From NCBI GenBank assembly GCA_009103225.1, contig RHPI01002823.1, positions 687,608 to 751,607 of the forward strand: 64,000 nucleotides of DNA, written 5' to 3'. Source of the DNA: Chlorokybus atmophyticus. Taxonomy: Eukaryota; Plantae; Mesostigma and Chlorokybus algae. A program made the position numbers and the translations under genes. A model generated the notes under the pieces. The model did no database searches. It was not told where the DNA came from and saw nothing but the letters and a program-made list of their open reading frames with translations. Shown here piece by piece: positions 1-64,000 of the stretch (its first letter is position 1; every line of letters begins with the position of its first letter).

Positions 1-454
1 CCCCTTCCCTCTGCATCAGCTACGTTAACACCCGCGCGTCGTGGTGGGACTGAGTGGCATATTCACATTGCTTGCTTGATATCATCAGTGATTTATCTTT
101 GTCATATCCCCGAGAGCTGGCCATACATTCTCACTGACAGCATTGGCTATGCTGATGTTATTGACCTCATTTATTTATTCTCAATGGTACCATGGCATGA
201 TGCAAGCCATATACACAAAAGTCCTTTCTGCACAGCTGCATACGAGTACCGAGCAGCACTGACAATGCAAACCCCTACCCTATGCAACCCTTGCACACGA
301 AGTTGTTTTCCCACACAACTGCAACAAGTGCTGAGCAGCACTGTTGCGACGATACACAACCATACCACGCTACCACGCAACACCTTATTGGTGAGAGGCC
401 ACATGCCAATGCATGCTAAACCAAACACTGCCTTAGCCACATAACCTTCCCCTG

Positions 455-2648
455 CTACTCCACAGAGACGTTGTTGAATGTGGCCATTGCCAGCGCAGGC
501 GAGCACTCTGCGCCATACGTCACCGATGACACGCCCATGCCAGCAAAGACAGGGCCGAGGACAGCGGATCCGTCTGGAGGCGTGAAGGAGTATATGACAG
601 TCCAGGACTCGCCATCCAGAGATGCTGCGGGAAAGCACAACAAGAAGCAAGGTGTGTGCGTGCGCATGCACGTGTCTATGTCACCTGAAGTAGAGTGCAT
701 GCGTGCGTGCATGTGTGTCACCTGAGGCATTGATGGTGGCACCAGTGCGTTCAATCTGGAGCCACACTGGCAGGGAGGCTGGGTTGAAAGGCAAACCAAG
801 CGCAGGTATGTCGAATGCTACTGTCGTTCCATCTTGGATCGCGCGATACTGCAAAGGTTGTCCACACTCAATGTGTGAACCCTGCTTGTTGTGCAACACT
901 GCATACCTGTACAGAAACCGTGGTGGCAGCTTCCCATGTCTGCCCTGCAATGACCTCAACTGCAGGGGAACCTGTTTGCACACATATCATCAGCGCACAA
1001 GTGTACAATCAACAGCGCAAATGCTGGTTCAAGTAACAACTACCAACCAGGAGTGAGGTTGGAGCGTAGCACGAGCGCGGACTTCATGGCGGGAAAGTTT
1101 GTGAGGTCTTGCGTCAAGACTGTTGCAGTGATGGTGACGTCGCCAGCGTGTGTCGCAGTGTCGTGCACGTAACGGAACGAGTCCGCCACATCCCACATGT
1201 TTGCTGCGCCACAAAGCATGTCACTGTTAATGCACGAGGCTGCTAATACCTTACCTCGTCACTGAACCCAACATCCACTGGACATACCGCCGCAGTTGGC
1301 GATCTCCCACACGCCGGTGTCGGCAGTGAATGAGGTTGTTCCTGGAGTTGTAGAGGCAACGTCTGTCGACTCGAAGCTGCCTGGTGTTGACGAGGGCGGG
1401 GATGGCGTGTCCGCTGCAGGAGGTGGCGATGGAGACGGTGTGTCCACAGGTGGAGAGGGAGAGGGAGAGGGAGTGGGTCCACCACCTATCTGAGGCACTG
1501 CGCACACACCGCTGTAAAAAACTTGTGGGCAAAGCGAAATGATACTCTCAGGATGCCAATAGTGGCAATGACAACAGCAGTGGTGTTTGCACCAGAGCAG
1601 ACAATGCCATATGGGTTGTAGCAGAGGTCATCATCCCAGGTGCCAGGATGATCCGGGGGCGCGTTGCCGTAACCGACCATGAACACGCAGTACTCGTCGC
1701 GGCTCGGGTACGTGTTGTCCGGCTCATACAACATGTCGTTATCGATCCACCAGTCTTGATAAGTCTGAGGAATGGTTCCTGTGGGCGTGGCGATTCAGAT
1801 TCAGAACACACATGATGTCATAATGTGCCAGCTGGACAAAAATGCGCGCGTGCACACATATTCGGAATTGTAATCATTGATAACACCCCTGTGATTGCAA
1901 CAGGTATGAGATTAGCAGCGAAAACAACGTCTCTCCTTCCTCACCTGTGCCCCAGGTGTGGCCACCCCAGTGAAACAGGTTGACGCGTGCCGGGCATTGA
2001 GCTTCTGTCGGGGCAGGACAGGGGAGAGCATCCCATTCTGGCCCATCAATCTCGGCGCTGCGAGAGAGGCCGATCCTGACATGATGATAACAGTCAGCTT
2101 GTTTGCATGTTGATAACACCTGTTGTTCTGCATGCAACTTGGTGACAGTGGGCCACATACCAGACGGTTATGTAGGGGGCGATCTTGCTCAGGATGGTGT
2201 TTCTCTCCGCCTCGCTGTATATCTGTGCAAGGGTCCCGCCAATGCTCTCGCAGTGGACCTGACCGTCGTTCCATAAGAACTGCTGGCTTTCGCCCAGGTT
2301 GTACACTCCCCTGCAAGAAAGAAAGAAAGTTCACAACCCATCACACTGGTTGATGTTGGCAAGACGGCACCCATACTTACGTTGCAGCATCAATGAATGG
2401 GAAGCAGTAACACTGCGAGTTGGGGTCGCTTTCGTCGCCAGTCAAGCAGAGCGCACCATTGGAATCTTCAGTAGGGCAAGCACCTGCACCAGAGCAGCAT
2501 TCATACCATACGAGTGAGAGAACAACATAATTGCATCGATTCTAACCACAATACCTTCAGTGAGCAATGGTTTACTGACCAGCAGCAAGCACAGCAAGCC
2601 AGCCCATACGAGGACACTGCGAGTGGCTTGGAACACGACTGAACCCAT
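455..2648 (-). CDS. Secreted C-type lectin domain + Pro/Ser/Thr linker + DUF1349/ConA-like beta-sandwich protein, copy 1 (10 exons)
   Basis: Hand-spliced exons 2648-2555, 2483-2381, 2310-2161, 2074-1945, 1778-1593, 1497-1288, 1203-1048, 971-907, 848-722, 624-455, all GT-AG with consistent phases. Signal peptide MGSVVFQATRSVLVWAGLLCLLLVSKPLLTEG. CTLD motifs WNDGQVHCESIGGTLAQIYSEAE, VWIGL, YEPDN..DEYCVFM, WDDDLCY..GIVC. PSPSP linker. C-terminal GANMWDVADSFRYV..GDVTITATV..KSALVLRSNLTPGS..LPVWLQIERTGATINASASLDGESWTVI..VFAGMGVSS..ATFNNVSVE*. Confidence 0.85.
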
Positions 2649-4149
2649 TGCTATCAACTGCTGGACACACTGGGCAGATGAAGCCGTATACTTTTGTGAC
2701 TAGGCAGGGTGCGTATTATATACAACTAACCGCGCGAGTTCCCATGCCCAAGGGCGACGGATGTCGTGATAATTACAACAACGGCCTGACTTGTTGGAAT
2801 TGACAAACAGACGCTGACTGACTGACTGACTGCCTACCTGGTGCTTGCTTGACGGACTGGCCGAAAGTGCGTTACATACGAGAAAGTGCAGCCTCCGTGT
2901 CTTGAAATGGCGTGAAGAAAGGCTGTACTTGAAATCAAGTCAAAGGCAGCTGTCTATGCTGCAAACCCTGAACGCTGGCATGCATTGGCAAGCAGGACGT
3001 GGTTTGGCTGAACCTGGGGCAGCTCCTGTCAGCATTTATCTCGTTAAGCGCAACGAAGTACACCGTGCCCACCGGAGCAATCTAGCGTACTTTCGTGCTC
3101 CACCCATTACCATCAGGTTGCAAATTGTTGATAACTGAGCAGCCTGACACGTCTCCTTGCCCAAGTCAAGCAATTCGACCGACTTCCTCCACGTAAGCAA
3201 GCATGCTTCACATGAGCGTTGCCAGAGTTCAAACCGTGAGACTGGCGTCAACAATGCATGCAACACGGTCAGTGATAATCGCTGACGCCAGAGTGACTGC
3301 CGCCCGCTGCACCTCACAAAGCGCATGGGCCAGTCATCGCAGGACAGCAGCAGCACACCTGGTCAGGGGGACTGTACACACCCGCCATGCAGAGCGGCCT
3401 CAAGAAGCGCCGCCGCCCCTCCTTGCTTCGACCGCCCTCCCCCGCCGCATGCTTCTCGCAAGCTTGAAGCTGTCCGGCCTGCCACCACCACCACCACGCC
3501 GACCAAGCTGCCTGCCTCCTGTACTGTAACACATGGCGCTTCTCCTCCAGCAGCTGATAGGCTCTGCTGCGGCAGAGCTGAGGGCAACAGGGACGTGCTG
3601 TACGCACTTGTCAGTGGGCCCAGTGTTGTGATCTGAGACACACGGTGACATGCACTAGCAGTACTGCAACAAACTTCAGTCGAGATTTACTGGCTTGCAC
3701 TAGCTTTGAGGGTAGGTCGCACTATTTAAGCACACCTTCAATTACGCAAGGCTCACCCCAAAAGGCTGGAGCCAAGTCACATTTGGGGGTGGGTGGGCTA
3801 AGTGAGCAATGTAGGGCACACCCAGCCGGGCCCGCTACATGTTGTGTGAGACGAAAGTCGTTGTCGCGACAGATGTGAGCTGCATGTGATCGCGAACAAG
3901 TCACCATTCACTTCTCGTGTTGATATCAATTCGTGGCGCTCAGCACACAAAGGAAAGCAATGTGTGAGTGAGCGTATGTAAAGGGTATGCTACTATGGCA
4001 ACATGTGTGCACATCGTGATCTGCTAGTGTACGATTGCCGCCAGCGCGTGGCTTGCATGCGCGTGCTGTGTTTGAATCGTTTAGGAGTGCTCTGTAAATG
4101 TGCATTCATGCTGATGTGCATGCATCGTTGCAGCGGTGACACCGATACT

Positions 4150-4192
4150 AGATTTGCAAGTGTACACTGAACCAGTGTACACTTGCAAATCT
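4150..4192. repeat. Perfect 20-bp inverted repeat with 3-nt spacer
   Basis: agatttgcaagtgtacactg-aac-cagtgtacacttgcaaatct; the arms are exact reverse complements. Confidence 0.9.
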
Positions 4193-4809
4193 GGTGGTGT
4201 TGCGGGGGTAGGGATAGGGATACATCTGCGTGCGTGCTGACAATGGGGCAAATTGATTGTGTGTGCGTGTATACGAACAAACGCACACAGTGCATGGGGT
4301 GTGCTGTACTTCACATCGCACAGTGCTGTGTTCACCAGGTTAAACAAGGGACAGACAAGTAACAGTACCAGCAAAGACCTCCGTGTTTGTAAATGCTGCA
4401 GTGCGCAGGACAAACACAGACACCATGGCTGTGCACACAAGGTATTGACTCTGTCGGACACATCCATAACAACGAATGGGCTGGGCATTTACCTTGCTAA
4501 CTCAAGAAGAGAATCAACGATCACACACCGGCAGCTGGCACCTAGATTCAACAGTTGACCAGCCTGGCACATACCGCCACAGCATTCTGTGCGTACATGT
4601 GCGAATGGACACATGTGAACAAACACACCCATGCATTTACGCACTTGCTCTGTGCTGAGTCTGCGTGGCATTGTCTCACTGCTGAACCTATAGCATCAAT
4701 AGATGTCCTTCAAGTATATCCAACAGCAACAATCATAGTGGCAAGACAGTTCTTAATACAGTCCCGTCAATGCAAATTCCGATGTTACATGTCACAATGT
4801 TCAACGGTA

Positions 4810-5010
4810 GCATGATGCCAGCCCTGTACAAAAAAGTCCTTCCTGCCCAACTGCACACAAGTGCTAAACAGCACTATCAACGCAAAATCCTACCTTACCA
4901 TGCAAGCCCTGCACACAAAAGTTGATATGCACAGCGGCAAACAAGTGCTGAGCAGCACTGTTGCAGCGATACACGTTCCTACCACACTACACCTTATTGG
5001 TGAGAGATGA
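4810..5010. repeat. Diverged duplicate of the 3' flank of lectin copy 1 (~190-440)
   Basis: Shared strings such as caaaagtcctt(t)ctgc, caagtgctgagcagcactgttgc and caccttattggtgaga occur downstream of both paralogues, so the duplication included 3' UTR/flank. Confidence 0.7.
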
Positions 5011-5062
5011 CTGCTGATGTAAAGAACCACACTTGATTCCGCCACATAATGACCTTCCCATA

Positions 5063-7430
5063 CTACTGCACAGCGACGTTGCTGAGTGTAGCCGTTGCGA
5101 GTGGCTTGCACGTCGACCCATACGTCACCGAACACACGCCCATGCCGACATAGATGGAGCTGAGGAGCGGGGAGCCAGCCGCAGGCGTGTAGGTATTGAT
5201 GACTGTCCAGGACACGCCGTTGGTAGATGCTGCAGAGAAGTACAAGGACAGAGGTTAGGTCAACCATGTGGTGTTATGTCTGTGTATGTGAACGCACGCG
5301 GGCGCAGGCGCATACATGCACTCAGGCGTGCATGCACGCACATTGAGAGCTTTGTGTCTAAGTGTATGTTCACCTGAGGAGGTGAATGTGGTACCGGTAC
5401 GGGAAATCTTGAGATATACTGGCAGGGTGCACGGGTTGAAGGGCGAACCTGAAGCAGGGAAGTTGGTTGCTACTGTCGGTCCGCCTTGTGTTTCGCGATA
5501 CTGTTGGATATATTTCTCTCATCAGTACCATCAAGGGTTGTCGTCTCAGTCAGTTACTAACAAAGCTCGCAAACCTGCACGAAAATGGTGGTAGCAGCTT
5601 GCCATGTCTTTGCAGCCAAAAGTTCAACTGTTGGGGACCCTGTTCAATTATGCTGTCAGCAATGCTGGGACAAGCAGGCAATCAAGCAGCACTCTTACTC
5701 ATACTTGTGAACACAGCTACTTGCCAGGCGTAAGGTTGGAGCGCAGCACGAGTGCGGCTTTCATGTTGGGGAAGTTCTTCAGGTCCTGCGTCAAGACTTT
5801 TGCGGTGATGGTCACGCTGCCGGCGTAAGTTTTGGTGCTATACACATAGCGGAAGGAGTCCGCCGCATCCCACATGTTGGCTGCGGGTATACAACACATC
5901 AGCCTTAGTGTGCCAAGCTCCTGCATTGCCAACAACCCAACATGTACCACACATACCGCCACAGTTGGTAATCTGCCAGACACCAGTTTTTGCAGTATAT
6001 GTGGTTGTGCCTGGCGTCGTGGCAGCGATGTCCAGTGACACGAAGTTGTTTATAGCTGTTTGCGGCCCTGGTGGTGGGGATGGTGGCGGGGATAGTGTTG
6101 GCGTTGGTGGTGGCAATGATGCTGTCGGTGGAGGGGAAGAAGGATTGGACGCACCTATCTGGGGCACTGTACAGAATGTTGAGGCAAGTGAGAACAGTAC
6201 GTGCATTCGAGTGTCTGTGTGCACGCACGCGTGTGATATGTGTGTATGCCTGTAACACACATGCACTGTACTGTAACAAAATGTGATTAGACAACTGCGT
6301 AAGGCACGTAACATTCCGTACGCACCAGAGCAGACGATGGGATATGTGCTGTAGCAGAGGTCGTCATCCCAAGTGCCTGGTTGAGCGGGCGGTTGGTTGC
6401 CGTAGCCGACCATGAAGACGCAGTACTCGTCGCGGCTGTAATACGTGTTGTCCGGCTCATACAACATGTCGTTATCAATCCACCAGTCCTGATAGCTTTG
6501 AGGGATTGTTCCTGAGCAGCGTGATAAACACATCTGACGGTCACTCACAAAGCAATGCCATGTCAAGACACTGAATAACAGTGAGGAACCAGCACAAGCA
6601 TACATACATCAGGAAAGTAAGGCCCGCATATGGCAGGCTGCAAGTACAGTCAAAGTGGACAACAACACGCCTTTGATAGCAACAACAGTGTGGTAACGCT
6701 AGCGACAACTCTCACCAGTGCCCCAAGTGTGGCCACCCCATTTGAAAAGGTCGACGCGCGCCGGGCATTGTGCTTGGGTTGGGGGAGGACAAGGCAGAGC
6801 GTCCCACTGAGCGCCGTTAACAGCATCGTTGCGAGAGAGGCCAATCCTGGTTGTTGTACACAAGATGCTCAGTGCTTGTTGCCGCATGACTGCTACTGCT
6901 TGCTGCAAGGAGGCAAGGCGCTGCTGTACCAGACGGTTATGTAGGGTTTGATCACGTTCAGAATGGTCGTTTTCTCCGCCTCACTGTATATCTGCGCAAG
7001 GGTCCCACCGATGCTCTCGCATTGAAGCTGACCATCGTTCCATGTGAAGTGCTGGCTCTCGTCTTGAACTGAGTTGGCTCCCCTGCAAGCAATCACCACC
7101 GTTCAGCGCCTGAATGAAACGTAAGGCAAGCAGTGACGTGCGCTGTCATTCACGTTGTTGCGTCTATCCAAGGAATGCAGTAGCACTGTGTGTTGGGGTC
7201 GCTGGCATCGCCCGTAAGACAGAGCGCACCGTTCTTGTCCTGTGTCGGGCAGGCGCCTGCACACAACAACCACACCATTAGAAAAAGCAAGAGGCACTCA
7301 TGAAGGCAAGCATACCAACATAAAACCCAAGTCACAAGTTACCTTGAGTGGGCAAAGGGGTAGCAACCAGCAGCATCAACAACAAACCAGCCCAGGTGGT
7401 GTAAACAACGGACTGGAACACTGAAGCCAT
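5063..7430 (-). CDS. Secreted C-type lectin + Pro-rich linker + DUF1349/ConA-like protein, copy 2 (tandem paralogue)
   Basis: Same exon structure and phases as copy 1. ATG at 7430 (MASVFQSVVYTTWAGLLLMLLVATPLPTQG), then GACPTQDKNGALCLTGDASDPNTQCYCIPW, TWNDGQLQCESIGGTLAQIYSEAE, YEPDNTYYSRDEYCVFMVG..WDDDLCY, PPP linker, ANMWDAADSFRYVY, SIYVGMGVCSVTYG..ATATLSNVAVQ*. One donor (5724-5723) is GC. Confidence 0.85.
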
Positions 7431-8403
7431 GGCGGTCTACTTGCTGAATGACAACCCACAAACACACTGATCTGTTCAGAACTGAGCTACATGCTGCTTA
7501 TATACGGTGCGAGGACGCACAAGTCGAGCCACGCAAGGCGGCCGCCCACCTGACACGACTGAGCACCATAAAATATGATCAATGCAAGGAAACGGTATGC
7601 TGCCTTCCCGCCTGCTGGCCTGACTGACAGAGGCACGGACCGGCGTCAAAGTTAGCGTACAACAGCAAGCTGCTTACACAGAGGACGTCATGCTGCTGCT
7701 TTCTTTGGCATGTTACTAGGCTTACTGCCTACCTTCTGCCGCGAGTATTGTATGCTCCCAAAATGCCCTGCAACGTCACGACAAGACGGTCTTGTCAACA
7801 GGGCAGCTTGCACGAGGGCAGCCGCTCAACGAACCCACTGGGGATTTGTTGCTGTGAACCCCAGGCGGGTGTAAAGCCCAGGTCACGGCGTTGGTGCTCA
7901 ACATCCACAACCACCTGCGAAAGACCTCAACCAGCAAACCGACAAAACCCTGCATTGGGTCGCATCCACTTGTGACACTGCGTTCCGCCCTGCAAACTCT
8001 CGTCACATCAGCCGGGCAGGTCTATTATCAACTTGAGAGAGAGAAACCTCCTTCCTCTGTGTACTTGCCTTACCTTGCCGACGTGCCCTGTAAGGCTGCT
8101 TGCTGTGTGTCAGCATGCTGAGCGGCGTGTTGATCCGTAAGCTTGCTGCTTGCAAGCGGACAGCGGACAGAGCAAGCAGTCGCTAGGCTAAGATTGGCCA
8201 ACTTGCGGGTGTACAAGTTGAAGTAATTTGGCGTTACCATCAAGGTGGCTGCTTTAAGTGTGGCAAATGAACCGGAAAACGCGTCACTCGGGCACCATAG
8301 CTTTGCGTAAGGGTTTAGACACATGCAGAGACAGTGTCTTGACATAATCAGCTGTAACTCGTCGTACAGAAGCGCCACACGCGAAAGGGAGGTTGAAGCT
8401 CGC

Positions 8404-8552
8404 AGGCCGTCACATCATGGTTGCATGTAGTACATTCGCGTTGCCCAAGTAGTGCAATCATCAATAGAGGCCACAGTACATGCATGCCGTCACATCATGA
8501 TTGCATGCGTGTTGCCTAGGTAATGTCATCATCGATAGAGGTCACAGTACAA
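8404..8552. repeat. Imperfect tandem direct repeat (2 x ~70-80 bp)
   Basis: gccgtcacatcatg(g/a)ttgcatg...atc(a/g)atagagg(c/t)cacagtaca occurs twice in tandem. Confidence 0.7.
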
Positions 8553-9532
8553 TCTGTCACAGTACAGTCTGTACTGTACATGCCATGTGTTACATCAAGA
8601 CATGCAAGATCATGGCGTTTGCTTTCAGGTCGTAGTATTGATGGCAGGCCAGGATCACATCAGGCAGCTAGCTGAAGCTGGCTTCACTTGAGCCTAGCTT
8701 GAATCACGCATTGGATCACTCAGGTTGGTGAAGTGACTCACCTCAAGTAACTTGTCCTCCTTTTCTTAATGTACCTTCCCCTTGCGGGCTTCACATACAA
8801 AAACAAGTAAATCAAAGCAAGTAAATCTTCTACCTCATCGTCACTCCGTCACGTGACCGCACAACACATGTTGTGCAGGGCCGCACAAGCCCTCGCTCGC
8901 CCCCGTTTTCAACAGTTGTGCAGATATCCATCATAGACGATATCCATGCAGCTGCCGTGCACGCTATGGAAGCGGTCCAATAATCCCAGCGGATGACGTT
9001 GAACCTACATCGACGGCTGAAAACCTGCACAGCTGCTCATCGCGGCACCAACCCGGAGGGCTGTCCTTGAGACACGTCAAGGCACTGCGACTAGTCATAA
9101 GTTGATATCAGCAACCTTCACGGACATCGGTCCTCACAAAGCAAGGCACCAGGTAACGCGCTGCTCGAGCTCTGCGACGCGCACTGCACGGCTACGCGAA
9201 ACCTGGCGGCCGGGCACCGAACGCTCTGGATCTGCCCCTCGCCCGGGCAGCTTTTCACACCAGCCACGTAGAACACATAGAAAGGCCCAGAAGCTTCAAC
9301 CTGCAGTTGTACATAAACTGCTGCTGTCAACGTGAGGGCAAGGGCAGCTTTCCTAACGGCGACAGAGCGAAAGAGACGTTAAACGGCGTGCAAAGTGACC
9401 ACCAAAGCCAGACTGTCTTGCATAGGCGGCGGCGGCAGTGCTGATCGAGGCTAGAGTGTTGCTGTGCTTGTAGTTGGCGGTGGTGTTGACGGGCGGCGCT
9501 TGAAGTGGTTAGGGCTTGAGTGTTTTCACAGC

Positions 9533-12310
9533 ATGGAGGCCGTTGCGTCTTCCTCTATGGCGTTCTCCGCGGCGGCGGCTGCTGCCACCACAACAGCCTC
9601 CAGGTCTGGCAGGGCGTCGTCCAGCAGGTCGTCGTTCAGGGGGACGGCGTCTTTGGGAGGCTCAGCTTTCTTCAACGGCGGCAGCGCTTTGAGGCAGGGA
9701 GTGCGCGCGCAGGCTCGCAGGAGAACGCAAGAAGAAAGGGGTCATGGCCTCCGCGTGGTCTGCGAGAAGGTGGTCGGTATCGACCTGGGCACTACCAACT
9801 CTGCTGTCGCTGCCATGGAGGTGAGCTGGTTATTTTCTTGCCATTAGCTGATTCCACGACATCTGCTATACTCGTTGGCCGCCAGGCAATGTTTTGCGTT
9901 GTATTTTCCAGTTTTGTCATGCATGCTCATTTTCTGTAACGTTGCATGCTACGAGTCTCAAGCTGTCTCAGCTGTCTCTATCACATGCACCAGCTTCTGA
10001 TTAACCTCTGTCCAGGGTGGCAAGCCCACAATTGTTACCAACGCCGAGGGTCAGCGCACAACCCCCTCCGTGGTTGCTTTCACCAAGAGCGGCGACCGGT
10101 TGGTGGGCCAGATTGCCAAGCGACAGGCAGTGGTGAACCCCGAGAATACCTTCTTCAGTGTCAAGCGCTTCATTGGTCGCAAGCATGAGGAGATCTCAGA
10201 AGAGGCCAAGCAGGTGTCTTACAATGTAATCCGCGACAGCAATGGCAATGTCAAGCTGGACTGCCCCAATGCCAAGAAGCAGTTTGCTGCTGAAGAGATT
10301 TCTGCACAGGTAACAGTCATATCTCGCTGTTGTTGTTTCATTGCTGTGTGCATGTTCTGTTTGGAGCATGCAACCTTATCATGTGCGTACTTACATGTAA
10401 TCTGTAACAGGTCCTTCGCAAGCTGGTTGAGGACTCGAGCAAGTTCTTGAATGACACTGTGACCAGGGCTGTGATCACCGTCCCTGCCTACTTCAATGAT
10501 GCTCAGCGCCAGGCCACAAAGGATGCCGGCAGGATTGCCGGTCTAGAGGTGCTTCGTATCATCAACGAGCCCACTGCCGCATCCCTTGCATATGGTTTTG
10601 ACCGCAAGGCCAATGAGACCATCCTTGTCTTTGACCTTGGTGGTGGTACCTTCGACGTGTCTGTCCTGGAGGTCGGTGATGGTGTGTTCGAGGTGCTGTC
10701 TACCTCTGGAGACACTCACCTCGGTGGTGATGACTTTGACAAGCGCATTGTGGACTGGCTAGCGAATGACTTCAAGGCTCAGGAGGGTGTTGATTTGCTG
10801 AAGGACAAGCAGGCTCTGCAGCGCCTCACTGAGCAGGCTGAGAAGGCTAAGATGGAGCTCTCCACCATCACCAACACCTCTATCAGGTTTGTGTTCACAT
10901 TGGTTTCAGTTTTCGTGTATACGTTGTGAGGGTGAAAATTGTGTTGTAATTAACATTAGCATTTCTGCTTGCAGCCTGCCCTTCATCACTGCCACTGCTG
11001 AAGGTCCCAAGCACATTGACACTACCCTGACTCGTGCTAAGTTTGAGGAGTTGTGCTCGGACCTTCTGGACCGCTGCAAGCTCCCTGTGCAGTCTGCTCT
11101 TCGTGATGCCAAGCTGGACCTCAAGGATATCCAGGAGGTCATTCTGGTTGGCGGTTCTACCCGCATCCCCGCAGTGCAGGCCATTGTCAGGCAGATGACT
11201 GGCAAGGAGCCCAACGTCACTGTTAACCCAGATGAGGTTGTTGCCCTTGGTGCTGCTGTCCAGGCTGGTGTCCTTGCTGGCGAGGTGAGTTTTATAGTTG
11301 AGGGTGTTGTGTCTGAGTTACACACTGATTTAAGACTGCTGCAGTGCCTTCTTTGTGCTGGGTTTGGTGATGACTTGGGGCGTAGTCTAACAATTCATGT
11401 TGTTCAGGTTGGCGATATTGTGCTGCTGGATGTCACACCGCTGTCACTTGGTCTGGAGACTCTTGGTGGTGTCATGACCAAGATTATTCCCCGCAACACG
11501 ACCCTGCCCACAAGCAAGTCGGAGGTGTTCTCGACAGCCGCTGACGGTCAGACCAGCGTGGAGATCAATGTGCTTCAGGGTGAGCGCGAGTTCGTCAGGG
11601 ATAACAAGCAGATTGGCAACTTCCGCCTTGATGGCATCCCCCCGGCTCCTCGCGGCGTCCCCCAGATTGAAGTCAAGTTTGACATTGATGCTAATGGCAT
11701 CCTGTCAGTCTCGGCTGCTGACAAGGGCACAGGTGTGTGTTTTGTTCAATTCTGAATATATGTATGTTATATGCAACAGTTGTCATGCGCAGTATATGAT
11801 TTTGTTGAAGTAACAAGGTGGGTATGGGTGGTAGTTTTAATTCGCAATCTCGCTGCAGGCAAGAAGCAGGACATAAAGATTACTGGTGCCAGCACACTTC
11901 CTTCGGAGGAGGTTGAGCGCATGGTCAAGGAGGCAGACAAGTTTGGTGCCGAGGACAAGAAGAAGCGAGAGGCTGTGGACATCAAGAACAATGGTGACTC
12001 CCTTGCCTACAGCACAGAGAAGCAGCTGAAGGAGCTGGATGACAAGCTCCCCGCCGATATCAAGGACAAGGTCAATGCCAAGCTTACCACCCTCAGGGAA
12101 GCCATTGCCTCAGACAACACGGAGCAGATTAAGACCGCCTCCGCTGCGTTGCAAGAAGAGGTCATGAACATGGGCAAGGCTGTCTACCAACAAGGTGGCG
12201 CTGGTGGTGCTGCTCCTGGCGCTGGTGCTCCGGGTGCTGATGCTGCAGGCGGTGCTGCCGGTGGCAAGCCTGATGACGTTATCGACGCAGACTTCACGGA
12301 GAATAAGTAA
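9533..12310 (+). CDS. HSP70B: Plastid stromal HSP70 (cpHsc70/HSP70B, DnaK-type) with transit peptide, 6 exons
   Basis: Exons 9533-9820, 10016-10309, 10411-10886, 10975-11284, 11408-11732, 11859-12310. Ser/Ala/Arg-rich transit peptide ending [17 protein letters not shown]. Motifs [57 protein letters not shown]. Plastid-type C-terminus [12 protein letters not shown]. Confidence 0.97.
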
Positions 12311-12714
12311 ATTTCCAGTTGAGGTGTTGTTGCGCGCATAGGGGTTAGTGGGTTGATAGGGTGTTGTACATTATGACAGCTGCAGTTTTGCTGGGTTGTT
12401 AACAGCTGTCTATCTGAGTGTCTGAAGTTGGGTGTTAGCCTGACATTATGCTTTGCATCAACATGAATGCAATTGGTATGTATGCCTGCTGGAGTTGGTG
12501 GTCGCATATCTCAATGCTGTGTGTTATTGAATGGTAGTAATGCACTAAGCACTGGTGTCTATGTTATGAAATGTGAGTAGTAATGATCAGATTGAAACTG
12601 TCAACAAGCTTTCCTGCATATGTTGCTGCAATGCTGATGCCGGTTGTGTCCAGTGCACTACTGAGTATCTGTTTCAGTTTACTCAATAACTGTTGCTTGG
12701 ATTGTGATGGTGTG

Positions 12715-12975
12715 AAACGATGTGCATTGCCTCGCGATGTGCATTGTTGCTCAAACGATAGCAGTGACTACGGTATGTATGAGTGACAACATGCATGCTG
12801 AAGCAGTAGAGTATTCCTTTTGTACACCTGGCGCGTGCGTGGTGGTGTGAAGTGATGTGCATTGCCTTGCAATGCGTACAGTTGCTCGATTGCCAGCAAC
12901 ACTCACAGCATGTATGAGTGACAACAGGCATGCTGGAGAAGCAGCATAACCCTTCTGCACACCTGGCGCGCTGAA
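12715..12975. repeat. Imperfect tandem direct repeat (2 x ~130 bp) downstream of HSP70
   Basis: tgtgcattgcct..gttgctc..gtatgagtgacaaca(t/g)gcatgctg..aagcag..cacctggcgcg appears twice. Confidence 0.7.
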
Positions 12976-15080
12976 TGTGTATGATCCAACTTGTCAGGCT
13001 GCCCAAAGGTGTGCAAGGGTGAGGAATTAGATGGATGTGGGTTTGGGGTGATGGCGTTCTAGTGGTGGGGTGGTGAAGGAGAAAAGTAATTACGGGGGGA
13101 GGAAGCTTGCAGGGCAGTAAGTTGACAGATCGTGTGCTTAAGATTGGCGACTACCAGTATCTGCAATTGCATAGATAATGTAGTGCAGCTATGCTGCCAA
13201 GGGACTGTGCATGCTAGGAGTATTTATGTTCAGCTGATAGGCCATATAGCGTGGCGGTAGTTGCCTAAATGTGATGATGACTGCACATGGCCCTTACTGT
13301 ACACGTTGATATGCAGCTCCAGCCACAACGTGCGCATGCAAACATGCCTAGTGTTGGCGCATGTGATGTATCACCAAGTACACATAGCACCTTGGAAAAA
13401 AAAGAAGCAAAGATAGGTCATAACAATAAGTTACATCATCAACAACAACAGCATCACCATGACGCGATAAACTAACTAACCCATGCCTTAACAATTGACT
13501 ATCACAACCAACACACATGCACCACCAGGCACTTGCGACAGAGGTGACGCGGGCATAGGTGCTGAATGCTAGCCCACTTACCCCAAACGCATGCCACACG
13601 TCGACAATGGCCAGGTGAGGCCAGTGCAGAACGTGGAGGTGCTATATTCAATGCCTCAATGTGATGTTTGTAGCTCACACTCAACAACTCAAAACATCTC
13701 CATGAACGTTACCACGCCTACACAATACATCACAATGTCGTATAATTAAAGCGTTATCAAATAGCTCCTGGCTCGACACCAAACTCACAAGTTGGTACAC
13801 CAGCGGTGCAACATAAACAGGCAAACACGCACCATGTATGCACATGCATGCTATGTACACATACATGCATTTCCCTTGCAGGTACAGCTGGGCAGCACCT
13901 GCTGTTAGTCCGAGTCTGCCTTTCCTATCCTCGCACACAGCCCCGTAGTTTATTTGTGCTGCGGGAAGGGTGGTTGAGTTGATTGGTATGTGATTGCTTG
14001 GTGGTGTCAATAATGCCATGATGAACGCAATGATGGCACAGTGCTGTAACTGCTTGCACTGCGGGCTCCTCCATTTTGCTATACATGTGCACATGCGTAT
14101 GTGTGCACACGCATAAAGTGCACATTATAAGCGTACATATGTGTCGCTTGCATAGCATGTAGGTATGTCGAAAAACTTGCGTTGTTTATGTGCGTACGCA
14201 TGTTTCGATGCTACCCCACATGTACAATTCATCGTTATCATCGTACAATTACGCATCACATCGCATTATCCATGTCATATAATGCGATAAGTATAGTGCG
14301 TATTTTGCATACGTTGATTGACATGTGATGAGACGAATTATTACATATATTATGCTTTCTATAAAAAGCACTATTACAACAATTCGAACTGTGCATTGGT
14401 TGAATAAACAAACGTGCTTGTGATTACAAGCTAAGGCACGCATGTTATTCAATGCGTCACCATTGATTAAGTCGCTCGCTTCATTGATTCACTTAAAATG
14501 TTTGAAAGCGTGCAAGATTATTGATAGCATGCCAAGCCTGATGCCTTATACAAACCACAATCATATAAACAATGAATTCATGCGCCAAGACCAGCGCTAA
14601 CACATACTTGCATTGCACTTAGCCAAATTGTCTTTGTAAAGCCCTCGCTTGAATCAATTTGCTCACCCTGTTCGGCCTGCTCTTGGCTTGCTGTGTGTGC
14701 ATGTGCAGTGCACATTGTGCACGCACTTTGCATCTATCGGAAAGCCTATAATTATCAGCACACTACACATTACACGCAACGTCTCAAGCATGTCAGTGGG
14801 TAAGTGTAAATCATGGCATAAAAGAACATTCAGCACGCCATGAGCGTCGTTTTCACCAATTGTCAATGGTATGGTTCTATCACCAAGTGTCAATGGTACC
14901 ATCATTCGTAACTTCCCTCGAGGTACTATCCGCATCAAACGCCACGCCACGTGGACCATTCCCCTACGCCGCTCCTCAAGTCACGTGACCCCTCCTCCTC
15001 GACCACCACCTCCCTGCCCAGGCCGGCGGCGGCGGCGGCGGCGGCGACGACGTAAAGGAAGAAAATACCACTTCACAGCC

Positions 15081-22149
<7,069 letters not shown>

Positions 22150-22548
22150 TGATGGATAACGGTGTTGATGTTGTTGTTGCTGCGGTGTTGGGTTAGTGAC
22201 TGAGTACTAATGAGGCGCGCGAAGTCTGCAACTTGCTTCAAGTTTGTGATGCAATCACAGTAAAATGCATGGCAATGCTTGCGCAATTCAATGCGATCTA
22301 CCCTCGCTGAGAGCATACTATGCATCCCGCACCATCTCGCTCTTGGCAAGGTTATGCTCTTGGCATTCAAAAGACTCACATGCTTTTCAATGTAAAAAAA
22401 ATCATTATCCTATGGTGGGATTCATGCCATGCGCTCAACCCATCACGCTTTACTCATCACGGCCATTGCCCAGACCATCACGTCATGCTCCCCCGTTGAT
22501 AGCATATGCTCAATAAAAACCATGGAAGTTTCACATATATATATATAT

Positions 22549-22839
22549 NNNNNNNNNNNNNNNNNNNNNNNNNNNNNNNNNNNNNNNNNNNNNNNNNNNN
22601 NNNNNNNNNNNNNNNNNNNNNNNNNNNNNNNNNNNNNNNNNNNNNNNNNNNNNNNNNNNNNNNNNNNNNNNNNNNNNNNNNNNNNNNNNNNNNNNNNNNN
22701 NNNNNNNNNNNNNNNNNNNNNNNNNNNNNNNNNNNNNNNNNNNNNNNNNNNNNNNNNNNNNNNNNNNNNNNNNNNNNNNNNNNNNNNNNNNNNNNNNNNN
22801 NNNNNNNNNNNNNNNNNNNNNNNNNNNNNNNNNNNNNNN
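22549..22839. other. Assembly gap (291 N) preceded by (AT)n
   Basis: Run of N in the sequence. Confidence 0.99.
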
Positions 22840-24400
22840 TTCCAAGGCACACAAACTACATGCTCTTTGTGCCAAGCACACTCAAGCCACCGTTTTTCCC
22901 TATGCTTGAGACATTGGGTATTGTCACTATCCCATCCATTACTAATAGCGGCTAGTAGCGGGATCAAATCAAAGCCAAATTGCTTAGCGGGGGTAAACCT
23001 TCACAGTATTCTTGCAAACATGGATCAGGCACTTACGGGCAAATGCTAGCTCTCAATAGCACAACTTGAAGGCACTGCTAATATCTGTGCGGTAATGGCA
23101 AGCTACTAGGCGCACACGCGCGTGGTTGCAATGATAACACTATGCAAAAAAAAAACACTTAAGTTGGTCAGCCTCAACAAAGACATGCTGAAGAAGGTGA
23201 ACGTGGAGTATATTTATGTACACTTATTCATAGCAGGCTTTGCACCATCATTGCGAGTAGCTACTTGCATGCCAAGCAATGCATGTGTTATTGGTCATAA
23301 AAACCGATATCGCATGTAATGTGCATTTTTACGGAAACAATTATGTAACATGCATGTCTCATGTGCGTATGTGCCATATGGTGTGTGTGTAAAGTGTGAG
23401 CGTGTGTGCTGTGAGTTAAAAATGGACTGCTAGCCGTTTAGATAATTTGTAGGTTGCATTGCCAATGTAATAACTTATGATGATAACAGATAAGCAGCTA
23501 GTGCATGCATTTGTGAGGAGTTTGATGATGACCACCAGCTTACAAGCTACATTATAGGGTAGATACCTATAGTAAATCGTTATTAATTTAAAAATATAGC
23601 TAATGTATAATGTCTTATATCCATATATGTTGCGAGGATTATACGCGCTTCACGCTATGTACATCTTACGTATCAGCCACATCCTTACAAGATGTCAAAA
23701 TGAAAATTGCATCGTAATAATTGTTTGTACGTATAAGTTATACGTTATATAAACTGCTACGTGCTTACAAATATATATACATGTGGACATAGTATTTTAT
23801 TGTGCAAATGTAAAACACATCCGCATAAGAAACCCTTTTATGAACTTTGTATGTAATAATTGGTAAGACTTGCAATTGTCATTGACATGCACCACCACTT
23901 ACCGCATAACTAATCAAGCATAAAGCATTAGTATTGGTAATGTTTTTAGCCTACCGCATACAAAAAGCATTACCCATGTGCGAATAACTGCACATGCCGT
24001 GTATGTGCAATTATCTGCACTGCATAATGCTATGATTTGGTTCCAACATGGTTAAAGTTGACTTCAAATTAAAGTACATTCAAAAATGTGCTTATCAACA
24101 TGCATGCTATTGACTACTAATAAACACTACTTAAAAAGCTTTAACTTATATATTATTTAATATTATCATTATTACAACAAGCGTTAAAAATTGCTCACCA
24201 TGACGTTGTGGTGGCATTGGTGGTCACCTTCTTGCTGCGTGCTTATTTACGTGCTAGCTGCGTGTTACAACCGTCGTTGCTCCAAGAGACAATCGTAGCA
24301 CAATCGTAACAGCATAAGGCGGTTTGCGTGTACACAGAATATTACAGATTGCACCGGTATGCATGATGCGTATTCCCGACACACGTGCGTGCTTGCACTA

Positions 24401-24448
24401 CATGTGGGTGTGACACGTATGCTGGGCCATACGTGTCACACCCACATG
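24401..24448. repeat. Perfect 21-bp inverted repeat with 6-nt spacer (extends with G-U pairs to ~24382-24467)
   Basis: catgtgggtgtgacacgtatg-ctgggc-catacgtgtcacacccacatg. Confidence 0.9.
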
Positions 24449-24474
24449 CAACGCAAGCGCGCGTGCGCGCGTAC

Positions 24475-25027
<553 letters not shown>

Positions 25028-25288
25028 TAACCACAACGTGAACTGTGCTGACTACAAAACTTACATGACGGATTTCCGCATTGCGCGCACTTGCACGCAC
25101 AAGCGCGTACGCACGCACCCATATGCGCTCGCCCACCCACATACCGACTAGGCGGCGCCCACCCACCCATGTCCGCGAGGGTATCCACATGCGCTCCCCG
25201 TGTGCACGCAAGCACATCTTGGCTCGAGCCAACGTAAGAGCACTTGCGTTGCACGGCTATCTTCCTATCTTACTACCAAACATTGCAG

Positions 25289-25491
25289 CGCTCTGCACCA
25301 TTGGCCCTAAGGAGTTGGCACGCCTTCGGCTCCCGACGCTCACCCCGCATGCGATCCGCACGCTGCGCCTTGTGCAACAGCTCCTCGGCGTGCGCTTCCA
25401 CTTCCAGCCGGAGCCTATTAGCGGGATCGAGTTTGCGTCGTGCCTGAGGATCCGGAGCGGTCATCGGAACCTAGCCAAGAAGCTCGCTCAA
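25289..25491 (+). pseudogene. Isolated exon resembling the C-terminus of RCL1 (RNA 3'-terminal phosphate cyclase-like)
   Basis: An acceptor cattgcag|CG precedes LCTIGPKELARLRLPTLTPHAIRTLRLVQQLLGVRFHFQPEPISGIEFASCLRIRSGHRNLAKKL. This resembles my recollection of the plant RCL1 terminus (LCP.DVSKVR.G.LSPY...TLR....FLGV.F.I.P......L.C.G.G..NL.RK). No upstream RCL1 exons are visible, and there is no stop at the expected position. Confidence 0.5.
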
Positions 25492-26723
25492 GGTGTTGAT
25501 GTGGTATTGTTGCTGTGGGGGGAGATGGGTGGGTGGGAGCCAGTTGAGTTTCTCGTTGCTGAGGTTATGTGCACAAGTGTCTAGTTGTATATGTAGTTTG
25601 CTGGCAAGAGGCTGCTGCGTGCGTGTGTGCATGGGTTCGGGGAGGTCAGAGGGGCTGATACGCGTCATCAGCTATGATGATGTTCATGCATTCATAGAAG
25701 GGAACCTATGTCACATGTTGGAAACTTTTCAACTGTTATATGCTGTGCTATACCCTATGCTTGCTTGCTATTGCCTGCTGTCTCACACTAACCGCCCGCG
25801 TGTGTGTGAGCCCCTGCCGTTGCTGCTTATGCTAGCCTAGGTGGTTGTATAGATAGTGTTGGCTTGGTTAGTGCTGGAATGTACAGGATATGCGCGAGAC
25901 AATGTGTAGGGTATAGTATTGAGGTAACCAGCCAGTAGCAGAGCAAACAGGACAAGGCAGGGCATACAGCATGTATCAGAAGAAAGGACAAGCAAGCAGC
26001 ACAAGTAGCTAAGGGGCTGGGTTCCTATATGCGTGCAGTACAACTAGGCAAGACCAGGCAGGGGGAGGTAAGGGAGGGCTGGATCTGTGTGTGTACCAGT
26101 GGTTGTTGAAGCTTGATAATTGTTACAATGCATGTCGACATGTCGTATCAGTGTCTTTGCCTATGCAAAGCATGCAGCAACAGGAAACGATGCATTGCAG
26201 TAAATTCGGGCGCATGCGTGGAAGCGGTATAGGGCAGTGTTGTGCGCAAGCAGATTGCATTCGCTGTTGCATGAGTAGTGAATGATAGTTTGCAGATTCA
26301 CATCCACTATTGCAATCCGTGGCAAAGCAACATATGGCGGGAGTCTACATGACAATGAGCACAACATGTGTGACTGGTTCTTTTACCCACTGTGCACAGC
26401 ATGCGATGCCAGTGCAGTGCAGTGATCACGACTGTCTTTATAAAGTTTGTCTACAATAGTATGCAGTAAAGTCTTGCAAACTCTGCAGCCTTGTGTGGCT
26501 TGGATGCATTCAAGAGTGCAGCCCGGTCTGCTGGTGACCCTTGGCGTGCAAAATGCACTATCCACTCAGTCCTTGCTACTCAAGTTGACAAAATGATGCT
26601 TGAAGTAACTGTTAAACCCGTAACAGTTGCAATCAATACCGTTGACCCAGGCAAGGACACTGCACAAGCACCATCAGCCAGGATGCACGATTACATGAAC
26701 CACACATACTGCAATAAATTTAC

Positions 26724-29700
26724 TCAATCGCTATGTACATCGCGGTCCAAGTGACTGCTGTGGGTTCTTAGAGGCGTGGGGGGAGAGGGTGTATGTGGTG
26801 TGAGCACACTGAGCATGGGTGGACAAGAGCCCACTGCACTGGGGCGGGCCATGGCCGTGACACTGTCCTCCGGGAGGGGCGGTCGTAGCGGCGACTGGAC
26901 ATGGTGAAAGGGCGGGAACTGTACCACAGATGAGTCCAGTCCTGAGTGGGGGCCAGGCCAGGACCCGGAGAGGGGGTCTGCGGCATCTGCGGAGATTCTA
27001 TGCGGGCGAGACATCAGCGGGGACTTCACCCTGGGCGACTCGTGCAAGACTGTCGAAGACATGAGGAAGCGAGACTGCGATAAAGAATTTGGGAAAGAGT
27101 TGCTGCGGTGTGGCGGGTCGGAGTTGGAGCGGGGTTTGGGGAGAGCGCTCCAATCAATTGAGGAGCGGGAGGGAGGAGCGTGTTCGTTGGCCCGGTGTTT
27201 GGAAGAAGGCTGAGAGAGTGGTGGCCTGGGTGCGGGCGGTGAGTAGTTTGCTGCTGGGGACTGCCAGCTGTCAATCATTCTTTGCAGCTCTTCTTTCCAG
27301 CCGAGAAGCTCCGCTAACGACCAGATTCCATCATCGCTGTCACCAAGATACTTGGCGTCACGATAGTTGGTTGCTTCATGAAAGTCAAAGTAGTCCCCAC
27401 CGAAGCCGAGCTGGCGAGCGAAAGGGTTGACCTCACCCACCACTTCCCGATTGATCAGCAACCGTGGAGTACATTTGTCAACTCGTTTAATCAGCGATGC
27501 GAACGGCTCGACCGAGAGGGACGTGCCGAGAACCATCAGCAGGTCACACTCGGGAAAATCCTGTTGCATCAGGTCGAAGAAGCGCCGGGGGAGAGACTCG
27601 CCGAAGAAGACGATGTCGGGCTTGACCAGCCCCCCGCACGAGAGACACCGTGCGATGCGGCTGCTGAAGATGGCGTGCTTGACATAATCCAAGTCGTGCT
27701 CCCGCTTGCAATCAGCCTGGATGCAATGTGCACCCGCAAAAGAGCCGTGTGCCTCCACGAGAGCCTGCAAAAATCAGCAACATGATTAAGATTGATTGTC
27801 AAACCATAAATCACAATGCACAATGTTCGAGCATTCAAATACTAACCTCTCCAGGGACCCCTGCTTGGCGCTCAAGCGTATCAATGTTTTGCGTGTAGTT
27901 GCGCAGAAGGAGCCCCTTCTCGTGCAGCAACCGCACGAAGAAGTGCGTTGGCGTGGGTCTGTAGTTGCCGGGGAAGAGCTCGCGCGCTAATAGGTAGAAA
28001 GGGGAAGGGTTCTCAGCAAAGTAGCTAAGCTCAAAGACTGCCTCTGGGTGAGGCAAGTTATACTTCTGCAGATTGTCATACAGCCCTGTCATAAACAACA
28101 GTGTCAGCAACTGGAAGTCTAAACTAGCACCAACATGACACATGAAACAGCTTGCACACTTGTATACCTGTTCCTGGGGAGCGGAAGTCAGGGATGCCAG
28201 CGCTAACACTAATGCCGGCTCCCGACATGACTACAATGCGCCTTGCTTTGCCAGAGAGAATGAGCTGCGCGATGCCGGCAAGGTCGAACGACTGTAGAAG
28301 GGGCTGGTATTTACGTTGGAGGGGCGCTTGAAATAAATGAGGGCTCGAGGAGGCTAACTCAGCATACATGGCCGCTCTTTTAGAGGCTGGCAAGTAGTTG
28401 ACTGCCATTGAGGCGGATCAGCACTTGCATGCAATACCCACAAGCACAGACTGCGTGCAACACACGACAGCTTGCATTGCCACAATTAAGTAGTAGCGTA
28501 CATGGATCACCATCGCTGTCTTCGTCTTCTTCGTCCTCACACTCTGAGAACTCAGCATCTAGCACATCTGCATCACTATCGCCGTCATCAGCACCCACAG
28601 AAGCAGGCACTTCCATGTCCTGGTCGCGCATGTGATGATCATCTTCCAAATGATGTGCTTCTTGGTGTGGGTGGCTGCCAGGCTCAGCACAATGCTGCGC
28701 TTCTACTTCATTGATGCAGTGTAGCCTGGGTGCTTCACCCACACAGCTTTGCATCAGCAAATGAAGCTGGTCTTGTGGAAAGACAAAGTCATCGTGGGAG
28801 GAGGCATCGTCGTGCATGCTGTGTGGGTCTAAGTGCAACTCCATGAGCAGCTCATCCTCTGCCAAGCCAATCCAATGTCAGGATCCCATTCAATCCCAAC
28901 ATGCCACACCGAGTGGTAGCGTGTAAACAGAAGACAATGCACACACCTGAAGCAATGTCTGGCGCTGAAGTGTCATTTTCAAATGAGTCATTGCTGTTGG
29001 CGCCGTGGTCAAGCAACTCTGTGGGAACTGGCTTCTTACGAACTGCGCTCTGCAGCAACTCCAGTGTGGAAGCCAAGGCCTGCATGCATGCGCAGCCACT
29101 GAGAATCCGCAATTGCATAGTTGTTGTGCAGGCTGAAGAGCGTGCGCAATGAAGAGTTTGACATGTGATGGTGATCGTGAGAAGCTGCATGCAAAAGCAA
29201 GTATGCGCATGACGAGCATTTCCTTTGTGCTGACTACTAGCCGGGAAACAGCATGCTCGCGTGTATGCCAATCTTTGCGACGCAGACCACACAGTGACAT
29301 GCAACTGTACAGTTCACAAACAAATGCACTCAGACATGATGTCAGAACTTCAAGCACAATGCTCTGCATGAACGCTTGTTGCAATACCGCACTGCGCATG
29401 CTATCCCCACTTCACAGGCATGCACAAGCATGCATGCAAGGTTCAAGTACATACACATCAACGCTACGTGTACAGCTGTTGAGCAGCTCCTGCAATTGAG
29501 GTTCAACCAGCAACTGCAATTGAGCAACAGATTGAGGTGCATGGCATACCTTGTCATGAACAGGGCCGTTGCAGCGGTAGCACCATACGAGCAGGTCTCT
29601 AAGACTGATGGCACATGTGTGGCAGGCTGCTGCCTCATGAGCTGCAGCTTGTTGCCTGCCAGTCATGTCACAGGCGCCGTCAGAGCCAGACAACGGCAAA

Positions 29701-30048
29701 GTAAGCCTAAGAATGCTCAGAACAATAACTGAGCAGCCGTAACAGCCTCAGGAACGCTAGCAGCACGGTGGCAGTTTTGCCAGCTAGCGGCATGTTGCCA
29801 TCTGAAACCCTAATAAAACCCTAGCCCAAAACCCTAGCTTTGCTGCAAGCAGTGAAAACGAGCAAACCAGCGGATAGAAAGCTGCTTTCACACCTTCCGT
29901 CAACGATGGCATGGCATGTGAGGCATAGCCAGGCGTCGTCGCTGCGGGCGGCGGCGGCGGCAGCCCGGTGGGCGTCCTGACGGTCCAACACCATCAGGGC
30001 GCCCCACAGGTGTGTACAGCGGGGGGAATAAGCTGAAAGTTGGTCCAT
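26724..30048 (-). CDS. Class I (SIRT2/3-like) NAD-dependent deacetylase with putative N-terminal ZnF-UBP, His/acidic linker and Ser/Pro-rich tail
   Basis: Core exons 28401-28168, 28085-27847, 27764-26724: [85 protein letters not shown]. Upstream exons 30048-29894 and 29655-29550 give [45 protein letters not shown]. Linking exons around 29490-28870 are only partly resolved. Confidence 0.88.
29805..29837. promoter_or_regulatory. Cluster of telo-box-like motifs (AAACCCTAA, 2x AAACCCTAG) in sirtuin intron 1; a further TTAGGGTTT at 30122-30130
   Basis: Motifs read directly from the sequence; function inferred from plant telo-boxes. Confidence 0.45.
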
Positions 30049-30718
30049 GTGTAATCGAGACAACGGCAAGCGGCGGCAATTGTTTACTTGCCGCCGCCGA
30101 CGCCTGTACCGCCGCCGCCGCTTAGGGTTTCAGGCCGACCTGGGCGTGGGCGAAGTTGCCGGGGTCGCTGGGGACGCGAACACCGAGGATCGCGAAGCAG
30201 TTGGCTATGGCGGACGTCGCGAAACACCGCTTTTGGACTCAACTACATTCACAGAATTAAACATATACCCATCAACCGGCTATAACCGTTTTCCAACGTT
30301 GAAAGGCCGAATTTGGGAAGCGTCAGGGACCGGTATAGGCCTATATCCACCAGCAGACTTGGGCTGTATTTACTCTTTCTGCTGTCGTGTAGCGAACCTT
30401 CTGCGCTATCTGAGCACATCTTGGGTAAAGTTAAAGTAAAAATATATAGACATTAACCAAGGCAGCCTTGAACCTGCAGGCTAGACAACGGGCATTCCCG
30501 CGTGGACAATTGTACCTTCCACTGATGGTGTGGTCTGGTCAGGTGGGGTGACGCGACATGTGTCACGTCAGTTTCAGGCAATGTTCACGAGCTAGTTCGG
30601 TCAAACCGGACGAGTATGTGAGCCACTGATCGGGATCAATGGTCCAACCCTAGGCTAGGCTCTGGTGCAGCCTGGTCTGGTCTGGTCTGGCCTGGTGCCG
30701 CCAGGCCAGGCGGCAGCC

Positions 30719-33700
30719 ATGAAGAAGTTTTTGTCCAAGAGTAGGGAGTTGGCAACAAACCTGGCCAGCAACCTGCCAGCGACGTGGGAGATCCCGGCAA
30801 CAGCGACCAGCAGTGGGCCCACCTCGCCGGTCGCCTCGCCGCCTGGCACTGGAGGCAAAGAGCACTCGCCACGCGGATCGGGCGCAGCACCTTCACCTGT
30901 ACCTTACATCAGGTCTGTGCGTGCTAATGGGCATGCACTTTTCCGCTAGTGGCAGTTGCTGTACTTTGCTATGTTGGTCGTTAGTTTGACCATCACGTGT
31001 GAGACACCGAGTGGTTAGCGTGTAACCAACCAACATCCCCTGTCGTTCAACCAGTCAGTGGCGCATACGGTGTGTGTGTCGAGGAGTTCTCTAAGGCAGA
31101 CATCGTGTTGAGCTCGAAGGATGATGTTGCGTCGTTGTAACAATGCGCAAGACCTCACCGTGTGCTTATTCACACCTTAACTGGAAGTATTGAGAAATGC
31201 TGAGTTGGGCCAGCTGTGACCGTGCATGTTGCAACGCAGACTTCCTATTGAGAGCGCGAAGAAGCTGAAGTGGTATGATCAGCAGGAGTTGAGTGAGCTG
31301 ATCAAGATCCACACGGAGGAGCAGCAGCAGGTATGCCTCAAGCATTGTGGGCGCATGAGTGTTGGTACAATTACGTATTGAGTAATGCAGCTCACGTTTA
31401 TGTAGTGTTAGCAGCTCACACGACCAGTTCTGTTGTGTACTGTCCATGCCATGTGTGTTTGTAGCGGTAGGTTGTTCACTGCTTCCTTGCAAGTGAATGC
31501 ATGCACGCAATCAACCACTTGTCACCACTTGCCACCACCAGGTTTTCAAAGAAAATGACGCGCTGCGCGCCCTGTTGTTGCGCAATGTGACAGAGGAGCA
31601 GCTTGAACGGCGACTGGAGCGCATCCGCAATGCTGGCGCAGGGGCTGCAGCTGTCCGCCAAAGCGAGGACGATGTCAATCGGGTCCTGCTGCTCTCTGCT
31701 CAGGTACAGATTGGGATAAAGTCAGATATTTACACGTGCGACTCCAGTGTCACACGAGTGTGCTGGTTCTGGTGCAAACCTCCATCATAAGTTTTGCGTC
31801 TAAGCAGCTGCAGTCAATTGGGCTCTTCAAATGTGTTAAGTTGCGTAATGCAGGCGGAAGTACAAAGGCTGCGCGAGGCAGTTGCAAGTTTGCAAGACGA
31901 CTTACAGGCAGCCGCCTCAACCACAGCGCAAGTGGAGCGGAAGTGGGAGCTGGCGGATGACGATGGTGCGCGCCTCAACAGCCCAGACCCGGCATCCACC
32001 AGTGAAGCGGGTGTTCAAGAAGAGTTGCGCCAGCTGAGGGTGAGACAAGCAGAGCGAGCACTCGGTTCATGCATTGGTTTCAGACACAGCTTTTGCTTGG
32101 TCTTTGATGTAAGGTGTCGCTTCAGGCGCGGGTGCAAGACAGCGAGAGCCTTGCTGCGCAGCTTTTGCAGGAACGGGATGGGCTGAATGCCAGCAAGCAG
32201 TCTTTGTTGGAAGACTTGGAAGCTGTCACAGCTCGTTTGAGCTCTCTGTCGCTGGGGGCAGAGGATAAAGCAGTTCAACTCGTGATTAATGTTGGAGAAG
32301 CCAGCACAGGCACACATGCTTCCCCTCCAGCTGTCTCAAGTCCGTCCACACATGCTTCTGCACAAACAGATGCCAACCCTATCGATGAAGCGCAAGGCAG
32401 CGAAGCCTTGCAGACAAGAGTTGCACAGTTGCAGGTGAAAAATCCATCTCATCCCAGTCTCAGTTTGTCAGTTGAGCAATTAGAGTGGACTCTTGCGTTG
32501 GCTGCCAAGCGTGAAGCTGCATCATGATTAAATGCTGCACTGTTTGCATGCGCAGGCGGAGAATCAGGACTTGCAGGCACAGCTGGAGAAGGAGCGGCAG
32601 CGAGTGAAAGAGACGCGCAAGAGACTCACTGAAGCCCGCGCTGCAGAAGCGCTTGTTGGCTCGATTGATGAAGGTAACTTGCTTACTATTGTGGCCATGT
32701 GCTTGGATGAGGTCCAGGTAGTGATGTCTTCACACGTCAATGTCGCACCTGTTATTTTTGGTATACCAAGCTCATACAGTTTGATGTTATAACAGCGGAG
32801 TTGTCCAAGTCTACTGCTAGCAGCCCTGGATCGCCAAGGAAGGCGAAGCCGAGTGATCCCCTCGGAGCCAACCTGCCTGCTATAAAGACCAGATCTGGCC
32901 ACAGCGCCGTCGCTGTCGACATCAGCTGGTCTGTCCAGATGCTCCAGGACGCATTCGCGCCGGGCAAGAAGAAACCAAAGCAGGCGGTGGTTGAGGCAGC
33001 TGAGCGTGTTCTGGAGCGACTGCAGTCGTGCAACACTGCCAGCAGTAAGCGCTTGCTCTCGCCAGAATGGTGACTGCCAGCGTGTGCAAGGTGTACAGTG
33101 TGCCTTGCACACTGAGTCTCTTTGTGTGTTGGCAGCATCCAAGCCTTCGTCTCCCATGTCACCCCGCCCGGGCTTTTCATATGCGGATGCCGTGCGCACG
33201 GAGGTGGAGACTGCTTTGAAGCACAGCCAGTTTGAGGCCAAGCGCGCAACCGAGCTGGAGGACGAGCTGGTGAAGACCAAGGCAGCCATGCAAGCGCAGC
33301 AGCAGGCTTCCGATGCGAAGCGCGCAGAGCTGGAAAACCTCATAGAAGTAGTCAGGCAGGGTAGCAGCACAACAGTTTTGAAACTGATGGAGCAGCGCGA
33401 GGAGCTGGAAGGCCGACTGAACACAGCTCAGAAAGCAGTTGTTGAGAAGGATACAGAGGTACTGTGTTTGTTGCATGTTGTTCTTAACAAGTTGCAAGTA
33501 TCCCTACGTGCAGTTGGTTGATTGTTGCATCGATGTATGTCACACAGTTGCGGGAACTCGCTCGTCGACTATCAGAGCAGGAAGCGCAGCTAGCAGATGC
33601 ACGGAAGCAGTTGAGCGTACTCGACAGGGGCAAAGCTGCAAATTCAGAGCTTGCAGAGAAGGCGACATTGTCCAGCAGGCCAACATCGCCCGACAGGCCA

Positions 33701-36480
33701 ACATCGCCTGAAGCCAAGTCGTCACCGCGAAGCATTTCAGTTTCAGAGAAGCCTAAGCAGGTTGCAGAGTTGGAGAGAGTCGCAGAGGAGCGCCGCAAGA
33801 GTGTTGAAAGCATGAGTGCTGAGCTTGAGCGGGTGCGCTCAGAGCGATCACAGCAGGAGCAGCAAGCTTCGCAGGTGGCGCGCATGCTAAATGAAGCCTT
33901 GGCGCGAATCTCAGAGTTGGATAGCACGATCCACGTTGCAACTAACAGGGTACACACAAATACAAACATGGATTCAGTTTGCCTTGTCGTCGCTCAGCTA
34001 GTACTTGGTACTCCCTTGATTGTGCCTTTGCTGGAGTTGCTTTGCTGAAGTTGTTGTGGTAATGCCAGGCAAATGAGCTTGAGCAGGAGGTCAAGCGGCT
34101 TACGCACAGCCTTGCGGAAGCCACCGCTGCTTGCGAGAACCTGCAATTTGAGCAACAAGAGCAGCTTGCTCTGCAAGCCCGTAACATAGCACAGTTGGAA
34201 GAGGAGAGGCACCGAGAACTGCAGAAGGCGCAGCGCGAACTCAAATTTATTGAAAGAGAGCGGGAGGTTCAGGTCGGTGGCTGGGTGTCAAGTAGTGCAC
34301 AGCTTGGCTTGCTCAAATGTGTAAGAGTAGTGAGGTGCTAAGTCGTCAATCTATACTACAGGTGGGAGAGCTCAAAGTCATTGCTGAATCAGCAACTTCA
34401 AGGCTGCAAGAGTTGCAGGCAGATTTTGAGAGGCAGATGGCACAGCAGCAACAAATGATATCAGAGCTCACGCTTCAGCGTGACAAGGTAAACCTTCCCC
34501 CCGCCCTCCAACTCATTATGAAAACTCAGACATGCAATGGATGCCTGCTGCAGTCATCTGGCAAATTGCAACTCGCGCTTCATGCCATCCTGGCCAGCCT
34601 TTGTTCGCACTGTTCAGGCAATCATGCTGACATGGGTTTATCCTACAGAATGCCACGCCAAGCGTTATACTTTACATGTTATGTTGGATGTCATGGACGG
34701 ACTGCTGCTTTGGCAAGCTGTGCGTGTGTGTGTGCGTGTGCGCGCGCTCACCACTGTTACTGTGTGGGCACTTGCGCACTCAAGTGATGTGTCACTTACC
34801 AGGTTGAGAGGGAGCTGCTTGCTACTGCCAAAATTGCCAGTGATTTGGAGCGATCATCCCAGCAGCAAGCAGAGGCGCTTGAGGCTGGCCGCACACAGTT
34901 TTCAGCCGAAGATGATCATGAGGTCAGCTTGAACCGACTCAGCATCAATGCTGCTCAGTCATCTCATTTGCCCGACAGCAGGACTCTTTCCTGCAGGTGT
35001 CGGCAGCCAGACTTGCCACAGAAACAGAAGCCGGCGCCGCGGTGTCGCGGTGGCGTAACGAAGCAGCGCGGTTGGAGTCCGAACGTGCTCAGATGGCGGA
35101 CAAGGCTGATTACCTCGTGCGCCAAGTCGCAGAGCTTGAGACGGAGCTGACAGCAATACAGAGTGAATTCAATGCGCGCGTTGCAGATGTCGAGAAGGTG
35201 TGCTTGTGTTGGTGATGTCATGTCCATGTGTGCGCGTCCTCTGCCAGAAGTCTCATCATGTGTGATGGTGTTGGGCGATTACTGCAGGTCTGGCAGCAAC
35301 GGTGCGAGGTGTTGGAAAAGCAGCTGTCCAAGCGTGTGAGTGCAGGCTCTGGGCGGCTGGAGGAGAAAGTGTGGGAGAGCAAGTACCGAGAGCTCAAAGA
35401 GCGGTTGGAGCGTGACGCACTCAACAACGAGAGCGCCTGGCATGACCAGTATCGCAGCTTGAAAGCCGAGTTTCGCGCGTGGCGTGAGAAAGCCCGCAGT
35501 ATGCTGGTGAGTGTGGTGATTACATGCGGGGCAGTGATACACTATGCAACTCAGCAATGAGGATGATTTGGCTATGTGCACACAATACCTGAATGTACAG
35601 ATGAGCAAAGATGAAGAGCTGACGCAGCTGCGGGTCAAGTCACGTGGAGACAGCCGCATTATGCCGGGCCCTGCTTTGCTGGCTCTGGCCAACAATGGGC
35701 GCCATGCTGAGTACCGTGAACTGCAGCACCCTGAGGATGAAGTGGACGCTACTTCCAATGCCTCAACTGAAGAAGTAAGTTGTGCGCAGGGCTCGGTAGC
35801 ATCCATCTGTGGATGCTTACCTTGCATCATTGTTTGACTTTGATTGGGACAGTTGTTTAATCCCACAGCAGAGGGGTTTTGCGTTGTGCTCCCCGCTGTA
35901 GTGATACCATTTGAGTGGTAGGCAGCATTTGCTGGTCGTAACAGTGGCGCCATTCACATTTGCAGATGGAGCGAGCAATCATAGAAGCTGCTATGATGCA
36001 AGCACTGCGGGAGAATGAGCTGCAGGTGAAGCAGCAACAAATAAAGGCCCTGGAGCAAATGTGGGAAGACAGCGAGCACACGCACGAGCTCCGAGACAAG
36101 GCCCAGCAGGTGCTGTGCTTCTACTATATGCTCTGCATACCTGTTACAAGCTGTTGGTTGTGACAGCATGTCTTCATGTGCCTGGAGACTAATGCAGTTG
36201 AATGCCTTTGTGACCAATGCAGGTGCTGAAGGCTGAGATCAACGAGCTGTCGCGGTCAAAGACAAGAGAGTCTGTGGACATGCTGTACCTGAAGAACGTG
36301 GTTCTGAAGTACATGGAAACAAATGAGCAGCAGACGCTGCTGCCCGTCATTGCCCGGTTACTGCAGTTCAATCAGGATGAGCAGGCGCGAGTCAGCGCGC
36401 TTATTGCCGCGCGAAACGCCGCAGCCTCCTCCCTTTTGCCATCCCTTGGGCCAATGCTTCCTAGCATATTCCAAAGCTAG
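30719..36480 (+). CDS. GRIP-domain golgin (trans-Golgi coiled-coil tether), multi-exon
   Basis: ATG 30719 (MKKFLSKSRELATNLA). Many Glu/Gln/Arg-rich coiled-coil exons. Final exon VLKAEINELSRSKTRESVDMLYLKNVVLKYME..TLLPVIARLLQFNQDE is a GRIP motif, stop TAG 36478-36480. Confidence 0.88.
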
Positions 36481-37199
36481 GCGTTGGTATACAGGGCGAT
36501 GAACCGCTGTATTCGGTTGCCCTCTTAGGCATCTGCTCTCAATAACCATGCTGTGCAGCTGGATACCAGCTGGGTACCAATTGTGAACACATCATATGTC
36601 TGGCAGGTTGTGCATGTTGCAGTCAGTGCATACGGTATCACAGACAAAGACAACCTAGGTAGCAAGCACGCCAAGTAGGCCAGCTAAGCAAACCATACAC
36701 AATTTAGACAGGGGGTATAGCTTACTAACACTAACACTACTCTACAACCCGACTAGCTATGTGAATATGTTTGTGCAAGTGCGTGCAAGTGCTGGTAGCG
36801 GCAAGCAAGATGGGGCAGGCGAACAACCTGCAGGAGGCGAGGAAAGAGCAGAGGAGAAAGAGCAGTTGAGTGCGGGCACGTAGATCTGCAGCCGTAAAGG
36901 GGCCAGTCATAGGGGCAACGTGCAATGCAGGGCAGACAGTAGCACGCGCACATGGCCGCAGCTGTGCAGGGAGTACATGACGTCAGCAGGCATGTACATA
37001 CAATGCGAAACGGCAATGCACATGCATAGTGGCATGCACAGTCAGCAGCATGCAGAGTGACATAGCGTATACCAACAACACCATTGTCAGGTTGACCACC
37101 GGGTTCATTCACTACCTCACACGCTGCACTATCCCTACCACCCCGTTAGCCATGTAAGCATGCACATGCATATGCGTTCACCTGCACAACGGCCGTGTG

Positions 37200-40100
37200 T
37201 GACAAGACCCTAAAGGCTGCAGTGCGGCTGCAAACGACAGTCGGCAGCGACGGCGGTGTTGTTGCCAGAGATGGTGGAGGGTGGGAGCAAGGCGGCGAGG
37301 GGAGTTAGCTGATCGTCGTGACAGCCGGTGCTGGTGACGTCGGCACTAACGCCAACGCCTATGTGCAGGTGACTGCCTCTGACGATTGCATGCATGACTG
37401 ACAGGGTGGAATAGTTGTAGTGGTAGAGTAGATGTAGAAGTAGGTGGTGAACTTAGTTCAGCCCGGTGGTTGTGTTCAAAGTGCGTATGTGTGTGGGTCA
37501 TGTTGCATATTGCACTGGACAGTGGCATGCAGCTGCTGGCAGCGCTGTGTTGTGCGTGTGTGTGCTGTATGGCATGCGTTGTACGCAGTGAATTCCCTCA
37601 CCGTTCTTTGTACACTCCCTCATAGTACACGCCGCACAGCAACAGCATGTACAGGAGATGCTCGAAGCAGTTTTGTACATGCATTATGCAGAAGCACATC
37701 AGCGCATTCTCAAACAGCATGCAAGCATTATCCTATGTCTACATGATGATGCGCCTGTCGAGTATGTGGATGCAAGGCCAGTACTCCTGTAGTTGATGAG
37801 TAATGGCAGATTTGATGTTGAAAGCAGTTATCAGATTTAGAACACGCAGAACTTGAGCACCTTGCTCAACTCGCACCTTGCTCAACTCATACAGCCATTG
37901 CCCATACAATGGCTATGCATTACACCTTTCCGCATAAAGAGGACATGCGCTGCATGCTCCCACCCGTTTTGCACCCAGCTGCAACATGCCCCAATCCACC
38001 AGCAGTGCAGGCACAACTGTTGTTCTTGTGGCAAACAACATAGACACCAGTGCACAAGCTTGGGTTATCACCAATAGGAAGCAGCGCAATTCATGGCTCA
38101 ACCTCACAAGGCACAGTCAGACTGCCACCAAACCAGCCCAACGCAAGCTCTCTGCAGCATCCCGAAGCCTTTGATTGGTGATGATGTGCGCCATTTGCTT
38201 GGGAACCCGCCCCTTGCCACTCGCCTTAGCAACTGCATCACGCGCTTTCGCCTACGAGACAATCAACAACAGATTAGGGTACTTCATACAAGCACAACGT
38301 CGCAATTGCATACAGCAGTCACAGTATGAGTACCAACATCAAAGCCCGTTGTACCTGCAACTGCATTCGCTCGTTTTCTGACACAGGCGACCCATCCCGG
38401 CCTGTCACACTAACGCCAGCAACTTGAATGGAGCTGTCTTTGATAGCATACCTCAATGCAACGGCTGTACAGAACAGCAGTTGTAAGAATGAGCCCACCG
38501 CGGGTTCAAACGCTGTTGCATCTGATGCATCAAGTCCGTCCTCAAGCACAGCAACAAGGCTTCGCACCAACATAAGGGATGTTGGCAATGGAGTTCGCCG
38601 GGGCGTCCATGTACTTGGCAGCATACAGGCCCACGACACACTCCACGGTGTTGGTGGACCTGTCGTGCCTCAGCACCGGGGCACCCGGCGCAGAGTGGCG
38701 CCACGCCGGTGGGGCTATAAGCATGGCCGCATTTGACAAGCAAAGCTCGCCTGCCACCATCGGAGGCTGGGGGGGCTTTCCTTTGGCGTTCCGGGGCGTT
38801 ACAGGCGGCGTGGCCAAACCACCTGTTTCAATCAGTTGTTGATCACATACAGCATGCCCACAACCAAATCTCGCAAACAACTGACAACTGAAAGAAAATC
38901 ATGAGACTAATGTCGATACAGAGGAGGACACACTGGATGCGATATGTTAAGTAAAGTACTGGCATGGCACCTTTGGTTTGCAGCTCTTGAGACAGCTCTT
39001 CACGCAGTTTTCGCTCCCACGCAATAAGCGCGATGAAGTCGTGCAGGGCATTGAGCGGCAGTGCAAGCATCTCAAGGAACGGCGTCATCCTGCAGACTTC
39101 CACGGGCTCGCACGCGACGCGGCAGGTGAAGAAGTTGCACAGCTCTGTAATCTCCACGTCCGTCAGCGTGCTTTGGGGTTGCTCCCGCGGTAGATTGGCC
39201 TGCCAGATACACGCACACAACACACACCGTTACAACACCATGCTGCATTTGCGTTTGACTTCTGAGTCAGGTCTGTTAACTGTTAACTCAGCGGATTGCA
39301 ACAACTTCCGTAGCACTGGCTTCTTGTCATTTGTACTAGAACCTGGACAATGGCTGCGTTCCACTCCTGATCCTGCAGGGGCTGCTTCTGCACCCGCAGA
39401 GTGATCTTCGACCACAGCCCAGCAAAAATTTCATACCCGTAGCCTCTGCAAGGTGCAATACAACACAGTCCGTCAGTGGTGAGTGCTCACATGGTAAGTA
39501 ACGCATGCGGCTTACAGCCCACGCTGCTGGGAAAGCGCAACACACACCACGCCTACCTGGCCATGAAACGAACCGCAGGCCGCCGATCCTGATGCGCGTA
39601 GCATAGCCAGCCGCCCTCTTTGCTGTTCTTGAACGTGCTCTTAACCATCTCCGGCAGCGTGGCGATGAGAGACTTGATGATGGCTTTCCTTAGGAGACGC
39701 CTGAGCGCCGTGTCCAACTGTGCTGGTGATACCCAAAGGCCCGCCAACAGCACGCCTCCCGCTTGCAACGACTAAAACAGGGAAAAACATATCTACATCA
39801 GGCGTGTCAATGTTCTGAAGCACTACAACAACAGCTGTACGTAACATGAGAGGATGTGCAACTTGGCGCTCGTCAAACAACATGCTGGTGCGTTCATTAC
39901 CTGTGCTTTTGAGCCCAGTTTGCCAGCCAGATCGTTCATGAAGCTGGGTAGGTTGTGGCAGTTGGTGAACCTCACCGGGTCGGGCACGCCTGCTTTGAGC
40001 AAGGCCGAGGGGGAGTCGAGGGCCTCCCCAAGCCATATGTGGTTTGGGGAGAACACGCGCATGTCAAAGGGGAAGACGCCCTTGAACACCAGCCTGATGC

Positions 40101-43100
40101 GCGTGAGAGACCGCTGCAGCCGGATGACATCGAGGGGCCATCGGGGAGGCGGCGGCAGATCAGAGGCAACTGCGGGTGTGGTTGTTGTTGTTGCTGTGGT
40201 TGTGCTCGCTATGGTGGGGGTGCTTGTTACAGGGGCGACGGTAGTAGTGAGGGATGCGACAGATGGCATTGATGGCAGACGCACGAGAGGTGCTTTGAAG
40301 CTGCCGCCGTTGGCGGTGATTGCAATGGGCAGCCTACCGCTTGCTGTCATGGTGGCTGAAGGGGGAGGAGGGAAGGCTACAGGTAACGATGATGGCTGTC
40401 GCATGACAGCCGCGAGCGCGGTGAACGGCAGCGCTGTAGAACACAGCGTGTCTACAACCAACCCTTCCTCGCGTTTATTTATGTACTGTTCTAATAACTG
40501 CAGCACACCGGATACAGTGAGCATCACACGATCAGCAAACACACTGCACGGCGCGCACACACGCTAGGCAGCGCACACGAACATGCGTTGGTGCATGTTT
40601 GTGCACGTATGTGTGCGTGTATGCATCCGCGTGAAAGCGATTGGTTGTGTATGTACTCCCGCAGAAGTTGAGCACTGTGGTGTTACCTGCACACTAGGAT
40701 AAATGTCTGAGGGAACAACTCGCACGCTGCATCCAGTATGCAACGTCCAACGCAACTCAATCCGCAACTGCACGTCCTGGAGGTGTGGTGGCGTTGTGGT
40801 CGCAGGGGCATTCTCTTGCTTGACGCCATCCATCTGCATTCGATACCGTAACACGGCATGGGTCGGGCCGACCTCTGCGAGCCAAATGTCTCCACTCGGT
40901 TCAACTTGCGAGTCTTGGAGGGAGTCCTGCTTCCGCCTTTGCAGTGCAGCGGCCAACCTTACCACAGAGCCCTGTGCGAGCCTGACGCGAGCAATATCGC
41001 CAATCAGTGCCTTAACAGGTGACTGATGTGCCTGTCAACACCAACAGCAAGGTGGATGAGTACAATCCAACCTATTGCAAGGATGGAAACATCATGCATG
41101 CTTCTTATCGCTGAGTGCACACCTCCTGATATTGTAGCTGAAGGCCAGTGGCTGTGAGCCGTATGTGTTGATCAGCCGCGAGGATGGAAAACCGCGGGCG
41201 ATGCTGTGCGTCGCTGAAGGTGGCTGCCACGTGCGTGGTGTCGACCTCTGTGGACCAGAGAGCCGACCTGTTCGACGGGCTGCTCGCCGTCTGAGTGAAG
41301 CTCTCAACACCGGTGGAGAGCTCATGCAAGAGCGTGAAGTACTGGTTGCTTATGCAGGCTGTCCACGAGTCATGGGCTGGCTGCATAAACCTGCGCAGCA
41401 TCACACCCGTGCATGAGCAAGGAGTGTTCGGAATACAAACCAACCCTCATATCATTATCCCACGACTTTGAGTTAAAGCAGCACGTGTTGGATGGCACTG
41501 GCATGAAGACCCTGCACATTATGACAATGACAGCATAATCGTACCTAATAGTCACTATAGAAGGTGGTACTTTGGGATCGCACACGTCAACAAGGGAGCC
41601 ATGCCCGAGCCCACTTGCCGTCGACCAAGACGGGACCGTCAACCGTAGCGAAGGAGGGTTGTGCGTCGCGCGCAACGCCAGTTCCTGGGTAAACAACAGG
41701 CCCTCCGCCTCCAGTTGAGACGCCAACCGCGCCTAAACAGAGGATGTCATGCACAGCAAATGCAAACAGTGGCTATCCAAAACGCCATTAACAAAACTCA
41801 CCTGTCGGATCCAACCCCAGCACTGCTGTACAACGGCAGCCAGCGTCTCATCGAGCGCCTTGCCATGGAATGTGGTCTCGCCATTGACAGGTGCTTCCGG
41901 GTCCATCTTCAACCTCTTCATAGACAGCTGCTGCTCGCCCTCACTAACATCGAGTTTCCGTTTCCAACCCGTCGAGACACGGCCTGCTTCGAGACTTGCG
42001 GTGCCAAGCTGTTGCTGTTGTGTAGGGAGCAATGAAGGGATCTCGACCCACGTCCTCGCTCGCTGCATGTTGGCTACAGACGGTCGGGTTTTCTCCGCAC
42101 GCACCAGGTAGAAGGACATGGCGTACTCGTCTGTGAGCTGTACGAGCAGGTAGAAGGGACCCTGTCCCGGGAACGCAAAAACAACCCAACGGTTGTTTGC
42201 ATTGAGCTGCGATATGTCGGAAGTCAGCTGCGCTACCACCTCGGGCCTCCCAGCCATCTATACAAGATTGAAAAGATTGTCAAAGCCAGTACTGCAACAT
42301 GTGCATACAACTGCAAAGAGCAATTGTGTCAAATCCTCTGCATCTGCATACAAGCACATGCGCTCATGCAACACGTATAAATGCACGTAGGTGCATGTGT
42401 TTGTCTTGATGGAAGACTGACCAGCCCAAGGGATGTTGCTGCGGTGCGAACGAGGTGTTTGACAACTTCAAAGCGTAAAGCCAACAGGGCATCAACAAGT
42501 GACGAGGTTCCCGAGTTCAGAGCAGTTTGCAGCTCGTCAGTCACGGGGCCCACAAAAGTTGCCTCAGGGGCTCGAAGCAGCAGTTGGCCGGTTCTGCAAC
42601 AGTGTACCGTACTTGCTGCACGCAACATGCCAAAGCAAATGCACGTACTTAAGGGACAAGACAACTCACCTGGAGTTGACAGCCACTGTCATGAACAAGT
42701 CTCCGTGTGCTCGCACAAGAACAACTGTCTGTGCAAAGGGGTCTTCCGGTTGCAACCCTGAAGAGAGCTGAACATCATCTTTGGCTTTGCATAATCTAAG
42801 ATCCTCGCGACATAGGTCTGCCAGCCGCTGTAGCGCAGTGTATATGTGACACTGTAGAGCATACACCAGCAACTGCTCCACGTCCACGCGGCGCAGGTTA
42901 ATTCTAAACGTGGCCGCTTTCTGGGTGGCTGGGTCCAACACCTGCGATACAGTAATGATGAAGCTTGTGAACTTGTGATGGACCGTAGCTATATCTGGTG
43001 TATCTCTCGGCCATACCTGCAGCGAATGGCGGCAAACGAGAAACCGATCCTGATCGAGCTCAAGTCGCATGGCCGGCTGCTCAGCCTTGGGTTCTTTGAG

Positions 43101-45227
43101 AGTTTCCAAACCCGAGAATATGTCATCAACGGCCGATGCAACCACTGGGGGAGGCACGCGGGGCTGAAACAACATACAGGTTGATACATACACGACCAAA
43201 TATCAGCACCACAACGCACACATTCCGTCAGCAACACACACCTGCAAGGCCAGGTCGGCAGCCATAGTGTTCACGTTCCAGTAAGTGAGTGCAACGCCTC
43301 CAAGGGATCCTTGCTGGCCAGCAGACGGCCGAGCCTCTGCTGTGCCAGCCAGCACCCCCGTGACTCCAGTGGCCTGCTGGATGGTCTCATACTTCATGAT
43401 GTCCGCCCAACGCCCGCGCTTCAGCGCCACTGTCTGCCGAACGATCTGATCCAAGACAACTGACAGGCAAAGCTCGTGGAGGAGGGCATACACCTGCACA
43501 GTAGACAGTAGACAGTAGTACGCAGTGTACTCATAATAGTTCAACAAGATGATGGTGACATGGAAGCTGGAGTGCACGCGAGCACATACGTGAACCAATG
43601 GCTGTTCTGTAGCAGCCAATTGACGCTGGAACTCCTCGCGAATCCAGTCACGTTGATTTTTTGTCAACGCGGTGCGCCACTTCCACCTGTTGCTGTGAGT
43701 GTGGCAATCATGAAACTTTCACGTTACCTAAGGAACATGGATCAATAGAGCACAGGCTACGGAGGGCAGTTGAGAGTACCTGGAGCTTGCCGTGCCATTG
43801 CCGCCATCTCCAGCTAACAAGTCCAGGCTTAGCAGCTTCCATCGATCCAGACTGTCCTCATGGCCCAACGTCAATGTGGCACGGAACTCGTCCTCGACCT
43901 CAAGGAAAAGCTTGCCCTCGCTGACCTCAGCAACCGAACACCTCCGCGGAAGTGCCAACTCGTAGACAGCAGCTCTCAGTCTATCATCCAATCGAGCGAG
44001 GAGCTGCAAGGGGCATACAGGTCAGTAAATAAAGAGCATGACTAGCATGGTTGAAGTGTTCTTGCTTCATCTTACCTTTCTCCCTTCAGGGGTGCCCACC
44101 GGTACGCCTGGTAGTGGGCCCGCAAGCGCAGCAATAGCATTTGGGAGCCGTGGGACTGTGCCAGTGGACAAAACGTCCACTGCTGTGGGTATGTCGTACA
44201 TGGGCGCACAAGCCTCGTCCAGCTGTGCGTGCAAAAAGAACAAGGAGTCTGCAGCAGCCGTAAAGCTCGCATCGTGGGCGCCAAGTATTGACTGCAATTG
44301 CTGACATGATGACACTGCTGGCATCTGTCCAGCACAAAAAAAATCAGCCTCATGACACGACAGATATCCTGTGTACTGCTTGTGCATGTTGGCCATAGCA
44401 CGCACATATGCACTGCCTGCATGTAACAAGGACTGAAAGTGCAGGATGCCGGTGGACGCACAAGATGCTGAGTGCAGCAGTGCTGATGACGAGTATACTT
44501 CACCTGTGAAGACCATTTGGCCAGAACAAGCAGGCGTAGCAGATGCTGCCGGGTGACATGAAGAAAAGTAAGCAGAGCCTTCTTGCGTTCCGAGTCCGAC
44601 TTGCCAGGAAGGCCAGTACAGAGAGCGCGCAGGCGAGCATGTGCTGCACTGGTTACGCGAACCACCAACTGCAATGCGCATGCAATGACTATAGGCTCCA
44701 GTTGTGCCAGCAGGTCACACGTACTCGCCTCACTAAGCAACATCATGCATGCTTGGACAACACGCACGCGAACACGCAAGCATGGGAAGCATGTAATCAT
44801 CTACATCCACATCTACATCTAACCTTTGGACCATGTGACAATGCATGCATGCATGCATGCATGCAACATAAGCGTTGCATGCATGGCAGCAAACTCACTT
44901 GGTGCGCACTGCTACGCGCATGCGCAGAGCATGACAACTCAACGAGAGCCCTGGCGCGATGGAGTGGCAAATCACAGCTTCCACTCAACCCCAGCAGTGC
45001 CCAGAAAGATATGATATAGCAACTGATGGTGGACGAGTCTACCATTCAAACGACACTCCGCAGGACATACTGATTGATACGAAAGCATGCAAGTAGGGCA
45101 TGTAATCCAGGCTGCAGCTTGTGTTCCTGCTGCATAATTGGCTTAGTGTTAAGTCAAAGCCCACCTCTGAAAGCGGCTGAGCTCGCTGCCAGCCACCAGC
45201 AACGGATCCGTTTGGCAAGCCCTCCAT
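37200..45227 (-). CDS. MED14: Mediator subunit 14 (plant SWP/MED14-like); 3' end uncertain
   Basis: ATG 45227. LPGKSDSERKKALLTFLHVTRQHLLRLLVLAKW and LGAHDASFTAAADSLFFLHAQLDEACAPMYDIPTAVDVLSTGTVPRLP match the Med14 N-terminus. Later exons LFLEVEDEFRATLTLG..WKLLSLDLL, YALLHELCLSVVLD, FPGQGPFYLLVQL. Exons continue to about 38 kb. Confidence 0.88.
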
Positions 45228-45939
45228 GGCTGGCTGGTCTGCTGCCAGTAGAAGCGAACCCTAACCCTAATTTAACCAACACCCCGAACACCGCCGACCC
45301 GGAAGCAGGCTACATTCTTCCAGAGCACAGCAGCACACGCATTATTAAGAGCCGCTGCGCTCGCGCTGCGTGCTATGGCGGCCACCGACGCCTCGGCATG
45401 CCGCCGCCAACCACACCGACAACAACAGTGTCGACGATTAGCTGAAACACGTCAAAATTGCAGTGAAATCAAATTGCAGTCGTTAAGCAGCCGGTCTAGA
45501 CGATCCGGCTGCAATCAGACAGTGTCAAACCGGATTCGGCAGGCTGGGTCGTTTGCGCCCAAGAGGAGGAGCGGCGCTCCGGGAGCGCGCACTGCAGCCT
45601 AAACAACGATGCTCGCGCTAGGGCAGCCATCGGCGTGTGTCGCTCCCGGAACGCCGGACGCCCGCGGCTTTATCCACAAAAGCGGCCAGCCCTGCCAGGC
45701 TGGTAAGCAGGCCGCAAGACCGATATCGAGCCCACATACAAAAAGGACGTAAAAAGCACTTTAGCCCAATACAATGTGTTGATTGAGGCATTAGGGTTTG
45801 TGGCGCGGCGTACAGAGTGTTGCTTTTACGTGGGCGGCAGTGTAGCTGAGGGCATTGTCAACGTAGGCGTTGTTGCAGCGGCCATCGTCACCGTCGTTGT
45901 CGTCGTCGTCGTCGTCGTCGTCACCGGTTAACACGCATC

Positions 45940-46853
45940 ATGGCTGCGACTGCTGTGTCTGCGTGCGTGGCGCTACCGGCATTGGCGCCCAGGAAGACCG
46001 CCGCCCGCATGGCTGCGGCCGCCCCTGCCGCCATCAAGCCCCTGCGCAGCTACGCCGGCCTTAGGAAAGAGACCCCCGCCGCCCTTGCCCAGGTGCGATG
46101 GCATGTGACTGTTCTTGTTTGTTGGCTTGCTTGGCATTGATGGTAAAGGCGCTGGGAGCCGCTTGTACCACCAGACCAATGTGGCAATGGGCGAGCCAAT
46201 GGTGCTTGGTGCAAGTGCGGCAATGTTGGCTGTAGGGTTTATCACCATAGTATCAGAACGATAAGGGTTTCATGCTGGACGGCAAGGCAGATGGGTACCT
46301 GCCTCCCTCCTTGCCTCCCTTATTGGACGCATGGCTCTATAAAGCAGCCTGTCAGATGCACAGCATCTACACTGATTGTCCGTGTAATGGAGAAGCAAGC
46401 CCATGCATCGGTACCTCCACATTGATCGGTATTGACATATGATACCGATCAATGTGGTACTACAGTCTGTTTGATTTGCGAGCAGGAAGCGAGATGGATT
46501 CCTGCATTCATGTTCAGTATCGCATGTTCATAAACAAGTTTCCATCTCTCAGTGGCTGTCTCCACCTTCTGAGTTGCTTGTGTGTCAGCCAGTTGTAGCT
46601 TTTGCAAGCCTGTACTCATCAAGCCTGAAATCGCCTTTCCTGTCAGGTTGCCACCTGCGATGATCGCTTCGCAGAGCTCTCACGGAAGGTCCGGTCCGGC
46701 ATGAGCGCGCGTGGCGGTGCATTGGTCACGAAGAACAGCATCGGGGAGGAGATCCTCCGCATTGCTCCCGCCATGTTCGGCATTACCCTCATCGGGCTGG
46801 CTGTCGGCTTCATTCTGCTGCGAGTGGAGGCACTCACTGAGGAGGAAGCGTAG
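45940..46853 (+). CDS. petM: Cytochrome b6f subunit 7 (PetM) precursor, nuclear-encoded, 2 exons
   Basis: Exons 45940-46092 and 46647-46853. Transit peptide MAATAVSACVALPALAPRK, then mature SIGEEILRIAPAMFGITLIGLAVGFILLRVEALTEEEA*. Confidence 0.92.
46417..46457. repeat. Perfect 16-bp inverted repeat with 9-nt spacer inside the petM intron
   Basis: ccacattgatcggtat-tgacatatg-ataccgatcaatgtgg. Confidence 0.9.
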
Positions 46854-47545
46854 AGTAGTGAAGGCACTGCAGGATGATTGGGATGCCTGATGCAACTCGG
46901 CTGTGTAGATAATTGTCACTATTTACGGTAACTGGATACATTGTTCTTTGCCGGTTCTTATTTGGTTGGCGCATATTGAGTTCTGAGCACGTTGTCAGCA
47001 TGCACAGTCCAACCAATTGAGCAAGTGGCACGTTCCTCGTGTGTGCTGCTTGCCTTCATGTGCCCTTGCACGAGTTGTGAGTGGTGTTTTGTCCTGCATG
47101 TACTAAGCGGCAAATGTATTGCGATTTACTGCCAGTAGAAGTTGTGCTTCACTATCATTGGCAACTGCATTCCATGCAACCCGGCAGTTCTTCATGTGCT
47201 GGCACAATATGCGAGTGAATCTGCTCCGTTGGTGTACAATATTTGCATGTAATAGACATTGCGCTCAACTGCTGCTGAAGCTGTGCGTTAATGCCATCCA
47301 AGAACTGCCTTCCACGCACCACACAGTAACACTTACATACCAATGGCCATGCCAACTGCACTATCGCCAGTACTGGTGCCCATAGCTTGACCAGGTTGAG
47401 AGCTAGAAGAATGGTTGCTGCCAAAGCACCCATGTCAACGAGCACAACAGCAAGCAGGTAAGTTTCACCTCAAAGAGATACACGAATCTCACCAACTCTG
47501 TACATCCGAAACTATCCTAATTTTACGCGAAATGCACGGCACTCC

Positions 47546-48440
47546 TCATGACTGCCCTGAGTCCTGCTCTTCCCTCACCCGCCTCTCCTCTTCCTCAAGC
47601 TTGCGAAAATCATACTCGGTAACCAAGCCTAGGTTGTCCACCAGCTTGTGGTACACATTACAACCGCCACACTGGCAACACGCGAGTAAGCATGCACACG
47701 CAGACACACGCACATGCACATGCAGAAGTCAACAGTCCAACAACAGCATTCAGTGTTACCATTACGAATACAGTTCCGCGCTTGTACGCCCACGGGTTGA
47801 CCAGCCGGGAAGTACGCGCGCCGCATGGCTTGCAGGTGAACTGCACCTGCAGGCGCCTCCTGGGGAGATCCAAGTCGACCTGGCAAGCAGCCGACGAATG
47901 TGTGGAATGTTCAATCACAAAGTGGGGAACTGCATGTAGGAGTAGTAAGACTTGCTGATCGACAGGCGTACCTGATTCAGTTCGACACCTTGCGGCGGAG
48001 CGTCTGCTTGCTGACTTGTTGAAGTTGTGGCGTCTACACAACAACAACAGTAGGAGGAGTTCAGCTCAGACCCTCCACAACGCGATGAAGTAAAACAATC
48101 ACACACAATTGACAATCAAGTAACACTTGCATGCACGTCGACAAATGACTGACCATGTCAATTTTCTAATCTTACCGTCCTGCTGTTGGCACGCAGCCAG
48201 CGTTGCCCTGCTGCCTGTACTCCAGTTGGTGCTTCTCCGCCTGCTTGCTTGCAATCTGATTGGCGCTCTATCGCTGCCTCGCCTGTAGCCCTTTGGAAAG
48301 GAGGCTGCCGCATGGGCGGCGGTAGGGGAGGCGGCAGGGGTGTCGTGGATGGCAGTGTGGTAGCCACTGCTGCCGGGCGCAGGCCGAGCTGCGGGTGCCG
48401 ACGCTGCCCAGGACGGACACGCGGACGTCGACGTCGACAT
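47546..48440 (-). CDS. DNL-type zinc finger (Zim17/HEP/ZR-like Hsp70 escort), probably plastid-targeted, 4 exons
   Basis: Spliced VDLDLPRRRLQVQFTCKPCGARTSRLVNPWAYKRGTVFVM/CGGCNVYHKLVDNLGLVTEYDF is a zf-DNL signature. Ser/Ala/Arg-rich N-terminus. Confidence 0.88.
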
Positions 48441-48848
48441 GCCTACGGCGGAGGAGGACGAGGATGATGAGGACGACGGCAAGGCCAAGGCGGAGGCGAC
48501 CGCCACGGATCAGTCAGTTGACTGCGATGTTAGCCTATTTAGGAGCTTCCTGTCCCCCTTTTCGCGGTTAGAACCGGCCGGAAAGCGATGTCGAGCGGCC
48601 ACGTCTATACGCTCGCACAGGGGCTTGTGTGACTGAGCGCACAAGGGCTTGTGCGCGGTCAAATGCATCACGTGACTTTGGTTCTAGTGCTGCTTGCCAC
48701 CAGGCCAGGCCGGGCCAGACACCAGGCCGGACACCAGGCCAAGCCAGGGAAGGGAAGGCTAGGCTAGGCTGAAGGCCAGGTCAGCGAGCGGGTGAAGCTT
48801 GTGCTTGTGTGCGCTGGTGTGGTGGTGGAGGCGGAGGCGGAGGGGGAC

Positions 48849-51089
48849 ATGGTGCAGGTGCTGATGGGGAGCCGCAGCCTGGCTGCTCGGGACAAGGTCA
48901 GGGTCAACGCAGAGATGAGAGAACAGACAACCATTATGAGAGAATATACAACATTAATGTTAACACAGGGAATGCGCAGCTTCAAGTCTGATACGTTGTC
49001 ACTAAAGCAAGTACAAAAGGCGTTTTGGACAACGCCCAGAGTGCTTGTCCGACAACGTGTGCACACTGCTGACCAATGACAGATCGTTGCTAATAACCCC
49101 CAACAAGCACTTGTTGATGGTTATAGCCCAATGTCATCTAATCCAACATGCACGCAATTCTAAAAACGACCTCAACAACAAAAACATGACTTGCGAAGTT
49201 GGATGGAGACACTGGCAGTGTCTATCTATCTACCGCTGTCTATCGCTGTCAACGCACCCCACCCACCCAGCCACACCCAGCCACACACACACACACGCAC
49301 ACACTCACGCAGGAGTCCCTAGCCGAGGACCTCCAGACCGCCAAGCGCGCTCTCCGTTCCGCCGAGGACGACCGCCGTCGCCTCACCGCCCGCGCGGGGA
49401 GACTGGCCGAGGAGAACCGGCGGTTGCGGGGAGGGGGAGGAGGAGGAGGAGGAGGAGGGGGGTTGGGATCGATGGTGATTAATGTGCCGAAGAATGGTAA
49501 GGGAAGGGGGATGGAGTGGAGTGGGGTTGGGTTGGGGTGATGGGTGTATGGGGCGTGAGAAAAGGGAGATGCATGCATGCAAGGCTCGTGCATGTTGTAC
49601 ATGCATACAGCTATCATTACATGAGAGTACCTGCACATGCACACGCAACTGCACAACACGCGCAACTGCACGCACGCACGCACGTACGCACGCACATGTG
49701 CGGTTCATAGGACTTTGACCGCGTATACACCACTTGCATCTACGCGCCCACCTATACACATGTGTCCCCCCACACTAGGCCCCTCGCGCCCCTCCAGCGC
49801 CACCCCCCGCCGCGCCAGCCACTCGAGCAGCCACAGCCTCCCCGCCAGTCGTCCCGACTCTCCTGCCGCCGCCGCGTTTACCTTCTCCGCCGTCCCCGCG
49901 TTGCTGTCCTCATCCGACACCGCCTCGGAAGTCGCCTCCGATGCCGATGCATCAGAAGCAGCGAGTAACGCGACGGGCAACGAGTTGGAGGGGACGCATG
50001 GAACAAGGGGAGAGGAGGGGGAGATGGCGAGGGAGTTGCAGAATGTAAAGGTAGGCAAACATGCACACCTGGATGGGTGGGTGGGTGAACGTGCGTGTGT
50101 GCGTACGTGCGTGTGCGTGTATGTGTGCGCATGTGCGCGTGCGTCTACATACATGCGTATGCATGTTTGTGTGCGTGGGCGTGCAAGTGTGCGCGCATGC
50201 GCGTGTGCAAAGCTGTGTGCCCGCCCGTGCGAGTTGCTGTGTCTGAGTGCACCCACAAGTGTGCATGCACATGTACGTATCTCTCGCATGCCACCAACAT
50301 GCAACCATCTCTCCACAGGAGCTCCTTCAGCATCTGATCCAGCAGAGCGAGCACAACACCCAAACCGCCACCAACACCACCAACAACAACGACAACGACA
50401 ACGACAAAAACAACAGCAGCCACGTGTGGGCGGCAGTGCGCTCCCTGCAGGACTCCCACGGGCAGATGAACGCGAGGTTGCAAACCCTCGGGGCCGAGTG
50501 CGCCGCCCTCAGACAGGTTGGTGCGATATACAGTATGTATGTTGTGTGCGCACACTTGGCGTGTAACTCACTGTTGCCCGGGCCAAAGCGCAGGACCTCA
50601 TGCGCGTGGCGGCCGAGCAGCGATTGGCAGACGGCTCGCAGGTGAGGGTGGGATGTGTCATGTCTTGGGTTGGTTGCTGTTGGTTGGTTCTGGTAACATC
50701 AACAACACACACACACACACACATGCGCACGCACGCAGAGTGGTATCGTGCGTGTGATGATCGAGCAGCAACGCCTCCAACACGAGACCCTTCTCGACCA
50801 GGTGCCTTATGCTCAGAGAAAAGCATAATAGAGTGTGTATCATACTACTGATCATGAGTAGCTCACCATCTGTCCTCTGCATTGACAAACAGGCCCGACA
50901 GCTTGCGGCTCACATGGCCGTCATCCAATCACCAGCGGCTCGCCTTCATCAGAATCAACATCAACAACAAGAACAACAAACGCCTTTGCAGTCTCTTACG
51001 GCCCACAGTGCGAGGGAGCGTGAAGTGAAGGAGGTCGAGTTCGAAGGCCACACAAAGGGTGAACTCGAAGAGTGTGAGAGTGAGAGTGA

Positions 51090-51120
<31 letters not shown>

Positions 51121-53342
51121 AATGAGGAGAAGGTGGCTTCGGTGTCTTTGCCGTGGTTGAAGAGCGTGAGTCAAAGAGGCAACTACAACAACAACGCGGA
51201 GCTGTATTCGAACGGAGACCCATCCCCTCAGGCTACCACCACAATTCCAACATCAATCTACCTGTCACCCGCGCAGCCACCCTTTGAACTCAGTTCTTCA
51301 ACCCCTCTCGAACCCAGTCTACCTAACACAAACACCAACACAGACAGCATCCCCGTCGTGCTCGCGCGCGAGGGTGCCGTCCTCTCCCGTCTCCTCGCCC
51401 GTGCGAGAGATGCGCTGGCCGACGGGCCAACAGTCGAGGGCGTCAAAGAGTGCGAAGAGAGAATTGTTGGGCAGATCGAGAGCGTGAACAGGGAAGCTGT
51501 GGAGGCCATACAGGCCATGAGAACGAACAAGAACGTGGTGCGTGCGTGCGTGCGTGCGTGCGCGTGGTGAATAGACGCTTGTGCCCCAACATGTTCATGT
51601 GCGTGTCTGCTGTGTTCTCTTTCTGCCACAGTTGGCTGCGGGAGACAAGCCTGCAGCAGAGAGCCAGCTGCGTCTACTGATATCATCGCTGGAGACCGAT
51701 ATCGGCGGGATCGCAGCTAGCACTGCGCGTTCGGGAGGAGCAACATCAAAGGCATGTCCCTCTCATATCCAATTGATGTACTGTTGCCATTTTGTGCCTG
51801 TGGAAGACAGACCCAATGTGTGCGCGTGTGCGTATGTGGTTGTATTGTGTTGATGTTGTGTTTTTGACACTTGCAGGCTTACGCTGCCAGCTTGGAAGCA
51901 GCACGTAAGCGCATACTCGACGCTGCACATGAGGTGAGAGTGCTTGCAAGATGCGTTACCCCCCCTTCAGAATGTCTGTCGTTGTCCTGCTCTTTACATA
52001 GGTGTGCGTGAACAGGCTGAAACGGATATCAGAGTTGAGCTGAACAACGTCAATGCCGACATTGACGCAGTCCTCAGCAAAGCTGGAGATGATATTGATG
52101 CAGTACTCCATGACATGTCTCAGGCAAGCAACTATAGAGTAATTGCAGAAAACAAGCAACCAAAGCAAGTACATACCAACTATGCTGATATCCTTGTTTG
52201 TGCAGATATTGATCACAGCAATGAGAGCTGCACAGCCCTCCAAATCGATAACTTCCGCGTCATTATCGGCCCTGCTGAGCGATATCGGCAAGCACGGGGC
52301 GCGTGGGGCGGACATACTCGCCACGCTCAAGCGTGACACACAAGCGCTTCTGGTTGATGTGGACTCAAGCCAAAGCGTTGCACATGCACATTTCCAGCGT
52401 GCGAAACATCGCCTCAACAGCGCATGTGCCGAGGCTCTCAGCAAAGTTGTGGACTCGATGAAATCGATGCCGTTGAGAGCGAGCAACGGGACTCTTCAGG
52501 TTGTGATCAAGCTGACAGAAGTGGCCGCTGAATGGGAGGTGAGTGACAAAGGACACGCATGCGCGCACACGTGCACATACATGCACGCATGCACACATAT
52601 ATGCACACACACATTTCTGTTACAGGCAACCACGAGCGGTATGTTGCCGGAGCAAATCCCTCTAGCAAGGGTGGCTAGCACAGAGGCATCCGCGGTGGCG
52701 TGCGTGGAGGGGGCGGGGCGGGTGGCATTGTGGGTGTTGAGGGGTTTAGACAAGGATCAGAGGGGAAGGGATGTTGACAAGGAGCTTGAGGCAGTTGCTG
52801 GCGTGGTGAGAGGTGCTGTTGTGTCGTGCGCGCAAATGCTCGCTTCAGCCTGGCGTTCCATGGCCAATGACGAAATCACCAATGCTAACGCTGATGAAGT
52901 CCACGCTGCCTCCGCCGCCTCCTGTGAACACGTGCTGGCACGCATGCGGGACGTTGCTGTCAACATTGCCACGACACTGCGCGAGTACGTGTCTGCATGC
53001 ACACCGAATTCCGTGCCAATCTAATCGAGAGCACTACACATGACACGTGCACGTGCACACACACACAGATACACGAGCCCACGCACGCACACATGCACGC
53101 ACCCGCGCACACAAGAGTGTGCGCGCACGAACACACACACACACACATACACTCCTTGCTTCAGGTTGCCCGAGGCGCAGCGCGAATCGAAGAGCGGCAT
53201 GGCGTTGCTGAAGCTGCTTGAGGAGGCCAGTGCGGATGTTCACAAGCTGGTCGATGCACTCGGCAGCAGGCACAGCGGCAGTGGTGATGGTAAAGTGGAA
53301 GTGGTGGTTGTACTAGGCACGCAGATAGCTGTTGGAAAGTAA
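48849..53342 (+). CDS. Uncharacterised coiled-coil/helical protein, multi-exon
   Basis: Exons with splice signals include MVQVLMGSRSLAARDK, ESLAEDLQTAKRALRSAEDDRRRLTARAGRLAEENRRL, ELLQHLIQQSE..QMNARLQTLGAECAALRQ, LARARDALADGPTVEGVKECEERIVGQIE, EQAETDIRVELNNVNADIDAVL, LPEAQRESKSGMALLKLLEEA..VGK*. Start and some joins are uncertain. Confidence 0.65.
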
Positions 53343-53881
53343 GTTGACATCTACTGGGAAGCCAGTGCAAAAATCACTGACACTGGCACTAGCGTGGATG
53401 TTGGCAACTGACCTGTGGATAAATAAACACTTTGCTGAAGTATACCTTCAGTCAAACATGCCACTTTTTTAGCAAGAAACACTGCCTGTAAAGGTTGCAA
53501 TGTCCGCAGTGCATGATTGATAGCGAGTGTCTGTGTAGGCATGTAAGCATGTAAGCGCCAGACAAGGCCGTCAACACTGAAAGCATCCCAAGCCAACAGC
53601 AGAGAAGAAGTTAGACAGGTCACAGACAATGAGCCTGTAGGCTGTTGGCAGGGTGTGCACTGGAAGAAGCCAATGCCCATTGCTACCGCTTTAGCTACCT
53701 TATCTTGAATTCTGCTGTGATATGTACATGTTTTACCTGAATAATGTCAGATATCCACTTGGCTTGCAACAGCATTGCCACAACGCCCAACAATGCACCT
53801 GACTACGCAACTGAATATGAACACAACAACAACACCTCATGTATAGGTAGGACCCCTGCATCATCATCATCATCGTCATCT

Positions 53882-55592
53882 TTACCACCCCTCATGTATG
53901 CGTTCCATCCGTTTAGCCAAGTCCTCCACAGCGGTGCGAGCAACACTGTTGTTGGCGTTGCTGTTGTTGGCGGCGGCGGCGTGGTTGAAGCCGTTGAGGC
54001 AGACGGTGAGGTGGCGTAGGGCGGATCGCCAGCACGCTGCCTCGCGTAAGCCCAGCGTCACGGAGGCCGTCACGCCGTACCGCGCTGCCGGTTGCGCCAT
54101 CGGAAAGAACTCGAGAGAGAACGAGGATGAGGACGACACCACCCCATCAAGGAACAGCGACGAGTGAGCGCCGTGGTACCTGATGCACACACGCGTTGGT
54201 CAATGCTAGCAAACAAGTGGGTGCCAACCATGTCTGTGTATGCTGCCGGTAGTTATGCTCCGCATCGATTCGTGCATGTTGTGTCCAATGCGTGCCAATG
54301 CGTGTGTAGCAGTGCTGACTGGGCAGTGCTATAGTAGTTACAATGCAATGATGCAGTGGTTGTGACGTACGGGTAATGGCAACTGCGGACGATGCGCGAG
54401 ACTTGCCCATGGGAGCACCGCACTGCATGCACCTGCACTTCAAAGCAGGAGCTCCAGTCGTAGGTCTCTCGCTCTTTCAAGCCTGAAGGCAGACAATGGT
54501 TATGTTTTAATACCCAAACCCAGTCATAGAGACAAACTGTTCACATCCTTTCGCCTTTGGTCTGCATTATGGCAGACATGCCACCCAACCACACAACGTC
54601 GTCCACAGGCTTACCACACACACATGCACACTCGCACGCGCCTGTGTTGGTGCAACACGAACATAATGGACACCCACCTGGCCAGTTGTGGCTGCAATTG
54701 TGCCCTCCATCGCAGTCGCCCGTCGCGGTCAAGTCAAACTCAAGGATCCATTGCGCATTTCCAGCAACAGCATCCTCGCACGGCAGCACTCTCTGCTCGA
54801 GGAGCTTGTCGCAGAAGAAGACGCTGCCGACGAACTTTACATCCGCGGCGTCTACGTACTCGAGGGGGAGCGGCATCTGATGATGATGATGTTGTTGGCC
54901 CGCCGTGTCTTGACTCGATTCAACCAGCAACGGTCTTCTCCTTTTGGGGTGAAAGTACTGCCACGAGTTCGTCTGCTCGGCCTGTGTCGCGTTCGCGTAC
55001 TGAGCGTACCGCTTGTGGAACGGCTTTCGGCTCGATGCACCAGCAGCCTGCACATCAACACAACTACACTCAGAGCATGAACTCGCTGCAAGTTGCAATC
55101 ATCAGTTGCACTGAATGCAAGCTGATGCATCAGAGTGTTGACGAGCGGGAGCAAAAGCAATCATTAAAACACTGCTGAGGTATCTCATATCGTTGGCATG
55201 CATGCCAGTAACAGGCACATATGGTCTGGCTCCTGCCAGGAGACAGAACATGTGTCTACTGCTATGCCCGTAGCAGAGTATGTTCAGCCAGGAGACGGTC
55301 TGCTACTGGCATGTGCCAGCCAGATGAGACTACACCAGAAAGATACCCTCTGTTACTGGCATGCACCACCCAACGTGTTATGCGCAGCCGTCTTTCTTGC
55401 CTCGTGAGCCTGGAGGAATGTGGGCCAGTCGCGCAAGCAGTGCTTCTGCCAGAGCGTGTCGGCGGAGGCGGCCTGCTGCCAAAGCCGACTCACACATGTG
55501 GCCTGAACAAGGCTGCCCTCGTCCAGCCACGCAAACACGCTCTCCAGCTCATCACGGCCCAACTGCGCCAATGCTGGCGTCGCAGCAGCCAT
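53882..55592 (-). CDS. F-box protein with unrecognised C-terminal region
   Basis: ATG 55592: MAAATPALAQLGRDELESVFAWLDEGSLVQATCVSRLWQQAASADTLWQKHC (F-box). Further exons at ~55050-54670, ~54485-54420 and ~54180-53882; the last join is not fully resolved. Confidence 0.75.
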
Positions 55593-56204
55593 CCTTGTTG
55601 GTTGGTTGGTTGCAAGTTCCCTTCCAGCTCAGTTTAGCCCCGCCTCATCCTTCAGCGCATTCACTCAACAGACCTGTTTAAACAGACAGAAACAGCTGTC
55701 TGAACACAGGTGTGACGCTTCTGTTACAAGGAACTGGACCGGGGAAGGGTTTTGTTGGATCATAAGCAATGCAGGGCTGGTGTGGTCTTATGCTGTGAGT
55801 TGATAGCGACACATTGTACAGTCATGGTCACACAGTCCAGCAAGGGGAGACCTTGCCCCCCCCCCTCCCCCCCCGCCCCCAATGCACACCAACACAAAGA
55901 GAAGCTTCTCACACAATGCGGTGCTGTATACTGCAGTTTATTTGCTGCCTTGTGCCTTTGGCCGGGTTACTGCCAGAAAAAGACATGCCAAAACACTCCA
56001 CGCTACACTGCGTAGTGGCTTCTAGCTGCATTGGCACGGTTGAAGGGGGGCATCCATCCGACCAAAACACCAAGCTAAGGCCTCAAATTACGCTACCAAG
56101 TGACATTTAGGCCACATTGCACCCATTGCCAAGCTAGGGCAGGTGGTGATTGAGGTGGGCCTGGTCAGCATGCAGATTTGACAAGCACGTGCTGCAGTGA
56201 AGTC

Positions 56205-56570
56205 AACAGCAGCAGCGGCGGTTACTCACCCAGCAAGCGAGCGCAGGACAAAGGCCAATTTCACACGTGGTTGCATAATGCATAATGTCCTTCTCCGCCA
56301 CCTGGTCCACCTCCGGCAGCTCCTTCTCCGCCGCCGCCTCCAGGTTGGCGCCAATGCACTGTGTGCCACCCAGTGGTTTGTATTGACCAGTACTGGTCAG
56401 CGAATGCAGCCTGCAAGGGACCACACAGGATGCCCGCCCGCAGGCGAGCCGCGTACAATTGCAGCGCGCGACACCACCGCACGTTTGCTCTGCAGTTTAC
56501 GAGCTCGCATATCATTAAAGTTCGTGAGTGGACAAAGCGATGCCCTGGTGTGGTATGGTACGCTCAGCTG
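56205..56570 (-). CDS. Possible exons of a small unidentified gene between the PPR and F-box genes
   Basis: An acceptor cccttgcag and donor TGG|gtgagt flank an open exon (..GANLEAAAEKELPEVDQVAEKDIMHYATTCEIGLCPALACW). An upstream Arg/Ala/Ser-rich open stretch reads MVQLSVPYHTRASLC. No family recognised. Confidence 0.3.
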
Positions 56571-57389
56571 CACCATGCGAGCGTGACGGGAAAAGTTTAA
56601 CGTCTGCAAGTCGCTGGTTCCCTCGTCGTCATCAGACTGCATGCACGGCTGCCGAAAGGGCTGCCGGAAGGGCCTTTGCACAGCAACTTCAAGGCAAGTT
56701 GAGGCGCTAAGCAGTTAGATAACCTGCTGCATATATGCGATGAAATTGTGCCAAGATGGCAACCACACTGCATTCAATAAACAAGCTGTGCCACACAAGC
56801 GCAACCTTGCGGATGCATTTGCACATGACAACCAAATTGGCAAGCATGCAACAAGATACAATGAAGTGCATCAGAGGGCTGGGTACGAGCCTAATGCAAC
56901 AAAACGCAAACAGCGGCAGCAAGGCGGCGTTGTATAATTGGCAACGACGCAACACAGCGACACGACACGACAGTGATGACGCTGGAGTACTACTTGCGTG
57001 GCAACCGCTGTGCATGGCGACGAATTTGGAGCTGTGCCGGTCTGAAATAAGAAGTAGAGCTCACCAAGCCATCCACGACGAGAGCTGGTTCCGGGTGTGG
57101 TAGTCACACTGTTGAGTGGCTTGCAGATCACTTAGACCTCTGTGCAATTTTTGACCTGATTTGATTATGTCTGCGCATGATTGGGATGCTACGCACAACT
57201 CATGTTGAATCTTGACCCAACAGCTCAAACATGCTCCGATTCAACCTTCTACTTTCCAACAGTTATTAATGTGTCATGTGGCTGCAATGTGGGCCAATTG
57301 TTTGAAGTGATGAATGAGCGTGCGTAGCACAATTGCATGGGAGCTCTAGCTTATCTTGAGCAGATAACTGTCTTTGCAGCTTCAGTCCA

Positions 57390-60300
57390 TCACCACAGTC
57401 CAGTTGAGATGACTGCCGAACCCGCCGCAGCAATGGCTGCAGATGCAATGGCAACTGCTGTTTGTTGATCCTGCGACAATCCCGTATGAGATTGTGTTGT
57501 GCACAACATGATTGCAGGATGTAAAAGCATGTGCTTGCTGGCAGATAGCTTGATATCATCAGCGTATGCGCACGTACCTGTACAGTTTTAACACCACGCT
57601 TGCCAATGGCCAATATGTGGTCCTTTGTGGCAGCATTGGGTTGAATGTCGAGTCTCTTCATCTCCGCGTACAGTGCAAGCGCTGTGGTCCACTGCTCCGC
57701 ACGCTCACAAGCCTGTAAAGAATAGGTGTTGAACAGTGGCGATCATAATGATTGCGTGCTAATGCTTCTGACAGGATGAGAGGTGCTTCCAGCAGTCACC
57801 TGTATGAGGGCGTTGAAGACATGCACTGTGAGTTTGCATCCCAACTCCTCCATCACCTGCCGCTGCGCCAGTGCTTGCCTCCAGTGCCCACTGCAACATC
57901 CACACCAACGTCATGCTGTTGTTTAGCGCACAGCTTGCTGTCATCAGTACCAAACTCAAAGCTTTGAAAACATGCTATGATCTAACAGATTTCACCTGTT
58001 TGAGTAGGCTTCCACTAAGCCTACAATTGCATAGTCTCTAGGCTTGTAACCGGCAGCAAGCATGTTATCAAACGCAGCTTGTGCCTTAACATGCTGGCCC
58101 GCTTTACCATATGCAGCTACGAGCGTCTCCCATGCCACAATGTCCGGAGTTGGCATCTCCTGCAATAAAAGCAATATCACATCAATAAGATACACAACAA
58201 TTTAATGGTGGATGGACACCAAAGCAGTATTTCACATTACATCTTGGCCAACATCTAAGTTACCTTGAATAGGCGTTCGACATGTTGCAACTGGCCAGAT
58301 TTCCCGCAAGCACTCATCGCAGTAGTCCAGAGGTAGTTGCTGCGCTCTATGCCCAAGTCTGTAGCCAGCTGAAGCATAGAAAGCGCTCCTTGCCAGTTCT
58401 GCACCTTCTCATAAGCATGCACCATAGACCTGATGAAGCAAAACTGTCAACTACTGCGTCTGCACCAACATGGCCACGAAGACACAACAACCCCTGAGCA
58501 ACGTGACACACCCATGACCACGCATGCACGCTTACCCGAGAACAACAACGTTGGGTGTGGATCCTGCATGCTGCATCTCACGCAGCAAGTGTTCTGCGCG
58601 CTCGCACTGCCATGACTCGGCCACGGCTTTGATAATAGCAGCATAAGTGTACTCGTTTGGGGTGCATTCCATGGAGTAGAAGAGCTGCAGTGCTTCCTGC
58701 CACTTGCCGGCAGTGCCGAGCGCAGCCAACAACGAGACATAGATATGCGCGTTGCATTCCACGCCATATCTCTTTCTCAAAGAATAAATGTCCAATGCGC
58801 GCTGCCAGTTGCCCATGCCAGCGCTTGCTTTTATTGCCGTGCTGAATATATACACATCTGCATGAAATGCATGCCTGTCATTGCTGTAACAGAGGAAATT
58901 CTGCCCGAATCACCCAGAAACCTGCAACACTCTGCAGCAATCCTGACCTGGGACAATGCCAGATGACTGCATCTCGCTGAAGTATTCCACCGTATCTTCC
59001 CACTTTTCAGCTTTACAGCAAGCCGTTAGAATTGCACTATACGTAAATGCATTCGGCTTTGCTCTGTATCGCAAGAGGCGTGTGTCAGCCCTCTGTCAAG
59101 CTCTTCCACAACCAATGCACACGAAGCCAACCAAAGTTGATGTGCTTTAGTGCAGGTTCTGCATGACTGTCTTTGCATGATTGTGGTAAGCGAGCCGACG
59201 ACATTTCCGACACATACACCAACATCATTCAACCCACCATTCAACGTACCCAAGCAACTTCATGCGTTGGAAGGTGGTTGCAGCTTCATCTATCCTACCA
59301 GCGTCACCAAGGCTGGATATTAACGCAGTCCAGAAGTGGACATTGCGCACTGCAGCCTCTTCGTCTGCATGTGCCTGGATAAATCTATCACAGAGCTGTT
59401 GCGCCTTGTCCACTTGCTGGTACTTGCTGTACACTCGGAACATAACTGTACAATGGTGCGTGTTGGGTGAATACCTGCACAATACAGTCATGCTGTGACA
59501 CTCTGCAATGTCACGCCTAAGGCGTGATTGCGACAAGCAACAAGCAAAGGGTTCGCAACACCCATTTCAATGTGATTGCCACCTATCGTATATCAACTAG
59601 GCTCGCGCGAGTTAGTTGAAACATTTCCTCCACACAGAGCATCTCTTACCCGTTCCGTTCCAGCCACTCAAAGTTTGCAACTGCGCGGTCAGTACTCAGC
59701 CGCTTGAGGCCGAACAACACGTCTTTTTCCTGCTCTTCGGCCTCGGCTGCTGGCAAGCTTTCTCTCAGCTTGTCACGAGCCGCCAATGTGCTCTTCACAT
59801 GCAACATCTGCCATAGCAGAAGCAGGTTTGACCTGTAAGCGCACATGCAACCATCCAAATTGGGACGCAGCAGCGCCATACTTTGCACAACATACTTGCC
59901 GAGGATGCATTCCATGTCTCACCCTCAGTAACTCCGGTGGACACGGATCCGGGTCAAAGCTGCTTGAGCCAAAGTTGCTTGGCTTGCGGCCACTGCGCTT
60001 GGCATGTTGTGACGTTGATTTATGTGTTTGAGTGTGGTTGTTCGCTTCCTTCTCCACAACTGTGCTTGCAACTGTAAACCTCTCACTGCTGCGGTCCAGC
60101 CGTGGCTCTATCCTAAAAGAAGTGGTTGAGCACGCCTGACCATCACCAACAACAGTACTCTTCTGGTTGGGAGCTGCAACGCGTAGGGTAACGGTAGCTA
60201 AGCCGCCTGCAGTGCGGTCTACCCGTGGCTCTATTCTGAAGGAGGTGGTTGAACAAGCCTGACCATCGCTGTCACCATCACTAGAGTGCTCACGCTCAAG

Positions 60301-61231
60301 TTTCTGGTTAGGGGTTACAATGCGCAGCGTAGAAGCTGAGCCGCCTGCTGTTTGCGTGGCACTTTGACGCACAACCAAGCGCACCCTTGCTGGGTTTGCC
60401 TTCTGCAGCAACACGCGCTTGCTATTAGCATCAACACAGCTGTCAGCAAAGTGACAACTGAAAATAACTCCCCGAAGGATCCCCGAAGCATGCTTGATAT
60501 CAATGGCTTTCAGTTAGTTGCTACCACGGACGCAATGCGATGGTGATGGGGAACGGAGCGCAGCTGCTGTTCTGTCAGACGGACTGCAGGCTGACGCAAG
60601 AACCGTCACAAGCAAGCTTCCACCATCTTACAGATAATGATCAAGCTAATCAAGCACAATTGTACTCGAAGTACTGCCAAGTAAGCCGCAACGATAAGTA
60701 CTCCAAGCTACTATGCAGCATTGCGGTGGCATTGTCTGAGTATTGCTTGTGCTGTATGGCACAAGCTGCGCCCATTGCACGCACCGTGTCTCGCAGTGAT
60801 CTGTCGCTGAACAGCAAGACGCAGCCCACCACCGCCCCGCCCCTTGCGCACAGCATCCTCTGCAAGCTGTATGGGACGACACAACCACCGCCACCACTGC
60901 GACCGCCGCCGCCGCCGCCGCCAGCTGGCACCCTTCGGCTGCTTTCTTACGCTACACACACTTCCGCCAGTCAATTGGAAGATGACAACGTACTTTCCGC
61001 AAAGGCTTCCAGAAGTGCAGGGCGTTCAACGCAAGTCCGAAGCACGTTGCGAGCACCAAACGCGACGACCAGCGACAGTTCGCTGTCACCGCACCGGTCC
61101 ACAAGACACATACTGCAACTTTGCCGGTCAGGTACCCACCAGGTGGGAAGCACGGCGGCAGGCGATTCAGCACAGCCTGGTAACGTCCGATCTAGACCAG
61201 CTTTGAGCGGGAACGACATGACAAGTAGCAT
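57390..61231 (-). CDS. P-class pentatricopeptide repeat (PPR) protein with long N-terminal extension; 5' structure uncertain
   Basis: About 10 or more PPR-like units, e.g. NVHFWTALISSLGDAGRIDEAATTFQRMKLLG, NAHIYVSLLAALGTAGKWQEALQLFYSM, PNEYTYAAIIKAVAESWQCERAEHLLREMQHAGSTPN, PDIVAWETLVAAYGKAGQ. Last exon DQQTAVAIASAAIAAAGSAVISTGLW* (TGA 57392-57390). Confidence 0.9.
60090..60348 (-). repeat. Two tandem coding repeats (~120-135 bp) in the PPR N-terminal extension
   Basis: Peptides TLRIVTPNQK..DGQACSTTSFRIEPRVDR and TLRVAAPNQK..DGQACSTTSFRIEPRLDR. Confidence 0.85.
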
Positions 61232-61479
61232 GATGTGACGTAATTATAATTGCCGGCAAACGGCGAGCACACAGTGCAACACACCTGCCGTCAATGCGTT
61301 GTAATGACGCGTGCGTGCGTGCAACAAAGGCTCGCGTTTACAGCTGAGAAAGCGCATAACTGAGACGCTGGCATTAAGCAGTGCGCTGCGTCAGGCGGCA
61401 GCGGCGGCAGCCGGGTCGAGAGTAGGGGCGTGGGCTCCGACGAGGGTGGTGGGGTGGGTGGGGTGCAGCAGAGTTCCTG

Positions 61480-64000
61480 ATGGCGGCCGGGATGGATGCC
61501 GAGGCCGGCGCCGATGGGCACAAGCCGGCGGCTGAGACCAAGCCCCTGAGCCCCACCGCCGCTGCCCAGGCCGCCGGCAATGGCAAGCCAGACTTTGTCC
61601 GGGTGGCTATCTGCGTCGTTGGCATTGTCGGCTGCCTCATGATTTACGGCTTGCTCCAGGTGAGGACAGAATATGTATCTCGCAAGCTGTTGGCCAGTGC
61701 TTGCTGTGGCCTAGTGCATCACGGCAACGCGGCACCGTATGCCAGCTTTTGTGCCTCAGAACAATCTGCTCCGTTTATACCTCTTGAGCAATGCATTCAA
61801 CATTGCCTTCAATCCATGAATGGTGCTGCTCGTGTACGGCTTGACTTGACATACCATGACGTCAGGCAGTTTTATGCTAGCTCGCACGGGTTGTCAGTCA
61901 CTCGTCAAATGTTGGCCGATGTGGGCCAGTGCAGTGCATGATTGCACTCGCGTCTCGTCCACCAAGTTGTCGTTATCTAGTTCCTCTCAACGTCGCTCTA
62001 AACACTTTGCGTGCATGCAGGAGAGAATCATGACGCAGCCTTTCGGGGAGCAGGGCGAGATGTTCAAGAACTCTCTCTTCCTTGTGCTGTGTAACCGACT
62101 TGTGACTTGCGCGATCGCTTTTGGCACACTATTGGTAAGCCCTGAAGCTCACGACATCCTCATAAGCATGCTGGCGCAACGGAGTATAAGGTTGCAACTT
62201 TAATCTATATTATGCATTAGCATTGGAAGTGGCATTTGGCACTTGACTGACTGCGAGCGACTAGTGCTGAAGCTGGGTTACAATTCAATGGCTTGCAACT
62301 TGCATTGGCTCAGTACTGTCTCAAATTGGGTCGTCCGCCAATGCGATGCAGGTTAGAGGCCGGCCGATCGCTCCTGTTGCACCAGTGTACAAATACGCCT
62401 TAATCTCACTGTCCAATGTGGCAGCCACTACCTGCCAGTATGAGGTAGGCCACGAGTTTGTGCACTCTTTGCCCGGCCAAATCAACAACGGTTGGGTACT
62501 GTCAAGGAGTTGTCTCTTGCATATGGCAATCAACTTCGTAGATAGTTGCTGCTTGGATTGAGCTAACGCCTGGTCTGCGGTTGGCATGCCACTGTTAATC
62601 TTTTTGTTGCGTGTCAATTGAACAACCTCAAGCATGTGCACCCTGCAATAATCTCCTCACGTGATCTCACATATTTGTTCTGTTCAGGCTTTGAAGTACC
62701 TCTCCTTCCCCATGCAAACTCTCGGCAAATGCGCCAAGATGATTCCTGTCATGGTATAGATGTCCGCTTTGCTCCCGGTAGTTGTGCTGCAGGCTTGTAC
62801 TCAGAGCGTGCGAGATATGTTGTCTTATGCATGCGCGTGCTCGGCAGATCTGGGGTACCATTATCATGAAGAAGAAGTACGGTGGCGCTGACTACTTGGT
62901 TGCAGTCGCCGTGACCATTGGCTGCACCGTTTTCGTTCTTGCCGGGGTACGCATGGAAACTATGGAGGCGACAGTACTGGATACCTCGCAGTTGCAAGTT
63001 GTGCTGACCTGCTCGCATTGCCAACTTGCAGGAGACCTCTTCAAAGGCTGCTGTTGGCATGACAGCACTGCAAAGTCTGCTGTTTGGTTCCCTCCTGATG
63101 ATTGGCTATCTTGGGTATGCACCAGGAGTTGCACATTGGAAGTGTTAGTGGCGTGCACACAATGCCACTCTAGTACTTGATGACTGTAGCAGTAGTGACT
63201 TTGCCACTAATACTGTCAACTGCAGGTTTGACGGGTTCACAAGCACTTTCCAAGACATGCTTTTCAAGGGTTACCAGATGGACATTTTCAACCAAATTCT
63301 GTATGTGACCATGTGTTCTTCCGGCATCAGCTCCTTGGGTAAGTCAAGCAGCAGTTGTTTGTTTAGTTTAATCGAGATTAACATTACAGTATGTGAAGTC
63401 GCATCTGCTGCCCGAGCAGCATTAGCAATCCGTTAGTCAGCTTGCACCGACATGCACACAGCCTACTACATGTAATGTTACATGATGTCAAGACTCAGGA
63501 AGTAGTGTTTTGTCCAGCTCGCGGTCCCTCCTAGTCCTGTTGTGAGCTGCTCATCATGACGACTTGTTGCTACTATCATCAACAAGGAAGACCACCATCA
63601 CCCTTTGCATTAACTTTCAACTGGCATACCAGCCCAGTTGTATCTGAAGTGCAGCACTCACCATCACCTGTGCATGTGTGCAGGACTTATCAGCTCCGGC
63701 CAGTTCCTTCCCTCCCTTTCATTTGTGCTTCGCTACCCTTCGTCGTTGTTTTCCATCCTGGCTCTCTCACTGGTACGATGGTTGTATGCCTGCAGATAGA
63801 CATGGTGCATTGGACCTGTGGTGTGCATCACACCACAGGTGAGGCACCATGAAGTGGTGTTCTGTTCTCTATGCTAGTGCAGTTGGCAACTCTAGACGTC
63901 ATGTTGCAGTTATATCAGACTGGCACAAGCTCTTACAAGGAACTGTGTTTTGGCAGTCTGCTACCTTCGGCCAGATGTTCATCTCTTACACAATCCGTAC
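61480..64000 (+). CDS. UAA-family nucleotide-sugar/PAPS transporter (SLC35B-like), runs off the window end
   Basis: Spliced VAICVVGIVGCLMIYGLLQ/ERIMTQPFG..FKNSLFLVLCNRL/..SLSNVAATTCQYE/ALKYLSFPMQTLGKCAKMIPVM/IWGTIIMKKKY..YLVAVAVTIGC/..FDGFTSTFQDMLFKGYQM. Confidence 0.92.

Follow-up and report, generated by a model that had tools for sequence, protein, structure and literature searches.

Animal C-type lectins, among them the mannose-receptor family, the collectins, and proteins with NK-receptor-like C-type lectin domains (CTLDs), share a match to the Lectin_C profile, a WIGL core, and a pattern of cysteines, and they carry EPN or QPD together with WND at the Ca2+/sugar site. Collagen, transmembrane, or other partner domains accompany the CTLD in these proteins. 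In the plant lineage, extracellular proteins that join a lectin to another module include the chimerolectins and, in land plants, one single C-type lectin receptor kinase. The DUF1349 domain (PF07081; "regulation of enolase protein 1, concanavalin A-like" in COG) is found in bacteria as an accessory module of secreted multi-domain proteins, with carriers in the Acidobacteriota, Verrucomicrobiota, Actinomycetota, Chloroflexota, and Bacteroidota. Two free-standing members, ECA2234 of Pectobacterium (PDB 3mep) and YJL217W/Ree1 of yeast (PDB 3o12), are described in their depositions as uncharacterised or as having no known function. To our knowledge, lectin activity has not been demonstrated for DUF1349, its yeast member Ree1 is not among the known lectins, and the domain is not reported as a partner in plant lectin classifications. 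Chlorokybus is a member of the earliest-diverging streptophyte branch and grows on land surfaces in the company of soil bacteria.

The window, a stretch of 64,000 nucleotides of Chlorokybus DNA, contains two genes on the minus strand that are predicted to join a CTLD to a DUF1349 module through a proline-rich linker. On balance, we consider it probable that the account given here holds as a whole: that the genes are real, that they have this architecture, that the product is a secreted two-headed glycan binder, and that the C-terminal module originated in soil bacteria.

Gene A (JGI Chrsp27S04300) occupies positions 455-2648 and encodes 456 amino acids in 10 coding exons (2648-2576, 2483-2381, 2310-2161, 2075-1945, 1778-1593, 1497-1288, 1203-1048, 971-907, 848-722, and 624-455). 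Gene B (JGI Chrsp27S04301, re-modelled here) occupies positions 5063-7430 and encodes 461 amino acids, also in 10 coding exons (7430-7343, 7256-7154, 7082-6930, 6846-6716, 6511-6326, 6166-5957, 5880-5725, 5639-5575, 5500-5374, and 5229-5063). Both were re-spliced from the window and both frames are intact. The introns of gene A are GT-AG throughout, the intron phases of the two genes are the same at every position, and the two proteins are 67% identical. The initial annotation had described two intact 10-exon paralogues with a signal peptide, a Cys-rich segment, a CTLD, a Pro-rich linker, and a C-terminal domain, and the same order, starting with a hydrophobic N-terminus, was recovered in both genes. 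No third copy was found within the window. The genomic neighbour is a nuclear gene for a chloroplast-type Hsp70. The dN/dS values between A and B (Nei-Gojobori) are 0.14 for the CTLD, 0.29 for the C-terminal module, and 0.52 for the linker. Because the frames are intact, the phases match, the splicing is supported by RNA, a nuclear Hsp70 gene adjoins the pair, and dN/dS is low, A and B are genuine genes of the Chlorokybus nucleus, duplicated in tandem. The joined gene models were used for the paralogue alignment, the dN/dS values, a local HMM seed, and the tree rows only; database work was carried out with single exons or with stored public proteins.

All nine coding introns of gene B are supported by transcriptome contigs from three runs in two studies. 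Intron 7 (5640-5724) is of the GC-AG type with the donor GCAAGT, and its joint is present in the RNA contig sets X1, X2, and X3; the public model P0055 is mis-spliced at this intron. The coding part of exon 1 (7343-7430) contains the start codon and a signal-peptide-like segment and is covered by RNA. An in-frame TAG lies upstream of the ATG in the same exon, at 7439-7437. A GT-AG intron in the 5'UTR (7444-7549), which is absent from the initial annotation, was located from an RNA contig whose loose end at 7447 matches 7554-7579; four shared letters permit the canonical boundary 7443/7550. The 3'UTR extends over 4757-5062 to the contig limit, and record 3 of X1 spans 4757-5229.

For gene A, the joints between exons 2, 3, 4, and 5 are supported by transcriptome contigs. 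Exon 1 (2576-2648), read from the sequence, consists of an ATG followed by a hydrophobic, signal-peptide-like segment of 24 amino acids, and its DNA resembles that of exon 1 of gene B. No RNA contig covers 2545-2743. The single 5' contig uses two alternative upstream exons (3603-3111 and 3025-2838) as a non-coding leader, with joints at 2483/2838 and 3025/3111, and skips the signal-peptide exon. This form has a stop in frame just before exon 2 and is without a usable in-frame start. Both the skipped exon and the gap in coverage are in keeping with a gene A that is decaying or non-productive, so that protein would be made from gene B only. We judge this improbable: the frame of 456 codons is intact with canonical splice sites, the signal exon keeps its ATG and GT donor, and dN/dS is well under 1 in both domains. 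Rare isoforms are also dropped from assembled contigs, so the absence of the signal-exon form from these contigs does not show its absence from the cell. Secretion of the gene A product is a prediction. The stored protein P0054 corresponds to the gene A product from residue 26 on, and the public models of both A and B need correction.

The N-terminal half of both proteins is, as judged from profile matches and motifs, a divergent C-type lectin-like domain. Exons 2-5 of gene A (1593-2483) encode a stretch with four cysteines followed by the CTLD, with EPDN at residue 171 and WDDD at residue 200; exons 2-5 of gene B (6326-7256) encode the corresponding Cys stretch and CTLD. The WIGL core appears at residue 109 in A and 115 in B. 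Four stored Chlorokybus proteins (public models) pass the Pfam Lectin_C (PF00059) gathering cut-off of 22.6 bits, with scores of 31.7-35.5 for P0054 (gene A), 37.7 for P0055 (gene B), 38.4 for P0001, and 34.9 for P0056. The presence of a CTLD, noted initially from the letters of the two genes, was thus confirmed on public models and further paralogues. In A as in B, exons 3 and 5 taken singly match the Lectin_C profile in the expected places, at positions 4-36 and 71-106. A CTLD profile searched against the PDB matched almost exclusively CTLD proteins, with a best E of 9e-10, and a phmmer search of the PDB with exon 5 gave chance matches only. The AF2 model of the CTLD, built from an alignment of four sequences only, has a pLDDT of 36.5 and is unusable.

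The four conserved CTLD cysteines of gene A are at residues 79, 183, 205, and 213, with an additional pair at 128 and 136, and their pairing as disulfides is presumed. The putative Ca2+/sugar site of gene A reads E171-P-D173, E181, and W200-D-D, which places carboxylates at all five positions, with two canonical Asn replaced by Asp. We take this EPD...E...WDD series to replace EPN...E...WND, by comparison with mannose-binding protein. The position of the putative site motifs is the same as in animal C-type lectins, which also share the Lectin_C match, the WIGL core, and the cysteine pattern. In contrast to the animal proteins, A and B have EPD and WDD rather than EPN or QPD and WND, carry an insertion of ~40 residues with the extra Cys pair between WIGL and EPD, and are without collagen, transmembrane, or other partner domains of the animal families. 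Like the plant chimerolectins and the land-plant C-type lectin receptor kinase, they combine a lectin with another module in a predicted extracellular protein of the plant lineage; unlike the receptor kinase, they have neither a kinase nor a membrane span.

Exon 6 (1288-1497 in gene A, 5957-6166 in gene B) encodes the linker and the first strands of the C-terminal module, which begins at residue 256 of the gene A product in the alignment. The linker is rich in Pro, Ser, and Thr in gene A, with the repeats SPSPSPSPP and SPSPPP, and rich in Pro in gene B, with SPPPT, LPPPT, and SPPPSPPPG. This spacer of ~40 residues is probably of the extensin type, hydroxylated and glycosylated.

The remainder of the C-terminal module is encoded by exons 7-10 (455-1203 in gene A, 5063-5880 in gene B). 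The initial annotation had assigned a DUF1349/ConA fold to this domain from a series of motifs, all of which are present in A and B. The Pfam DUF1349 profile scores 13.6-24.3 bits with the algal proteins, below the gathering cut-off of 32.4, and the match is confined to profile positions about 111-164. Exons 6-10 searched singly against Pfam gave no relevant family, and these pieces are too short to count against homology. When the algal pair was compared with 40 bacterial modules using hhalign, a value of 99.8% was obtained with an E of 2.8e-28 over 174 columns; 37 of those 40 modules match PF07081 at E up to 0.001. In hmmsearch with an HMM of the algal module, bacterial modules scored 50-80 bits and were aligned over their full length. 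The module profile searched against PDB sequences retrieved 3mep and 3o12 only, the yeast 3o12 at E 0.06.

The AF2 model of the module has a pLDDT of 88.5 and a pTM of 0.88, with 14 strands and one short helix. In a fold search with this model, 225 PDB matches fell within an E limit of 0.001. The entries 3mep and 3o12 rank first, with TM values of 0.67-0.78 at an identity of only 11-12%, and the matches listed below this pair are mainly GH16 proteins, C-terminal domains of GH43, and legume lectins. Matches in the ESM Atlas are bacterial DUF1349 multi-domain proteins (TM 0.80-0.84, rmsd 1.6-2.1) and include clusters named pectate lyase and glycosyl hydrolase; one xylanase fusion was found among the bacterial module carriers. 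The assignment to the DUF1349-type ConA fold follows from the exon-7 profile search described below, the profile-profile comparison, the PDB profile search, and the fold search, and these four separate lines agree with the fold first proposed. By sequence and predicted structure, the C-terminal ~200 residues are clearly homologous to DUF1349, as a divergent module with a ConA-like jelly-roll beta-sandwich. The GH16-type catalytic motif E-x-D-x-x-E is absent from the A and B module sequences, and the module is therefore taken to be non-catalytic.

The bacterial and algal modules are homologous end to end over about 175 residues at 28-37% identity and have the same predicted fold. They have in common the motifs G.G.D.W...D.F.Y, GD..I.A.V, K.g.m.R, W.rl.R.G..f..y.S.DG..W, vG.avtS, and atFdNV. 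The algal module differs from the bacterial ones in several ways. Two cysteines are conserved in it, five residues are inserted near its C-terminus, and four introns split it. Each algal protein carries a single copy, in contrast to the tandem arrays of the bacterial proteins, and this copy is fused to a CTLD, which none of the scanned bacterial matches has.

Full-length relatives were sought in word-index searches of 5.8 billion proteins and were found in Chlorokybus only, as four paralogues. This agrees with the remark in the initial annotation that the architecture was unfamiliar from algae or plants. The word index requires shared 5-mers and has length limits, and its silence is weak evidence of absence. 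Word searches with P0001 and with the P0054 module gave nothing outside Chlorokybus. With the alignment as query, the word index yielded 1171 proteins within E 1e-5, and the 120 of these that were listed carry metagenome or bacterial sources and names only, with no eukaryote. Among the listed matches of the three word searches there was no further protein from a green or streptophyte lineage. When 1.84 billion proteins were searched exhaustively with an exon-7 profile, the matches were one Chlorokybus protein and 52 others; those examined by name, domain, or gene context are bacterial, with DUF1349 repeats and bacterial hallmarks. Four cysteine-rich matches from this search (P0005, P0015, P0021, and P0024) were considered as eukaryotic candidates, and nothing eukaryotic was found for them. 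In the literature search, DUF1349 was not found alongside lectin or alga terms. In the searches made here, the combination of a predicted CTLD with DUF1349 occurs only in Chlorokybus.

The bacterial character of the nearest module relatives would also be expected if the C-terminal half were bacterial contamination or an assembly chimera. The chance of this is negligible. That reading is refuted by spliced transcripts that read through without a break from the exons of the CTLD to those of the module; moreover, the module is interrupted by four spliceosomal introns, the genome has three or more diverged paralogues with the module (A, B, and P0001), and base composition is constant across the gene. 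For P0001, no contig record encoding it was found.

A genome scan with a 12-row module alignment confirmed 523 bacterial loci, the best 80 of which are 28-37% identical to the algal module. In trees built solely from bacterial and Chlorokybus modules, the algal clade is nested among modules of Acidobacteriota, Actinomycetota, and Chloroflexota. The algal stem branch is long, its sister group is long-branched too, and support is moderate (SH-aLRT 93 and 81). The PQQ-dehydrogenase fusion type, which is the best bacterial exon-7 match, was considered as the vector and falls in a separate clade of the 169-row tree, away from the algal one; for this gene pair the idea was set aside. All four module-internal introns are RNA-supported in gene B. 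These results fit an old transfer from bacteria followed by the gain of four introns and, with trees that cover only Chlorokybus and bacteria, do not prove it. Of the initial proposal of a horizontally acquired domain with four later introns, the introns and the bacterial affinity of the nearest relatives, including the placement among soil-bacterial modules, have stood; the transfer itself is inferred.

Vertical inheritance, or exchange among eukaryotes of an old DUF1349 lost in most green lineages, is a possible though less favored origin. Fungi also have DUF1349, and the yeast member YJL217W ranks at the top of the structural matches; a preprint reports enrichment of the domain in heterotrophic chrysophytes, and the first cluster in a language-model feature search is diatom-dominated. 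The long algal stem and a closest donor at about 36% identity point the same way. However, only one of the 53 exon-7 matches is from Chlorokybus and all others examined are bacterial, the listed word-search matches include no further green protein, and the yeast protein is far more weakly matched (E 0.06) than the bacterial modules. Under transfer from bacteria, the module would have been taken from soil bacteria, where it serves as an accessory domain of secreted enzymes, and would then have gained four spliceosomal introns and two lineage-specific cysteines. Only tentatively do we extend this to a module that, once intronised, spread together with the proline-rich spacer by exon shuffling onto several unrelated secreted proteins, the two lectin genes among them.

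In the proposed mechanism, the signal peptide, present in transcript for gene B only, would be cleaved, and the protein would reach the wall or mucilage by secretion and act there through two glycan-binding heads. Glycan binding is predicted for both the CTLD and the module. One head may bind a wall or matrix polymer and the other a second glycan, algal or microbial, while the stiff spacer would hold the two apart. The outcome would be cross-linking of the matrix, or tethering and agglutination of bacteria. The module may instead serve protein binding, oligomerisation, or a Ree1-like regulation. The protein would then be a C-type lectin with one head only, and its tail would be no lectin. Pfam lists the family as of "unknown function," and the literature search, in which 12 papers mention the family, found no binding data for any DUF1349 member. 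We nevertheless regard such a tail as unlikely, given that the predicted fold is shared with lectins, CBM-like modules, and glycosidases, that the closest module types are found in proteins of the pectate lyase, glycosyl hydrolase, and xylanase kinds, and that the protein, with its signal peptide, conserved cysteines, and extensin-type linker, is built for the secretory pathway.

The Pfam DUF1349 profile misses the algal branch of the family, and the algal module would be well suited to the search for a DUF1349 ligand. The locus provides a case for the debate on bacterial gene transfer into the plant lineage before and during the move to land, one in which a domain, later re-used, would have been transferred rather than a whole gene. 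A secreted protein predicted to combine two glycan-binding folds, one typical of animals and the other of soil-bacterial enzymes, is a candidate for a part in mucilage building or in dealing with microbes. If the spread of the module onto several secreted proteins is true, the earliest-diverging subaerial streptophyte would possess tools specific to its lineage for assembling wall or mucilage and for handling bacteria.

Structures for the two tandem paralogues were obtained by translation of the region in all frames and manual placement of the splice sites. Gene A extends from 2648 to 455 on the minus strand and contains 10 coding exons for a protein of 456 aa, with GT-AG borders at all nine introns. 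Gene B is located on the same strand from 7430 to 5063 and encodes 461 aa in 10 coding exons. Eight introns of gene B are GT-AG, and intron 7 (5724-5640, minus strand) is GC-AG. The exons of the two genes are nearly equal in length one by one, the intron phases are all identical, and the proteins share 67% identity. The DNA similarity reaches ~260 bases beyond the stop codon, and thus the duplicated unit exceeds the coding region. No third copy was detected in the window using tblastn. The dN/dS ratios between A and B (Nei-Gojobori) are 0.14 for the Cys-rich stretch and the C-type lectin domain (CTLD), 0.29 for the C-terminal module, and 0.52 for the Pro-rich linker, with a dS near 0.85. Purifying selection has acted on the CTLD part and the module ever since the genes duplicated, and the linker evolves as expected of a low-complexity spacer.

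The upstream neighbor of gene B is a multi-exon gene for a chloroplast-type (DnaK-like) Hsp70 on the plus strand (9460-12310). This adjoining gene has introns, and the locus is ordinary nuclear DNA. A near-perfect inverted repeat of 23 nt with a 3-nt loop is found at 4147-4195 in the 2.4-kb spacer between A and B, ~560 bases past the 3' end of the gene B transcript as far as the contigs extend. A long CA/TG-rich low-complexity tract at 15300-19500 contains many spurious open reading frames on both strands, rich in His, Thr, Arg, Cys, and Ala.

Transcript evidence was taken from assembled intron-free contigs of two studies; the sequencing runs are presumed to be RNA, and the lack of introns in the contigs fits transcripts. 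For gene B, all nine coding joints appear at the model coordinates in three runs, including that of the GC-AG intron. One additional GT-AG intron in the 5' leader was placed at 7444-7549 from a loose end and four shared letters. An in-frame TAG (7439-7437) appears in this transcript shortly before the ATG at 7430, and therefore the short N-terminus with its hydrophobic core (MASVFQSVVYTTWAGLLLMLLVATPLPTQG/ACP), rather than the extension in the public model, is the true start of gene B.

For gene A, the joints of exons 2, 3, 4, and 5 were confirmed by contigs. At the 5' end, a single contig skips exon 1 and links exon 2 to exons at 3025-2838 and 3603-3111. This form cannot yield the full protein, since a stop shortly before exon 2 is followed by no further start codon. 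Exon 1 is covered by none of the contigs, which does not establish that it is unused because contigs lose rare forms. The observed leader (2838-3603) spans the two upstream exons, totals at least 680 nt, and contains several short open reading frames. It may reflect use of an alternative promoter further upstream, transcription running on from an unannotated unit, or a non-productive isoform with a regulatory role. A short intronic run of the tetranucleotide CTGA (2812-2832) adjoins the donor of the upstream exon at 2838. In one run labeled as the same organism (X3), a contig matches exons 4-5 of gene A (1944-2080) at only ~90-95% identity (15 listed differences) and probably derives from another paralogue, similar to the Chlorokybus proteins P0001 or P0056, or from a sister strain. 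Genes A and B are real, expressed, and spliced, and the order of their domains is established.

A search of 1.84 billion representative proteins with the exon-7 alignment from both genes (A1) gave P0001, a protein of 437 aa, as the clear best match (E 7e-28); this exhaustive search rests on a query of 51 residues. When P0001 was used as the query of a word search, the result was four proteins, each belonging to Chlat1, the JGI set for Chlorokybus. P0054 (Chrsp27S04300) is the stored form of gene A; it is identical to our model from residue 26 onward but has a different first exon. P0055 (Chrsp27S04301) is the stored form of gene B. P0001 is encoded on a small unplaced contig and represents a third paralogue with 71% identity to A. 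The model for the fourth paralogue, P0056 (Chrsp23S03732), ends after the lectin domain. Both JGI models at the locus (5063-7579 and 455-3603 in the window) disagree with the RNA-supported structures. In Chrsp27S04301 the GC donor of intron 7 was missed and exons 7-9 are scrambled, and its 47-residue N-terminal extension is ruled out by the in-frame TAG in the transcript. The donor near 2880 in Chrsp27S04300 appears in no contig; the donor used in the contig is 2838. The public precomputed annotation for all four proteins lists PF00059 only.

The N-terminal half, as judged from its sequence, belongs to the CTLD family and probably has the CTLD fold. Exons 3 and 5 of both genes singly match Lectin_C below threshold, at the correct and non-overlapping profile positions, and the stored full-length proteins score 31.7-38.4 bits against a gathering score of 22.6. 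A profile of the four paralogues compared with the PDB returned nearly all CTLD proteins (PLA2 receptor, DEC-205, Endo180, CLEC2D, LOX-1, and others). Besides the WIGL motif and the expected cysteines, the sequence has an additional Cys pair within an insertion of ~40 residues. The Ca2+/sugar site of mannose-binding protein is EPN...E...WND, whereas the algal domain has EPD...E...WDD, with carboxylate side chains at five of five positions. The AF2 model of the CTLD, built from four sequences only, has a pLDDT of 36.5, too low for any reading of the fold.

The C-terminal module scores 13.6-24.3 bits with Pfam DUF1349, below the cut-off of 32.4. The other 52 matches to the exon-7 profile include multi-repeat proteins with up to 122 bits on DUF1349, and several carry the source name 'regulation of enolase protein 1 (concanavalin A-like superfamily)'. 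The neighbors of one of these matches, P0004, are bacterial two-component and transporter genes. The taxon labels of most matches derive from names, domain content, or gene context rather than from taxonomy records. An HMM of three algal modules matched bacterial modules end to end at 50-80 bits. The profile-profile comparison of algal and bacterial modules gave a probability of 99.8% and an E-value of 2.8e-28 over 174 columns, and of the 40 bacterial modules in this comparison, 37 individually match PF07081.

The gene A module was modeled with confidence from an 89-row alignment as a 14-strand sandwich (pLDDT 88.5, pTM 0.88). The top Foldseek matches are 3mep and 3o12, the two solved DUF1349 proteins, with TM scores of 0.67-0.78, followed by GH16 enzymes, the ConA-like C-terminal domain of GH43 xylosidases, and legume lectins. 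The same two structures are the sole PDB matches to the module sequence profile. A shape search of the ESM Atlas returned bacterial proteins at TM 0.80-0.84, in which the module is partnered with Ig-like domains, a PLD-like domain, a GHL10-type glycosyl hydrolase, or a pectate lyase. We read the module as a divergent DUF1349 domain that falls below the Pfam cut-off but is placed in the family, with a ConA-like fold, by homology and structure. The motif E-x-D-x-x-E is absent from the module sequence, and the module is thus read as non-catalytic. Two cysteines are common to the modules of A (residues 283 and 441; window ~1290 and ~500), B (289 and 447), and P0001. One stands at the serine position of a bacterial G-S-G, and the other is found in an insertion of ~5 residues that is absent from the bacterial modules compared. 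The two may pair in a disulfide specific to this lineage.

No relatives outside Chlorokybus were found by word searches, whether the query was the full protein or only the module, and the proteins listed by the alignment search all have a metagenomic or bacterial source. A module scan that covered a single genome for each bacterial or archaeal species confirmed 523 loci. The best 80 of these share 28-37% identity with the algal module and are mostly from Acidobacteriota, Verrucomicrobiota, Actinomycetota, Chloroflexota, Planctomycetota, and Bacteroidota, many of them soil or peat MAGs. An IQ-TREE phylogeny of 88 modules groups the three algal sequences in a single clade (support 100), which has a long stem and lies within modules of Acidobacteriota, Actinomycetota, and Chloroflexota. 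The sister group consists of small Acidobacteriaceae and Solibacteraceae sequences (SH-aLRT 93). Two of its members, L007:2884-3564 and L026:2806-3546, are from uncultured Acidobacteriaceae and encode proteins of ~226-246 aa with a single module each, both below the Pfam DUF1349 cut-off; the translated L007 protein starts with a hydrophobic signal-like leader. The same algal placement was obtained using FastTree with 169 rows (support 81), where modules fused to PQQ-dehydrogenases are separate from the algal clade.

Bacterial contamination is ruled out as the source of the module because four introns within it are confirmed by RNA. The tree pattern is as would be expected from an old transfer from soil bacteria. 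It is not proof, because the algal clade and its sister are both long-branched, identity to bacteria is never above about 36%, the trees hold no other eukaryotes, a language-model search ranked a diatom-dominated cluster first, and a recent preprint places DUF1349 in heterotrophic chrysophytes. Since exon 6 encodes the linker together with the opening strands of the module, the module, if exon-shuffled, travelled with its spacer.

The start codon of gene B is followed by a hydrophobic leader, which would be cleaved upon secretion of the protein; the corresponding exon 1 of gene A appears in no contig. The SPn spacer may form a stiff glycosylated rod, as in the hydroxyproline-rich glycoproteins of algae and plants. 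Each end of the protein would hold a glycan, and matrix polymers could thereby be cross-linked or bacteria tied to the wall. We know of no ligand for DUF1349. The bacterial partners of this module type (pectate lyase, xylanase, and glycosyl hydrolases) are the sole pointer to its ligand class. Algal CTLDs and plant chimeric lectins are established types of protein, and no report of DUF1349 with a C-type lectin or in a green alga was found in the literature searched. The pairing of a CTLD with DUF1349 seems new within the databases searched and confined to Chlorokybus, and it would gain weight should the module family turn out to be a toolkit that was transferred and then re-used.
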